DNA of 64,000 bases from Pseudomonadota bacterium. GTDB lineage: Bacteria; Pseudomonadota; Gammaproteobacteria; Xanthomonadales; Rhodanobacteraceae. This document shows positions 1-64,000 of this stretch, piece after piece. Every line of letters begins with the position of its first letter. The first letter of the stretch is position 1. The DNA is taken from the NCBI GenBank assembly GCA_021827205.1, contig JAKAWV010000005.1:79120-143119 (forward strand). Direction: 5' to 3'. The notes below the pieces were generated by a model. It was not told where the DNA came from. It saw only the letters and a program-made list of their open reading frames with translations, and searched no databases. Position numbers and translations under genes: made by a program.

Positions 1-1
1 C

Positions 2-580
2 GCCCAGCAGGCGCTCAAGAACGCACGCGCCGGTCTCGATAGCGCGCAGCAGGCATTGAGCCTGGCCGTGCAGGGGCCGCGCCAGGAAGACATCGCCGCC
101 GCGCGCGCGCAGGTCAAGGCCGATGCCGCGGCGCTGGCGCTGGCGCAGCGGCAACTGCACGACACCACGTTGATCGCGCCGGCGGATGGCGTCATCCAGA
201 CGCGCATCCTCGAAGTCGGCGATATGGCCAGTCCCGCTGCACCGGTGCTGACGCTGGCCTTGAACAATCCGGTCTGGGCACGCGCTTACGTGCCGGAGAC
301 CGAGCTGGGCCGCATTGCGCCCGGCATGCGCGCCGACATTCTCAGCGACAGTTTTCCGGGGCAGCATTTCAAGGGCTGGATCGGCTTCATCTCGCCCACC
401 GCCGAGTTCACGCCCAAATCGGTGCAAACCACCGACTTGCGTACCGAGCTGGTGTACCGGGTGCGCGTCTACGCCTGCAATCCGCAAGGGCGGCTGCGTC
501 TGGGCATGCCGGTGACGGTGCAGGTGCCGCTGCACGACAACGCACCGCGCGCGATTCCCGCGCATGTCTGCCAGGACTGA
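2..580 (+). CDS. HlyD/YbhG-family membrane-fusion (periplasmic adaptor) protein, 5' end cut by the window edge
   Basis: The reading frame is open from the window start. The translation (AARAQVKADAAALALAQRQLHDTTLIAPADGVI...LGMPVTV) looks like the C-terminal half of an HlyD-type adaptor. It is followed by a double ABC ATPase and two ABC-2 permeases, the ybhGFSR-like order. Confidence 0.8.
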   Translation, partial: AQQALKNARAGLDSAQQALSLAVQGPRQEDIAAARAQVKADAAALALAQRQLHDTTLIAPADGVIQTRILEVGDMASPAAPVLTLALNNPVWARAYVPETELGRIAPGMRADILSDSFPGQHFKGWIGFISPTAEFTPKSVQTTDLRTELVYRVRVYACNPQGRLRLGMPVTVQVPLHDNAPRAIPAHVCQD

Positions 581-2393
581 TGCCGTGGAGGCGCCGGCGC
601 TGGTGCTGGAAGCGGTGCACAAACGCTTTCGCCAGGGCAAGCAGCGGATCGAGGCGATCAAGGGCCTGAGTGTGCAGGTGCAGAGTGGGCGCATCACCGG
701 CCTGCTCGGACCCGATGGTGCCGGCAAGACCACGCTGATGCGTCTGGCGGCCGCTCTGCTACTGCCCGATGCCGGGCAAGTGCGGGTGTTGGGCCGCGAC
801 AGCCGCCACGAGGCCGCTGCCATCCAGCGCGACATCGGCTACATGCCGCAGCGCTTCGGCCTGTACGAAGACCTCAGCGTTCAGGAAAACCTCGCGCTGT
901 ATGCCGACCTGCAAGGCCTCGATGCGACGCAGCGCAAGGCGCGTTTCGAGGAATTGCTGCGTCTGACCGCGCTGGGGCCGTTCGGCAAGCGCCGCGCCGG
1001 CGATCTGTCCGGCGGCATGAAGCAGAAGCTGGGCCTGGCCTGCGCGCTGCTGCGCGCGCCGCGTCTGCTGCTGCTGGATGAGCCCACGGTGGGCGTCGAT
1101 CCGATCTCGCGCCGCGAGCTGTGGAGCATCATCAAGGCCATGCGCGCGCAGGGCGTGACGGTGCTGGTGAGCACGGCGTATCTGGACGAAGCCGAGTTGT
1201 GCGACGACATCGTGCTGTTGCATGAGGGCGGTCTGCTGGCACAGCAGCCGCCTGTCGCATTCCAAGCGCCGCTGGTTGGGCGCTGTTTTCTGGTGCGCCA
1301 CGCCGCGCTGCAGCGGCGCACGCTGCAAACGCAGCTAAGCGCGCGCACCAGCGTGGTAGACGCTCTGGTGCAGGCCGATGGCGTGCGCGTGGTGCTGGCC
1401 GCGGTGTCGATGCGGACACCCGCGCAACCGGGCGAAGACTGGCAGCCCGTGGCGCCGCGCTTCGAGGATGCGTTCGTATCGCTGCTGGCGGCGAGTGGCG
1501 ATGGGGCAGCGCAGGCCATGGCCAGCGTCGATGCCGTGCCTGCTTTCCATGGCAACGCCCAAGGTATTCGGCCTGCGGCCGTTTCACTGGATTCCCGCCT
1601 GCGCGGGAACGACGGTGGCGAGGACGCGGCCGCGACGGTGATCGAGGTGCACGAACTGCGTCGTTTCTTCGGCAGCTTCGAGGCGGTCAAGGGCATCGAA
1701 TTCACCGTGCAGCGCGGTGAGGTCTTTGGTTTGCTGGGCGCCAACGGCGCGGGCAAGAGCACCACGTTCCGCATGCTGTGCGGGCTGCTGCCGGCCAGCT
1801 CGGGCACGCTGCGCGTGGCGGGAGTGGACCTGCGCACGGCGCGCGCGACGGCGCGCGCACGTATCGGCTATGTGTCGCAGCGGTTTTCGTTGTACGGCAA
1901 TTTGAGCGTGGCGCAGAATCTGGCTTTTTTTGCATCGGCCTACGGACTGGGCGGCGCGCGGCGCAAGGCCAGGCTGGACTGGGCACAGCGCGAATTCGAG
2001 TTGGCCGCGTATCTGGATGCCGGCGCGGCGGAACTGCCGCTGGGCTTCAAGCAGCGCTTGGCGCTGGCCTGCGCGTTGATGCATGAACCATCGATCCTGT
2101 TTCTCGACGAGCCCACCTCGGGCGTCGATCCGCTGGCGCGACGCGAGTTCTGGCAGCGTATCAATCATCTGGCCGAATCCGGCGTGACGGTGATGATCAC
2201 CACGCACTTCATGGACGAAGCCGAGTATTGCGATCATCTGGTGCTGATGTCGCTGGGCGAGATCCTCGCCTTCGGCTCGCCGCAGGAGATCCGCGCCAGG
2301 GTCAAAACCGCCGCCATGCCCGATCCAAGCATGGAAGATGCCTTCATCGGCCTGATCCAGGCGCATGAAGCGCAGACGCGGCGAGCGGCATGA
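564..2393 (+). CDS. ABC transporter ATP-binding protein with two fused ATPase domains (YbhF-like)
   Basis: 609 aa with two Walker A motifs (GPDGAGKTT, GANGAGKST), an LSGGMKQKL signature and two Walker B motifs (LLLLDEPT, ILFLDEPT). The start is uncertain: ATG 564 has no SD, while GTG 585 has AGGA upstream. Confidence 0.9.
   Translation: MSARTDAVEAPALVLEAVHKRFRQGKQRIEAIKGLSVQVQSGRITGLLGPDGAGKTTLMRLAAALLLPDAGQVRVLGRDSRHEAAAIQRDIGYMPQRFGLYEDLSVQENLALYADLQGLDATQRKARFEELLRLTALGPFGKRRAGDLSGGMKQKLGLACALLRAPRLLLLDEPTVGVDPISRRELWSIIKAMRAQGVTVLVSTAYLDEAELCDDIVLLHEGGLLAQQPPVAFQAPLVGRCFLVRHAALQRRTLQTQLSARTSVVDALVQADGVRVVLAAVSMRTPAQPGEDWQPVAPRFEDAFVSLLAASGDGAAQAMASVDAVPAFHGNAQGIRPAAVSLDSRLRGNDGGEDAAATVIEVHELRRFFGSFEAVKGIEFTVQRGEVFGLLGANGAGKSTTFRMLCGLLPASSGTLRVAGVDLRTARATARARIGYVSQRFSLYGNLSVAQNLAFFASAYGLGGARRKARLDWAQREFELAAYLDAGAAELPLGFKQRLALACALMHEPSILFLDEPTSGVDPLARREFWQRINHLAESGVTVMITTHFMDEAEYCDHLVLMSLGEILAFGSPQEIRARVKTAAMPDPSMEDAFIGLIQAHEAQTRRAA
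1592..1609. repeat. REP-like palindrome TTCCCGC-CTGC-GCGGGAA inside the inter-domain linker of the ABC ATPase
   Basis: 7-bp perfect stem with a 4-nt loop, read directly. It is translated in frame as ...SLDSRLRGNDGG... between the two ATPase domains. Confidence 0.7.
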
Positions 2394-2418
2394 GGATCGG
2401 CCCCGTGAGCCGCGCGCC

Positions 2419-3534
2419 ATGAACCGCCAGCGCCTGCGCGGACTGGTGCGCAAGGAGTTCCTGCAGATCCTGCGTGATCCCTCGGCCATCGCCATCGCCT
2501 TTGTGCTGCCGGTGTTTCTGCTGCTGCTGTTCGGCTATGGCGTGTCGCTGGATGCGCACCACGTGCCGCTCGCGGTGGTGGTCGATCAGCCCACGGCGCA
2601 GACCAGCAGTTTCATCGGCGGGCTGCAGCAGTCGGATTTTTTCGATCCGCGACCTTACCCGACCATCGGCGCCGCGCGCGCCGCGCTGATGCGGCGCCAA
2701 GTCACCGGCATCGTATGGCTGCGCGGTGATTTCTCGCGCGACATGCTGGCCGGAAAAACCGCACCCGTGGCGGTGTGGGTGGACGGCGTGGATGCCAACA
2801 ACGCCAACATCCTGCAAGGTTACCTGCAAGGCATGTGGCAGAACTGGCTGCAATTGCAGGCCGAACAGGCCGGGCAGCCGCTGGCGGTTCCGGTGGTGGC
2901 GGAAAGCCGCATCTGGTTCAACCCGGCGCTACGCAGCCGCGACTTCCTGGTGCCGGGCTTGATCGCGTTGATCATGACCCTGATCGGCGCGTTGCTCACC
3001 GCGCTGGTGGTGGCGCGCGAGTGGGAGCGCGGCACCATGGAGGCGCTGATGGCCAGCCCGGTGACCATGGGTGAAATCCTGCTCGGCAAGCTGGCGCCGT
3101 ATTTCGTGCTGGGCATGGGCGGCATGCTGTTGTCGGTGGCCATGGCGGTGTGGTTGTTCGCGGTGCCGCTGGTCGGCAGTTTCTGGCTGCTGCTGGCGTG
3201 CTCGGCGCTGTTCCTGCTGGTGGCGTTGAGCATGGGGTTGCTGATCTCGACGCTGGCGAAAAACCAGTTCGTCGCCGCGCAGGTGGCGGTGATCGTCACC
3301 TTCCTGCCGGCATTCATTCTTTCCGGCTTCATTTTCGATATCAATTCGATGCCGGCGGCGGTGCAGTTCCTCACCCATATCGTCGCCGCGCGCTACTACG
3401 TCGCCATCCTGCAGACGCTGTTTCTCGCCGGCAACGTGTGGCCGGTGGTGCTTTCCAATAGCGCGGCGCTGGTGCTGATGGCGCTGCTGTTTTTCGGCAT
3501 CGCCCGGCGCAAGTCACGCAAGAGGCTGGACTGA
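2419..3534 (+). CDS. ABC-2 type transporter permease (YbhS-like)
   Basis: Starts at ATG 2419 (MNRQRLRGLVRKEFLQILRDP, a typical ABC-2 N-terminus). Multi-pass hydrophobic protein directly downstream of the ATPase. Confidence 0.85.
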   Translation: MNRQRLRGLVRKEFLQILRDPSAIAIAFVLPVFLLLLFGYGVSLDAHHVPLAVVVDQPTAQTSSFIGGLQQSDFFDPRPYPTIGAARAALMRRQVTGIVWLRGDFSRDMLAGKTAPVAVWVDGVDANNANILQGYLQGMWQNWLQLQAEQAGQPLAVPVVAESRIWFNPALRSRDFLVPGLIALIMTLIGALLTALVVAREWERGTMEALMASPVTMGEILLGKLAPYFVLGMGGMLLSVAMAVWLFAVPLVGSFWLLLACSALFLLVALSMGLLISTLAKNQFVAAQVAVIVTFLPAFILSGFIFDINSMPAAVQFLTHIVAARYYVAILQTLFLAGNVWPVVLSNSAALVLMALLFFGIARRKSRKRLD

Positions 3535-3536
3535 GC

Positions 3537-4646
3537 ATGTGGGCGCGCATCGTTGCCTTGGTGATCAAGGAATTCCTCGCCGTGCTGCGCGACGCGGCCA
3601 GCCGCACGGTGCTGATCGGCCCGCCGCTGATCCAGCTCATGGTGTTCGGTTACGCCGCCAGTTTCGATCTGAATCACATCCCCTACGCGGTGTACAACCA
3701 GGATTCGGGCTATGCCGCGCGCCAATTGCTGGCGCGCTTCAGCGGCTCGCCCAATTTCCGGCAAGTGGCCACGATCAACAACGATGCGCAGATCGCGCCA
3801 CTGATCAACGACAAGGACGCGCTGCTGGTACTGCATATCGGCCAGCACTTCACCCGCGACTTGTTGACGCAAAAACCCGCCAGGCTGCAAATCATCATTG
3901 ACGGACGCGACTCCAACACCGCGGCGCTGGCGCTCAACGATGTCAGCGGCGTGCTGCTCGATTTCAACCAGCAATGGGCCGCGGCGCACAGCCAGCGCGG
4001 GCCGCCGGCGCAACTGGTGATGCGCGCCTGGTTCAACCCCAATCTGCGCTCGCGCTGGTTCATCGTGCCCGGCCTCGTGGCCCAGCTCACCCTGGTGGTC
4101 ACGCTGCTGGTCACCGGCCTTTCGGTGGCGCGCGAGCGCGAGATGGGCACCTTCGACCAGTTGCTGGTCACGCCCATGCGTCCGCTGGAAATCCTGATCG
4201 GCAAGGCCGTACCGGGCTTCGTCATCGGCGGGTTGGAGGGCGGCTTCATCGCGCTGATGGCGGTGCTGTGGTTCCACGTGCCCTTCGTCGGTAGCGTGGC
4301 GGCGCTGGCGTTGGGCATGTTCTTTTTCCTGCTGGCGGCGATCGGCATCGGGTTGATGATCTCCTCGCTGGCCGTCACCCAGCAGCAGGGGCTGCTCGGC
4401 GTGTTTCTGTTTCTGGTGCCGGCGATCATCCTGTCGGGCTTCGCCACGCCCATTGCCAACATGCCAGAGGCGGTGCAACTGCTGACCTACATCAACCCGA
4501 TGCGCTATTTCCTGATCATCGTGCGCGGCGTGTTCCTGGAAGGCAGCACTATCCCCATGCTGCTGTCGCAATACGCGCCGCTGGCGCTGATCGGCCTGGT
4601 CAGCATGAGCGCCGCGGTCTGGCTGTTCCGGCACCGCATGGCTTGA
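3537..4646 (+). CDS. ABC-2 type transporter permease (YbhR-like)
   Basis: ATG lies 2 nt after the stop of the preceding permease. Paralogous N-terminus (MWARIVALVIKEFLAVLRD) and six hydrophobic segments. Confidence 0.85.
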   Translation: MWARIVALVIKEFLAVLRDAASRTVLIGPPLIQLMVFGYAASFDLNHIPYAVYNQDSGYAARQLLARFSGSPNFRQVATINNDAQIAPLINDKDALLVLHIGQHFTRDLLTQKPARLQIIIDGRDSNTAALALNDVSGVLLDFNQQWAAAHSQRGPPAQLVMRAWFNPNLRSRWFIVPGLVAQLTLVVTLLVTGLSVAREREMGTFDQLLVTPMRPLEILIGKAVPGFVIGGLEGGFIALMAVLWFHVPFVGSVAALALGMFFFLLAAIGIGLMISSLAVTQQQGLLGVFLFLVPAIILSGFATPIANMPEAVQLLTYINPMRYFLIIVRGVFLEGSTIPMLLSQYAPLALIGLVSMSAAVWLFRHRMA

Positions 4647-4695
4647 GCTACGACGGCTCGCCGCGCGCGAGCCTCACATCAGGGAGGCCCCACAC

Positions 4696-4884
4696 ATGAT
4701 CCGCGTGCTGCTGATCGTGGTGATCACGATCTGCATCGGCGCCCGCATCGATCCGCAATGGCTGCATGAGTCGGGCGGATCGCCGCGCAGCGATCTGCCC
4801 GCGATCGTGTTGCGTGCCGTGCGTGCTGCCGCCCGACTTGCCGTCGGGCAACGTCTGCACGGGATGCTCAGCCGGTCTGCTTGA
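4696..4884 (+). CDS. possible small membrane protein (62 aa)
   Basis: GGGAGG lies 9 nt upstream of the ATG. The N-terminus MIRVLLIVVITICIG is hydrophobic and early codons are GC3-rich. The 3' end overlaps the convergent PhaC-like gene by 17 nt. No recognisable family. Confidence 0.25.
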   Translation: MIRVLLIVVITICIGARIDPQWLHESGGSPRSDLPAIVLRAVRAAARLAVGQRLHGMLSRSA

Positions 4885-5992
4885 TGATCCACGCGGCGAT
4901 TTCAGGCCAGGTTTCTTTCAGCGTGCGCCCGCCCATGAACAGGCCGACGTGGCCGCCGGGCACCATGCGCTTTTGAATCTTGTCCCTGGGCGTGCCGCAC
5001 AGGGTTTCGGCGGCGAACACCTGCTCATGGCCGGTGATGTCGTCGCTCGCGCCGGCCAGCAGATACAACGGGCAGGTGATGTCCTTGAGCTTGAGCGTAC
5101 GGCCCAGTCCGACGTATTCGCCCTTGGCCAGCAGATTGCGCTTGAACAACTGGTCGATGACCTGCAGATACCAGCGGCCGGGCAGGTCCAGCGGGTTTTC
5201 GTACCAGCGATCGAAGGCTTCGGTCTTGGACAGCCACACCGGGTCGTCGATGTGCTCGTACAGATCGATCTGATCCTGCACGTAGTGTTGCTCGGGATGC
5301 ATGTTTTTCCAGCCCGCCAGCATGTATTTGCCCGGCATCAATCCGCCACCGCTGGCTACCAGATCGGCGTAGAAACTCATCGGGCTTTCCTGCACCATCT
5401 TGACCAGCGGGCCGTTGCCGGCGTGGGTGTCGATGGGCGAGCCGGCGAGCACCAGGCTGGCGACCTTGCCTGGAAAACGCGCGGCCAGCATCGCCGCCAT
5501 CCAGCCGCCCTGACACAGTCCGACCAGGTTGACGCGGCCGCCGAGGTCGTCGATGCAGGCGAGAAAGTCGCCGAGGTATTGATCGACCTCGAGGTCTTTC
5601 ATGTCCGGCGCGGCGCTGTGCCAGTCGGTGAGGAACAACGGGCCGACGTCGTTGTTTTTCAGCGTCTGCATCAAGCTCTGGCCTTCGTGGTAGTCGGCGA
5701 TCATCGAGGTGTGCCCGGCATAGGGCGCGTTGACCAAGGTGGGGATGCCCTTGGCGCCCGGCGCGGAGTAGTCGCACAGGTCCAGGGTGCGCAGTTTGAG
5801 CCGCACGCTGTGCGCGGTGGCGAGTCTGGGCTTGATGCTGCCGTCGTGCAGGCGCAGTTCCTCGTCGAGAAATTTCACGTTGCGCGCGGCCAGCTCCATG
5901 CCTTGTTCGGCCATGCTGCTGGCCAATTGCACCGGCCAGAAAAACGGCACGTCGAGGCTGGGTTGTACTTTGCCTGGTGCGGGGGTGTTCAT
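4868..5992 (-). CDS. alpha/beta hydrolase resembling class III PHA synthase PhaC
   Basis: AAGGAG lies 6 nt before the ATG (MNTPAPG...). The lipase-box variant GLCQGG has Cys as in PHA synthases, and the C-terminal LKDITCP...PGGHVG blocks are PhaC-like. No phaE partner is present. Confidence 0.7.
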   Translation of the reverse strand: MNTPAPGKVQPSLDVPFFWPVQLASSMAEQGMELAARNVKFLDEELRLHDGSIKPRLATAHSVRLKLRTLDLCDYSAPGAKGIPTLVNAPYAGHTSMIADYHEGQSLMQTLKNNDVGPLFLTDWHSAAPDMKDLEVDQYLGDFLACIDDLGGRVNLVGLCQGGWMAAMLAARFPGKVASLVLAGSPIDTHAGNGPLVKMVQESPMSFYADLVASGGGLMPGKYMLAGWKNMHPEQHYVQDQIDLYEHIDDPVWLSKTEAFDRWYENPLDLPGRWYLQVIDQLFKRNLLAKGEYVGLGRTLKLKDITCPLYLLAGASDDITGHEQVFAAETLCGTPRDKIQKRMVPGGHVGLFMGGRTLKETWPEIAAWIIKQTG

Positions 5993-6006
5993 GCTCGAAC
6001 TCCTTC

Positions 6007-8388
6007 TCATGCGATGTGAAAACGGGTGAACAGCGGGCGTTTGATCAGATCAAGCAGCAGCGCGAAAACCACGCTGGCAAGCAGCACGCCGCTGACCACG
6101 ACCCAGGGCAGCGCCGCCATCAAGATGCCGAAACCGGCCAACAGGCTCACGATGACGATGTCACCGAGACTCGCGGCAGCCATCCAGCGCGAAGGTGCCA
6201 GGCGCCACATGGGCGCGTCGTTGCGCAGCACGTAGATGCCGGTCTGGTTGGTGAACACCAGGATCAGGAACACCACCGTCTGCAGTTGCACGGCGCTCAA
6301 GCCCAGCGCCCGTGCCCACAGGTAGATCAGCAGCGAGGCCAGCAGCGACAGCAGGGCCAGCAACCCGGCCGCGCCCATCAGTCGACCGACCTGCCAGCGC
6401 TGCGGTCTGACTGCGGGCAGCACGCGGTCGGTGGCGATGCTCATGCTGGCGAAATCGTTGGCGAACAGCATCAGCACGATGAGCAGGGGTGAAATGACGA
6501 ACTGCCCGGTCAGCAGCACGCCGAAGGTCAGAAACACCACGATGACCAGCGTGCGCAGCACCTTGTTGAGGGTGTAGGTGAGCATGCGCCGATGCACTTC
6601 GCGCCCCCTGCGTACCACGGTGAGCACGCCGCCCAGGCCTGGGGCGGTGAGCACCACGCCGGCGGCGGCCTTGGCTACGTCGGTCGCGCTGGCCACGGCG
6701 ATGCCCAGTTCGGCCTGACGCAGCGCCGACGCGTCGTTGACGCCATCACCGGTCATTCCGGTGACGTGGCCGGCGCGTTGCAAGGCCTGCACGATGGCGT
6801 GCTTGTCCTCGGGCAACACGCGCGCGAACAAGTCGCAGTTCTCGGGGTGCTGCAGGGACTCGCCGCTGGTCTCGCAGACGCGCGTGCCCAGGCCGAGTTG
6901 GGCAGCGATGGCGCGTGCGGTTTCCAGCGCATCGCCGGTGGCCATGTGCACGCGCACGCCCAGTTGCGTGATCTGCTGGATGAGGTTGGCGGCATCCGGC
7001 CGTGGCGGGTCGGACAGACCGACCACGCCCAGCAGTTGCAATGCGCCCGCTGGACCCGCGGCTACCGCCAGTACGCGTGCGCCACTGGTGGCCAGCGTTT
7101 TTTCCGCGGTGTCCAGCGTGCTCTGCTGCGCGGCATCCAGCTTGCACAACGGGCCGATCACGTTGGCCGCGCCCTTCACCGCACGCCAGGGCTGACCGTC
7201 CACGCTATAAACACCCTCGCTGCGGCGCGTACCTGGGTCGAACGGATGAAAGGCTTGCCGCTCGGGTGCGTCCTTGAGCAACCCCTGCGCACGCGCTGGA
7301 GTGAGTACGGCCAAGTCCAACGGGTCTTGCGTCGCGTCGTCACTGGCCAAGGCTGCGGCACGCAGCACGACGCTCACGTCGCTGCCCGTGGCAAGCGGCG
7401 TGACGCCGGCGAGGGTGAGCGTGTTTTGCGTCAGCGTGCCGGTCTTGTCCGACACCAGCGTATCCATGGCCGCAGCCTCTTCCACGGCGGGCAGGCGCGT
7501 GACCAGCACGCCTTGGTGCGCCAGTTGCAGGCTGCTGACCGCGGTAGCCAATGTATAGGTGGCAGGCAAAGCCACCGGGACAGAAGCGACCAGCAGCATC
7601 AAGGCGAAAATCGTTGTGTCGGCCAGCGGCAAGTGATGCCAGAGCGCGAACGCCACGACCAGCACGACCAGCCCCGCGTCGAAAATCATCAGTCGCTCGA
7701 CGATGGCGAAGATGGTGCGCTGCATGTGGCTGGGTGCATTCGAGTTGCGCACCAGCTCGGCGGTGCGCCCGAAAAAGGTGCGTGCGCCGGTGGCCGTGAC
7801 ACTGCCGCTGGCTTCGCCCTGGCGTACGACGGAACCGGTCCAGGCCGGCTTGCCGGAACCGGCATCGACCGGCAGCGACTCGCCGGTAAGCGCCGCCTGA
7901 TCCAGCGACACGGCGCCGTCGAACAAGGCCAGATCGGCCGGCACGATGTCGCCCGCGCGCACATGCACGATGTCGCCCGGCACCACCTGTTCCGCTGCCA
8001 GCACATGCCAGTGACCGTCACGCAGCACGCGTGCGTTGACGTGCAATTGCTTGCGCAGCAGCGTCAGGGCATCTTTCGCGCGCTGCTCCTGCGCGAATGC
8101 CACCAGCGCGTTGAACACGAGCAGCGCGGCGATCACGATGGACTCGGTGACGCGCCCCAGCAGCACCTGCAGCACGATCACCGCTTCCAGCATCCACGGC
8201 ACCGGCGCCCAGAACTTGACCAGCAGTTGCCGCCAGGCGGGAACCGGCTTGTCGGCAATCGCATTGGGACCGAAGTGCTGCAAGCGCTGCGCGGCCTCGA
8301 TACTGGTCAATCCTTGCGCGTGGTCAGTGGGCGGGAGATCGGGCGCTTGCGGCACGTGTGCCGTCCGGGCTTTGGGTAATACGCTCAT
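6007..8388 (-). CDS. P-type cation ATPase, type IIIA (plasma-membrane H+-ATPase-like)
   Basis: 793 aa with TGES (ALTGESLPV), the DKTGTLT phosphorylation site and the MTGDGVNDA hinge. The N-terminus (GLTSIEAAQRLQHFGPN...FWAPVPWMLEAV) is like PMA-type pumps. AAGGA SD is present. Confidence 0.85.
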   Translation of the reverse strand: MSVLPKARTAHVPQAPDLPPTDHAQGLTSIEAAQRLQHFGPNAIADKPVPAWRQLLVKFWAPVPWMLEAVIVLQVLLGRVTESIVIAALLVFNALVAFAQEQRAKDALTLLRKQLHVNARVLRDGHWHVLAAEQVVPGDIVHVRAGDIVPADLALFDGAVSLDQAALTGESLPVDAGSGKPAWTGSVVRQGEASGSVTATGARTFFGRTAELVRNSNAPSHMQRTIFAIVERLMIFDAGLVVLVVAFALWHHLPLADTTIFALMLLVASVPVALPATYTLATAVSSLQLAHQGVLVTRLPAVEEAAAMDTLVSDKTGTLTQNTLTLAGVTPLATGSDVSVVLRAAALASDDATQDPLDLAVLTPARAQGLLKDAPERQAFHPFDPGTRRSEGVYSVDGQPWRAVKGAANVIGPLCKLDAAQQSTLDTAEKTLATSGARVLAVAAGPAGALQLLGVVGLSDPPRPDAANLIQQITQLGVRVHMATGDALETARAIAAQLGLGTRVCETSGESLQHPENCDLFARVLPEDKHAIVQALQRAGHVTGMTGDGVNDASALRQAELGIAVASATDVAKAAAGVVLTAPGLGGVLTVVRRGREVHRRMLTYTLNKVLRTLVIVVFLTFGVLLTGQFVISPLLIVLMLFANDFASMSIATDRVLPAVRPQRWQVGRLMGAAGLLALLSLLASLLIYLWARALGLSAVQLQTVVFLILVFTNQTGIYVLRNDAPMWRLAPSRWMAAASLGDIVIVSLLAGFGILMAALPWVVVSGVLLASVVFALLLDLIKRPLFTRFHIA

Positions 8389-8421
8389 CGGGGTGTTCCT
8401 TGGCGCCGGGTGCGGTGCAGC

Positions 8422-8706
8422 TCAGGGCTGGAAGGCTCGCGCGGCCTTGTTGATGCCCTCGCCGGGCATGGGGTGCGGAAAACTGGCGGCCGCCAGCGCG
8501 CGTGCATCAAGGTTGCGCTCGAGTGCCAGCGCCAGCGGTGCAATCTGTTGCGCGGCGGCGTCCATGCCGGCGATTTGCGCGCCCGGCAAGCGTGCGTCCT
8601 TGCGGCTGAACACCAGTTTGATGAAGCCTTGCGTCTCGCCGTAGATCTGCGCACGCGAGTCCTGCGCATGGTCGTACCGCGTCACGGCCACTTCACCCGC
8701 GCCCAA
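8422..8706 (-). pseudogene. relic: C-terminal dimerisation domain only of a pyridine nucleotide-disulfide oxidoreductase (dihydrolipoyl dehydrogenase-like)
   Basis: The 94-aa ORF reads ...RAQIYGETQGFIKLVFSRKDARLPGAQIAGMDAAAQQIAPLALALE...FPHPMPGEGINKAA, matching only the last domain of the ~460-aa family. Upstream there is only AT-richer non-coding DNA. Confidence 0.6.
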
Positions 8707-8793
8707 CGCGGCACGTCAGTTGATGGCGATTTCAAGATGGGGTCGCTGTAGGTTACGGTGCAAGAATCAAGGATGCGTCTGTTCTGGACCACG

Positions 8794-8815
8794 TTGCTTG
8801 ATCCTGATCAAGCAA
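8794..8815. repeat. perfect 10-bp inverted repeat TTGCTTGATC-CT-GATCAAGCAA
   Basis: Read directly. It lies in the orphan intergenic region between the oxidoreductase relic and the response regulator gene. Function unknown (operator or hairpin). Confidence 0.6.
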
Positions 8816-9015
8816 TGCCGCGACCGCAATCACGTAAGCATGCCCGCGCATGACCGGAAGCGCCGGTTTGCATTGATTGAAACCCGCAACAACCCGTTCC
8901 GCATAGTCTCCGTGCGCTGTGCGCAATCAATGATCGCGCGATGCGCATGCGCGCAGCGCTTGCCAAACGCTCACTCCCTGCCTATGTTGCGGAAGGGGAA
9001 ACGTGGGGGGTAGTC

Positions 9016-9672
9016 ATGATCCGCCTGTTGCTCGTGGACGATCACGAATTGGTGCGCACCGGCTTCAAGCTCATTCTCGGTCAGCAATCCGACATGCAGG
9101 TCGTCGGTGAAGCAGCCAGCGCCGAGGAGGGGCTGCACCTGATCCGCTCGCTCGCCCCCGATGTTGCACTGGTGGACGTGCACATGCCCGGCATGAGCGG
9201 CATCGAACTGACCGAGCGCGTGATTCGCGCGCAACTGTCCACGCGCATCGTGGTGTTGACCGTGGTCAATGACGCGCGTTTCCCGCGTCGCCTGCTTGAA
9301 GCCGGCGCGCTGGGTTATCTGACCAAGGGGTGCGCCGCCAATGAACTGCTGACTGCGATTCGTCAGGTTTCCGATGGACGCCGCTATCTTGCGCCGGACG
9401 TCGCCCAGCAGCTTGCACTGGCCACGCTTGATGGCGAGGGTTCGCCGTTCGAGCAACTGTCCGCGCGCGAAATGGAAGTGGCGATGATGCTGGTGCGCGG
9501 CAAGCCCATTTTCGTGATTGCCGAGCAATTGCACCTGAGCCCCAAGACCGTCTCCACCTACAAGCAGCGGCTGATGAACAAGCTGGAAGTGGAGAACCTG
9601 ATCGCGTTGGCGCACTTGATGGAAGCGCACAGCCTGATCGAGCCGCGCGCTGGCGCGGCCTCGCCCAAATAG
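9016..9672 (+). CDS. gacA: NarL/FixJ-family response regulator, UvrY/GacA-like
   Basis: MIRLLLVDDHELVRTGF...VDVHMPGMSGIEL receiver domain plus a LuxR HTH (LSAREMEVAMMLVRGK...LSPKTVSTYKQRLMNKL). Collinear with UvrY/GacA along its whole length. Confidence 0.8.
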   Translation: MIRLLLVDDHELVRTGFKLILGQQSDMQVVGEAASAEEGLHLIRSLAPDVALVDVHMPGMSGIELTERVIRAQLSTRIVVLTVVNDARFPRRLLEAGALGYLTKGCAANELLTAIRQVSDGRRYLAPDVAQQLALATLDGEGSPFEQLSAREMEVAMMLVRGKPIFVIAEQLHLSPKTVSTYKQRLMNKLEVENLIALAHLMEAHSLIEPRAGAASPK

Positions 9673-9774
9673 CTCGGTGCACGCTTGCATGGGGGTCTGA
9701 CGGCTGGTCGCGGCGCGCCTCGATTTGTCAGCCGCACGCTGGGCTGGGATAATCACTTTTTGGCAGGTCACTCC

Positions 9775-10629
9775 ATGAGCGCACGCCTGCTCGACGGTCG
9801 CAAGGTCGCCGACGAATTGCTGCAACGCATTGCCGCGCGGGTTGCCGTGCGCCGCGCATCCGGTCATGTGCCGCCGAATCTCGCCGTGGTGCTGGTGGGG
9901 GCCGATCCGGCCTCGACGGTGTACGTACGCAACAAACGCCGTGCCAGCAAGCAGGTGGGTTTCAGCGCCCGCGACATTGATCTTCCGGCCACGATCAGCC
10001 AGCACGAGCTGATGGCGCTGATCAGCGAATTGAATAGTGATGCCTCGGTGCACGGCATTCTCGTGCAGCTACCGCTGCCGCCGCATCTGGACGCCACTGC
10101 TTTGATCAACCACATCGATCCGCGCAAGGACGTCGATGGCTTCCATGCCGAGAACGTCGGTCGCTTGGCACTGCGCCAGCTTGGCTTGCGCCCATGCACG
10201 CCCAAGGGCGTGATGACACTGCTGGCGCACACCGATCGCCCGGTACGTGGCCAGCATGCGGTGGTGGTGGGTGTATCCAACCATGTCGGCCGGCCGCTGG
10301 TACTGGAACTACTGATCGCCGGCTGCACCACGACCTGCTGCCACAAGTTCACGCGCGAGCTTGAACATCACGTGCGCGATGCCGACATCCTGATCGTCGC
10401 GGTCGGCCGGCCGGCGCTGGTGCCTGGCGCGTGGATAAAACCCGGTGCGGTGGTTATCGATGTGGGCATCAATCGTCTCGAAGATGGGCGCCTGATTGGC
10501 GATGTTGAATTCGCCGCCGCCGCCGAGCGCGCCGCCTGGATCACGCCGGTGCCAGGTGGTGTCGGGCCGATGACCGTGGCCACGTTGATGGAAAACACGC
10601 TCGAGGCCGCCGAGGCGCTCGATCCATGA
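9775..10629 (+). CDS. folD: bifunctional methylenetetrahydrofolate dehydrogenase/cyclohydrolase
   Basis: [16 protein letters not shown]..., [24 protein letters not shown] and GVGPMTVA blocks are typical of FolD. Confidence 0.9.
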
Positions 10630-12114
<1,485 letters not shown>

Positions 12115-12205
12115 TGAAGGAAGCGGATTGAGCGACTGCTGCGATTCCGGACCCGGTTCCGGATCGCGGCCCATTGACACTACCGCGCAGAGATCCCGAG
12201 TCCCG

Positions 12206-13792
12206 ATGCCTACCAATATTCACTCCGACAAGATCCTGATCCTCGACTTCGGTTCGCAGTACACGCAGCTCATCGCGCGGCGCGTGCGCGAGATTGGCGT
12301 CTACTGCGAAATCTGGGCGTGGGACCACGATCCCGAGGAAATCACGCGCTTCGCGCCGCGTGGCGTGATCCTCTCCGGCGGCCCCGAATCGGTCACCGAG
12401 GCCGCATCACCGCGCGCACCGCATGCGGTGTATGAACTGGGCGTGCCACTGCTTGGTATCTGTTACGGCATGCAGACCATGGCCGCGCAGCTTGGTGGCA
12501 AGGTCGAGAGTGGCCACGCGCGCGAGTTTGGCTACGCCGCGATCGACATGACCGCGCCGTGCGCGTTGTTCGACGGGCTCGATGATCACGCCGATGCGCA
12601 CGCCGTGACAGGCGCGCGCAAGCTGGATGCGTGGATGTCACACGGCGATCGCGTTACCGCCATGCCGCCGGGTTTTGCGTTGGCCGCGGCCACCGAGAGC
12701 ATTCCGATCGCAGCCATGGCCGACGCAACGCGACGCTGGTACGGCGTGCAGTTCCATCCCGAGGTCACGCACACGCGCCAGGGCAGCGAGATTCTGCGGC
12801 GTTTCGTGGTCGATGTATGCGGCTGTGCCACGCAGTGGACGCCGGCCGGCATCATCGCCGACGCGCTGCAGAACGTGCGCGCGCAGGTCGGCACACAGCG
12901 CGTGCTGCTGGGCCTCTCCGGTGGCGTCGATTCGTCCGTGGTCGCGGCGCTGCTGGAGCGTGCCATCGGCGCGCAGTTGACCTGCGTATTCGTTGATACC
13001 GGGCTGTTGCGCTTGGACGAGGGCAATCAGGTCATGGCCACGATGACCGAACACATGGGCGTGCACGTGATTCGCATCGACGCCGCGCCGCGTTTTTTCA
13101 GCGCGCTGGCCGGCATTTCCGATCCGGAAGCCAAGCGCAAGGCCATAGGCCTGCTGTTCGTGGAAGTCTTCGAGGAAGAAGCCAGCAAGCTGCAGGATGT
13201 GCGCTGGCTGGCGCAGGGCACGATTTATCCCGATGTGATCGAATCCGCCGGCGCCAGGACCGGCAAGGCGCACGTGATCAAGAGCCATCACAATGTTGGC
13301 GGATTGCCCGAGCGCATGAACCTCAGGCTGCTCGAGCCGCTGCGTGAACTGTTCAAGGACGAAGTGCGCCGTATCGGTGTTGAACTCGGGCTGCCGCATG
13401 CCATGGTGTATCGCCATCCGTTCCCCGGTCCCGGGCTTGGGGTGCGTGTGCTGGGTGAAATCTGCGCCGAGCATGTCACGCTATTGCAGCGGGCTGATCA
13501 GATCTTCATCGAGGAGCTGCGCAAGGCTGATCTCTACGAGCAGGTCGGTCAGGCTTTCGCGGTGTTTCTGCCGGTGAAATCCGTCGGCGTGGTCGGCGAC
13601 GGGCGCGCGTATGAGTGGGTGATCGCGCTGCGCGCCGTGGAAACCGTCGACTTCATGACCGCGCGCTGGGCGCGCTTGCCCTACGAGTTTCTTGAATTGG
13701 TTTCATTGAGAATAATTAATGAAATACGCGGTATATCTCGCGTTGTTTATGATATTTCAGGCAAGCCGCCTGCCACTATTGAGTGGGAGTGA
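12206..13792 (+). CDS. guaA: glutamine-hydrolysing GMP synthase
   Basis: Starts [26 protein letters not shown]. Has the GATase GICYGMQ motif, the ATP-PPase SGGVDSS motif and the C-terminal ...KPPATIEWE. The upstream part of track ORF 11834..13792 is an out-of-frame overlap with guaB. Confidence 0.95.
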
Positions 13793-13916
13793 GAAGAACC
13801 GGCAGTTTGCACGCCTGGCGTCCTGCCGCGGTTTGCGATATTCGGCGCGGCACGCCCGTGTACTTGAACGGTTTTTCAAGCCTCCCGGAATTCATTGCTG
13901 AAAGAAGCCTCTGCTC

Positions 13917-16388
13917 ATGAAAACAAAGCCGTTCAGTGTCAAAGCCACCCGGGCAAGCAAGTCGGCAAGGAAGCCCAAGCTGTCGCGCACGCACGTTCCG
14001 GCAGAGCTTTCTCCAGCCGACTGGCAGCGTGCGCTACGCCGTCAGTTCGGCGGCGAACAGGCTTTCAGCTTGGAAAATGTTGGCATGCAACCTTTCTTTT
14101 CCGAGTTCCGCGTCAGCAATCCACAAACGAAGAGTACCTATCGCGTCACCATGCGCGGCAAGCATTCGGGCGACAACGACTGCGCTTGCCCGGACTACGC
14201 AAGCAACGAGTTGGGCACCTGCAAGCACATCGAATTCACTCTCGCAACGCTGGAGAAAAAACGCGGCGCCAAAGCCACCTTTGCGCACGGCTACCATCCG
14301 CCGTTCTCAGAGCTGTATTTGCGCAGCGACAGCACACGCACCGTGCATTTCCGTCCCGGCACGGATTGTCCGGCAGCCGTTCGCAAAGCGGCGGCGCTGT
14401 CATTCGACGAGGGATGCGACTGGCGGTTACGGGATGAGCGGCCAGCTACTCTGGATCGCTTGATGGCCTTGGCTGCTGAAAATGGCCACGAGTTGCGTGC
14501 CCATGACGACGCGCTCGATTTTCTTGCCGGGCGACGCGATGCGGATCGACGGTCGCTGACACTCGACAGCCTGTTCCCGCGTGGCGCTGCCGATCCGTCA
14601 CTGAACAAGCTGCTCAAAGTGCCGCTATACCCGTACCAGACCGAGGGCGCCTTGTTCGCCGTGCGCGCGGGCAGGGCGCTGATTGGCGACGAAATGGGAC
14701 TGGGCAAAACCATCCAGGCTCTCGCCGTCGCCGAAATCATGGCCAAACATTTTGCCGTATCGAAAGTGTTGGTGATTTGCCCGACCTCGCTCAAGTATCA
14801 GTGGCAAAACGAGATTGCGCGCTTTTCCGGTCGTGACTCGCGCGTGATTGCCAGTGGGCGTGCCCAGCGGCAGAAAGATTACGCACTGGATGACTTCTGC
14901 AAAATCACCAACTACGAAAAGCTCCAGCCCGACCTCGATCTGATCACTGCATGGGCGCCAGAGCTGGTCATCGTCGACGAGGCGCAGCGGGTGAAGAACT
15001 GGAACACCGTCGCCGCCCGCGCGCTGAAGCGTATCGACAGCCCCTACGCCGTGGTCCTCACCGGCACGCCGCTGGAGAACAAGCTGGAAGAGCTGATCTC
15101 CATCGTCCAGTTCGTCGATCAACACCGCCTGGGGCCCACCTGGAAGTTGCTGCATGAGCATCAGGTCAAGGACGAGAGCGGACGTGTCACCGGCTATACC
15201 GGGCTGGAAAAAATCGGCCAGACACTGGCGCCGATCATGATCCGCCGCCGCAAGACCGAAGTGCTGATGCAATTGCCGGAACGCACCGACCAGAACCTGT
15301 TGGTGCCGATGACTGAATTGCAGATGACTTACCATCAGGAAAACGCGGAGGTCGTGACCAAGATCGTCCAGCGCTGGCGCAGAGTGAAGTTTCTTTCCGA
15401 CCAGGACCAGCGGCGGCTGACCTGCGCCTTGCAGAACATGCGCATGTCGTGCAACAGCACCTATTTGCTTGATCAGGAGAGCGACCATGGCGTCAAGGCG
15501 GACGAACTGGCGGCCTTGTTCGACGAGCTGTTCGAGCAGCCAGACGCCAAGGCCGTGGTGTTCAGCCAATGGACTCGCACCCACGACATCGTGATCCGGC
15601 GCTTGGAGGCGCGCGGGATCGGCTACGTCAGTTTCCACGGCGGCGTGCCATCGGAGAAGCGGCCGTCGCTTGTGAAGCGCTTCCGCGACGATCCCGGCTG
15701 CCGGGTATTCCTCTCGACTGACGCCGGCAGTACCGGTCTCAATCTGCAACATGCATCTACGCTGGTCAACATGGATTTGCCGTGGAACCCAGCGAGTCTC
15801 GAACAGCGCATCGCGCGCATTCATCGCATGGGCCAGAAACGGCCGGTACGCATCGTCAATTTTGTAGCCAAGGGCACGATCGAGGAAGGCATGCTTTCGG
15901 TGCTGGCCTTCAAGCGCTCGCTGTCGGCGGGGATTCTCGATGGCGGAACGAGCGAAATATCGCTGGGGGGCTCGCGCCTCAGCCGCTTCATGAGGGATGT
16001 CGAAAGCGTGACTGGTCACATGAGCGAAGGCGAGGCTATGACTCCCGTCGAGGAAACGGCAGGCATGGCGGCTGAAACGCAAGCAGCCCCAATGCGAGGA
16101 GCGCACGTGGTTCCTACGGGAACAGGTGCGGAAATAGGGGGTGAGCACGGTGCGGCACAGGCTCCGACAAACATGGACGCCAATCCCTGGCCGGCTTTGG
16201 TGCAGATCGGCGCCCAGTTGCTCTCTGCTCTGGTGGCGACACGCGACGCAACCACTCCGGTGCATCCATGGATCGAGTGCGATCCTGCCACAGGTGCGCG
16301 CCACTTCAAGGTGCCACTGCCACCCCCGCAAACGGCGAGACGCCTTGCCGATGCGCTTTCTGCATTGGCAGATGCCTTGCGGGCCTGA
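13917..16388 (+). CDS. SNF2-family helicase with N-terminal SWIM zinc finger
   Basis: 823 aa with SWIM CxCxnCxH (CACPDYASNELGTCKHI), helicase motifs DEMGLGKT and DEAQRVKN, and the C-terminal QRIARIHRMGQ. Many more A/T-ending codons than in the neighbouring guaA. Confidence 0.85.
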   Translation: MKTKPFSVKATRASKSARKPKLSRTHVPAELSPADWQRALRRQFGGEQAFSLENVGMQPFFSEFRVSNPQTKSTYRVTMRGKHSGDNDCACPDYASNELGTCKHIEFTLATLEKKRGAKATFAHGYHPPFSELYLRSDSTRTVHFRPGTDCPAAVRKAAALSFDEGCDWRLRDERPATLDRLMALAAENGHELRAHDDALDFLAGRRDADRRSLTLDSLFPRGAADPSLNKLLKVPLYPYQTEGALFAVRAGRALIGDEMGLGKTIQALAVAEIMAKHFAVSKVLVICPTSLKYQWQNEIARFSGRDSRVIASGRAQRQKDYALDDFCKITNYEKLQPDLDLITAWAPELVIVDEAQRVKNWNTVAARALKRIDSPYAVVLTGTPLENKLEELISIVQFVDQHRLGPTWKLLHEHQVKDESGRVTGYTGLEKIGQTLAPIMIRRRKTEVLMQLPERTDQNLLVPMTELQMTYHQENAEVVTKIVQRWRRVKFLSDQDQRRLTCALQNMRMSCNSTYLLDQESDHGVKADELAALFDELFEQPDAKAVVFSQWTRTHDIVIRRLEARGIGYVSFHGGVPSEKRPSLVKRFRDDPGCRVFLSTDAGSTGLNLQHASTLVNMDLPWNPASLEQRIARIHRMGQKRPVRIVNFVAKGTIEEGMLSVLAFKRSLSAGILDGGTSEISLGGSRLSRFMRDVESVTGHMSEGEAMTPVEETAGMAAETQAAPMRGAHVVPTGTGAEIGGEHGAAQAPTNMDANPWPALVQIGAQLLSALVATRDATTPVHPWIECDPATGARHFKVPLPPPQTARRLADALSALADALRA

Positions 16389-16396
16389 GGTACGGG

Positions 16397-16888
16397 ATGG
16401 GCAGCGAGATCCATGAACTTCCGAATTGCGAGTGGAGCGCCGAGGATCAGCGCTGGATGCTGCACGCGCTGGAGCTGGCGCAACATGCTGACCAGCAATT
16501 AGGCGAGGTTCCGGTCGGCGCGGCGCTTATTCAAAACGGCCAACTGATTGGCGCGGGTTGCAATCGCAGCATCATCGAACATGACCCCAGCGCGCATGCC
16601 GAGATCGTGGCGCTGCGCGCCGCCGGGCAACTGCTCGGCAATTACCGATACACCGGCAGCACGCTGTACGTCACGCTGGAGCCATGCGCCATGTGTGCGA
16701 TGGCTTTGATACATGCGCGCGTCGCGCGCGTGGTGTATGCGGCGGCGGATCTCAAGACTGGTGCTGCGGGCAGCGTATTCGATACGCTGATTTCTGCGCA
16801 TCACAATCACCGCGTCGAAGTACGACAGGGCTTGCTGGCTGACGCTTCAGCAGAGCTGCTACGCGAATTCTTTCGGCGACGGCGTTGA
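16397..16888 (+). CDS. tadA: tRNA adenosine(34) deaminase
   Basis: Cytidine/deoxycytidylate deaminase zinc motifs HAE (PSAHAEIVAL) and PCAMC (TLEPCAMCAMAL). Size is about 163 aa. Confidence 0.9.
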   Translation: MGSEIHELPNCEWSAEDQRWMLHALELAQHADQQLGEVPVGAALIQNGQLIGAGCNRSIIEHDPSAHAEIVALRAAGQLLGNYRYTGSTLYVTLEPCAMCAMALIHARVARVVYAAADLKTGAAGSVFDTLISAHHNHRVEVRQGLLADASAELLREFFRRRR

Positions 16889-16922
16889 GAAACTCTTTGT
16901 TGCTTTATGATGCGATTCACTT

Positions 16923-16950
16923 ATTTTACATAATATGCATATGCAAAAGT
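16923..16950. other. dif-like 28-mer (attL): chromosomal XerD-type arm + central region + element-type XerC-side arm
   Basis: ATTTTACATAA|TATGCA|TATGCAAAAGT. The reverse complement compares with E. coli dif GGTGCGCATAA-TGTATA-TTATGTTAAAT: XerD arm 10/11, central 5/6, and the CGCATA-like core is present but shifted by 1 nt. Confidence 0.6.
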
Positions 16951-17165
16951 CATGTCGCGGGCGAGTCACCGTCCAGCACTTCGATGTGCACGTCGAGACG
17001 CTGCGCTTCTAGCCACCGCACGAATGCGTCGTCCACAGTCATCGGTGAGTAGTTGTCATGGAAGACCATCGTTGTTACACCCACCTGTTCGGTACGCTGC
17101 CATAGGGCATGCGCTTCGACTACGTCTTGGTGGGTCGTGGGTGCGAGAAACCTTATACGGGCCAT
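16950..17165 (-). CDS. hypothetical 71-aa protein of the cassette
   Basis: MARIRFLAPTTHQDVVEAHALWQRTEQVGVTTMVFHDNYSPMTVDDAFVRWLEAQRLDVHIEVLDGDSPAT looks globular and uses several codons rare for this genome (ATA, AGG, CTA, GTA). Its stop overlaps the last base of the att 28-mer. An alternative ATG is at 17171. SD is weak and no family is recognised. Confidence 0.4.
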   Translation of the reverse strand: MARIRFLAPTTHQDVVEAHALWQRTEQVGVTTMVFHDNYSPMTVDDAFVRWLEAQRLDVHIEVLDGDSPAT

Positions 17166-17229
17166 GGGCATTCTCTGTAGCAGGTCTGGCGAGCGTACGG
17201 TACATCGCCAGAGGCTGCGGGAGGCAAAC

Positions 17230-18375
17230 ATGATCGCCCGGGGTCGTAAGCTGCGTCGCAACGTTGTTCCGGGCCGACGCGCCCGGCGTCTGTGGCACGT
17301 CAGCCCGGATGGCTTCGGCGAGCTGCGCCGGTCCTGTCTGCTGAGCCGCAAGGCGGCGGCCGAGTTTCTCGGGGTGAGCCTGCGCACGGTGGCCTACTGG
17401 GAGGCCGGGCGCTGCCGGGTGCCGTTGTCGGTGGTGCGGCTGCTGCGCATCGTTCGCCTGGGCGATCTCGGCGCGCTGTCGCGGGACTGGTCGGGCTGGT
17501 CCTTGCATGGCGGCGCGCTGCGCAGCCCGGAAGGCCGCGCCTTCACACCGCACGAATCGGCATGGTGGGCGCTGCTGGTGGCGCAGGCGCGCGCGTTTGT
17601 GGAGGGCCGGGCGCGGCTCGGGGGTGTGGGGGCGGCAGCCCCCGCGAGGCCGCAGGCCGTCCCGCTTCAACCCGAAGCCGGGGAAGCCGGACGGCAGGAC
17701 GCAGACGCGGCCGGGCATGGGCAGGGCGTCTTCCCGCTGAACGCTCTGGAAGGGGTGCTGCTGCCGGTTCGTAGCGGCTGGGCCGCTGTGTGGAGCGAAG
17801 GCGGGGGCGCGCGTGCGCGCCCCGCCTGCTCCACGGGGCTTGTCTCCTATTCAACAAAGGCAACGCGACATGCCGAATGTGAGCATTTTCCTAGCTTGCG
17901 CGCTGGTGGTCATGGTGGCAATCTGGGGCCACTATGGCCCCATGGAGTAGGCACCCATGCCCCCGACTTCCAAGCTCAACCTGCGTCTTCCTGTGGACTT
18001 GAAGGAACAGGCCGAGGCCTTGGCCCAGCACATGGGCTTGAGCTTGAACGCCCTGTGTGTGATGGCCCTGCGCTCGCAGGTGCCCTACCTGTCCCGCACC
18101 TACCGCCCGCCTCCTGTGGTCCCGGCCGGCCTTCAGGCCCCGACCGCCCCGCCTTCGTCGGCGCCGGCGGTCTCCAGGCGGGAGCACGTGCCCAGGGTGG
18201 CGCTGAATGCGCCCTGCCCGTGCGGCAGTGGCCAGAAGTACAAGCGGTGTCACGGCGCGCCCGGCGTGCGGTAACCGGCGCAGAGGGTGCGGCACCCGGC
18301 CAGTTCGACGGCTCACCGGGTGCCGCGGTTACAACCATAACCGGGGGCGTGGCCCCCATGGAGTTTGTAGCATGA
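17230..18375 (+). CDS. helix-turn-helix DNA-binding protein of the cassette (start well supported, 3' end unresolved)
   Basis: GGGAGG lies 5 nt before ATG 17230. [40 protein letters not shown] is followed by [29 protein letters not shown], reminiscent of small phage HTH regulators. The frame stays open to 18375, but beyond about 17640 the translation is Gly/Ala/Pro-rich noise and overlaps the clearly real gene at 17957. Confidence 0.5.
17800..17826. repeat. GC-rich hairpin GGCGGGGGCGCGC-GT-GCGCGCCCCGCC (one bulged G)
   Basis: Read directly. It lies between the HTH domain and the next gene and is followed by the only AT-richer stretch of the cassette. It could be a terminator or an origin-like structure. 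No U-tract. Confidence 0.5.
17957..18274 (+). CDS. ribbon-helix-helix-like protein fused to a C-terminal SEC-C metal-binding motif
   Basis: GGAG lies 9 nt upstream of the ATG. The N-terminus [33 protein letters not shown] is Arc/CopG/HicB-antitoxin-like. A Pro-rich linker follows, then the C-terminal [14 protein letters not shown], the SEC-C motif. Confidence 0.75.
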
Positions 18376-18776
18376 AACGGCGTGATGAGTTGGCGTCGAT
18401 CCGCTGCGTGTTGGCGGAGCAGTTGGTTTCCATCGCGGTGCAGTCCTATTACGCGGCCGGTCGCGCGATCCTCGAGGATTTCAAGGCGTCCGGGGAACCT
18501 TGGGACGTGGACGGGCAGCCTTGGGCGGATCGCTCGGTTTTCCTGTGGCAGCTGCACCACGAGATAACGCACCGGCTTAGCCTCGTGGCGGCGCGTCAGC
18601 GCCTGCGCTCGCCCGGCTCGGCGACTTCGGAACTGGGCTGGTACGAGCCGCCCGGGCGTCCTGCGTTCGATCCCGTGCCCGTTTTTTCAGGCCCGCCGGT
18701 GAACGATTTGCACCCTGCCCCTGATGCCTGCGAGTCTAGCGCGGGCGCGGCGGCGAGCGCGGGGGTGGATGCATGA
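18372..18776 (+). CDS. hypothetical 134-aa protein of the cassette
   Basis: GGAG lies 8 nt upstream of the ATG. The first ~85 aa look ordered ([69 protein letters not shown]). The stop lies 6 nt before the att core. No family recognised. Confidence 0.5.
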   Translation: MKRRDELASIRCVLAEQLVSIAVQSYYAAGRAILEDFKASGEPWDVDGQPWADRSVFLWQLHHEITHRLSLVAARQRLRSPGSATSELGWYEPPGRPAFDPVPVFSGPPVNDLHPAPDACESSAGAAASAGVDA

Positions 18777-18798
18777 CGTCCTATGCATATGCAAAAGT
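18771..18798. other. inter-copy junction = attP-like site (XerC-side arm and central region present, no XerD-type arm)
   Basis: GCATGACGTCC|TATGCA|TATGCAAAAGT. The right 17 nt are identical to attL. The left 11 nt match the chromosomal arm ATTTTACATAA at only 4/11. Confidence 0.6.
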
Positions 18799-19013
18799 CA
18801 TGTCGCGGGCGAGTCACCGTCCAGCACTTCGATGTGCACGTCGAGACGCTGCGCTTCTAGCCACCGCACGAATGCGTCGTCCACAGTCATCGGTGAGTAG
18901 TTGTCATGGAAGACCATCGTTGTTACACCCACCTGTTCGGTACGCTGCCATAGGGCATGCGCTTCGACTACGTCTTGGTGGGTCGTGGGTGCGAGAAACC
19001 TTATACGGGCCAT
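18798..19013 (-). CDS. hypothetical 71-aa protein (copy 2)
   Basis: Identical to 16950..17165 at +1848. Confidence 0.4.
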   Translation of the reverse strand: MARIRFLAPTTHQDVVEAHALWQRTEQVGVTTMVFHDNYSPMTVDDAFVRWLEAQRLDVHIEVLDGDSPAT

Positions 19014-19077
19014 GGGCATTCTCTGTAGCAGGTCTGGCGAGCGTACGGTACATCGCCAGAGGCTGCGGGAGGCAAAC

Positions 19078-20223
19078 ATGATCGCCCGGGGTCGTAAGCT
19101 GCGTCGCAACGTTGTTCCGGGCCGACGCGCCCGGCGTCTGTGGCACGTCAGCCCGGATGGCTTCGGCGAGCTGCGCCGGTCCTGTCTGCTGAGCCGCAAG
19201 GCGGCGGCCGAGTTTCTCGGGGTGAGCCTGCGCACGGTGGCCTACTGGGAGGCCGGGCGCTGCCGGGTGCCGTTGTCGGTGGTGCGGCTGCTGCGCATCG
19301 TTCGCCTGGGCGATCTCGGCGCGCTGTCGCGGGACTGGTCGGGCTGGTCCTTGCATGGCGGCGCGCTGCGCAGCCCGGAAGGCCGCGCCTTCACACCGCA
19401 CGAATCGGCATGGTGGGCGCTGCTGGTGGCGCAGGCGCGCGCGTTTGTGGAGGGCCGGGCGCGGCTCGGGGGTGTGGGGGCGGCAGCCCCCGCGAGGCCG
19501 CAGGCCGTCCCGCTTCAACCCGAAGCCGGGGAAGCCGGACGGCAGGACGCAGACGCGGCCGGGCATGGGCAGGGCGTCTTCCCGCTGAACGCTCTGGAAG
19601 GGGTGCTGCTGCCGGTTCGTAGCGGCTGGGCCGCTGTGTGGAGCGAAGGCGGGGGCGCGCGTGCGCGCCCCGCCTGCTCCACGGGGCTTGTCTCCTATTC
19701 AACAAAGGCAACGCGACATGCCGAATGTGAGCATTTTCCTAGCTTGCGCGCTGGTGGTCATGGTGGCAATCTGGGGCCACTATGGCCCCATGGAGTAGGC
19801 ACCCATGCCCCCGACTTCCAAGCTCAACCTGCGTCTTCCTGTGGACTTGAAGGAACAGGCCGAGGCCTTGGCCCAGCACATGGGCTTGAGCTTGAACGCC
19901 CTGTGTGTGATGGCCCTGCGCTCGCAGGTGCCCTACCTGTCCCGCACCTACCGCCCGCCTCCTGTGGTCCCGGCCGGCCTTCAGGCCCCGACCGCCCCGC
20001 CTTCGTCGGCGCCGGCGGTCTCCAGGCGGGAGCACGTGCCCAGGGTGGCGCTGAATGCGCCCTGCCCGTGCGGCAGTGGCCAGAAGTACAAGCGGTGTCA
20101 CGGCGCGCCCGGCGTGCGGTAACCGGCGCAGAGGGTGCGGCACCCGGCCAGTTCGACGGCTCACCGGGTGCCGCGGTTACAACCATAACCGGGGGCGTGG
20201 CCCCCATGGAGTTTGTAGCATGA
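19078..20223 (+). CDS. HTH DNA-binding protein (copy 2; 3' end unresolved)
   Basis: Identical to 17230..18375 at +1848. Confidence 0.5.
19805..20122 (+). CDS. RHH-like / SEC-C motif protein (copy 2)
   Basis: Identical to 17957..18274 at +1848. Confidence 0.75.
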
Positions 20224-20624
20224 AACGGCGTGATGAGTTGGCGTCGATCCGCTGCGTGTTGGCGGAGCAGTTGGTTTCCATCGCGGTGCAGTCCTATTAC
20301 GCGGCCGGTCGCGCGATCCTCGAGGATTTCAAGGCGTCCGGGGAACCTTGGGACGTGGACGGGCAGCCTTGGGCGGATCGCTCGGTTTTCCTGTGGCAGC
20401 TGCACCACGAGATAACGCACCGGCTTAGCCTCGTGGCGGCGCGTCAGCGCCTGCGCTCGCCCGGCTCGGCGACTTCGGAACTGGGCTGGTACGAGCCGCC
20501 CGGGCGTCCTGCGTTCGATCCCGTGCCCGTTTTTTCAGGCCCGCCGGTGAACGATTTGCACCCTGCCCCTGATGCCTGCGAGTCTAGCGCGGGCGCGGCG
20601 GCGAGCGCGGGGGTGGATGCATGA
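20220..20624 (+). CDS. hypothetical 134-aa protein (copy 2)
   Basis: Identical to 18372..18776 at +1848. Confidence 0.5.
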
Positions 20625-20646
20625 CGTCCTATGCATATGCGAAAGT
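20619..20646. other. right junction (attR): element-type left arm + central region + chromosomal XerC-side arm
   Basis: GCATGACGTCC|TATGCA|TATGCGAAAGT. It differs from the other two sites by G instead of A at 20641, and the flank then diverges (GGCGGGG vs CATGTCG). Confidence 0.6.
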
Positions 20647-20715
20647 GGCGGGGCTGGCACGGCGCGTGCTTGCATGGCTGCGAGACTTAACAAGCTCAGC
20701 TCTTGTCTGTCGGCG

Positions 20716-20732
20716 AATAATTTCATATTATT
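20716..20732. promoter_or_regulatory. AT-rich inverted repeat AATAAT-N5-ATTATT upstream of the L36 paralogue (candidate Zur-type operator)
   Basis: Perfect 6-bp arms read directly, about 35 nt upstream of ATG 20767. The Zur assignment is inferred only from the known Zur control of Cys-less L36/L31 paralogues. Confidence 0.3.
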
Positions 20733-20766
20733 TCGGGCCAATGCTCGTTTTGGGCTGGAGCTTGTC

Positions 20767-20892
20767 ATGAAAGTACTGTCCTCGCTGAAGTCTGCCAAGG
20801 CGCGTCATCGCGATTGCAAGATCGTGCGTCGTCGCGGCAAGGTCTTCGTGATCTGCAAGAGCAACCCGCGTTTCAAGGCACGGCAGCGCTAA
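20767..20892 (+). CDS. rpmJ: 50S ribosomal protein L36, Cys-poor (type B, YkgO-like) paralogue
   Basis: 41 aa: [42 protein letters not shown]36 fold signature without the full CxxC...C...H zinc ligands. GGAG SD is present. Confidence 0.85.
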
Positions 20893-20918
20893 GAGGCGGA
20901 CTCTCGCAATCTCACGTC

Positions 20919-20948
20919 GGGGCCGCGCAAGCGGCCTTGTGTGTTTCT
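20919..20948 (+). terminator. rho-independent terminator after rpmJ
   Basis: GGCCGC-GCAA-GCGGCC stem-loop followed by TTGTGTGTTTCT. Confidence 0.55.
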
Positions 20949-21073
20949 GGATGTTGCAAGCACTGGCAATTCGCGCCGGAGCCCCCAATCAGCGCATGTC
21001 ATCGCTGCATTACGTCGGAACATCTGCTAAATAGCACGCGTGACGCCGTCTTGGCGTCGGGGGAGGATTGCCC

Positions 21074-21394
21074 ATGATTCATTCGAATGCATTCTTGGGG
21101 CTGTGCGCAGCGGCAGCGATGCTCTTGGCTTCGAGCGCCGCCCATGCCGATACGCTGCATCGACAGGTACAGCGCGAAACGCGCATGGATCTGCCGCAAC
21201 GCGGCCTGAGCATGGCGCAGGTCGAAAAGCGTTTCGGCGCTCCCGAGCGCAAGCTCCCGGTGCGCGGCGGCGGCAGTCGCTGGCAGCCACCGATCCATCG
21301 CTGGGTGTATCCCGGCTACATCGTGTATTTCGAGCACAAGATCGTGATCCACAGCGTGGCCGATGCCCCTGTGGGTGAGCACCCGGTGCGTTGA
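21074..21394 (+). CDS. small exported protein of unknown function
   Basis: GGGAGGA lies 6 nt before the ATG. Signal peptide MIHSNAFLGLCAAAAMLLASSAAHA. About 106 aa. Confidence 0.6.
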   Translation: MIHSNAFLGLCAAAAMLLASSAAHADTLHRQVQRETRMDLPQRGLSMAQVEKRFGAPERKLPVRGGGSRWQPPIHRWVYPGYIVYFEHKIVIHSVADAPVGEHPVR

Positions 21395-22440
21395 TGGTGC
21401 AACGGGCTTTGCGCTGGCCTGCCGAGTGGGAGCCGCAGGCCGGGGTTCTTGTCGCCTGGCCACACGCAGAAACCGACTGGGTGGCGCGTCTAGCAGCGGT
21501 TGAGTCCAGCTATGCCGCGCTCGTTACCGCCATCACGCGCCACGAATGCTGCCTGATCTGCGTCGCTGATGCCAAACTGCAGGCGCACGCACAGAATCTG
21601 CTGATTACGGCTGGCGCCCAATTGCAGCGTGTACAGTTCGTGCAGGCGCCCTACAATGACACTTGGCTACGTGATTCCGGCCCGATTGTGCTGCGCGACG
21701 AATTGGCTTACGAGTACGCCGATTTTCGCTTCACCGGCTGGGGCGGCAAATTCAGCGCTGAACAGGACGACGCCCTGATCCAGCGCCTGCTTGATCAAGG
21801 CGTCTTTGTGACGGGCCGGCATGCACGGCACGACTTCGCGCTTGAAGGTGGCGCCATCGAGGGCGATGGCGCCGGTACGCTGCTGACCACCTGGCGCTGC
21901 CTGCATCAGCGGCATCCGCAATTGGGCCGCGACGCGCTGGCTGGCATCCTGCGCAAGGATCTCGGCGCGCAGCGCGTACTCTGGTTGCAGCATGGCTATC
22001 TCGAAGGCGACGACACCGACGCGCACATCGACACGCTGGCGCGTTTCAGCCCCGATGGTGGCATCGTGTTTCAAGCCTGCGATGATCCGAATGATGTCCA
22101 CTACGCGGAACTCGGCGCGATGCGTGACGAACTCGCCGCACTGCGTGACGCACAAGACCGGCCGTATCGTTTACATGCGCTGCCCTGGGCGCGGCCGATC
22201 CGCGATGGCCAACGGCGCCTGGCGGCTTCCTATGCAAACTATCTCGTCATCAATGACGCCGTACTGGTGCCTGGCTACGACGACCCAGCTGATGCACAAG
22301 CAGCGCGTATCATCGGCGCGGCGCATCCGGGTCGCAGTGTGGAGCAAGTTCCCTGCCGTGCGCTGATCTGGCAGAACGGCAGCCTGCACTGCGTGACCAT
22401 GCAAATCCCTGCCGGCGCGTTGCGCGGGCCCGCAGGCTAA
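21394..22440 (+). CDS. aguA: agmatine deiminase
   Basis: PAD_porph family blocks WPAEWEPQ and DTWLRDSGP, and the catalytic Cys context NGSLHCVTMQ. The ATG overlaps the preceding stop (TGATG). Confidence 0.85.
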   Translation: MVQRALRWPAEWEPQAGVLVAWPHAETDWVARLAAVESSYAALVTAITRHECCLICVADAKLQAHAQNLLITAGAQLQRVQFVQAPYNDTWLRDSGPIVLRDELAYEYADFRFTGWGGKFSAEQDDALIQRLLDQGVFVTGRHARHDFALEGGAIEGDGAGTLLTTWRCLHQRHPQLGRDALAGILRKDLGAQRVLWLQHGYLEGDDTDAHIDTLARFSPDGGIVFQACDDPNDVHYAELGAMRDELAALRDAQDRPYRLHALPWARPIRDGQRRLAASYANYLVINDAVLVPGYDDPADAQAARIIGAAHPGRSVEQVPCRALIWQNGSLHCVTMQIPAGALRGPAG

Positions 22441-22466
22441 ACTTGTGCTTTGTCCGCGAGTCTTCC

Positions 22467-23354
22467 ATGCGTCGCACCCCACTGATCCTGGCGCTGTTGC
22501 AACAGCGAGATCACGGCTCAGCCACAGCCAATCTTGAGGTTATTGCAGCGGAACTACGCGCCATCGCAGTAGCGGGAGCAGAACTGGTCCTGCTGCAGGA
22601 ATTGCACAACGGCGCGTACTTCTGCCAGCACGAGGCCGTGGCCGAGTTCGACCGCGCCGAGCCCATCCCTGGACCGTCCACTGAATTTCTCGCCAGACTC
22701 GCTGCGGAACTGGGGCTGGTGATCGTCGCTTCGCTGTTCGAGCGGCGCGCGCCGGGGCTGTATCACAACACGGCAGTCGTTCTCGATAAAACATCTGGAA
22801 TCGTTGGTAAGTACAGGAAAATGCACATACCAGACGATCCTGGATTCCATGAAAAGTTCTACTTCACGCCCGGCGATCTCGGCTTCGAGCCTATCCAGAC
22901 TTCGGTCGGAAAACTCGGCGTACTGGTGTGCTGGGACCAGTGGTATCCAGAAGCCGCGCGGCTGATGGCCCTGGCGGGAGCAGACGTGTTGCTCTACCCC
23001 ACCGCCATCGGCTGGGATCGTACCGACGCCAGCGCCGAGCAGCAGCGCCAGCGCGAGGCATGGATCACCGTGCAGCGCGCACATGCCATAGCTAATGGCC
23101 TGCCAGTGGCGGCGTGCAACCGTGTTGGCTTCGAACCGCAACCAGAGGGCGCGGGGGGCATCCAGTTCTGGGGCAGCAGTTTTGTGTGCGGCGCGCAGGG
23201 CGAGCTGCTGGCCCAGGCTGGTAGCGAACAGCCCGAACGCCTCGTGGTGCAACTCGATCTGCAGCGCAGCGAGGGTGTGCGCCGCATCTGGCCGTTTTTG
23301 CGCGACCGGCGCATCGACGCCTACGGCGAGATTCTGCAGCGGTATCGTGATTGA
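22467..23354 (+). CDS. aguB: N-carbamoylputrescine amidase (carbon-nitrogen hydrolase)
   Basis: CN-hydrolase triad context (LQELHN..., YRKMHIPD, VLVCWDQWYPE). Adjacent to aguA as in the agmatine-to-putrescine pathway. Confidence 0.85.
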   Translation: MRRTPLILALLQQRDHGSATANLEVIAAELRAIAVAGAELVLLQELHNGAYFCQHEAVAEFDRAEPIPGPSTEFLARLAAELGLVIVASLFERRAPGLYHNTAVVLDKTSGIVGKYRKMHIPDDPGFHEKFYFTPGDLGFEPIQTSVGKLGVLVCWDQWYPEAARLMALAGADVLLYPTAIGWDRTDASAEQQRQREAWITVQRAHAIANGLPVAACNRVGFEPQPEGAGGIQFWGSSFVCGAQGELLAQAGSEQPERLVVQLDLQRSEGVRRIWPFLRDRRIDAYGEILQRYRD

Positions 23355-24577
23355 TGGACACCCGTCTCCCCGCCAGCGATATGCCACTGCCCTTGCCCAC
23401 GCAGCCCATCGCGCGCGTCGAGCGCTGGGGCGTGGAGTTCGTGCTGCTGGGCACGGCGCATGTATCGCGGCAAAGCGCCGACGCGGTGCGCGCTCTGCTC
23501 GAAACCGAGCACTTCGACGCAGTGGCGGTAGAGCTATGCACCAGTCGTGCCGCCGGCTTGCGCGATCCCGAGCGGATCCGGCAGATGGATTTGTTCCGCG
23601 TGATCCGCGACGGCAAGGTCGGCATGGTCGCGGCCAGCCTGGCGCTGGGCGCATTTCAGCGCCGCCTGGCCGAGCGTTTCGGCGTCGAACCGGGCGCCGA
23701 GATGCTGGTCGCGATGGACGGCGCCGCTGCGCGTGCGCTGCCGTGCTGGCTGATTGATCGCGAGGTCGGCACGACCTTGAAGCGCGCCTGGCGCAACGTC
23801 GGCTTCCGTGAGCGCATGCGCATCCTCGGCAGCCTTGGCGCCGGTGTATTTGGCGGCGAAGATGCCAGTGAAAGCGAGATCGAGGCGCTGAAACAGGGCG
23901 ACATGCTTGAAGACGCTTTCGGCGAGTTCGCGCGCGATTCGGCCACGTTGTTCCGCAGCCTGATCGAGGAGCGCGACCGCTACATGGCTGCAGTCCTGCA
24001 GCAGCAGGTCGAACGCGCACCACAGGTGCGACGTGTGCTCGTGGTGATTGGCGCCGGGCACCTGGCTGGCCTGTCGCAATGGCTGCGCGAGGGCGAATTG
24101 CAGACTGGACGCGAATTGCTCGAACTTGATCGCATTCCGCCGGCATCCCGCTGGCCGAAATGGATCGCGATCGGCATGGTGCTGGCGCTGTTCGCGGTGA
24201 TCGCCTATGCGTTTTTCAGGAGCCCCGCGCTGGGGTTCAGCACCCTGCTTGACTGGGCTCTGTTCACCGCGGGTCTGGCCGCGCTGGGCGGCGTGCTGGC
24301 CGGCGGGCATCCTTTGAGCATTCTGGTGGGCGCCGCGGTGGCGCCGTTCAAGCCGATCCGCATCCTGCCTCCGGGCGCGTTCGCGGCAATGACCGAACTG
24401 CTGCTGCGGCGCCCGCGCGTAGCCGATTTCGAAGCCTTGAAGGCCGATCTGGTGCACTGGCGCGGCTGGTGGCGCAATCGCGTAGCGCGCATCCTGCTCT
24501 TGTTCATGCTGGTCAATCTGGGCGCGCTTGCCGGTGAATACATCGCCGGCATCAAGATTTTGCGCGCGGTGTTTTGA
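23354..24577 (+). CDS. TraB/GumN-family protein
   Basis: N-terminal GTAHVSRQSADAV motif and C-terminal membrane segments. The ATG overlaps the aguB stop. Confidence 0.8.
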   Translation: MDTRLPASDMPLPLPTQPIARVERWGVEFVLLGTAHVSRQSADAVRALLETEHFDAVAVELCTSRAAGLRDPERIRQMDLFRVIRDGKVGMVAASLALGAFQRRLAERFGVEPGAEMLVAMDGAAARALPCWLIDREVGTTLKRAWRNVGFRERMRILGSLGAGVFGGEDASESEIEALKQGDMLEDAFGEFARDSATLFRSLIEERDRYMAAVLQQQVERAPQVRRVLVVIGAGHLAGLSQWLREGELQTGRELLELDRIPPASRWPKWIAIGMVLALFAVIAYAFFRSPALGFSTLLDWALFTAGLAALGGVLAGGHPLSILVGAAVAPFKPIRILPPGAFAAMTELLLRRPRVADFEALKADLVHWRGWWRNRVARILLLFMLVNLGALAGEYIAGIKILRAVF

Positions 24578-24598
24578 GGTGTTTGCGGTGCAGCACGT

Positions 24599-25099
24599 TT
24601 AATGTGGCAAGCGCAGGTAAAGAACCACCGCCAGCGCCAAATGCAAGCCCAGCACGGCTAGTGAAATCACCACACGCAAGCGCCTGAAAGCCATCGACCA
24701 TGCCGCATCGCCGGCATCGCGACGCAGCCAGATGGCAAAACCCATGCCCGTCATGGCGACCGCCAATGGAATCCATACCGGCACCAGCAAAAGCGCAGCG
24801 AAGCCAAGCGAGCCGGGGATAACCGCCTCGATCAAACGCGCACCCTCTTCGTCCAAGGCCAATGCCCTGCCCCAGCGCATGCCACCCAGAAAACTCAGAA
24901 TGATCGCGGCATAAAGCTCGAACACGATGGCGCCCGCCAGCCAGCGCTCCGCGGGACTGGCGGCGTAGATGCATGCCACCAGCAATGGCAGCAACCCGGC
25001 CAGGCTCAGGGCCCATGCCATGCGCATCGATGCATTCGCAGCCCCTGCTGTTGCAGACGACGGGTGGGTACTCGGTGCGTTCATGCGCAGATCCGTCAA
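24599..25099 (-). CDS. DUF3429-like membrane protein
   Basis: Four hydrophobic helices and the SFLGGMRWG motif. Start uncertain (several in-frame Met codons). Confidence 0.6.
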   Translation of the reverse strand: MTDLRMNAPSTHPSSATAGAANASMRMAWALSLAGLLPLLVACIYAASPAERWLAGAIVFELYAAIILSFLGGMRWGRALALDEEGARLIEAVIPGSLGFAALLLVPVWIPLAVAMTGMGFAIWLRRDAGDAAWSMAFRRLRVVISLAVLGLHLALAVVLYLRLPH

Positions 25100-25336
25100 A
25101 AGACCTCAGAGCATAGATGAAGCACCCATCAGCACAGCATGCAGAGCGGGTTGCCAACCCCTGCGCATCGGCCGGTTTTGCAACTGGCCTGCAAAACGAT
25201 GGTCGTGCTTGCGAGGCGCCACGATGGGCTTATCTGGGTAAGGATCTGCCTGCACTTGCTGTTACGCCCGCTGTCAAGCCTGGATACTGAACAATAGATA
25301 AACAAAGCCAAGTACATGCTTGATTCCTTCTGACAT

Positions 25337-25360
25337 GGTGTTATAGTTATATACAACACC
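25337..25360. promoter_or_regulatory. imperfect palindrome GGTGTTATA-GT-TATATACAACACC upstream of the mini-ORF/GntR/ABC cluster (candidate GntR operator)
   Basis: The outer 6-bp arms GGTGTT/AACACC are perfect and the core is AT-rich. It lies 32 nt upstream of the first mini-ORF in the lowest-GC stretch of this region. Repressor assignment is inference. Confidence 0.35.
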
Positions 25361-25391
25361 ACTTTAGCAACTGACCAAAACGGAGCGCCGT

Positions 25392-25520
25392 ATGAACATC
25401 AAATACATCCGAACCTTAGCTGTCTTGGCCTCGATCCTGATGACCGTGGCCATGCTCGCCGGCGTACACGCTGGTTTCGAAGGGCCGCAACTCACCGCGC
25501 CACATGCCCTGATCCGTTGA
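25392..25520 (+). CDS. mini-ORF P1, 42-aa single-helix peptide
   Basis: Not in the ORF track. ACGGAG SD lies 7 nt upstream. MNIKYIRTLAVLASILMTVAMLAGVHAGFEGPQLTAPHALIR. Paralogous to P2 and P3. Confidence 0.5.
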   Translation: MNIKYIRTLAVLASILMTVAMLAGVHAGFEGPQLTAPHALIR

Positions 25521-25566
25521 TCGGACGGGCGCCGGATCGCAGACCGAACAACCCCAGGAGTTGACC

Positions 25567-25701
25567 ATGAACGTGTCCAGGATCGCCATCATCGCCGCTG
25601 CCGTATTGATCACCCTGCTGATGCTTGCCGGCATGCGCGGCGGATTCACCGGTTTCACCATCGCGGCGCATACCGCCCCCGCCATCACGCAGTCGGCCTG
25701 A
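25567..25701 (+). CDS. mini-ORF P2, 44-aa single-helix peptide
   Basis: Not in the ORF track. AGGAG SD lies 7 nt upstream. MNVSRIAIIAAAVLITLLMLAGMRGGFTGFTIAAHTAPAITQSA. Confidence 0.5.
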   Translation: MNVSRIAIIAAAVLITLLMLAGMRGGFTGFTIAAHTAPAITQSA

Positions 25702-25713
25702 GCGGAGTCCGCC

Positions 25714-25968
25714 ATGAATGTCAAACCCGAAGCCTATGCCGCTGTCGCCGCTGTCGCCTTGTCTGCGCTGACGCTGTTGGGCGTGCGCACTGGCTGCGAG
25801 CTTGGCGTGACGCGCCACCACCCTGCGGCCAGCGTAACCAGTTCCAGAACTCGGCTGCCCGAGGTGGCGATCAGCGCCTCACTGCGCAGCGCGTCGGATC
25901 GCGCAGACGCCGGACCGGATACGGGCATGCCCTACTATTCGTTTGCCCGACGCAGCATCCGTCTTTGA
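25714..25968 (+). CDS. mini-ORF P3, 84 aa, N-terminus paralogous to P1/P2
   Basis: CGGAG SD upstream. MNVKPEAYAAVAAVALSALTLLGVRTGCELGV... followed by a longer polar tail. Ends 14 nt before the GntR start. Confidence 0.4.
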   Translation: MNVKPEAYAAVAAVALSALTLLGVRTGCELGVTRHHPAASVTSSRTRLPEVAISASLRSASDRADAGPDTGMPYYSFARRSIRL

Positions 25969-25981
25969 CGAGTACGCGCCC

Positions 25982-26353
25982 ATGACCGTCACCTGGAACG
26001 ACAGCGTTCCGATCTATCGCCAGCTGCGCGAGCGCGTAGTGGCGATGATCCTCGACGGCGCCCTGAAGGAAGGCGATGCGCTGCCTTCCGTGCGCCAGGT
26101 CGCGGCTGACTTCCAGATCAATCCGTTGACCGTTTCCAAGGCTTATCAGGAACTGGTCGATGAGCAACTGGTCGAGAAACGCCGCGGCATGGGCATGTAC
26201 GTGATCGATGGCGCGCGCGTCAAGCTGCTGGGTAGTGAGCGCGAACGTTTTCTGCGTGACGAGTGGCCGGCCCTGCTCGAACGCATCCAGCGCATGGGCC
26301 TGGAGCCCGCAAGCCTGCTGCAGGCCGGCGACCGCAAGGAGAATGACCGATGA
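25982..26353 (+). CDS. GntR-family transcriptional regulator, short YtrA-type
   Basis: 123 aa. Winged HTH IYRQLRERVVAMILDGALKEGDALPSVRQVAADFQINPLTVSKAYQELV with a short C-terminal helical tail. The stop overlaps the ABC ATPase start. Confidence 0.85.
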   Translation: MTVTWNDSVPIYRQLRERVVAMILDGALKEGDALPSVRQVAADFQINPLTVSKAYQELVDEQLVEKRRGMGMYVIDGARVKLLGSERERFLRDEWPALLERIQRMGLEPASLLQAGDRKENDR

Positions 26354-27207
26354 GCGCAATGATCGAGGCGCATGGTTTGCGCAAGCAGTATCGCAACACG
26401 GAGGCGCTGCGCGGGATCGATTTCAGCATCGAGCCCGGGCGCATCGTGGGCCTGATCGGCCCCAACGGCGCGGGCAAGACCACCGCCCTCAAGGCCATCC
26501 TCGGCTTGACCGATTTCCAGGGCCAGCTCAATGTGCTGGGACACGATCCACGCATCGGTCGCGAGCACATGATGCAGGAGGTCAGCTTCATCGCCGACGT
26601 GGCGGTGTTGCCGCGCTGGATACGCGTACACCAAGTCGTCGACTTCGTCGCCGGCGTACACCCGAAATTCGACCGCGCGCGCTGCGAAAGTTTTCTCGCG
26701 CGCACCCAATTGCAAAAAACTGCGCGCGTACGCGAGCTCTCGAAAGGCATGATCGTGCAATTGCATCTGGCGCTGGTGATGGCCATCGACGCGCGCCTGC
26801 TGGTGCTGGACGAGCCCACGCTGGGCCTCGATCTGCTGTACCGCAAGCAGTTCTACCAGAACCTGCTCGAGGACTACTTCGACGAGCAGCGCACCATCGT
26901 GATCACGACGCATCAGGTCGAGGAGATCGAGCATATCCTCAGTGACGTGATGTTCATCCGCGATGGACGCATCACGCTGCAGACCGATATGGACAGTCTC
27001 GGCGAGCGTTACGCCGAAGTCATGGTCGCGGCCGAGCATGACGAGGCCGCGCGCGCGCTGAAACCGCTCAGCGAACGCAGCGTATTCGGCAAGACGGTTT
27101 ATTTGTTCGACGGCGTCGAACGACAGCAGTTGCAGGCGCTGGGTGAAGTGCGCCGGCCATCGTTGGCCGACATCTTCGTGGCCACCATGCAGGGCTCCTA
27201 CACATGA
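26350..27207 (+). CDS. ABC transporter ATP-binding protein
   Basis: Walker A GPNGAGKTT, signature LSKGM, Walker B LLVLDEPT. 4-nt overlaps with both neighbours. Confidence 0.9.
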   Translation: MSAMIEAHGLRKQYRNTEALRGIDFSIEPGRIVGLIGPNGAGKTTALKAILGLTDFQGQLNVLGHDPRIGREHMMQEVSFIADVAVLPRWIRVHQVVDFVAGVHPKFDRARCESFLARTQLQKTARVRELSKGMIVQLHLALVMAIDARLLVLDEPTLGLDLLYRKQFYQNLLEDYFDEQRTIVITTHQVEEIEHILSDVMFIRDGRITLQTDMDSLGERYAEVMVAAEHDEAARALKPLSERSVFGKTVYLFDGVERQQLQALGEVRRPSLADIFVATMQGSYT

Positions 27208-28172
27208 ACAATCTGACCTGGCTGTTAAAGCGTGAATTCTGGGAACACCGCGGCGGGTTCCTCTGGGCTCCTTTTTGGACCGGCGTGGCGGTATTGGCGC
27301 TGACCCTGCTCGGCCTGCTCGCCGGCGAAGTGCGCATGCTGCAGGTCAACGGCGGTGGATCGAGTTCGGCCATCTCCATGTTGTTTTCCGAGCAAACGCC
27401 CAAGCAGATCGAACAGGCCGCCAAATTGCTCAATGGTTCGTTGCTTGGTGTGAACGCGCTGTTCGGCCTGGTCATGGGCGTCGTGCTGTTTTTTTATCTG
27501 CTGGGTGCGCTTTACGACGACCGCAGAGATCGCAGTGCACTGTTCTGGAAATCGCTGCCCGTATCCGATGCCGGCACGGTGATCAGCAAAGCGTTGATGG
27601 CAACGGTGTTGATCCCGTTACTGGTGTTCGCTCTGATGCTGGTCACATGGCTGCTGCTGCAGATCTTGCTCAGCATATTCGTGTTGATCCACGGTGGCAG
27701 CCCATGGGCACTGATCTGGGGGCAGCACAGCTTTCTGCCGATGCTCGCTGTGCTGCTCGCAGACCTGCCCGCGCACATGCTGTGGGCCTTGCTTGCGGTT
27801 GGCTGGCTGTTGCTGTGCTCGGCGGCGGTGCGCAGCAAACCCTTTCTGTGGGCGGTATTGATCCCCGTGCTGTTTGGTATTGCCAATGGCTGGATCGGTC
27901 TGATGGGCGTGCCCAACCTGCCCGTTTGGTTCCTGTGGCGCGAAGGCATTGCGCGGATGCTTTTGGGTATGTTTGGCCTTTACGGCGCGTGGGGGCAAAC
28001 CCTATCCGTCGGCGACGAGGCATTGCGCAGCGGTAATATTTTCGGCTGGGAGGCCGCCGGGCGCGGGCTCGCCGCGCTTTATGCATCACCGGGGCTGTGG
28101 ATCGGCGCCCTGGCGGGTATCGCGATGATCGCCGGTGCGGTGTGGTTCAGGCGCCGCAACAGCGAGGTGTGA
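27204..28172 (+). CDS. polytopic membrane protein, probable ABC-2-like permease partner
   Basis: 322 aa. The N-terminus MNNLTWLLKREFWEHRGGF is typical of ABC-2-like permeases. Six or more hydrophobic helices. Confidence 0.7.
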   Translation: MNNLTWLLKREFWEHRGGFLWAPFWTGVAVLALTLLGLLAGEVRMLQVNGGGSSSAISMLFSEQTPKQIEQAAKLLNGSLLGVNALFGLVMGVVLFFYLLGALYDDRRDRSALFWKSLPVSDAGTVISKALMATVLIPLLVFALMLVTWLLLQILLSIFVLIHGGSPWALIWGQHSFLPMLAVLLADLPAHMLWALLAVGWLLLCSAAVRSKPFLWAVLIPVLFGIANGWIGLMGVPNLPVWFLWREGIARMLLGMFGLYGAWGQTLSVGDEALRSGNIFGWEAAGRGLAALYASPGLWIGALAGIAMIAGAVWFRRRNSEV

Positions 28173-28223
28173 GAGTTCAGCGGGCCGGCGCTGCCCCTGG
28201 ATGCAGCGCCAGCCCGGCAACGA

Positions 28224-28652
28224 TCAGTGCCCGGCCTCGGGCTTGTGCTTCGCGTCTGCCGGATGGACACGCGCGTTGACCAGCGTCAGCTTGCCACCAA
28301 GATCGGCATAGCCGGTGAAACCAAAAGTCACCTGCAGACCGGCGAACCAGCGCAGCTGGCTGTCCTTCACACCCGATTTGGAGCTGGGCTTGAGCAGCAC
28401 TGTCTTCGGCAGCTTCCTCTGTTCGTCGAGATAGCGGAAGTGGCTGGCCAGATCCGCGGGCGAGAGCAGCGCGCCGTCGAGGAGGAACTGGCCGTCCTTG
28501 TAGGACTCCAGCACCATGTCGTAGTGCAGTGGCACGTTGGCCACCACCGGCCCACCGGAGCGCACATTGCCGTTGCAGCCGGCCAGCAACAAGGTGACGG
28601 AAAGAGCGCCGGCAGCCAGCGCGGCGCGAATGGCGGTTTTGCGGTGACTCAT
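28224..28652 (-). CDS. lipoprotein of unknown function
   Basis: Signal peptide with lipobox LLLAGC (MSHRKTAIRAALAAGALSVTLLLAGCNG). 142 aa. Confidence 0.65.
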   Translation of the reverse strand: MSHRKTAIRAALAAGALSVTLLLAGCNGNVRSGGPVVANVPLHYDMVLESYKDGQFLLDGALLSPADLASHFRYLDEQRKLPKTVLLKPSSKSGVKDSQLRWFAGLQVTFGFTGYADLGGKLTLVNARVHPADAKHKPEAGH

Positions 28653-28677
28653 CGAACGAACTCTCCGGTGACTGGAT

Positions 28678-29241
28678 TCAAGCGCGCGGCAGTGTAACGC
28701 CCTTCTGCCCCTGATATTTGCCGCCGCGGTCGCGATAACTGGTGGCGCAGATCTCGTCGGACTCCAGAAACAGCATCTGCGCCACGCCCTCATTCGCGTA
28801 AATCCGCGCCGGCAGCGGCGTGGTGTTGGAAAACTCCAGCGTCACATGGCCTTCCCATTCCGGCTCCAACGGCGTGACGTTGACGATGATGCCGCAGCGC
28901 GCATAGGTGCTCTTGCCCAGACAAATGGTGAGCACGCTGCGCGGGATGCGGAAATACTCCACAGTACGCGCCAGCGCGAAAGAGTTGGGTGGAATGATGC
29001 ATACATCGGCCTGGATGTCGACAAAGCTGCGCGCATCGAAGGCCTTGGGATCGACGATGGTCGAGTTGATGTTGGTGAACACCTTGAACTCGTCCGCGCA
29101 ACGCACGTCGTAGCCGTAGCTCGACGTGCCATAGGACACGATGCGCTGACCATTTGCCTCGCGCACCTGGCCGGGCTCGAACGGTTCGATCATGCCCTGC
29201 GCGGCCATGCGGCGGATCCAGTGATCGGACTTGATGGACAT
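28678..29241 (-). CDS. dcd: dCTP deaminase
   Basis: 187 aa: [26 protein letters not shown]...[28 protein letters not shown]. The upstream part of track ORF 28678..30195 is an out-of-frame shadow of apbC. Confidence 0.9.
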
Positions 29242-29270
29242 GAGTAACTTCCGTGGGCGGCGGGCGCGGC

Positions 29271-30347
<1,077 letters not shown>

Positions 30348-30480
30348 CGCGGCATCACGTCAAGACAGACATGCAAGTATGCCAGAGAGCCCCGCGCGGC
30401 CACGCGCCGTGCGGCGATGCGGCTTGACGCCTGCGCGCGCCGCTCGCAGGCTCACCGAACTCATTTCTGGAGATCCACTC

Positions 30481-30999
30481 ATGCGTGTGCTGCGTTCATT
30501 CGGATGGCCGGCGTTCGCCGCGATGTTGCTGGTGCTGTCGGGTCTTGCGGGGCAACGCGCGCTGGCGCAAACCGCGACGCCGGCCGATATGTCGCCTGTG
30601 GGCATCTGGAAACAGATCGACGACAAGACTGGGGAGGCCAAGTCGCTGATCCAGATCAGCGAGGTCAACGGCGAGTTGACCGGCAAAGTGCTCAAGGTGC
30701 TGAAGTCGCGCAAGGGCCCCAACCCCCTGTGCGACAAGTGCTCGGGTGCGCTCAAGAACCAGCCGGTGACCGGCATGGAAATCCTGCGCGGCATGAAGCC
30801 CGATGGTTCCAGCTGGAGCGGCGGTACCATCCTCGATCCGAAATCGGGCCGGACCTATCGCTGCGACATGAAAGTGATCGACGGCGGACAAAAGCTCAAG
30901 GTGCGCGGCTACATCGGCTTCTCGTTGTTCGGGCGCACCCAGGTGTGGTTGCGCGAATCCGCGCACGTTGCGCCAGCCGTCAGCGCCACGACGGAATAG
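30481..30999 (+). CDS. DUF2147-like exported protein
   Basis: Signal peptide MRVLRSFGWPAFAAMLLVLSGLAGQRALA. VGIWKQIDDKTGEAKSLIQI...GGTILDPKSGRTYRCDMKV...LKVRGYIG blocks. Confidence 0.7.
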   Translation: MRVLRSFGWPAFAAMLLVLSGLAGQRALAQTATPADMSPVGIWKQIDDKTGEAKSLIQISEVNGELTGKVLKVLKSRKGPNPLCDKCSGALKNQPVTGMEILRGMKPDGSSWSGGTILDPKSGRTYRCDMKVIDGGQKLKVRGYIGFSLFGRTQVWLRESAHVAPAVSATTE

Positions 31000-31090
31000 C
31001 ACCACTCCAGCGCCATCGCGCCGCTCACGCGGCGTGAGGACGCGCGCGGACGCATGGCATAATCGGCGGCCATCCTCCACTGCCGCCGCC

Positions 31091-33268
31091 ATGAGTCGTT
31101 CGCTGGTCACCTGCGCCCTGCCCTACGCCAATGGCCCGCTGCATCTGGGCCATTTGCTGGGCTACATCCAGGCCGATATCTGGGTGCGCGCGCGGCGCAT
31201 GCGCGGGCTCGGGGCGCACTTCGTCTGCGCCGATGACGCGCACGGCACGCCGATCATGCTGGCCGCAGAGAAGGCCGGTGTCGCGCCGGAGGTTTTCATC
31301 CGCGACATCCAACGCGGACACGAGCGCGACTTCGCCGCGTTTGGCGTGGCCTTCGATCATTACCACAGCACGCACAGCCCAGAAAATCAGCAGCTCGCCA
31401 GCCTGATCTACACGCGCCTGCGCGACGGCGGTCACATCGCGCGGCGCCCGGTACAGCAGTTCTACGATCCACTCAAGGGCATGTTCCTGCCCGATCGCTA
31501 CATCAAAGGCACCTGCCCGCACTGTGGCGCGGCCGACCAGTACGGCGACAACTGCGAGGTCTGCGGCAAGGCCTACGCGCCCACCGATCTCAAGAACCCG
31601 TATTCCGTGGTTTCTGGCGCCACGCCCGAGTTGCGCGATTCCGAGCATTACTTCTTCGAGCTCGGCGATTTCCAGGATCTGCTGTTTCAATGGGTCGGCG
31701 GCGCACCTGTTGGCCACGAGAAAGGCCGGCTTCGCATGGCTGCAGCAGTCGCCGCAAAGCTCATGGAATGGATTGAGGGCGGTTTGCGCGACTGGGATAT
31801 TTCGCGCGATGCACCCTACTTCGGGTTTCCCATTCCCGACGCACCAGGCAAGTACTTCTACGTCTGGCTGGACGCGCCGATCGGCTACCTGGCCAGCTTC
31901 AAGGCGCTGTGCGAGGGTGGTCAGTCGTCCGCGCTGAATGCAGCCAGCTTCGATGATTTTCTCGGCGCGAATAGCACAGCCGAACTGCACCACTTCATCG
32001 GCAAGGACATCATCAACTTCCACGGCCTGTTCTGGCCGGCCATGCTGCACGGCGCCGGCTACCGGCTGCCCACCGCGCTGCACGTCAACGGTTACCTGAC
32101 CGTCAACGGAGCCAAGATGTCCAAATCGCGCGGCACCTTCATCCAGGCGCGCACCTACCTCGACGCCGGGCTGGAGCCGGAATACCTGCGCTACTACTTC
32201 GCCAGCATGCTGGGGCCAGCGCCCACCGATGTCGATCTCGACCTCGTCGCCTTCGAGGAGCGCGTCAACTCCCACCTCGTCGGCAAGTGGGTGAACATCG
32301 CCAGCCGCACGGCAGGATTCGTGCACAGGTTCTTCGACGGCCGCACAGCAAGCAACTTTTCAGACACCGAGCAGGAACTCTGGAACAACCACCTGAAGGT
32401 GAACCTCGGTTACGTGGCGCACAAAAGTCCATATGCCGGTAGCTCTACGGGCTATTACGAAGACGGCGACTTCGCCAAGGTCTGCAACGGCTTTGTGCTG
32501 ATGGCCGACATGGTCAACGCTTACATCGCCGAGAAGGCGCCTTGGCAGATGGCCAGGGATGAGTCCAAGCGCGCAGAACTGCACCAGGTCTGCACCTTCG
32601 CGCTGTCGGCCTTCCGCCTGCTGGCCGGCTGGCTCAAACCCATCCTGCCCGCCACGGTAGCGCGCGCCGAGGTATTTCTCGATGCGCCGATCAAGGATTT
32701 CGACGACGCCGCGCGGCCGCTGCTGGGCCACCGCATCCGGCCCTTCATACTCCTGCTCACACGCATCGACCCCAAGCAGGTCGAGGCCATGGTCACGGCC
32801 TCCACCGATTCCCTGCAGCCGGCAGCACCCGCCGCCGAACCGAGGGCACGACCGATGAACTCCCCGCCCGCGTCCGCATCTACGAACTTCGGCTCTTCTA
32901 CCCCGAGTCCCGAGTCCCGAGTTCCGAGTCCCGGCTCTTTCATTTCCATCGACGACTTCGCCAAGCTCGATCTGCGCATCGCAACCGTGCTGGCTTGTGA
33001 ATTCGTGGACGGCTCGGACAAGCTGCTGCGCTTCGAGCTGGATGCCGGCGAACTGGGCAAGCGGCAGATTTTTTCCGGCACCCGCGCTGCCTACGGCGAA
33101 CCCGCGAAGCTGGTCGGCCGCAAGGTCGTGTTCATCGCCAACCTCGCGCCACGCAAGATGCGCTTCGGCGTGTCGGAGGGCATGATCCTGTCCGCCGGCA
33201 GCGGTGGTGCCGATCTGTTCCTGCTCGACGCCGACGCCGGCGCGAAGCCGGGCATGCCGGTGCGCTGA
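31091..33268 (+). CDS. metG: methionine--tRNA ligase with C-terminal tRNA-binding (Trbp111/EMAP-like) domain
   Basis: HIGH-type motif (PLHLGHLLGY), zinc knuckles CPHCG...CEVCG, KMSKS (AKMSKSRGT), and C-terminal FAKLDLRIATVL...GMILSAG. Confidence 0.95.
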   Translation: MSRSLVTCALPYANGPLHLGHLLGYIQADIWVRARRMRGLGAHFVCADDAHGTPIMLAAEKAGVAPEVFIRDIQRGHERDFAAFGVAFDHYHSTHSPENQQLASLIYTRLRDGGHIARRPVQQFYDPLKGMFLPDRYIKGTCPHCGAADQYGDNCEVCGKAYAPTDLKNPYSVVSGATPELRDSEHYFFELGDFQDLLFQWVGGAPVGHEKGRLRMAAAVAAKLMEWIEGGLRDWDISRDAPYFGFPIPDAPGKYFYVWLDAPIGYLASFKALCEGGQSSALNAASFDDFLGANSTAELHHFIGKDIINFHGLFWPAMLHGAGYRLPTALHVNGYLTVNGAKMSKSRGTFIQARTYLDAGLEPEYLRYYFASMLGPAPTDVDLDLVAFEERVNSHLVGKWVNIASRTAGFVHRFFDGRTASNFSDTEQELWNNHLKVNLGYVAHKSPYAGSSTGYYEDGDFAKVCNGFVLMADMVNAYIAEKAPWQMARDESKRAELHQVCTFALSAFRLLAGWLKPILPATVARAEVFLDAPIKDFDDAARPLLGHRIRPFILLLTRIDPKQVEAMVTASTDSLQPAAPAAEPRARPMNSPPASASTNFGSSTPSPESRVPSPGSFISIDDFAKLDLRIATVLACEFVDGSDKLLRFELDAGELGKRQIFSGTRAAYGEPAKLVGRKVVFIANLAPRKMRFGVSEGMILSAGSGGADLFLLDADAGAKPGMPVR
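32903..32933 (+). repeat. heptanucleotide tandem repeat (CCGAGTC)x4, third unit CCGAGTT, inside the metG linker
   Basis: Read directly. Translated as ...TPSPESRVPSPGS.... Flanked by the near-direct repeats TTCGGCTCTTC and CCGGCTCTTTC. Confidence 0.9.
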
Positions 33269-33289
33269 GCGCCCGGGACTGTGTCGACC

Positions 33290-33533
33290 GCAGCGAAAAG
33301 CAAATAGGGCTGCGCCGTATCGGCGTCGACGGATCCCGACAGTTCCACACCGACCAGACGATAGCGCGTGGACGCCGGCAGTTCGACGCGCGCACCTGCT
33401 GCGAGACGGCGCGATAACGCGTGAAGTCTGGCGCCACGAACACCTCATCACGCTGTTCGACGGATGCATAAAACGCAGCCATGTCGACGTGGGTGATCTT
33501 GCGCAAACCAACCAGCTCATGGATTGCATTCAT
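33290..33533 (-). pseudogene. dinB: relic of DNA polymerase IV gene
   Basis: Collinear fragments in two frames. LRKITHVDMAAFYASVEQRD matches the DinB N-terminus (compare MRKIIHVDMDCFFAAVEMRD). VFVAPDFTRYRAVSQQVR is the palm segment. YRLVGVELSGSV...LLF is the C-terminal end. About 300 codons are missing. Confidence 0.6.
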
Positions 33534-33665
33534 CAACGCGCATGCTCGCATGGTGCCGAACCTGGCGCAGCCCGGGCATCAGCGCGTGATGCAACGATGT
33601 GGCGCTGACTGCACAATGGAGCACCTGCACACTCCGACCCACACGGCGCATCGAGCGTACTCATC

Positions 33666-34271
33666 ATGACTGCCGATTCCGCCCTCGCCGATCGCCTCGA
33701 TGCGCTGCTGCCGCAGACGCAGTGCGGGCAATGTGGTTACGGCGGCTGCATGCCCTACGCCGAGGCGATGGCGCGTGGCGACACCGCGCACAACCGCTGC
33801 CCACCCGGCGGCAGCGCCACTATTGCCGCGCTGGCGAGCGCGCTCGGTCAGTTGCCGCTGCCGCTGGATCCCGCATGTGGCGAGCACAAACCACGTACAC
33901 TGACGTACATCCGCGAAGCCGAATGCATCGGCTGCACCAAGTGCATTCAGGCTTGCCCGGTCGATGCCATCGTCGGCGCCAGCAAGCGCATGCACACGGT
34001 GCTGGAAGCGCTATGCACCGGCTGCGAACTGTGCGTTGCGCCCTGCCCCGTGGATTGTATCGAACTACTCCCGAACGTCTTGCCGCGCATGAGCGTTGCA
34101 GAATCGAACGCGGCGCGGTTGCGTCATCGTGCGCGCCGGCAGCGCCTCGGCGAAGAACTCGTGCAGCAGACATACCATGCCGCAACAAGCAGCGTCGACG
34201 GTGACCTGCAAGCTTTGACGGCAGCGCTGGCACGCGCATCCGCGCGGCGCGGCGGCGGCAACAAACCCTGA
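33666..34271 (+). CDS. RnfB/RsxB-like ferredoxin
   Basis: N-terminal CGQCGYGGC cluster plus two 4Fe-4S motifs ([24 protein letters not shown]). Confidence 0.8.
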
Positions 34272-34292
34272 AGCCATGCGACGTGGGGTGGA

Positions 34293-35165
34293 TCAGGCAG
34301 CACGCGCCGGCTGGCGCTGCAGCAGCGCCAGCAAATCGGCGATCCGCTGACGCTGCTGACGGCGATCCACAATCATGTCGATGGCGCCGTGTTCGAGCAA
34401 AAACTCCGAACGCTGGAAGCCCTCGGGCAGCGTTTCGCGCACGGTCTGTTGGATCACGCGCGGTCCGGCGAAGCCGATCAGCGCCTTGGGCTCGCCGATG
34501 TTGATATCGCCCAGCATGCCCAGGCTGGCCGATACGCCGCCCGTGGTGGGATGCGTCAGCACTGAGACATACGGCAGCCCGGCCTCGCGCAGGCGCGCCA
34601 GCGCGGCCGAAGTCTTGGCCATCTGCATCAGCGACAGCAGGCCTTCCTGCATGCGTGCGCCGCCGGTGGCTGAGAAGCACACCAGCGGGCAATGCTGCTC
34701 CAGCGCATGCTCGGCGGCACGGGCGAATTTTTCGCCTACCACCGAACCCATCGAGCCGCCCATGAATGCGAACTCGAACGCCACCGCCACCAGTGGTTGC
34801 CCGCACAGGTTCCCGTGCATGGAAATCAGCGCGTCCTTTTCGCCGGTGGACTGCTGCGCGACGCTGATGCGATCGCGGTATTTCCTGGCGTCGCGAAAGC
34901 CCAGCGCGTCGATCGGCGTCACGCCAGCATCCAGTTCGCGGCTGCCTTCGGCATCCAGAAACACGGACAGACGCATGCGCGCCGACAGCGGATGGTGATG
35001 GCTGCACTTGGGGCAGACCATCAGATTGCGCTCTAGTTCGGGGCGATACAGCGCCGCGCCACAGCCCGCGCATTTTTCCCATACACCCTCGGGCACCTTG
35101 CCGCGCGGTGCAGCACGGCGCTCGCGCCGCGCGCCGCCGGGAACGAGTTTTTGCAACCAGCTCAT
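34293..35165 (-). CDS. accD: acetyl-CoA carboxylase carboxyltransferase beta subunit
   Basis: MSWLQKL..., zinc ribbon CAGCGAALY...CPKCSHH, and the carboxyltransferase core GGSMG. Confidence 0.95.
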
Positions 35166-35203
35166 GCGGTACTCCTGAAAAAGCTACGGATGCGGCCTGT
35201 GCG

Positions 35204-36013
35204 TCAGGCCGCCTTGCGCGCGTCCAACGCGGCGCGAATCGGGGCGAGAAACGCGCGCGCGCGCGCACCAACATCGGTGTCGCCGCCACTGCCCTGCAAA
35301 TACTCGACCAGCGCACTGCCGATCACCACGGCATCGGCGAAACTGGCGATGGCCAGCGCGCCGGCAGCATCCTTGACGCCGAAGCCGACCGCGACCGGCA
35401 CCCGCGCCTGCTGGCGCAGCGCCTGTACTTGCGCGGCAATCGCCGCAGCGTCGGCGCGCGCCGCGCCGGTAACGCCCGTTATGGAAACAAAATACAGGAA
35501 ACCCGAGGCGCGCGCGGCCAGATCGTGCGTGCGCGTGGCGCTGCTGGTCGGCGCCAGCAGACGGATCAGGTGCAGGTGCCGTGCCTGCATTTGCGCGCAC
35601 AGCGCGGCATCGTCCAGCGGACTGTCCACCAGCAGCAGGCCATCGACGCCAGCGTTGGCGGCTTCCTCGGCAAAGTGCTCGACGCCGCGAATCTCGATCG
35701 GGTTGAGGTAGCCCATCAGCACCAGCGGCGTGTGCGTGTCGTCGCGGCGAAAGGTGCGCACCATCTCCAGCACCTGCGTGAGTCCGATCTTGCGCGCCAG
35801 CGCACGCTCGTTGGCGCGCTGAATCACCGGACCATCCGCCATCGGATCGGAAAACGGCATGCCGAGCTCGATCAGGTCCGCGCCGGCATCGACCAAGGCG
35901 TGCAGCAGCGGCACCATCGCCGCGGGGTCAGGATCGCCCGCAGTCACAAAGGGGATCAGCCCGGTGCGCGCGGCGGACTTGAGCTGGGAAAAACGCTGAT
36001 CGATGCGATTCAT
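35204..36013 (-). CDS. trpA: tryptophan synthase alpha chain
   Basis: MNRIDQRFSQLK...LIPFVTAGDP...ELGMPFSDPMADGPVIQ. Lies downstream of trpB. Confidence 0.9.
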   Translation of the reverse strand: MNRIDQRFSQLKSAARTGLIPFVTAGDPDPAAMVPLLHALVDAGADLIELGMPFSDPMADGPVIQRANERALARKIGLTQVLEMVRTFRRDDTHTPLVLMGYLNPIEIRGVEHFAEEAANAGVDGLLLVDSPLDDAALCAQMQARHLHLIRLLAPTSSATRTHDLAARASGFLYFVSITGVTGAARADAAAIAAQVQALRQQARVPVAVGFGVKDAAGALAIASFADAVVIGSALVEYLQGSGGDTDVGARARAFLAPIRAALDARKAA

Positions 36014-36081
36014 GTCGGGGCATACTGGGGGCATACTGAATGTCGGGTGATGTGCAAAGAGAGTGTGTGTGTGTCAGTCCA

Positions 36082-37311
36082 TTACAGCGCAATGCCTTCG
36101 CGCTGTGCGATGGTATGCACGTCCTTGTCGCCGCGGCCGGACAGATTGCATAGCACCAGCGCGTCGCGCGGCAACTCGCGCGCCAGCTTGATGGCCTGGG
36201 CCACAGCATGCGCTGATTCCAACGCGGCCAGAATGCCTTCGCTGCGCGCCAGTTGATGGAAGGCTCGCATGGCCTCGGCGTCGGTCACACCGACATATTC
36301 GGCACGGCCGGCATCTTTCAGAAACGCATGCTCGGGGCCGACACCGGGGTAGTCGAGGCCGGCCGAGATCGAGTGCGTCTCGGTGATCTGGCCGTCGTCG
36401 TCGCACAGCACATAGGTACGATTGCCGTGCAGCACGCCGGGCCGGCCAGCCGCCAGCGAAGCCGCGTGATGGCCCGTGGCAAGGCCCTCGCCAGCGGCCT
36501 CGGCGCCGACGATGCGCACGTCGCGGTCATTGAGAAACGCATGGAACAAGCCGATGGCATTGGAGCCGCCGCCGACGCAGGCGGTCAGCGCATCCGGCAA
36601 GCGCCCGTATTCCGTCAGCATTTGCGCTCGCGCTTCGCGCCCGACGACGGCGTTGAAATCGCGCACCATCATCGGATACGGGTGCGGACCAGCCACCGTG
36701 CCGATGATGTAAAACGTGTCGCGCACGTTGGTCACCCAGTCGCGCAGCGCTTCGTTGAGTGCGTCCTTGAGCGTGCGCGAGCCGGAGCTGACCGGCACCA
36801 CCGTGGCACCCAGCAGCTTCATGCGGAACACGTTGATGGCCTGGCGCGCGATATCGGTCTCACCCATGTACACCATGCACTCGAGGCCTAGACGCGCGGC
36901 CACCGTGGCGCTGGCTACGCCGTGTTGGCCGGCGCCGGTCTCGGCGATGATGCGCGTCTTGCCCATGTGCCTGGCCACCATGGCCTGACCCACGGTGTTG
37001 TTGATCTTGTGCGCGCCGGTGTGATTCAGATCCTCGCGCTTGAGCAGGATCTGCGCGCCACCGACCTCGCGCGACAAACGCTGCGCGTGATAAATCGGAC
37101 TGGGGCGGCCGACGTAATGCTTGAGGTCGTGCGCAAGCTCGGCCTGGAACGCGGGGTCATCGCGCAGTTTCAGATAAGTCGCGGTGAGCTCGGCCAGCGG
37201 CGCGATCAGGGTTTCGGCCACGTACACGCCGCCGTAGGCGCCGAAGCGGCCCATGGCGTCGGGGTAGGCGTTGAAGTCGATCTCAGGCTCGGTCTTGCGC
37301 TGCGGTTTCAC
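36082..37311 (-). CDS. trpB: tryptophan synthase beta chain
   Basis: [20 protein letters not shown] and the PLP lysine block [11 protein letters not shown]. The GTG at 37311 gives a typical ~409 aa. An ATG at 37350 is the alternative. Confidence 0.9.
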
Positions 37312-37918
37312 GATGAATCTCTCGGAAGAATTGCTGCAACTTGTGTGCATCCTTGATTCCGACGGCGCTTTCCACGCCGCTGGATACATCCACACCCCAC
37401 GGTCGTGCAAAACGCACAGCCCGCGCCACGTTATCCGCAGTCAGCCCGCCCGCCAAGAACCACGGCGTGGTCAGCGGCGGCAACTGCGCCCAGTCGAAAC
37501 TCTGGCCCTGCCCACCCGGTTCACCGATCGCGTGGCCATCAAGCACGAAACCGGCTGCATGCGGATATTGCGCCATGCGCGCGGGCACGTCACTCGCCTC
37601 GCGCATGGCCAAAGCCTTGAACCACGGCCGCCCAAAATCCGTGCAAAAAGTGTCGTCCTCGGCGCCGTGAAACTGCAGCAAATCCGGCCGCAGCGCCGCG
37701 CTGACCTCGATCACTTCAGCCGCCGGTGCATCCATGAATAGTGCGACGATGGCTACCAACGGCGGCAACGCCGCGCGAATGGCCAAGGCCTGCGCAAGCG
37801 TAAGGCATCGCGGGCTGCGTGGCGTGAAAATCAGGCCGATGGCGTCCGCGCCCAGCGCTGCGGCAAGTCGCGCGTCCTCGGCGCGGGTGATACCGCAAAT
37901 CTTGACGCGCGGCCTCAT
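37283..37918 (-). CDS. trpF: phosphoribosylanthranilate isomerase
   Basis: [16 protein letters not shown]...GADAIGLIF...LQFHG...LAGGL. 211 aa. The start overlaps the truA stop (ATGA). Confidence 0.9.
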
Positions 37919-38682
37919 GCGCTGACCTCCTCGGGCAGGCCGAATAAAGCCGGATAGCGCGGTCCGATGAAAGTCAGGCCCTGCGGCGGCGCGGTCGGCC
38001 CGGCCATGGCGCGATCGTGGCCCTGCAGCAGCTCGCGCAGCCAGCACTCGGGCTGCTCGCCACGACCGATCGGCAACAGCGAGCCGACGATATTGCGCAC
38101 CATGTGATGCAGGAACGCGTTGGCCTCGATGTCCACGATCACCTCGTCCGCCACACGCCGTACCTCGGCTTGCAGCAGCGTGCGCCGCGCGTGATGCGCC
38201 TGACAAGCAAGTGCGCGGAAGGCCGAGAAATCGTGTTCGCCCAGTAGCTCCTGCGCGGCGCGATGCATGCGCTCGGCATCCAGCGGCGCGCGCTCCCAGG
38301 CCACGCGATCGTGCTCCAGCGCAGCACGCGCCGCGCGGTTGAGAATGCGGTAACGGTAACGCCGCGAGGTCGCGCTGAAGCGCGCATGAAACTCCGCGGT
38401 CACCGGCTGTGCCCAGCGCACTGCCACGCTCGCCGGCAGCACGCTGTTGGCACCGAGCATCCACGCGCGCGGCGTGCGCACGGCAACGGAATCGAAGTGC
38501 ACTACCTGACAACGCGCATGCACGCGTGCATCGGTGCGGCCGGCGCAGGTCACCTCGAGCATGTGATCGGCCACGCGCGATAACGCGGCCTCGACGGCAG
38601 CCTGCACCGACGCGCCATGGCTCAGGCGCTGCCAGCCGAGAAAAGCGTCCCCGGCGTACTCGATACCCAATGCGATGCGCAT
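37915..38682 (-). CDS. truA: tRNA pseudouridine(38-40) synthase
   Basis: [20 protein letters not shown] and the catalytic Asp block [10 protein letters not shown]. Confidence 0.9.
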
Positions 38683-38765
38683 GGTTTCATGCAACTCCTG
38701 CTGCTGGCGCAGGCCGAATTCCGCGCCGCTCGGCGCGCGCATGAACTAGACCTGCACAGCTCCGC

Positions 38766-40913
38766 TCAATGCGCGGAATCCAGCAGCCGCTGCGCCTCGT
38801 CCTTCTGCAGCTGGCTGCCTTCGGCGAGCACTTCCTCGAGCATGGAACGCGCGCCTTCGCGGTCGCCCATGTCGAGATACGCGCGCGCCAGGTCGAGTTT
38901 GGTATCGATGGGATCGCTGTCGAAACCGGAACTGGTGCCAGTCATCGGCGCATAGGGATCCTCAAAGCCCTGCTCGACGTGCGCGTCCAACTGATGCAAG
39001 GGCGGCTGCGTCGCCGCCATGCCCGGCTCGGCGAGTTCGGGGGCGGATTCAGCCAGATCGAAAGCGGCGTCGAAAGAATCCGCGCGTGTCTCGGTCGCTG
39101 CGGCCGCGCCGGCAAAAAGAGCGTGCTGAGGACGTAATTCGGCGCCCATGGTGACCACGGCCTGCCACTCGGCTGCGCCCGGATCATCGACTTGTGCGTG
39201 CATGGCTTCAGCGGTGGCGACGAAGGCATCGGCATCGCTGCGCGCGTACTGCAGGGAGGCCAGTTCCAGGTACAACCCCAGATCGTGCGGATGCTGCTGC
39301 AATTCGGTTTGCAGTTGTGCCGCGTCCTCGTCCACGTGTCCGGCATCTGCAGACGCGCTGGCTTCGGCGTCTGCGAACATTGGTCCATCGGCCGCGAACT
39401 CGTCGGCTAGCGAGGCGCGCGGCGCGGGCGCCGGTTTGCGCTTGCGACCCAGCGTGAACCCGAGCAGCCCCAGCAGAATCACGATCGCGGCCCCCCCCAG
39501 CACCATGGGACGCATGTAGAACGGCGTTTCGACCTCGGGTAGCGGCCGGGGCTTGACCACCGGCTTGAGCGCCGGCTTGGCGACTGTGGTGGGTGGCGTG
39601 GCGGCGACGCTGGCTGGCGTTGCCGGCATTGCTATCGCCACACTGCCCGCATGCGCGGGCGTGCTGCTGCGGGTCACCGCCGGGGCGCCGGCTCGGGTCA
39701 TCGCGCTGACCGGACTGGCCGGCGTGACGACTGCAGCCGCCCTGGCGGTTGCGCTGGACTCGACTTGAGCCAGCTTGGCCTGCAATTGCGCGATTTCGTT
39801 GTTCTTCAGCGCCAATAGTTTGGCGTTGTTGGTGGTGAGCTGCTGCAGTTGCTCGACGCGCGCCTTGAGATCCGCGCTGTTCATTTTTTCACTGGCCAGA
39901 CTTTCCTCGGCACGTGCCAGATGCCGCTTGAGTCCGGCCACGGCGGCATCACCGGTACCGCCCTTGACCCCGGCGCGGGTGACCGCGCCACCGCCGCGAG
40001 CGGGTGGCACCAGTTCAAGGCGTCCACCAGAAGGCGCGGGGGCTTGCCGTGTCGGCGCGTGCGTGGCGGCTGCACTGGAGGCATTCAGCAGCGGCTGCGG
40101 GGCACGACCTCGCCAGTCCTCGATTTGCCGGCGCACCGCAGCGCGTGCCGCTGCGGGCGGAATCGCGCTGGCCGTGGCTGCGGAAGGGATACGCAGAATC
40201 GCGCCGCGCTTGAGTTCATTGATGTTGTCGTGGATGAAAGCCTGCGGGTTTTCCTGTTGCAGCGCGCGCAGCATCTGATCGATGTTCACACCAGCGGGCA
40301 AATTGCGCTGGGCGATGGCGTACAGCGTGTCGCCGCTGTGCACGGTGTAGCTGCCGTTGCCGGCGGAACTCGCCACCGCGCTCGATGGCACGCTCGTGCT
40401 GCTTGTGGTCGCGGGCGTCGCAGACGTCGCGGGGATAGCAGTCTGCTGTATCGGCGGGCTATGCAAGCGCGCCGAGTGCGGTGCTGGTACCGCAACCGGC
40501 GCGCTGCTGGCAAACCCCGGCGGATCGAGCAGTACCGTGTATTCGCGGATCAGCTTGCCGTTGGCCCAGCCGGCATCCAGCAGGAAATCGATGTAGGGAT
40601 CACGCACCGGATCGGCCGTGGTCACGCGGATGGCTTTGCCGCCGTCGGGCGTGGTGATCACGGCGAACTGCAGCGGAATCGCCATCTGGTTGGTGCTGAT
40701 GCCGGCACGCTGATAATCGGCCGGCGAGGCGATCGCCAGGTGCAGGCTCTTGGCTTCTCTCGCGTTATCAAAGCGCAACGGAATCTCGGCCAGCAGGGGC
40801 TGCCCCAGCGCAGATTTGACCTGGATCCGGCCCAGACCCAGCGCTAGGGCTTGCTGCGTGCCCAGTACCAGTGCTACCGCAACAGCCAGCGATGCCACAC
40901 GTTTCATCGTCAA
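38766..40913 (-). CDS. fimV: FimV/HubP-family polar landmark protein
   Basis: Signal peptide, LysM (YTVHSGDTLYAIAQ), coiled-coil, one TM segment, an acidic region, and the C-terminal FimV motif LDLARAYLDMGDREGARSMLEEVL. Confidence 0.8.
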   Translation of the reverse strand: MTMKRVASLAVAVALVLGTQQALALGLGRIQVKSALGQPLLAEIPLRFDNAREAKSLHLAIASPADYQRAGISTNQMAIPLQFAVITTPDGGKAIRVTTADPVRDPYIDFLLDAGWANGKLIREYTVLLDPPGFASSAPVAVPAPHSARLHSPPIQQTAIPATSATPATTSSTSVPSSAVASSAGNGSYTVHSGDTLYAIAQRNLPAGVNIDQMLRALQQENPQAFIHDNINELKRGAILRIPSAATASAIPPAAARAAVRRQIEDWRGRAPQPLLNASSAAATHAPTRQAPAPSGGRLELVPPARGGGAVTRAGVKGGTGDAAVAGLKRHLARAEESLASEKMNSADLKARVEQLQQLTTNNAKLLALKNNEIAQLQAKLAQVESSATARAAAVVTPASPVSAMTRAGAPAVTRSSTPAHAGSVAIAMPATPASVAATPPTTVAKPALKPVVKPRPLPEVETPFYMRPMVLGGAAIVILLGLLGFTLGRKRKPAPAPRASLADEFAADGPMFADAEASASADAGHVDEDAAQLQTELQQHPHDLGLYLELASLQYARSDADAFVATAEAMHAQVDDPGAAEWQAVVTMGAELRPQHALFAGAAAATETRADSFDAAFDLAESAPELAEPGMAATQPPLHQLDAHVEQGFEDPYAPMTGTSSGFDSDPIDTKLDLARAYLDMGDREGARSMLEEVLAEGSQLQKDEAQRLLDSAH

Positions 40914-40979
40914 GCCCCCAGTCGTTGGATGCCGACGCCAACATGCGATGGCGCCTGAGCAAAGTGGCGCAACTTTAGA

Positions 40980-42008
40980 TCAGATTGAGCTTTTCACCAA
41001 GATTTCAGCAATCTGCACGGCGTTGAGCGCGGCGCCCTTGCGGATGTTGTCGGCCACCACCCACAGGTCCAGTCCGCGCGGATGCGAGATGTCCTCGCGG
41101 ATGCGACCGACATACACGGGGTCGGTGCCGGCCGCGTGAGTCACCGGGGTGGGATAGCCTCCGGGGATGCGCTCGTCAACCAACGCCACACCGGGCGCGG
41201 CCTGCAGCAGCTCACGGGCACGTGCGACAGTGATCTTGTCGCGAGTCTCGATGTGCACGGCCTCGGCGTGACCGTAGAACACCGGCACGCGCACCACGGT
41301 CGGGTTCACCTGGATAGTCCCGTCATCGAGGATCTTGCGCGTTTCCCAGACAAGCTTCATCTCCTCGCTGGTGTAGCCGTTTTCAAGAAAGTCGCCACCG
41401 TGCGGAATCACGTTGAATGCGATCTGCACCGGGAACTTCGATGGCTCGACGCTCTGGAAGCTGAGCATGGCCGCAGTCTGCCTGCCCAGCTCTTCCATGC
41501 CCGAACGCCCGGCGCCCGAAACCGACTGGTAGGTGGCGACATTGATACGCTCGATGCCCACGGCGCGGTGGATCGGCGCCAGCGCCACCAGCATCTGCAT
41601 GGTCGAGCAGTTGGGGTTGGCGATGATGCCACGCGCGGTATGCTGCGCGATGGCATGCGGATTGACCTCGCTGACCACCAGCGGCACGTCGTCCTGATAG
41701 CGGAACTCGGCGGTGTTGTCGATCACCACCGCGCCCGCCGCCACCGCGCGTGGCGCATGTTCACGGCTGACCGCGCCGCCGGCGGAGAAGAACGCGATGT
41801 CCACGCCGGCGAAATCGAATCCGGCGAGGTTGCGCACCGTGATGCGCCGGCCGCCGAAGCTGATCGTCTCGCCGGACGAACGCTCGCTGGCCAGCGGCAC
41901 CAGATCGCCGACCGGGAACTCGCGCTCGGCGAGGATTTGCAGCAGGGTTTCACCGACGGCGCCGGTGGCGCCGGCCATGGCGACGATGTAGGTATTTTTC
42001 TTGCTCAT
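40980..42008 (-). CDS. asd: aspartate-semialdehyde dehydrogenase
   Basis: GATGAVG NAD motif and the active-site NPNCSTMQ. 342 aa. Confidence 0.95.
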   Translation of the reverse strand: MSKKNTYIVAMAGATGAVGETLLQILAEREFPVGDLVPLASERSSGETISFGGRRITVRNLAGFDFAGVDIAFFSAGGAVSREHAPRAVAAGAVVIDNTAEFRYQDDVPLVVSEVNPHAIAQHTARGIIANPNCSTMQMLVALAPIHRAVGIERINVATYQSVSGAGRSGMEELGRQTAAMLSFQSVEPSKFPVQIAFNVIPHGGDFLENGYTSEEMKLVWETRKILDDGTIQVNPTVVRVPVFYGHAEAVHIETRDKITVARARELLQAAPGVALVDERIPGGYPTPVTHAAGTDPVYVGRIREDISHPRGLDLWVVADNIRKGAALNAVQIAEILVKSSI

Positions 42009-42113
42009 GCGGGACTCGGGGCTCAGGGGTGATCATGACGAAATGTGCGAACACGATGGATCCTGATCGGGGCGCTGATCAGGCCGTGGGGGTACGGATG
42101 ATGATGCGTGATC

Positions 42114-43208
42114 CTAGCCACCCGGAATGCGCGGCGCGACCGGCCCGACATCGCCGCATTGCGCGCGCTGGCGCAAGGCCTGATCCATCAGCACCAGTGC
42201 CACCATCGCCTCGGCGATGGGCGTGGCGCGAATGCCGACGCAGGGATCGTGACGGCCGCTGGTGACGACTTCGGTTGGCTGGCCCTGCATGTTCACGCTG
42301 CGCCCCGGGATGCGGATGCTGGACGTCGGCTTCAGCGCGATCGAGCAGGTCACATTCTGGCCGCTGCTGATGCCGCCGAGGATGCCACCGGCGTGGTTGC
42401 TGGCAAAACCCTGCGGCGTCAACTCGTCGCGGTGCGTGCTGCCGTGCTGGGCGATGGCGGCGAAGCCGTCGCCGATCTCGACGCCCTTGACCGCGTTGAT
42501 GCTCATCAGCGCGGCGGCCAGTTCGGCATCGAGTTTGCCGTAGACCGGCTCGCCCCAGCCCGGCGGCACGCCTTCGGCCAGCACGTTGACGCGCGCACCG
42601 ACTGAATCGCCGGCCTTGCGCAGCGCGTCCATCGCGGCTTCGAGTTCGGGCACCTGCGTGGCATCGGGCCAGAAGAAGGCGTTCCGCTCGACCGCGTCCC
42701 AGTCGAAGCTGCGCGGCGTGATCGCGCCGAGTTGCGCCAGATAACCGCGCACGCGCACAGCGTGCTTCTCGTCCAGCCATTTCCTGGCAATCACGCCGGC
42801 GGCGACGCGCATCGTGGTCTCGCGCGCCGAGCTACGTCCGCCGCCACGCGGATCGCGGATGCCGTACTTGTGCCAGTAGGTGTAATCGGCGTGCGCCGGG
42901 CGAAAGGTGTCGAGCAGATCGTCGTAGTCGCGCGAGCGCGCGTCGGTGTTGCGAATCAGCAACGCGATCGGCGTGCCTGTGGTCTGCCCTTGGTACACGC
43001 CGGAAAGAATCTCGACGGCGTCCTCCTCGCGCCGCTGCGAGGTATGGCGCGTGCGCCCGGTGGCGCGCCGCGCGAGATCGGCGACGAAATCCTCGGCGGC
43101 CAGCAGCAGTCCCGGTGGGCAGCCATCGACCACGCAGCCGATGGCCGGGCCGTGGCTTTCGCCAAAGGTGGTGACGGTGAGGAGTTTGCCGAAGGCGTTG
43201 CTGGACAC
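42114..43208 (-). CDS. aroC: chorismate synthase
   Basis: Starts (GTG) [33 protein letters not shown]. Full-length collinearity with AroC. The start codon was chosen by homology. Confidence 0.9.
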
Positions 43209-43243
43209 GGATGGGATGAGTCGGAAGTGGGAAGTGCGGAAAA

Positions 43244-44164
43244 TTATGCACGCGTGGCGGCGACAGAGTGGATTGCGGCGGCGTGTTCGAGCAATGCGGC
43301 GCGTTCGATCAGAAACACGCCCATGGGGCCGACCTTGAAATCCAGCCACAGCAGGGGCAATTCGGGCAGCAACTCGGTCAGCGCGCGCGCGCTTTCGCCC
43401 ACCTCGACGATCAGCAGCCCGTCATCGCGCAAATGCTGCGGCGCGTCGCGCAGGATGCGCAGCACCAGATCCAGCCCGTCGACACCCGCGGTCAGCCCCA
43501 ACTTGGGCTCGTGCGCGTATTCGCCGGGCATGACCACGTATTCAGCCTCGGTGACATAGGGCGGATTGGACACGATCACGTCGTAGCGCTCGCCCATCAA
43601 CGCCGAGAACAAATCGGACTGTAGTGCGCGCACGCGCTCCTCGACGTGCTGGAAGGCGATGTTCTCGCGCGCCAGCGCCAATGCATCCTCACTGATGTCG
43701 GCCAGATCCACCTGCCAGTCCGGGTTGTGCGCGGCCATGGCGATACCGATGCAACCCGAGCCGGTGCACAGGTCCAGCGCGCGCTGCATGTCGCGGTCAT
43801 CCAGCCACGGCGCGAAGCCGTTTTCGATCAGTTCGGCGATGGGTGAGCGCGGCACCAGCGCGCGTGCATCGGACTTGAACTTGAGCCCGGCGAACCAGGC
43901 TGTACCCACCAGATACGCCACCGGGATGCGCTCGGCGATGCGGCGCTCGATCAGCGCCAGCACGCGCAGACGCTCCGCGCACGTCAGATGCGCCTGTGCG
44001 TAGGCCGGCGGCAAATCGGGCGGCAGACGCAGGCTGGCCAGCACCAGGTTCGTGGCTTCATCCAGCGCGTTGTCGTGGCTGTGACCGAAGGTTAGGCCGG
44101 CTTCATCAAAACGGCTCGCCGCGTAGCGGATGAAATCGAGCAAGGTGGCAAGCGCGTCGGTCAC
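43244..44164 (-). CDS. prmB: 50S ribosomal protein L3 glutamine methyltransferase
   Basis: SAM motif [10 protein letters not shown] and NPPY (SNPPYV). aroC lies downstream, the common prmB-aroC pairing. The GTG start is uncertain. Confidence 0.85.
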
Positions 44165-44311
44165 GGTGAGTCGCTGCAGTGGGCGCGCCAGTATAAGGTG
44201 GATTGGCGCGGTTTCCGGCGCTTCGATCGGCGTTGCATGAAGGTCGCGGCGCGATATCCAGGGCGCCGCGCGCGGTCCGATTGCGCATGGTGGCATCGCT
44301 ATACTGGCGCA

Positions 44312-44929
44312 ATGAAACGAACCCTTGCGCAGCTCGCCGGCCTTGCGCTGACTCTGGCCGTGCTGACCCTCGCCGGTTGCAACCAGCGTGCCGCGCCACC
44401 ACCTGCGCTGGAGGTCGCGCAGTTGTTCCCGACGCCGCGCGATGTGCCCGCATTCACGCTGACGCATAGCGACGGCAAACCGCTAACGAACGCCGACTGG
44501 AAAGGCCGCTACACACTGGTGTTCATGGGTTACACCAATTGTCCAGACATCTGCCCGACCACGTTGCTGACGATGCACAGGATGTGGGCCGAGCTGGAAA
44601 AGGCCGGCGTCACTGACCGGGTCGCAGTCGAATTCATATCGGTGGACCCCAAGCGTGATACACCCAAGCGTCTGGCCGAGTACGTGCACGGGTTCGATCC
44701 GGCCTTTGCCGGCGCGACCGGCAGTGAGGCGCAGCTTGAAAAGCTCTCGAAGGCGCTGCTGCTGCCATTCAAGATCGTGCCCGGCGCGCACGGCGACTAC
44801 AGCGTGGATCACAGCGCCACGGTGGCCATCATCGGGCCGGATGCGCGCGAGATCGGCGTGTTCATGCCGCCGCTGCACGCCGCGCCCATGGCCGTCGATT
44901 TGCAGCGCATGGCCGCCTGGAAGCCCTGA
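44312..44929 (+). CDS. SCO/SenC-family copper chaperone lipoprotein
   Basis: Lipobox LTLAGC and the thioredoxin-like CPDICP motif with a downstream His. Confidence 0.85.
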   Translation: MKRTLAQLAGLALTLAVLTLAGCNQRAAPPPALEVAQLFPTPRDVPAFTLTHSDGKPLTNADWKGRYTLVFMGYTNCPDICPTTLLTMHRMWAELEKAGVTDRVAVEFISVDPKRDTPKRLAEYVHGFDPAFAGATGSEAQLEKLSKALLLPFKIVPGAHGDYSVDHSATVAIIGPDAREIGVFMPPLHAAPMAVDLQRMAAWKP

Positions 44930-45777
44930 TGCGCTTTTCGGTAGCGGTAAGTCACATGCTGCCGCAACACGCCTTGAGCGCGTTGGTGCGCGTGGCCGCG
45001 CGCTGGCGTTGGCGGCCGTGGAAGAACTGGCTGATCCAGCGCGTGGTACGCGGTTATGGTGTGGATCTGGCCGAGGCGGAAAGCGCCGATGTGGCCAGCT
45101 ACGCGCACTTCGATGCCTTTTTCACGCGCGCGCTCAAGCCTGGCGTGCGCCCACTGGATGCCGATCCACGCAGCCTGCTGTGCCCGGCCGACGGGCGCAT
45201 CAGTCAGGCCGGCGCGATTCGCAACGGGCGCATCGTGCAGGCCAAGGGCCGCGATTACAGCGTGGCTGAACTGCTGGGCGATGCCGCCGCGACGCAGCGC
45301 TATGCCGAGGGCAGTTTCGTCAACGTCTACCTCTCGCCACGCGACTATCACCGCGTGCACATGCCCTGTGCCGGGCGGCTGGTTGAGACGCTGCATATCC
45401 CGGGGCGCCTGTTCGGCGTGGCGCCGGCCGCGGTCGCCGGGGTCGACCGGTTATTCGCGCGCAATGAGCGCCTGGTTTGCCACTTCGAAAGCGAGCATGG
45501 CCTGTTCGTGGTGATCATGGTCGGCGCACTGCTGGTTTCGGGCATCTCCACGATATGGGCAGGTCATGCCATACCGCCGTATGCACATGCGCCGCAGCGC
45601 GTGCGCCACGCAGGGCCGCAACTGGAAGCCGGCGCTGAAATGGCGCGCTTCCACATGGGCTCGACGGTAATCGTATTGTTGCCCGCGGGCGCGGTCAGCC
45701 TGCGGGCTAACCTGGTGCCCGAGTTGACCGTGCGTATGGGCCAGCGGCTGGGCACATTGTCCAGCCCGGCCAACTGA
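44929..45777 (+). CDS. psd: phosphatidylserine decarboxylase proenzyme
   Basis: LSPRDYHRVHMP block and the self-cleavage site MGSTV. The ATG overlaps the SCO stop. Confidence 0.9.
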   Translation: MRFSVAVSHMLPQHALSALVRVAARWRWRPWKNWLIQRVVRGYGVDLAEAESADVASYAHFDAFFTRALKPGVRPLDADPRSLLCPADGRISQAGAIRNGRIVQAKGRDYSVAELLGDAAATQRYAEGSFVNVYLSPRDYHRVHMPCAGRLVETLHIPGRLFGVAPAAVAGVDRLFARNERLVCHFESEHGLFVVIMVGALLVSGISTIWAGHAIPPYAHAPQRVRHAGPQLEAGAEMARFHMGSTVIVLLPAGAVSLRANLVPELTVRMGQRLGTLSSPAN

Positions 45778-45883
45778 CCCGCCGCGTCACTTTGTGACGC
45801 CAAGCGCGTATACTCGCAATCGAGCCGTCTAGGCTGACGCCCGCTGCCACGAACACCCGGGATCGGGAGATGGGGAGAGCACT

Positions 45884-46330
45884 ATGCAGTTAGTCGCACG
45901 AGTCGTTGCCATGAGCCGGGCGCTGCGCCTGAGCCGCCAGTTGCGTCAAATCGAATCTGCGATCACGGACTTGTCCGCGCCCTTGCGCGACACCCTGGCT
46001 TCGCTCACCGTGAAGGAACTGGCCAATGCCGCGCGCGCCGAGTTTCCGCACTTGTACGGTTCGACGCCGGACAAGGTCTACCAGACGTGGGGGGAAGGTG
46101 CCGACGTCGGCCTTGAGCGCGCGCGCTCGGACAACGCCCAGGTGCGCGTGCGTGGCATCGCGCTGTGGATCGCGGTGGTCTACCACGAGACCGAAAACGC
46201 CGATCACGCCGCCTTGACCAGCGTGCACAAACAGGTGTTGCGCCTGTTGCGCGTGATCAAGGAATCCGCCGGAGCCAAGCCCGAGGTCTACGCGCAGTGG
46301 GCCGCCGATGGTCGCGGCGAAGCAGCCTGA
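45884..46330 (+). CDS. hypothetical protein (148 aa)
   Basis: GGAGA SD and GC3-rich codons. No recognisable motif. Confidence 0.5.
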   Translation: MQLVARVVAMSRALRLSRQLRQIESAITDLSAPLRDTLASLTVKELANAARAEFPHLYGSTPDKVYQTWGEGADVGLERARSDNAQVRVRGIALWIAVVYHETENADHAALTSVHKQVLRLLRVIKESAGAKPEVYAQWAADGRGEAA

Positions 46331-46505
46331 GACACCACTTGTCACTTGATCGGCGCACGCGATCGGCGCCCCGGGGCGAGGAGCCCATCATGCGTTTGCC
46401 GAAGCCAGAAAGCGCCGCGTCCGCTCGCATGCTCGTTGCGCGGTAAACCGTCCACGGCTTGCGGATGATTGGTACGTGTGCAGTCCTTGAGCGCGCGGAT
46501 TCCCC

Positions 46506-48359
46506 TCAACTGCGGCGACAGGACGGCAGCCGCAACTCCATGCCGGCGGTGATCAGGTACGGCGCGCCCAATCCGTTCGCCTGCGCAATCGACGCCACAT
46601 CCTGACAGCCAAAGCGCTGCGCGATGCCGTTCAAGGTGTCACCAGGTCGCACGTGATAGGTGCGCGCGACCGCCACATCGCGTTGTGCCATGGCTCCGCA
46701 GGCCGGCACGCGCAGATCCATGCCCGGCTTGATCATGTACGCCGGCGCGCTGAGATCATTGGCGCGCGCAATGTCCAAGGGATCGGCACAACCGAAATGC
46801 TGCGCGATGCCGTTCAATGTGTCGCCCGGCTGCACGCGATAGCTGCGCGCGGCGGCCATATCGCGCTGCGGCATGCCCCCGCATGCTGGAACGCGCAAAT
46901 CCATGCCCGGCCTGATCATGTATGCAGGTGCGCGCAGATGATTGGCGCGCGCTATATCCAGCGGGTCCGCGCAACCAAGGTGCTGCGCGATGCCGTTCAA
47001 AGTGTCACCGGGGCGCACCTGGTAGCGCCTCACCACGGCCATTTCGCGACGCGGCGTGGGCGCAGCCCAGACCGGCGGTGGCGCCGCCGCGTGCAAGGTG
47101 TCGGCCAATGCCGTCCAGCGGCTGTTGGGCGCGCACTCGGAGGCGTAAGCACCTTCCAATTGCTTGGGAATGCGCAAGCTCGTGCCGGCCGGCTGCACCG
47201 CCTGCGGATCGAGCTGTGGATTGAGGTTGCGCAGCGTGCGAAACCAGCCGTCCTGCATGCCTCCAGCCTGCCCCAGACACACGGTCAATTCGGATAGCGA
47301 AGCGGGGGCCAGCAGGCTGACCTGACCTGGCACGCCGTTGATCCGCGGAAACTTGAGGTTGTAGCGATCCGGATGCAGAAACAGCCACGCCGCAGCCAGC
47401 ACCATGGGCACATATTCCCGGGTTTCCGGCGGTAGCTCGTTGTAAACCTGCGGCGACCAGAAGCTGGCATCCGTGGGCCCTGCCAAACGTCCGATGAAAC
47501 CCGGGCCGCCGTTGTAAGCCGCCAGCGTCAATTCGAGATTGTCGTTGAACGCCTTCAATTGCTGGTTGATGAACTCGGCATTGGCCAGTGCCTCCATGCG
47601 CGGATCAAAACGCTGGTCAAAACCGTTGACCACCTTGAGGCCATATTGCGCGGCGGTCGCCGGCATGAATTGCAGCGGGCCGGCAGCGCCGGCACGCGAC
47701 ACTGCGTGCACCTTGCCAGCCGATTCCTTGGCCATGATGCCGAACAGCAGCGCCTCGGGCAGGCCGGCCTTGTGATACGCGGGCTCCATTTCGGCGCGCA
47801 GGAACTGGTAATTGACGTAGCTCGACATCAGTTGCCCGCGCATCTGCGTCAGCCATTCCTCGATGGCGGCCTTGACCGCATCGTTGTTGGCGACCAGATC
47901 CGACAAACCGCCGTTTTTCAGCAGCGCCACCGCACGCTGCGACTGCGGCACGACTTGCAGCACCGGCGAGGACTCTCCGGCCAGCGCATCGGCATCGGTG
48001 CCAACCAGCGCGGCGCGATCACCGCCGACGTGCTCACGCAAATGCATCATGTGATCGTAGGTGGCGCTGACGCGCTGCATGTCGCAGCCCGGCGTGCCGG
48101 CGCAAGACTGCGCTGCAGCGGAAACCTGATCGAGCGCATTGAGGATGGCCTGCCCGGCACCGGGATCATCGCGATGCTGCGCGGCCAGCGCGTCCTGATA
48201 CGACTGCACGCCCTGATCCAGCGCGGTGTAGATGGCGCCGACCTTGCCCGCGCCGGATCGCGCCACATTGCCACCTGCACCCGGGCTCTGGGCGGGACCA
48301 TTGACGCTGGCGCAACCCGACAATGCCACTGCGATGAGCGCCACCAACGTGATCGTCAT
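46506..48359 (-). CDS. MltD-like lytic transglycosylase lipoprotein with three C-terminal LysM domains
   Basis: Lipobox AVALSGC, SLT catalytic block AKESAGKVHAVSRAGAAGPLQFMPATA, and three LysM repeats (VxPGDTLNGIAQ). Confidence 0.85.
   Translation of the reverse strand: MTITLVALIAVALSGCASVNGPAQSPGAGGNVARSGAGKVGAIYTALDQGVQSYQDALAAQHRDDPGAGQAILNALDQVSAAAQSCAGTPGCDMQRVSATYDHMMHLREHVGGDRAALVGTDADALAGESSPVLQVVPQSQRAVALLKNGGLSDLVANNDAVKAAIEEWLTQMRGQLMSSYVNYQFLRAEMEPAYHKAGLPEALLFGIMAKESAGKVHAVSRAGAAGPLQFMPATAAQYGLKVVNGFDQRFDPRMEALANAEFINQQLKAFNDNLELTLAAYNGGPGFIGRLAGPTDASFWSPQVYNELPPETREYVPMVLAAAWLFLHPDRYNLKFPRINGVPGQVSLLAPASLSELTVCLGQAGGMQDGWFRTLRNLNPQLDPQAVQPAGTSLRIPKQLEGAYASECAPNSRWTALADTLHAAAPPPVWAAPTPRREMAVVRRYQVRPGDTLNGIAQHLGCADPLDIARANHLRAPAYMIRPGMDLRVPACGGMPQRDMAAARSYRVQPGDTLNGIAQHFGCADPLDIARANDLSAPAYMIKPGMDLRVPACGAMAQRDVAVARTYHVRPGDTLNGIAQRFGCQDVASIAQANGLGAPYLITAGMELRLPSCRRS
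46509..47048 (-). repeat. three tandem 183-bp (61-codon) LysM-encoding repeats
   Basis: Units R(E/D)MA..R.Y.V.PGDTLNGIAQHxGCADPLDIARAN.L.APAYMI.PGMDLRVPACG. The first two units are nearly identical at protein level. Each carries a Cys pair. Confidence 0.8.
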
Positions 48360-48656
48360 ACTGGAACTGCCGTATCGGATTGCCACGTCGTACCACTCCG
48401 CTTCGCATGCAATGCGCGCACGGTAGCCGTGCGCGCGATTTAGCTCAAGCTCCGCATGCAGGTTTTGCGCAACCCGCAGCGCGGCACACAGACACGTGCC
48501 GGCCGTGGGTGCGGGGCTAGAATCGAAACCCAAGGAGATATGTCATGGCAGCGAAAACGGACCACGGCATCACAGAAAACTCATCCGGCAGGCAATTGCC
48601 GTGCGGCTTGCCGAGTTCGCCCGCACGCGGGCGCTGAGCGGCATCGAGCCAGGCAC

Positions 48657-49172
48657 ATGAGTCGCTGGCGGCCGCCACAACCCGGCTCCACCGCGGTGAT
48701 CACGCGCGCCGGATTCGAGGTGCTGCGCGCGGAATTGGATGAGTTGTGGCATCGCCGCCGGCCCGAGATAGTCAAGGCGCTGGCCGCAGCCGCAGCCGAG
48801 GGCGATCGCTCGGAGAACGCCGAGTACACCTACCGCAAGAAGCAATTGAGCGAGATCGACCGGCGCGTGCGTTATCTGAGCAAACGCCTGCCCGTGCTGC
48901 GCGTGATCGAGCAGACCCCGACGCGCACCGACACGGTGTACTTCGGGGCCTGGGTGCAGCTTGAAGACGAGGAAGGCGCGCGCCATGGCTACCGCATCGT
49001 CGGGCCGGACGAGATCGACCCGGCGCGCTGCTGGATCAGCATCGACTCGCCGCTGGCGCGCGCCCTGCTGGGCAAGCACATCGATGATGGCGCTGAAGCC
49101 ATCCTGCCCGGCGGCGCGCGCCGCTTCGCAGTGCGCATGATCAGCTATGCGCCGAAGTCCGAGTCAGCGTGA
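48657..49172 (+). CDS. greB: transcription elongation factor GreB
   Basis: [17 protein letters not shown]...[16 protein letters not shown]...[14 protein letters not shown]. Confidence 0.9.
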
Positions 49173-49663
49173 GCGCAGCCACGCCAGCGCCATGGGAAGC
49201 GTATCGCGCCGCGCATTACGCGGTGCGCATGCCGGGCGGCGCGCGCATCATGCTGCGGCCCGATGTCGCACCCCATGCGTCCTTGTGTTCATGGCTGGGT
49301 GTCGATAAATCGTGGGCCATGCTCACAGCATGGAACCCGCGATCGGAGCCCTGCCCCGCGGCCGACAATCGTGCCGCGACGCGCGCGTTGCGCATTGCAT
49401 TGACGCGGCGTTTTCCCGCCGCGCGCTGGCTGCCAGCGCAGAGCACAGCGCCCGATGGGCAGTGGCGCGAGGTGCAGTTGCTGGTTGCGGGCGCGGCGCG
49501 GCATGCATTGGCGATCTTGGCCTGGCGCTTCGGGCAGATCGCCATCCTTGACGGCCGCTGTGGCGGTCGCGTACGCCTGCGCCGACTGGACACCGGGCTC
49601 GGTGCGCGGCTGGCGCGCATGGACAGCGACGCGGCGGCATGGGCAGAATCCGCGGTCGCATGA
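49169..49663 (+). CDS. DUF3293-like protein
   Basis: WAMLTAWNP...[11 protein letters not shown]... pattern. GTGA overlap with the greB stop and ATGA overlap with the ccmA start. Confidence 0.55.
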
Positions 49664-50301
49664 CCCCCACCCTCGCCAGCAGCACGCCCCCGATGATCGA
49701 AGCCCGCGGACTGGGCTTCGCGCGCCGCGACGAGGGCGTGTTCGGGCCACTGGACTTTGCCTTGAGCGGCGGCGGGATCGGTTTGATCGAAGGCGACAAT
49801 GGCAGCGGTAAGACCACGCTGCTGCGCGTGCTGGCCGGCCTGCTGCGGCCGAGCTTCGGCACGGCGCGGGTGTTGGGCGCGGAGCCGGGCAGCGAAACGG
49901 CGCGCGAAGGTACCGCCACCATGGGCCATCTGCTGGGTTTGAAAGCCGATTTGAGCGCGCTGGAGAATCTGCGCATCGGCATGGGGCTGTATGGACACAA
50001 GCCGACGCCTGGACCGTTCGCGATGCTGACGCAAGTTGGTCTGGAGGGTTACGCAGACGAGCCGGTGCGCAGTCTTTCGGCGGGACAGAAAAAGCGCGTC
50101 GCGCTGGCGCGTCTGGCGCTGCTGCCGGCACGGTTGTGGTTGTTGGATGAGCCTTACGCCAATCTCGACCGGCACGGCATCAACCTGGTCAATGATCTGC
50201 TCACCGCTCATGCCGCGGCAGGTGGCGCGGCGTTGGTCACCAGCCACGGTGCGGTGAGTTTTCATCAGGGCGTGACCTGCACCGTGCGGTTGGCGGCATG
50301 A
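49660..50301 (+). CDS. ccmA: heme exporter ATP-binding protein CcmA
   Basis: Walker A GDNGSGKTT, signature LSAGQKKRV, Walker B LWLLDEP. First gene of the ccm cluster. Confidence 0.9.
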   Translation: MTPTLASSTPPMIEARGLGFARRDEGVFGPLDFALSGGGIGLIEGDNGSGKTTLLRVLAGLLRPSFGTARVLGAEPGSETAREGTATMGHLLGLKADLSALENLRIGMGLYGHKPTPGPFAMLTQVGLEGYADEPVRSLSAGQKKRVALARLALLPARLWLLDEPYANLDRHGINLVNDLLTAHAAAGGAALVTSHGAVSFHQGVTCTVRLAA

Positions 50302-50984
50302 GCGCGGCCAGCCTCGGCGGCGCATTTCGCACGATGCTGGTACGCGATCTGTTGCTGGCCTGGCGTCGGCGCGGTGATGCCATGCTGCCGGTGCTGTACG
50401 CGATCATCGTGGCCACGTTGTTCCCGTTCGCGCTGGGTCCCGAGCACGCGCTATTGGCGCGCATCGCCGGTGGCGTGGTGTTGGTGACGGTACTGTTGGC
50501 CATGCTGCTGGCACTGGATAACGTGTTTCGAGGGGACCTGGACGACGGCGCGTTGGAGCAGATGCTGTTGGCACCGCAGCCGTTGTCCTTGCTGCTGGCC
50601 GCGCGCATGCTGGCGTACTGGCTGGTGACGGCGTTGCCGTTGCTGCTGGTGGCGCCCGTGCTGGCCTACATGCTGGGGTTGGAACCCGCCGCGCAGCCGG
50701 TGTTGCTGCTGGCGCTGTTGCTGGCGACTCCGTTACTGGCGCTGCTCGGAATCGTATTGACCGCGCTCACGGCCGGTACACGGCGCTCTGGTATGCTTTT
50801 GTCGCTGATGTTGTTGCCATTGGCCGTTCCGATCGTGATCTTTGCCGCCGGTGCCGTGGGCGCCGCGCAACAAGGGTTGCCGTGGGTCGCGCCCTTGGCT
50901 TGGTTGGCGGCGGCGCTCGCCCTCGCCTTGGTTCTGGCTCCGCTGGCCTGCGCCACGGCATTGCGTATCGCGCTGGATACATGA
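50298..50984 (+). CDS. ccmB: heme exporter membrane protein CcmB
   Basis: Six-helix membrane protein between ccmA and ccmC, with 4-nt overlaps on both sides. Confidence 0.9.
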   Translation: MSAASLGGAFRTMLVRDLLLAWRRRGDAMLPVLYAIIVATLFPFALGPEHALLARIAGGVVLVTVLLAMLLALDNVFRGDLDDGALEQMLLAPQPLSLLLAARMLAYWLVTALPLLLVAPVLAYMLGLEPAAQPVLLLALLLATPLLALLGIVLTALTAGTRRSGMLLSLMLLPLAVPIVIFAAGAVGAAQQGLPWVAPLAWLAAALALALVLAPLACATALRIALDT

Positions 50985-51739
50985 ACGCCTTCAAGCTCTG
51001 GTACCACAAGCTCGGTTCGCCGCCGTATTTCTACGTCTTCGCCGGCTACATCCAACCTTGGCTGTGGACGATCGCGTTGCTGCTGGCCGCAGTTGGTTTG
51101 TATGGCGGGCTGGTGCTGGCGCCGCCGGATGCCCTGCAGGGCGATGCGTTTCGCATCATTTTCGTGCACGTGCCCGCGGCGTGGATGAGTTTGTTCGTAT
51201 ACGGCGTGATGGCGGTGTCGGCCTTTGTTGCCGTTATCTGGCGCCCGAAGATGGCCGAGGTGCTGGCCATGGAGTCGGCGCCGATCGGTGCGGCGTTCAC
51301 CCTGATCGCGCTGATCACCGGCTCGCTGTGGGGCAAACCGATGTGGGGCACCTACTGGACTTGGGATGCGCGCCTGACCTCCGAGTTGGTGCTGTTTTTC
51401 ATCTATCTGGGCATCATCGGCCTGTATCACGCCTTCGACGACCCCCGCCAAGGCGCGCGCGCGGCGTCGTTTCTGGCCATGATCGGCGCGGTCAATCTGC
51501 CCATCGTGCATTACTCGGTGGTGTGGTGGAATACGCTGCACCAAGGCACCACGGTGCACTATTTCGGCCCTTCATCCATCGCCCCATCCATGCTGTGGCC
51601 GCTGCTGCTGATGACGATTGCCGCCAAGTTTTATTATGGCGCCAGCCTGATGGGTCGCTCGCGCGTCGCGCTGCTGAGCCTGGAGCGCGGCAAGGACTGG
51701 GTGGCCGATGAGGTCCGTGGAGACACTGCGCATGGATAA
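50981..51739 (+). CDS. ccmC: heme exporter protein CcmC
   Basis: Tryptophan-rich WWD motif WGKPMWGTYWTWDARL. Confidence 0.9.
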   Translation: MNAFKLWYHKLGSPPYFYVFAGYIQPWLWTIALLLAAVGLYGGLVLAPPDALQGDAFRIIFVHVPAAWMSLFVYGVMAVSAFVAVIWRPKMAEVLAMESAPIGAAFTLIALITGSLWGKPMWGTYWTWDARLTSELVLFFIYLGIIGLYHAFDDPRQGARAASFLAMIGAVNLPIVHYSVVWWNTLHQGTTVHYFGPSSIAPSMLWPLLLMTIAAKFYYGASLMGRSRVALLSLERGKDWVADEVRGDTAHG

Positions 51740-51911
51740 GTTTCTCGCCATGGGCGGCTTTGCCCAGTATGTGTGGCCGGCGTATGCCGCGTTTTTTGTC
51801 ATCCTTGCGGGCGATGTGCTGGCCACCGTCGTACGCCGCCGTCGCGTGTTGCGCGAACTGCGCGGCCGCCTCGCCCGTCAAGGCACCCGTCGCCCGAGGG
51901 TATCCGCATGA
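51732..51911 (+). CDS. ccmD: heme exporter protein CcmD
   Basis: 59-aa single-helix protein MDKFLAMGGFAQYVWPAYAAFFVIL in the canonical position. Confidence 0.75.
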   Translation: MDKFLAMGGFAQYVWPAYAAFFVILAGDVLATVVRRRRVLRELRGRLARQGTRRPRVSA

Positions 51912-52372
51912 GACCGCTCCGCCGCCGCCGCATCATTCTGGTTGCGCTGATCCTGGGGGCCGTGGCATTGGCCACCAGCGCCATGGTCTATGGCCTCTCG
52001 CAGAACATGAATTACCTGTTCACGCCCAGCCAGGTTCTGGCCGGCAGAGCCAGCCACTACCGCAGCTTCCGACTCGGCGGCATGGTCGTTGACGGTTCGA
52101 TCCGACATGATCAGCACTCCCTGCTGGTCGATTTCACCGTGACCGATGGCGACCACACCATGCCGGTGCAATACACCGGCATCCTGCCGGATCTGTTCCG
52201 CGCCGGACAGGCGGTGATCGCCACCGGGCGCATGCACGATGGCGTGTTCGTGGCCAGCGAAGTGCTGGCCAAGCACGACGCCACCTACATGCCGCGTGAG
52301 CTGAAGCAGGCCATGGCCCAGGCACACGCCAAGCACCATGTCGAATTGCCCGCCGCTGAGGTCACGCCATGA
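51908..52372 (+). CDS. ccmE: cytochrome c maturation heme chaperone CcmE
   Basis: N-terminal anchor, an OB fold, and the heme-binding His context LAKHDATYMP. Confidence 0.9.
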   Translation: MRPLRRRRIILVALILGAVALATSAMVYGLSQNMNYLFTPSQVLAGRASHYRSFRLGGMVVDGSIRHDQHSLLVDFTVTDGDHTMPVQYTGILPDLFRAGQAVIATGRMHDGVFVASEVLAKHDATYMPRELKQAMAQAHAKHHVELPAAEVTP

Positions 52373-54366
52373 TTCCCGAATTGGGCCAGATGGCCCTGAT
52401 CCTGGCGCTGCTGCTGGCCGCCGTGCAGGCCGTGTTCCCACTGCTGGGCGCGTGGCGCGGCTCGCCGGCGCTGATCCGCATGGCGCGCCCGGCCGCGGCC
52501 GGCCAGTTCGTGTTCGTGGCGCTGGCCTATGCCGTGCTCACGCACGCGTTCCTGGTGAATGATTTTTCCGTGGCCTATGTCGCGCAGAACTCTAATCTCA
52601 CCCTGCCCTGGTACTACCGCCTGTCGGCGGTGTGGGGCGCACATTCGGGTTCGTTGCTGCTGTGGGTGATGATCCTGAATTTCTGGACGCTGGCCGTGGC
52701 GATTTTTTCGCGGCGCCTGCCCGAGGTATTCGCCGCGCGCGTGCTGGGCGTGATGGGCTTGGTGAGCGTGGGCTTTCTTGCATTCATGGTGATCACCTCC
52801 AATCCGTTCCTGCGCCTGCTGCCGGCGCCGGCCAACGGCATGGACCTCAACCCGGTGCTGCAGGATCCCGGCCTGGTGATCCACCCACCCATGCTGTACA
52901 TGGGTTATGTCGGCTTCTCGGTGGCTTTTGCGTTTGCCATCGCGGCATTGCTGGGCGGCGCTCTGGATGACATCTGGGTGCGCTGGGCACGACCGTGGAC
53001 CAATGCCGCGTTCGGATTTCTTTCAGCTGGCATCGTGATGGGCAGTTGGTGGTCGTACGCCGAGTTGGGCTGGGGCGGCTGGTGGTTCTGGGATCCGGTC
53101 GAGAATGCCTCGTTCATGCCGTGGCTGGTCGGCGCGGCGCTGATCCATGCGCAAGCCGTCACCGAAAAACGCGGCGGACTGCGCGCATGGACCTTATTGT
53201 TGTCGATCTTCGCGTTCTCGTTGTCGTTGCTGGGTACGTTCCTGGTGCGCTCGGGTCTGCTGACCAGCGTGCACGCCTTCGCCTCGGACCCGCGTCAGGG
53301 CGCCTACCTGCTGATCCTGCTGGCGATCGCCATCGGCGGCTCGCTGTTGCTGTATGCGCTGCGCGCGCCCAAGGTCGTCGGCGGCAAGCCCTTTGCGCTG
53401 GCTTCGCGCGAAACACTGATCGTGATCGGCAATCTGATGTTTGTGGTCAGCGGTGCCATGGTGCTGATCGGCACGCTGTATCCGATCATCGGCGATGCGC
53501 TGCACCTGGGCCGGGTGTCGATTGGGCCGCCTTACTTCGGGCCGTTGTTCATCGTGATGATGGCGCCGATCGTGCTGCTGCTGCCGTTCGGGCCTTTTGC
53601 GCGCTGGGGCCGCGCGGATCTGCGCGAATGGAAGCGCGTCGGCATCATCAGCGCGCTGGCGGCGATCTTCGGTGGCGGCTTGTTCGCGTGGGCGGCCAGC
53701 GGCGGCATGCCGACCTGGCAGGCATGGCTGGGCGGCATTTCCTCGGCCTGGGTATTCGCCGGCGTGGCGCAGTATGCGTGGATGCGCTGGACCACGGTGC
53801 GCGCCGGGCGCCGCTATCCGGCCGAACTCGCGGGCATGTTGCTGGGCCATTTCGGCGTCGGCGTGTTCCTCGCCGGTGCGTTGCTCACCAACAGCCTGAG
53901 CGTGGAACGCGACGTGCGCCTGGCGCCCGGACAAAGCGCGCAAATCGGCAGCTACAGCTATCAATTCGATGGGGTCATCGACGTACGCGGTCCGAACTGG
54001 ATCGCGCATCAAGGCACTGTCGTGGTCAGCCAGGACGGTCACAAGGTGGCCGTGCTGCATCCGCAAAAACGCGAGTATTCCGGCGGCATCGTGCAGACCA
54101 AAGCCGCGGTCAGCGCCGGACTGTTCCGCGATTTGTACGTGGCCCTGGGCGAGGGCCTCGGCACACACGGCGCCTGGGCACTGCGTTTGTACGACAAACC
54201 CTTCGTGCGCTGGGTGTGGCTGGGCGGTTTGTTCATCGCGTTGGGTGGATTCGTGACCCTGCTCGACCGCCGCTTCCGCGTGCGCGTGCGCAATGCCGCC
54301 CCCGACGCAGACGCGGGTGGCGAGCAGACATCGACACTGCGCAAGCTGCGTGAGGCCGACGCATGA
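52369..54366 (+). CDS. ccmF: cytochrome c heme lyase subunit CcmF
   Basis: 665 aa with the WWD motif WGGWWFWDPVEN. Confidence 0.95.
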   Translation: MIPELGQMALILALLLAAVQAVFPLLGAWRGSPALIRMARPAAAGQFVFVALAYAVLTHAFLVNDFSVAYVAQNSNLTLPWYYRLSAVWGAHSGSLLLWVMILNFWTLAVAIFSRRLPEVFAARVLGVMGLVSVGFLAFMVITSNPFLRLLPAPANGMDLNPVLQDPGLVIHPPMLYMGYVGFSVAFAFAIAALLGGALDDIWVRWARPWTNAAFGFLSAGIVMGSWWSYAELGWGGWWFWDPVENASFMPWLVGAALIHAQAVTEKRGGLRAWTLLLSIFAFSLSLLGTFLVRSGLLTSVHAFASDPRQGAYLLILLAIAIGGSLLLYALRAPKVVGGKPFALASRETLIVIGNLMFVVSGAMVLIGTLYPIIGDALHLGRVSIGPPYFGPLFIVMMAPIVLLLPFGPFARWGRADLREWKRVGIISALAAIFGGGLFAWAASGGMPTWQAWLGGISSAWVFAGVAQYAWMRWTTVRAGRRYPAELAGMLLGHFGVGVFLAGALLTNSLSVERDVRLAPGQSAQIGSYSYQFDGVIDVRGPNWIAHQGTVVVSQDGHKVAVLHPQKREYSGGIVQTKAAVSAGLFRDLYVALGEGLGTHGAWALRLYDKPFVRWVWLGGLFIALGGFVTLLDRRFRVRVRNAAPDADAGGEQTSTLRKLREADA

Positions 54367-54914
54367 AGCTGTATCTGCCGTTGCTTGGATTTCTGGCGGT
54401 GGTTGGGCTGTTCGGTTTCGGCCTGTGGTGGAACAGCGGCCACAACACCACGCTGGTGCCCTCGCCATTGATCGGCAAACCGGCCCCGGACTGGAAGCTG
54501 CCGCTGCTGTACCAGCCCACGCAAACGCTGGACAAGACCGCCATGCTCGGACGTCCCTACGTCATCAACGTATTCGCCAGTTGGTGCTACGTGTGCGGTG
54601 ACGAGGCACCGGTGCTGATGGCCTGGGGCCATGATCTGGGCGTGCCACTGATCGGCTATGACTACCGGGACAAGCGCGCCGATGCGCTGGCCTGGCTGAG
54701 CAAGCATGGCGATCCCTACACGCAAGTGGTCAGCGATGAAAGCGGGCGCACGGCAATCAATTTCGGCGTGTACGGCGCGCCCGAAACCTACCTGATCGAT
54801 GCACAGGGCATCATCCGCTGGAAGCACATCGGCCCGCTCACGCCCGGGGTGATCCGCGACAAGCTGCTGCCGCAACTGCGCAAGCTGGGCGTGCGGCCCA
54901 AGGCGGCCGCATGA
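54363..54914 (+). CDS. ccmG: thiol:disulfide oxidoreductase CcmG/DsbE
   Basis: Thioredoxin fold with WCYVC and GVYGAPETYLID. Confidence 0.9.
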   Translation: MKLYLPLLGFLAVVGLFGFGLWWNSGHNTTLVPSPLIGKPAPDWKLPLLYQPTQTLDKTAMLGRPYVINVFASWCYVCGDEAPVLMAWGHDLGVPLIGYDYRDKRADALAWLSKHGDPYTQVVSDESGRTAINFGVYGAPETYLIDAQGIIRWKHIGPLTPGVIRDKLLPQLRKLGVRPKAAA

Positions 54915-55345
54915 TGCGCCGGCTGCGTTTTGCTGTGCTCGGATTGATGCTTGGTGTGGCTTTTGCGGCCACCGCCATCGATGCGCTGCCGTTCAAGAAC
55001 ACCGCACAGGAAGTGCGTTTTCAGAACCTCACCCGCCAGTTGCGCTGCCTGGTTTGTCAAAACGAGGATCTGGCCGATTCCAACGCCAAGCTGGCCCAGG
55101 ACCTGCGCTTGGTGATCTTCCAGCAGATGCAGGCCGGACGCAGCGACGCGCAGATCAAGCAATGGCTGGTCGATCGCTACTCCGATTACGTGCTGTACAA
55201 ACCGCCGTTGAAGCCCTCGAACTACGCACTGTGGTTCGGGCCTTTCGTGGTGCTGCTGCTGGGCGCGCTCGGTGTCGTGATTTATCTGCGCCGTCGTGCG
55301 CAGCCGCAAATGGCCTCCGCGCCTGATGAGGAAGAAGACTGGTGA
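54911..55345 (+). CDS. ccmH: cytochrome c maturation protein CcmH
   Basis: LRCLVCQN motif, signal peptide and a C-terminal TM segment. Confidence 0.9.
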   Translation: MMRRLRFAVLGLMLGVAFAATAIDALPFKNTAQEVRFQNLTRQLRCLVCQNEDLADSNAKLAQDLRLVIFQQMQAGRSDAQIKQWLVDRYSDYVLYKPPLKPSNYALWFGPFVVLLLGALGVVIYLRRRAQPQMASAPDEEEDW

Positions 55346-56427
55346 ATGTTATGTTCCTGACTGCCAGTGGCCTGATGGTGGCGCTGGCGCTGGCGCTCGT
55401 GCTGTGGCCGCTGCTGCGCCAGGCCGGACGACAAACGCGTCGGCGCGGCCTGATCGCGCTCGCGGTACTGTTCGTACTCGGCTTGCCGCTGGCCAGCGCC
55501 GGCCTGTATGAGCTGGTCGGCAACCCGGCGGCGCTGAATCCCGGCGCCACCGAACAGCCGCTGACGCTGGATCAGGCCATCACCAAGATCAAGGCGCAGC
55601 TCGACCACGACAGCGCCGATCCGAATCTGTGGACGCTGCTCGGCCAGGCCTACGGCGCCAAGAACGAACCCGCTCTTGCCGCGAATGCTTTCGAGCACGC
55701 GCTGAAATATCGTCCTGACGATGCCGATTTGCTGGTGGCATGGGCACAAGCCGACTCGCTGGCACAGCCACAGCACATGATCGTCGGCGAGGCGCGCGCG
55801 CGCCTCGAACGGGCACTGGCCGTCGATCCCACGCACCAGCGCGGGCTGTGGTTGCTGGGTATCAGCGATTTCCAGTTGCAGCGCTACAGCGAGGCTATCG
55901 CCATCTGGACGCGCCTGCTCAAGCTGCTGCCAGCGGACTCCGATGTCGCGCGCGGCGTTGCACACCAGGTCGAGCTGGCCGCGCGGCGTGGTGCGCTGCA
56001 ACTCACCGCCGCGCAGACTCAGGTGTTGTCCGCCGCCACCGCTGGGACCAAGACCCCCGCGGCGGCTGGCAGCAGTGCGCCGCATCTCACCGTGCAGGTG
56101 TCGCTCGCGCCGCAGCTGGCGCAAAAACTTGACCCCGACTCGGTGTTGTTCGTGTACGCGCGCAATCCCAGTGGACCGTCGATGCCGCTGGCGGTTGCGC
56201 GGCTGCCGGCCAGTGCGCTGCCGGTCACGGTGACGTTGACCGATGCGATGAGCATGGCGCAGGGTCCGAACCTGTCGTCGGCGCAGCAGGTGATCATCGG
56301 CGCGCGTTTGTCCGCGCATGGCCAAGCGCTGCCGCAGCCGGGCGATCTGGAGGGCAGCGTCGGCCCGATCGCGGTCGACCGCACCCAGCCGATCAGCGTG
56401 GTCATCGACAAAGTGGTCGGCCAGTGA
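55342..56427 (+). CDS. ccmI: c-type cytochrome biogenesis protein CcmI (TPR)
   Basis: N-terminal TM helices followed by TPR-like repeats, in the canonical position. GTG at 55342 or ATG at 55351. Confidence 0.8.
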   Translation: MNVMFLTASGLMVALALALVLWPLLRQAGRQTRRRGLIALAVLFVLGLPLASAGLYELVGNPAALNPGATEQPLTLDQAITKIKAQLDHDSADPNLWTLLGQAYGAKNEPALAANAFEHALKYRPDDADLLVAWAQADSLAQPQHMIVGEARARLERALAVDPTHQRGLWLLGISDFQLQRYSEAIAIWTRLLKLLPADSDVARGVAHQVELAARRGALQLTAAQTQVLSAATAGTKTPAAAGSSAPHLTVQVSLAPQLAQKLDPDSVLFVYARNPSGPSMPLAVARLPASALPVTVTLTDAMSMAQGPNLSSAQQVIIGARLSAHGQALPQPGDLEGSVGPIAVDRTQPISVVIDKVVGQ

Positions 56428-57029
56428 GCGCGGCGCAGTGGGATCAGCGCTACGCCGATGATCACTACCACTACGGCACAGCGCCCAATGCCTGGCTGAT
56501 CAGTCAGGCGTGGCGCCTGCCCCGTTCTGGCACGGCGCTGGCATTGGCCGACGGCGAGGGCCGCAACGGCGTCTGGCTGGCGCAACAAGGGTTGCATACC
56601 ACGAGTCTGGATCAATCCGTCGTGGGCCTGGCCAAAGCGCAGCGCCTGGCGCAACAGTGCGGCGTGACGCTGCATGCCGAGCATGCCGATCTTGCCGATT
56701 GGGCCTGGCCCGAATCCGCTTATGCGGTCATCGCCAGCATCTACGTGCATCTGCCCGATGCGCTGCGTCGGCGCACCCACGCGGGCATCATGCGTGCGCT
56801 GTGCCCAGGTGGACTGCTGATTCTGGAAGCCTTCACGCCCGAGCAACTGGCCTGCTCGTCCGGCGGTCCCAGAGATCTCGCCTTGCTCTACTCCGAGTCC
56901 ATGTTGCGCGCGGATTTCGCAGGTCTGGAAATTCTGGAACTGCTCGGCGGTGAGGTTTTGCTTGATGAAGGCCCGGGACATCGCGGGTCCGGCCGGGTGC
57001 TGCGTTTGCTGGCGCGGCGCAGGCTCTGA
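56424..57029 (+). CDS. class I SAM-dependent methyltransferase
   Basis: Motif I ALALADGEGRNGVWLA. 201 aa. GTGA overlap with the ccmI stop. Confidence 0.75.
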   Translation: MSAAQWDQRYADDHYHYGTAPNAWLISQAWRLPRSGTALALADGEGRNGVWLAQQGLHTTSLDQSVVGLAKAQRLAQQCGVTLHAEHADLADWAWPESAYAVIASIYVHLPDALRRRTHAGIMRALCPGGLLILEAFTPEQLACSSGGPRDLALLYSESMLRADFAGLEILELLGGEVLLDEGPGHRGSGRVLRLLARRRL

Positions 57030-57053
57030 AGTCACAGCCTATCGCTGCACTAA

Positions 57054-59357
<2,304 letters not shown>

Positions 59358-59471
59358 CCCATCGCCGTACGCGCGCGTGATCGCGTGCTGACCGCCCATG
59401 CGCGGGGTGTGGCTTCGACCACGCCCCGCGCAACCTCGCCATGCCGCGCGCGCGACACAAGCCTTACAGAA

Positions 59472-59491
59472 GGTCTGAACAAGTTCAGACC
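59472..59491. terminator. perfect hairpin GGTCTGAAC-AA-GTTCAGACC between convergent katG and the DUF442 gene
   Basis: 9-bp arms read directly. There is no clear U-tract, so terminator function is only plausible. Confidence 0.4.
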
Positions 59492-59546
59492 TGCCCCAAA
59501 CCATGGATGGCTTGTCGCGTATCGAGCACGCAAGTGCTCGATGCAG

Positions 59547-59975
59547 TTAATCGAGTGGCAAGTTCAAGCGCATGCGTACCGCGGGTTCCAGCGCGGCCAG
59601 CCCGGCACGCCAACCCAACTCCAAAGCGGACTCTGGCGAATGACCCCAGTCCCACGCCGCGACCAGCGCCAGCAGCGCGCCGACGCGATTGGCGGTGGCG
59701 CAATGCACGAGCACGTGCGCATCGCCCTGCAGTGCCTCGCGTAGCGCGGTGGCGTGGGTGCGATCGAGGTCGGCCGGCGTGGCGACCGGAATGTTGATGT
59801 AATCCAGTCCACAGGTGGCGGCACAGGCAGCCTCATCCCAGTTCAACTCGCTGTGCGGGCGCAGATTGATCACGCGCCGCACACCCTTGCGCGCCAGTGC
59901 CTGCAAATCTTCAAGATCGGGCTGCCCCATGCAATACAGACGTCCTTCGATAAAGCGGATGTCACCAGTGGTCAT
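59547..59975 (-). CDS. DUF442/TIGR01244-like phosphatase-fold (sulfur-handling) protein
   Basis: 142 aa with the Cys loop VLVHCATANRVG. Divergent from the MBL hydrolase, as in blh-type loci. Confidence 0.7.
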   Translation of the reverse strand: MTTGDIRFIEGRLYCMGQPDLEDLQALARKGVRRVINLRPHSELNWDEAACAATCGLDYINIPVATPADLDRTHATALREALQGDAHVLVHCATANRVGALLALVAAWDWGHSPESALELGWRAGLAALEPAVRMRLNLPLD

Positions 59976-60147
59976 GTGGATTCCTGTTGAGGTGGATCGC
60001 GCCATGCGCGATGCGGTGATTCTGCCGCCGTCGCCGCGCAGGGGTCGAAATGCACCGCGAATAACCGCCGCAAGCATTGGCTCTTGTCTCGATGCGCTGC
60101 AAGCCTCATATAAATTTAGTATGTTCTAATCTAAATCAAGACATGCC

Positions 60148-61023
60148 ATGCGTCCCGTCGTCGAAAGTTTCTTGCACGCGCCCAGCTCGACCTGGACCCA
60201 CCTGGTCATCGACCCTGCGACGCAAACTGCGGCGCTGATCGATCCGGTGCTTGATTTCGATTATCCATCCGGCGCCACCGCCACCGACAGCGCCGCGGAC
60301 GTCATCGCGCGTATCCGCGCGCTGGCCCTGAAACTGGAGTGGATCCTCGAAACCCACGCGCACGCCGATCACCTGTCATCGGCGCCGCATATCCGCGGCG
60401 CCCTCGGCGGCCGCATCGCCATTGGCGAGGGCATCCGCCGGGTGCAGGCGCATTTCAGCGCGGCATTGAATTTCGAGCCGGGTTTCCGCAGCGACGGCTC
60501 GCAGTTCGATCACCTGTTCGAGGATGACGAGCGCTTTCGCATCGGCGGCATGGACGCGCGCGTCATGGCCACGCCCGGTCACACTCGCGATTCGGTCAGC
60601 TATCTGATTGGCGATGCGCTGTTCGTCGGCGACACCGTCTTCATGCCCGATGGCGGCACCGCGCGCTGCGACTTTCCCGGTGGCGATGCCGGGCTGCTGT
60701 ACGACTCGATCCACAATCTCTACGAATTGTCCGAGGACACGCGCCTGTATGTATGCCACGACTACGCGCCCGGTGGCCGCGCGCATCGCTGTCTGAGCAG
60801 CATCGGCGAGCAGCGCCGCGGCAATATCCACGTGCGCGACGGCACCGATCGCGGCCAGTTCATCGCCATGCGCAGCGCGCGCGATCGCACGCTGGGCATG
60901 CCCGCGCTGCTGTACCCGTCGATACAGGTCAACGTGCGCGGCGGCGAGTCGCCGCCCGCCGAAAACAACGGTCTGGCATACCTGAAAGTGCCGCTGCAAG
61001 GCCTGGTGAGAAAGCCAGCATGA
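60148..61023 (+). CDS. MBL-fold metallo-hydrolase, persulfide dioxygenase (ETHE1/Blh)-like
   Basis: THAHADHLS metal motif, ...TPGHTRDS..., ...VCHDY.... Confidence 0.8.
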   Translation: MRPVVESFLHAPSSTWTHLVIDPATQTAALIDPVLDFDYPSGATATDSAADVIARIRALALKLEWILETHAHADHLSSAPHIRGALGGRIAIGEGIRRVQAHFSAALNFEPGFRSDGSQFDHLFEDDERFRIGGMDARVMATPGHTRDSVSYLIGDALFVGDTVFMPDGGTARCDFPGGDAGLLYDSIHNLYELSEDTRLYVCHDYAPGGRAHRCLSSIGEQRRGNIHVRDGTDRGQFIAMRSARDRTLGMPALLYPSIQVNVRGGESPPAENNGLAYLKVPLQGLVRKPA

Positions 61024-61160
61024 GCGACGCAGGCACCCTGTACGCACGTCTGGACAGCGCGGCCACGCTCGATCAACGGGCCAGCGGTTTCCACGTTGAG
61101 CCGCGCGAAATGCCTGAAGTCGCCGTGGTGTATGCGATGCACCCGATGAGCATGCAATAG
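61020..61160 (+). CDS. possible 46-aa ORF translationally coupled to the MBL hydrolase
   Basis: ATGA start/stop overlap. MSDAGTLYARLDSAATLDQRASGFHVEPREMPEVAVVYAMHPMSMQ. No family recognised. Confidence 0.3.
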   Translation: MSDAGTLYARLDSAATLDQRASGFHVEPREMPEVAVVYAMHPMSMQ

Positions 61161-61328
61161 GTCGAGGCGCATCTGCGCGCATTTCTCGGCGTCTTCTTCG
61201 ACGGGCCGGACGAATATCGCGCGCGCTCAAATCCTGGTCTGTCTGCGCCGCTGGCCGCGCGCTGAATGCGGTGTTTTTGATATCCGTGTCATCTAATACA
61301 ATGAAATCCAGTTCTTTCGGAGTAGCCC

Positions 61329-61688
61329 ATGTTCGGCATTGGTTCCAGCAGCAAGCATCCGCTCGACATTGACTGCAAGGCCGCGCAGCAGCGCCTGCGG
61401 CAAGGCGCAAGGATGATCGATGTGCGCGAGGCGCACGAAGTTGCGCACGGCATGGTGCCGGGCAGCGTGCACATCCCGCTGGGCACGCTCGCTGGTGACA
61501 TCGCCGCGGTGCTGGCCCGGCACAGTATTGACCCCGCCGCAGGCGATGTGTTGTGCATTTGCGCCAGCGGCGGGCGCTCGCGGCACGCCGCCATGGCCTT
61601 GCGTCATGCCGGTTGCGAAACCGCAGCCTCGGTGATGGGCGGTGTCATGAGCTGGGCCGCAAGCGGCGGCACGCTGGCGCGGCGCTGA
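61329..61688 (+). CDS. rhodanese-domain sulfurtransferase
   Basis: 119 aa. IDVREAHEVAHGMVPGSVHIP and the active-site loop CASGGRS. Confidence 0.85.
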   Translation: MFGIGSSSKHPLDIDCKAAQQRLRQGARMIDVREAHEVAHGMVPGSVHIPLGTLAGDIAAVLARHSIDPAAGDVLCICASGGRSRHAAMALRHAGCETAASVMGGVMSWAASGGTLARR

Positions 61689-61702
61689 GGCGCGAACCCG
61701 GG

Positions 61703-63631
61703 CTACAGGCTGCGCATCACGCGAAAGCCGATGCGCGCACTGTGCAAATCCGCCGGCACGTCCATGCGCCAGGCGCTCAGCGCCTGATCGGGTGTGCTGG
61801 CCCACGAACCGCCGCGCACCACGCGGTTCTGGCACCCGGGATTGACCCAGGCGCTGCCATTGTCGGGTGCGCGCACATAGTTGTCGTGCCAGCAATCCTC
61901 GGTCCATTCCGAGACATTGCCGTCGATGTCGAACAGTCCATACGGATTGGGCAGGAAGCTTCTGACCGGCGCCGGACCCCAGTAGCCGTCACCGTAGTCC
62001 CTGAAACTGTTGTCCCAGTGCCGGCCCTTGGGTGAACGATCCAGCGAGCCGGCCAGATTCTCGACCCGCTGCTTCGGGCTGCCGTAACCCCACCAGTATG
62101 GCGTGGTGGTGCCGCCGCGCTCGGCGTATTCGTACTCGGCTTCGCTGGGTAGCCGGTAATCCTTGCCGGTGGCCTTGCTCAGCCAGTCGCAGTAGGCCTC
62201 CGCGTCGCTCCAACTGATGTTGATCACCGGCAGGTCGCCGGCCGCCGGTTGGCCGTTGTAGCCATCACGCCAGTTGGCGCTGGGGTCCATGCGCATGCGG
62301 CCGCTGAGTTCGTCGTAAACCATGGCGCCACCATCGCGCTCCGCATCGGTCACATAGCCGGTGGCGCGCACGAAAGCGCGGAACTGGGCCACGCTGATCT
62401 CGCTGCGCGCCAGCGCAAAACCCTTGCTGAAAGTCACCGTGTGCGCTGGCGCCTGATCACTGCGGAAACCAGGTCGGCCGGGGCGCGAGCCCATCATGAA
62501 TGTCCCGGCCGGGATCACCACCATGGTCGGCGCGCTGCCTGCGCGATCAATGAAATTGTCCGCGAACACCTGGCCCGGCCGGTAGCCGTCGTAGAGCCTG
62601 GTGTCGCGCAAACGTACGGCGTAATTCGCCAGTTCCGGCAGCGTGGAATCCATGAGCCGTGCCTGTGCGGCCAGTTGCTGCGCCAATTGCGGCGCATGCG
62701 CCTGCAGCGCAGCATCAGCGCGCGCAACCAGCGCGCGCGCGTGCTCGCGGCGCGCCTGTTCAAACTGCGCGCGCATGGCGATCAGTTCCGGACTGTCGGG
62801 CGCTACGCTGGCCGCCCTCGCCAGCAAGCGACTGACGCGCGGGTAATCCTCGCCGGCCAGCGCGGCACGCGCTTGCAGCAGCACGTCATGCTGCAAGTGC
62901 CGCACCCCGCGCGTGGCCACCACATTGCCTGGGTCGAGCATCAGCACGCGCCGATAAAGATCCAGGGCACTGAAGCCGGCCGGACTCAACGCATGCCCCG
63001 CGCGCTCCTGTTCGGCGGCTTCACGCAGCAGCGGCCGCACATGCTCGAGCACGAACAAACGCGCCTGCAACGGCGTCGTCGCCGTCAGCCCGCCGGGCAG
63101 TTTGCGCAGCAGATTCAGCAGTGCCTGCGCAGCCCTGGCGTCACCGTCATCAATGGCCTGCCCCGCGTTGCTGGCAAGACGCTGGCTCAGCGCGCTCAGT
63201 CCGGCGCGGGCATCGGCATTGCCGGGTGCCAGCGCCAGCGCGCGTTGATACAACGCCGCGGCGCTGTCCGGCGTGCCAGCCCAGCGTTCCGCCAATTCCG
63301 CGGCGTGCGCCTGCTTGAGTAGATCCACCACGGCCGGTGCGCCGACATACTGCGGCGCTGACGCGACGCGCGCCGCGAGCGGCGCCAGTGCCAGCGGCGG
63401 ACCGGCGCTGTAGATCGACGTGCCGGCACTCGCCGGCGCGCTGTTCAAGCTCATGGCCGCGTTGCCCAGTGACGCCGAACTGCTGCTGACCGAAGTGCTC
63501 GTGGCCGGCACGGTCGGAGGCAGCATCAACCAGCTTGGCAAAAATCGGTAGACGAGTGCGAGCAGCAGCAGCGCCACCGCTGCGCCGATGCCCGCCTTGC
63601 GCTGCCAGCCAGTCGCGGATTGTCCTGCCAT
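61703..63631 (-). CDS. membrane-anchored protein with TPR-like region and C-terminal formylglycine-generating-enzyme (SUMF1) domain
   Basis: N-terminal TM helix, an Ala/Leu-rich helical repeat region, and a C-terminal FGE-sulfatase fold (GFRSDQAPAH, WCDW, NVSEWTEDCW, RGGSW). Confidence 0.8.
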   Translation of the reverse strand: MAGQSATGWQRKAGIGAAVALLLLALVYRFLPSWLMLPPTVPATSTSVSSSSASLGNAAMSLNSAPASAGTSIYSAGPPLALAPLAARVASAPQYVGAPAVVDLLKQAHAAELAERWAGTPDSAAALYQRALALAPGNADARAGLSALSQRLASNAGQAIDDGDARAAQALLNLLRKLPGGLTATTPLQARLFVLEHVRPLLREAAEQERAGHALSPAGFSALDLYRRVLMLDPGNVVATRGVRHLQHDVLLQARAALAGEDYPRVSRLLARAASVAPDSPELIAMRAQFEQARREHARALVARADAALQAHAPQLAQQLAAQARLMDSTLPELANYAVRLRDTRLYDGYRPGQVFADNFIDRAGSAPTMVVIPAGTFMMGSRPGRPGFRSDQAPAHTVTFSKGFALARSEISVAQFRAFVRATGYVTDAERDGGAMVYDELSGRMRMDPSANWRDGYNGQPAAGDLPVINISWSDAEAYCDWLSKATGKDYRLPSEAEYEYAERGGTTTPYWWGYGSPKQRVENLAGSLDRSPKGRHWDNSFRDYGDGYWGPAPVRSFLPNPYGLFDIDGNVSEWTEDCWHDNYVRAPDNGSAWVNPGCQNRVVRGGSWASTPDQALSAWRMDVPADLHSARIGFRVMRSL

Positions 63632-63772
63632 GGGGCTACGGTCCGATTCAATAAATGGTTGGGCATCTCGAAAACACCGGGATGGGGTTTTTCGAGGTTC
63701 CCTGCTAGGGTGCGCGCCACCTTAGGCAAAGCGGCGTCGCAGGGCAATGCCTGCGCGCTGAATCGGAGCACT

Positions 63773-64000
63773 GTGAGCGAAGCGCAATGGATCAATACGT
63801 CGGCCGGCCTCGATGATTGGCTCGCGCAACTGCCGCCGCATGAGTCCAGCGCGGGGATCGACACCGAGTTCGTGCGCGAGTCGACGTTTTATCCGCGGCT
63901 GGCGCTGCTGCAGATCGCCGTGGGCGAAGCCATCGCGCTGATCGATCCGCTGGCCTTCGACGCGCAGGCGCTGCGCGTCTGGCTCGAGGCCGCGCCGCGC
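63773..64000 (+). CDS. rnd: ribonuclease D, 3' end cut by the window edge
   Basis: GGAG lies 5 nt before the GTG. WINTSAGLDDWLAQL...AGIDTEFVRESTFYPRLALLQIA is the DEDD exonuclease N-terminus. The frame is open to the window end. Confidence 0.75.
   Translation, partial: MSEAQWINTSAGLDDWLAQLPPHESSAGIDTEFVRESTFYPRLALLQIAVGEAIALIDPLAFDAQALRVWLEAAPR

Follow-up and report, generated by a model that had tools for sequence, protein, structure and literature searches.

We identified, in the 64-kb stretch of DNA analyzed here (64,000 nucleotides, hereafter the window), a small element that is probably a Rep-less, XafT-dependent satellite of the TLCφ type, present as two tandem copies at the dif of a Metallibacterium-like member of the Rhodanobacteraceae. 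The element is a reduced relative of TLCφ, the cholera satellite, and no new kind of system. TLCφ-like integrative elements exploiting Xer (IMEXs) with DUF3653 proteins beside dif were reported to be widespread in 2019 (Midonet et al., PMC6744903), and a TLCφ-like IMEX of this sort is a known kind whose novelty is below what the first-pass annotation had assumed.

Direct sequence comparison of 16935-18782 with 18783-20630 gave 0 mismatches over 1848 positions, which bears out the perfect tandem repeat described earlier. The core ATGCATATGC was identified 3 times in the window, at 16935, 18783, and 20631 as previously claimed, and was absent from the minus strand of the window. The true common core is 11 nt long (TATGCATATGC, from 16934), or 17 nt if one A/G difference is allowed. 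The left, middle, and right junctions (Table 1) all read as they had first been reported. The left junction comprises an XerD arm (16923-16933), the central TATGCA (16934-16939), and an XerC-side arm (16940-16950) in the element-type "A" variant. At the middle junction, the arm in the XerD position is degenerate, the center is 6/6 identical to dif, and the XerC-side arm resembles that of dif; this junction also closes the 1848-bp cycle contigs L080-L083, and its arrangement matches that of TLCφ (PMC6744903), in support of the earlier reading of a TLC-like attP without an XerD arm. L001, L076, and L077, each a single-copy locus, have an identical right junction. Judged from these junctions, each unit is bounded by dif-derived half sites, with the crossover placed inside or beside the 6-bp central region. 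The 28-mer predicted for the empty site, ATTTTACATAATATGCATATGCGAAAGT, was found verbatim in two places: beside tadA in L040, a related contig of 866 kb, and in L044, where it forms the left junction. The L040 site is not a pristine empty one because a truncated XafT remnant comes after it.

Table 1. Features of the tandem element and its flanks (window coordinates; ORF, open reading frame)
Feature	Position	Strand	Position in copy 2	Remarks
tadA (tRNA adenosine deaminase)	16397-16888	+		Pfam; left chromosomal flank
Left junction (attL)	16923-16950	.		ATTTTACATAA+TATGCA+TATGCAAAAGT; cell's working dif-like site
Element copy 1	16935-18782	+		Phase as in the first-pass annotation; 0 mismatches to copy 2
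orfA	16950-17171	-	18798-19019	71-73 aa; divergent from XafT
orfB	17230-17700	+	19078-19548	XafT family (HTH_XRE + DUF3653)
Block 1	17620-17690	+	19468-19538	DNA-level conserved element
Inovirus ori-like module	17791-17866	+	19639-19714	blastn and covariation
26-aa hydrophobic ORF	17870-17950	+	19718-19798	orfC frame, TAG between
orfC	17957-18274	+	19805-20122	105 aa
orfD	18372-18776	+	20220-20624	134 aa
Middle junction (attP of circular form)	18771-18798	.		GCATGACGTCC+TATGCA+TATGCAAAAGT
Element copy 2	18783-20630	+		Features those of copy 1, +1848
Right junction (attR)	20619-20646	.		GCATGACGTCC+TATGCA+TATGCGAAAGT ("G" arm)
Older IMEX end, relic	20647-20700	+		Homologous to 5' end of the L071 PSB15-like (DUF3653) gene
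L36 paralogue (rpmJ-like)	20767-20892	+		Pfam Ribosomal_L36 2.9e-18; right chromosomal flank

The sequence features of the locus identify it as the true chromosomal dif. The site with ATTTTACATAA carries the sole XerD-type arm in the window. The first-pass annotation had proposed a KOPS polarity check, which was run on the window and 25 related loci and placed the switch at this locus. KOPS (GGGNAGGG) changed polarity perfectly in the window (2+/0- left of the site, 0+/6- right), and across the related loci the counts were 33+/0- left and 1+/17- right. Loci from complete Dyella genomes lie at 44-46% of the chromosome. Compared with canonical dif, the XerC-side arm is 1 nt nearer the XerD arm, a caveat raised at the outset that proved real and common to the whole lineage. 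Alignment on CGCATA gives a 5-bp center, outside the 6-8 bp quoted for Xer-site centers (PMC6744903), and this spacing counts against our preferred reading.

The element had been described as integrase-less, with no recombinase gene, but it does not lack integration functions altogether: orfB passed the cut-off of the XafT family (NCBIfam NF040522 VC1465_fam, 88 bits, cut-off 70). The protein also matched Pfam DUF3653 (28.8 bits, cut-off 22.4) and HTH_31/HTH_3, and its homologues are named "VC1465 family Xer recombination activation factor" in source records. Its conserved portion spans about aa 1-157, and the open frame runs on to 18375 (381 aa), overlapping orfC. A GGAGG ribosome-binding site precedes the ATG, and GC3 favors coding in this frame to about 17800. 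These matches place orfB in the XafT family, as a putative Xer activation factor. DUF3653 alone is no proof of Xer activation, because PSB15, the DUF3653 protein of φLf, is a binder of packaging-signal DNA and φLf integrates without it.

The stop codon of orfA abuts the XerC-side arm. No family match for orfA was identified in Pfam, PHROG, NCBIfam, or PADLOC; it forms the sole known protein cluster at 90% identity, with weak homologues (33-36%) at the equivalent position in L036 and L073. The 26-aa ORF, with a GC3 of 0.75-0.85 in its frame, recurs with 68-100% amino-acid identity in L001, L045, L068, L069, L071, and L073. Further, orfC (GC3 0.85-0.95; homologues in 17 related loci) combines an N-terminal ribbon-helix-helix of HicB/Arc/CopG-like type with a C-terminal SEC-C zinc motif (Pfam SEC-C 9e-10, HicB 1.6e-4) and matched Arc-like repressor and ParG-like families in PHROG; it is a probable DNA-binding regulator. 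In orfD the start codon shares an ATGA with the stop that ends the long orfB frame, and its own stop lies 5 nt short of the central region of the middle junction. No family match was found for orfD, which occurs in just 14 protein clusters, the 100%-identical one being a "hypothetical protein [Metallibacterium sp.]".

Two cis modules were identified in each unit. Block 1 consists of an invariant 14-mer, GGGGGTGTGGGGGC, then a loop that varies, GCCCCC, and another small palindrome. This 14-mer is unchanged across 15 elements although their XafT proteins are just 45-100% identical, falls outside any ORF in L013, and has two occurrences in the window where 0.01 would be expected. The folding z of Block 1 is -2.9, and it matched no Rfam family. 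The second module had been overlooked: the claim that the element has no replication gene stands as regards Rep, but an inovirus ori-like cis module is present. It comprises a GC hairpin with a 20-bp stem (17791-17833) followed by GGGCTTGTCTCCTATTCAACAAAGGCAACGC (17836-17866), in which the motif reads GGGCTTGTC…AACAA. By blastn it matched inovirus prophages at the same dif in L036 (83% over 70 nt, E = 2e-14) and L071, where it lies inside the Rep gene, and it aligned to nt 280-335 of φLf-UK, within the 245-365 ori+PS fragment (pORIPS). Compensatory changes were found at 8/19 pairs of the stem in the alignment. The module is present in about 20 family members, without exception on the XafT-sense strand, and relatives of 2.0-2.4 kb still encode Rep around it as intermediate forms.

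The possible but unlikely alternative that keeps most in its favor is a self-sufficient mini-IMEX that integrates and excises through XafT and XerCD with no helper replication or packaging. The ori-like module could then be inert, left over from the deletion of an ancestral Rep gene, and the element would spread through transformation, as a passenger of other transfer routes, or by vertical inheritance alone apart from occasional exchange. It is consistent with TLCφ, whose integration requires attP and about 1 kb encoding XafT alone (PMC6744903), and with the 992-bp unit of L041, which carries XafT alone, without the ori motif. No packaging signal was identified in the element, and no inovirus genes were found in the 64-kb window, so that no helper is visible at the locus. 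In contrast, the hairpin covaries and its adjoining motif is invariant in the roughly 20 Rep-less or Rep-bearing elements, which points to selection on a cis element and not to decay. Elements also lie in arrays with inoviruses that have the same module, and the isolated cycle contigs, going by assembler behavior, suggest a copy number well over that of the chromosomal flanks.

The element belongs to a family that supports its classification as an IMEX, claimed earlier and now bounded as such. Related elements of 1.0-2.4 kb (992-2398 bp) were found at about 30 Rhodanobacteraceae loci, always placed and oriented alike at dif. Of 32 genome loci, about 22 have a complete dif 60-130 bp upstream of XafT, in a single orientation. 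The right ends of the elements have degenerate, unrelated arms at the XerD position, with the center and XerC arm identical. Tandem pairs were present in the complete genome of Dyella marensis (1821/1821 identical) and in Rhodanobacter T12-5 (L016; 1478/1485 identical), and the order in L071 and L069 is dif, a 6-kb inovirus (Rep, Zot, DUF2523), and the mini element. Closed 1848-bp cycles identical to the unit were recovered from three metagenome assemblies (L080-L082) as contigs of 1989 bp (1848 + k141) with a 141-nt terminal overlap and three different start offsets; long tandem arrays would account for these contigs equally well.

The two-copy state could be a mis-assembly, which we consider improbable, arising from one integrated copy plus reads of the circular form or from a mis-resolved graph loop. 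The assemblies of the near-identical hosts L076 and L077 show a single copy, and perfect 1.85-kb repeats are not countable in short-read graphs. Against this, short-read assemblers usually collapse such repeats instead of expanding them, the middle junction is borne out by several independent assemblies, and the finished Dyella genome has a tandem pair. Were the artefact true, copy number alone would change and the nature of the element would stay.

The flanks preserve traces of earlier occupants. The synteny of tadA with dif was identified in L002, L010, L018, L020, L022-L024, L040, and L041, and an identical L36 protein lies beside dif, IMEXs, or an inovirus in L030, L036, L040, and L041. 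To the right of the tandem, 20647-20700 encodes a 14-residue stretch at the place matching ...GTALAC.APRTDGGSM, which is encoded right of L071 site 3 and by a 103-aa ORF of L071; in the L071 inovirus, the PSB15-like gene lies directly against dif. The XerC arm of the right junction had been taken as chromosomal, a reading we revise: it is itself probably IMEX-derived, because the relic of an older phage comes directly after it.

These traces, together with XafT-gene and phage-end remnants at this locus in L030, L036, and L040, would also fit an immobile decay product, in which deletion of an inovirus prophage left a lysogeny module that was doubled by unequal sister-chromatid exchange between flanking half sites; a module of XafT, repressor, and attP is portable between phages (PMC12715192). 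We hold this to be very improbable, since each att site is precise, closed cycles of the unit occur in three assemblies, and unit types recur across genera. Further, hosts that are close relatives have different units or a mosaic of equal length (L044, a 1588-bp element between 97.6%-identical flanks; L001, a single mosaic copy of identical length in a 99.3%-identical host), and the L016 tandem copies differ at 7 positions, consistent with separate integrations.

For the TLCφ-type satellite that we favor, a route can be proposed with XafT biology drawn from PMC6744903 and a 2026 bioRxiv preprint. The attP of a double-stranded circular form would pair with dif, the XafT homologue would activate XerD without FtsK, and XerD would perform the first strand exchange before XerC resolves the junction. 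A complete dif with the element's XerC-side arm would stay at the left junction as the target for the next integration, which would explain both the tandem array and the A-A-G arm pattern. Excision could also be driven by XafT. With the ori-like module kept and Rep and coat genes absent, the Rep of a helper inovirus would most likely supply rolling-circle amplification, and transfer may proceed via the helper's virions; such dependence would make the element a Rep-less satellite, a natural phagemid. The orfC protein probably regulates the element. We give very little credence to an XerC-first route of the CTXφ/VGJφ type, with a pseudo-Holliday junction resolved by replication and orfB a mere regulator or PSB15-like packaging-signal binder: the dispensability of PSB15 and the stimulation of XerC-first reactions by XafV-type factors (2026 bioRxiv preprint) would suit it, but attP is a single duplex site without an inverted partner and is not CTX-type because the minus strand lacks the core altogether, its dif-identical center permits both exchanges and its degenerate XerD arm is the TLC configuration (PMC6744903), and orfB has the HTH+DUF3653 fusion of XafT.

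[quoted passage not shown] 2019, PMC6744903; Miele et al. 2022, PMC9226527). Shared features are duplex-DNA integration at dif, an attP with a degenerate XerD arm, an HTH+DUF3653 Xer activation factor encoded beside attP, arrays with inoviruses, and rewriting of the XerC arm of the resident dif. TLCφ measures roughly 5 kb, whereas the element is about 1.85 kb, lacks a Cri/Rep gene, and has an ori-like cis module only. It also differs in its acid-environment Rhodanobacteraceae host, its cargo (the RHH-SEC-C protein, orfA, and orfD), its 1-bp-short XerC-side spacing, and the predicted function of its XafT homologue. The φLf/Cf-type Lophivirus phages of Xanthomonas (φLf-UK, MH206184) likewise integrate at dif by XerCD, carry in gII the same module of a GC hairpin followed by GGGCTTGTC…AACAAGTG, and encode PSB15 and an XRE HTH protein beside attP. 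Unlike the element, they are complete 6-kb phages with Rep, ssDNA-binding, coat, and Zot genes, and their HTH and DUF3653 domains are on separate proteins. RS1 of CTXφ, an inovirus satellite of about 3 kb with helper-dependent morphogenesis, also forms tandem arrays at dif, but has its own Rep (RstA), RstB, RstR, and RstC, no Xaf protein, and a CTX-type folded ssDNA attP with XerC-only exchange. The inferred lifestyle, with a cis origin kept and helper Rep and coat needed, resembles that of Ff miniphages (defective interfering particles) and phagemids, which in contrast are laboratory or defective derivatives that do not integrate, have no Xer activation factor, and keep a packaging signal. 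The pdif modules of Acinetobacter, which carry resistance genes, are likewise kb-sized cassettes bounded by XerC/XerD sites without their own recombinase; their sites are full and inversely oriented on plasmids, whereas the element has direct partial sites at a chromosomal dif and a Xaf gene.

The 1848-bp unit was confirmed as 2 perfect tandem copies, 16935-18782 and 18783-20630, with 0 mismatches over 1848 nt, and the core ATGCATATGC was identified in the 64-kb window only at 16935, 18783, and 20631, with 0 occurrences on the other strand. All 3 junctions match the reading of the first-pass annotation exactly. The stretch common to them, TATGCATATGC, is 11 nt long, or 17 nt if one A/G difference is tolerated, with A at this position in the left and middle junctions and G in the right. 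Of these direct-repeat sites, the left alone carries a XerD arm. The middle junction, GCATGACGTCC-TATGCA-TATGCAAAAGT, had been described as attP-like, and this holds, with 6/6 matches to dif in the center, 10/11 in the XerC-side arm, and 4/11 at the XerD position. Successive integrations into the left (complete) site would be predicted to give the observed A-A-G arm pattern. G+C content is 68% in the unit vs 65% in the window.

Features of the unit, its sites, and related loci (L numbers denote related genome or metagenome loci)
Feature	Position or locus	Strand	Description
orfA	16950-17171	-	71-73 aa, no family match
orfB	17230 onward	+	XRE-type HTH, then DUF3653
Small ORF	17870-17950	+	26 aa, hydrophobic
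orfC	17957-18274	+	Ribbon-helix-helix and SEC-C zinc motif
orfD	18372-18776	+	134 aa, unmatched to any family; known protein clusters number only 14
Block 1	17620-17690, 19468-19538; also L013:6362, L065:2127
Relic stretches between dif and L36 gene	Window 20647-20700; L030:1-400; L036:4394-4900; L040:4497-4900
1-bp-short sites	Window 16923-16950, 18771-18798, 20619-20646; L040:4469, L041:3265, L044:128, L045:152, L069, L071, L073, L076
6.0-kb inovirus	L071		Rep, pIII-like, DUF2523, Zot, DUF192, 103-aa DUF3653-like ORF
Unit	L041		992 bp
Unit	L002		1558 bp
Unit	L045		1566 bp
Unit	L004		1587 bp
Unit	L044		1588 bp
Unit	L005		1651 bp
Unit	L013		1822 bp
Unit	Window, L001		1848 bp
Unit	L018		2011 bp
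Unit	L020		2248 bp
Unit	L011		2345 bp
Unit	L009		2380 bp
Unit	L008		2398 bp

A search of the 64 kb for a XerD-type arm returned a single match, at 16923, in agreement with the earlier reading of the locus as dif. The terminus check that had been proposed with it was positive in part: KOPS polarity switches in the window, but GC skew is positive to ~30 kb and then mixed. The KOPS octamer GGGNAGGG, which orients FtsK, was used in place of GC skew, with copies counted outside the cassette. On the left, 2/2 copies lie on the + strand (11141 and 14669), and on the right, 6/6 lie on the - strand (24865 to 52601); around the homologous site in 25 related loci, the counts were 33+/0- on the left and 1+/17- on the right. 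The homologous loci lie at 44-46% of chromosome length in 2 complete Dyella chromosomes. KOPS polarity is decisive where GC skew in the window is not, and we take the site as the real chromosome-dimer-resolution site (dif).

An orfD protein cluster with 100% identity is annotated as Metallibacterium sp., and the host lineage is therefore named Metallibacterium. Every dif or att site of this Metallibacterium-like lineage has one T fewer where center and XerC arm meet (TATACA-TATGCG vs TATACA-TTATGCG in the canonical Rhodanobacteraceae dif); the T is missing from its dif as well as from the attP of the mini-IMEX and the attR of the inovirus. Aligning the arms on CGCATA leaves a 5-bp center in the short sites; the range for Xer-site centers is quoted as 6-8 bp (PMC6744903). 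The short sites have either a 5-bp center or a XerC arm moved by 1 nt, yet by KOPS polarity they are the real dif. A lineage-wide dif with 1-bp-shorter spacing offers a test of the current rules of Xer site geometry.

Each unit encodes 5 genes, backed by codon-position G+C and ORF lists. The orfB product scored 88 bits against NCBIfam NF040522, "VC1465 family Xer recombination activation factor" (curated cut-off 70), and 28.8 against PF12375 (cut-off 22.4), also matched HTH_31/HTH_3, and has homologues that bear the VC1465-family Xer activation factor name in public sources. In the Vibrio cholerae satellite TLCφ, VC1465 goes by the name XafT and binds XerD to give complete FtsK-independent recombination, XerD-first, for both integration and excision, and the XerD arm of the TLCφ attP binds XerD poorly (PMC6744903). 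The IMEX reading is borne out by the TLCφ-like features that can be tested in sequence: integration at dif, an attP of the TLC type, and a gene of the XafT family. The accompanying claim that the element has no replication or recombinase gene stands as to replication, with no Rep found, but has to be amended in that orfB encodes a XafT-family Xer activation factor. The orfB product also has the motif W(S/A)GW.L..G.L.SPEG, related to the WAGFxF of PSB15, a φLf protein that binds the packaging signal via WAGFxF and is dispensable for integration (bioRxiv 10.1101/2024.03.19.585677). DUF3653 by itself is thus no proof of Xer activation, PSB15 being the counter-example. A PDB sequence search returned generic HTH antitoxins only and no XafT-family structure.

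The orfB frame is open for 381 aa (17230-18375), across orfC in another frame, because orfC GC3 is high, and ends with ATGA on the orfD start; a relic Rep peptide of 10 residues lies in this open tail. Gene callers reported the 381-aa ORF and missed orfC in related loci L001 and L076. PADLOC returned SEC-C-motif matches only and no defense system. Directly 3' of the ori-like motif, the 26-aa hydrophobic ORF lies in frame with orfC, with a TAG between them, and is conserved at 68-100% amino acid identity in L001, L045, L068, L069, L071, and L073. It may encode a small membrane peptide, of a size that recalls inovirus pVII/pIX proteins.

Scanning one genome per species, we identified 32 loci with orfB relatives, all in Rhodanobacteraceae or Lysobacterales. 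A complete 28-bp dif, ATTT[TG]ACATAA-TATACA-TTATGCG...., lies 60-130 bp upstream of the orfB relative in ~22/32 loci, with the XerC arm toward the orfB relative in every case, as in the window. About a dozen genome and metagenome loci have a second site downstream, with the same central region and XerC arm and with XerD-position arms that are unrelated across the family. Tandem pairs were identified in the finished chromosome of Dyella marensis CS5-B2 (1821/1821 aligned positions identical, with a 3-nt length difference) and in Rhodanobacter sp. T12-5 (period 1485, identity 1478/1485). On this evidence, the window element belongs to a recurrent, discrete element class.

The smallest unit (L041:3265-4284) runs from a dif-like to a degenerate-arm site, lacks the ori motif, and has a 303-aa XafT homologue as its sole gene; either a minimal self-integrating form or a decayed one is possible. 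Just beyond the Dyella marensis tandem pair, a Zot homologue was identified at L013:10155-10691, and because it adjoins the pair, an inovirus is probably next in that array. An IMG/VR scan for the XafT clade of orfB gave one 8.2-kb contig with attP and XafT at its end, which is probably an inovirus, judging from ORFs that match φLf pII and Rep71.

The empty 28-mer postulated for this locus was identified verbatim beside tadA in L040, and it equals the left junction of L044, but L040 is not a virgin site. There, the 28-mer precedes a XafT gene reduced to aa 2-128, and L040 thus holds a decayed element. In several genomes, IMEX relics have accumulated between dif and the L36 gene, including truncated XafT genes, an orfA-like gene, and part of a PSB15-like phage gene. 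Window positions 20645-20682 were considered as a XafT remnant (76% match), and comparison with L071 identified them instead as the relic of a PSB15-like phage gene end. Approximately 50 nt to the right of the right junction (20647-20700) match the 5' end of a phage DUF3653 gene, and a homologous stretch lies right of L071 site 3 and inside the L071 103-aa ORF. Because this phage DUF3653 relic adjoins the right junction, the "chromosomal" G-type XerC arm was probably inherited from an earlier IMEX. TLCφ rewrites difI, and we propose that the earlier IMEX may have rewritten the XerC arm of the window likewise.

The host of L001, with a 7.7-kb left flank 99.3% identical to the window, has a single copy of exactly 1848 bp. 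Comparing L001:7719-9594 with window 16923-18798, identity is 100% across the left ~1000 bp, which hold orfA, XafT, and the ori module, but falls to ~85%, still with no indel, across the right ~850 bp with orfC and orfD, and the breakpoint is near 17920-17950; this mosaic suggests module exchange between co-resident elements. L044, with a left flank 97.6% identical, has a different 1588-bp unit. In ENA assemblies, we identified 3 contigs of 1989 bp (1848 + 141), L080-L082, from MEGAHIT k141 assemblies of different metagenome samples, each with a 141-nt terminal overlap, an exact substring of the window tandem, and start offsets of 837, 1717, and 777. Because the 3 start offsets differ, these contigs are closed cycles with the middle junction. 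L083 belongs to the same set, and the unit was assembled as a closed cycle in at least 3 independent metagenome samples. If assemblers prune as expected, cycles with arbitrary starts would suggest that the cycle junction is far commoner than the chromosomal flanks, whether from circles or from long arrays. The L076 and L077 assemblies have one integrated copy, and an exact search of JGI metagenomes for the middle junction gave no matches. Short contigs of 1.5-2.1 kb with family members are common, and the elements therefore interrupt terminus assemblies systematically.

An ori-like module came to light when the unit was set against inovirus prophages that occupy the same dif, L036 (Coat_B, DUF2523) and L071/L069 (Rep, pIII-like, DUF2523, Zot). 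Window 17790-17857 and L036 are 83% identical across 70 nt (E = 2e-14); for the mini element and the inovirus of L071, the figure is 89% across 72 nt. The common segment consists of a long GC hairpin and, after it, GGGCTTGTC-N8-10-AACAA(G/A)(T/G)GG, and in the inovirus prophages it lies inside the Rep gene, at about codons 75-105. L071 Rep shares 42% identity with φLf pII, in an alignment that begins exactly at the motif, encoding GLV..., and φLf-UK nt 280-335 have the same arrangement, GGCCAGCGCG-cag-CGCGCTGGCC, then GGGCTTGTCCATTACAAAACAAGTG. φLf nt 245-365 form the "ori and PS" fragment of the pORIPS plasmid (bioRxiv 10.1101/2024.03.19.585677), and the homology of the hairpin and GGGCTTGTC…AACAAGTG falls within this fragment and within the resident inoviruses. 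The hairpin sequence varies between elements with pairing kept, with compensatory changes in 8/19 stem pairs of a ten-sequence alignment, and the module was identified in ~20 XafT elements, always on the XafT-sense strand.

Rep is still encoded around the module in 2.0-2.4 kb relatives (L007, L008, L009, L011, L018, and L020); L010 groups with these larger Rep-keeping relatives (L007-L011, L018, L020). In window-type units the Rep body is gone, with orfC and orfD in its place. No Rep was identified in the unit or window by tblastn with φLf pII and L071 Rep or by Pfam/PHROGs, and no Rep, Zot, or coat gene was found anywhere in the 64-kb window. From this gene content, we infer that rolling-circle amplification of the element, and probably its transfer as well, would require a helper inovirus. 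L071 (2927-10540) and L069 have a mixed array of dif, 6.0-kb inovirus, degenerate-arm site, 1552-bp mini element, and degenerate-arm site, an arrangement similar to the V. cholerae CTXφ/TLCφ arrays. The idea that the L071 inovirus relies on the XafT of the mini element was considered and rejected, as the phage has its own DUF3653-like 103-aa ORF beside dif.

Block 1, consisting of GGGGGTGTGGGGGC, a variable loop, and GCCCCC, is DNA-invariant in 15 elements whose XafT proteins diverge, is not part of an ORF in Dyella marensis (L013), and is kept in decayed remnants. It was also identified in 21 unrelated IMG/VR viral contigs and has 3 tandem copies in L065. Its first stem is invariant, with covariation in 1/14 pairs only, and an Rfam scan assigned no family, with only sub-threshold noise. 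Candidate roles for block 1 are packaging signal, minus-strand origin, and terminator.

In the mechanism that we propose, a duplex circle would recombine with dif, the XafT homologue activating XerD for the first exchange and XerC completing the reaction. The left junction would stay a functional dif and thus the preferred next target, giving head-to-tail arrays, and XafT would also permit excision. A helper Rep would act at 17791-17866. orfC falls in the part of the unit where the window and L001 diverge and may plausibly encode a repressor or confer immunity; CTXφ rstR heteroimmunity is a suggested analogue. A possible reading, tentative and given somewhat less than even weight, is that these elements are natural phagemids, that is, Rep-less and coat-less 1.5-1.9 kb circles with XafT, a TLC-type attP, and the origin of co-resident φLf-like inoviruses, at a dif that is 1 bp short, with block 1 perhaps as the packaging signal.

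If so, they would exploit the dimer-resolution system of the host as well as a helper phage, L041, with XafT alone in 992 bp, would be the minimal self-integrating unit, and the XerC-side arm would sit 1 bp closer than in any characterized Xer site, a spacing imposed or kept by IMEXs. Most knowledge of XafT-type IMEXs comes from Vibrio cholerae and its cholera toxin arrays, which they shape; here, that logic is cut down to about 1-2 kb in environmental Rhodanobacteraceae. The combination of attP, XafT, and origin motif provides a small natural substrate for work on FtsK-independent XerD activation, and the graded series from inovirus through XafT+Rep satellite and Rep-less satellite to XafT only documents phage-satellite reduction. 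Such elements also account for collapsed or cyclic 1.5-2 kb contigs and broken terminus assemblies, and they are misannotated by gene callers, as with the 381-aa ORF that swallows orfC.

Among known systems, TLCφ has its own rolling-circle initiator (Cri), whereas the unit has no Rep and only the ori-like module. CTXφ-type IMEXs have an attP of 2 inverted dif-like sites in folded ssDNA; in contrast, the core of the unit occurs on the + strand only, once per unit, and a repeat search of the window found no inverted partner. Unlike a complete inovirus, the unit has no Rep, ssDNA-binding, coat, or Zot/pI genes; inovirus genes were identified in elements neighboring family members (L036, L071, L069, and L067). 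Acinetobacter-type pdif modules have 2 full inverted sites on plasmids, whereas the unit is chromosomal with direct repeats, and the element is not an RS1-type satellite. Searches of deposited phages gave no match, either by blastn with the unit or by tblastn with XafT (E ≤ 1e-3); among plasmids, the unit matched by blastn at the SEC-C motif only. Rep-less XafT elements of 1-2 kb were not found in the targeted literature, and the tree of the 2019 survey may list some of the loci. The kind of element is already known, because DUF3653 genes were reported earlier beside dif in many γ- and β-proteobacteria (PMC6744903). The locus is a natural minimal system with an odd dif geometry, and it introduces no new principle.
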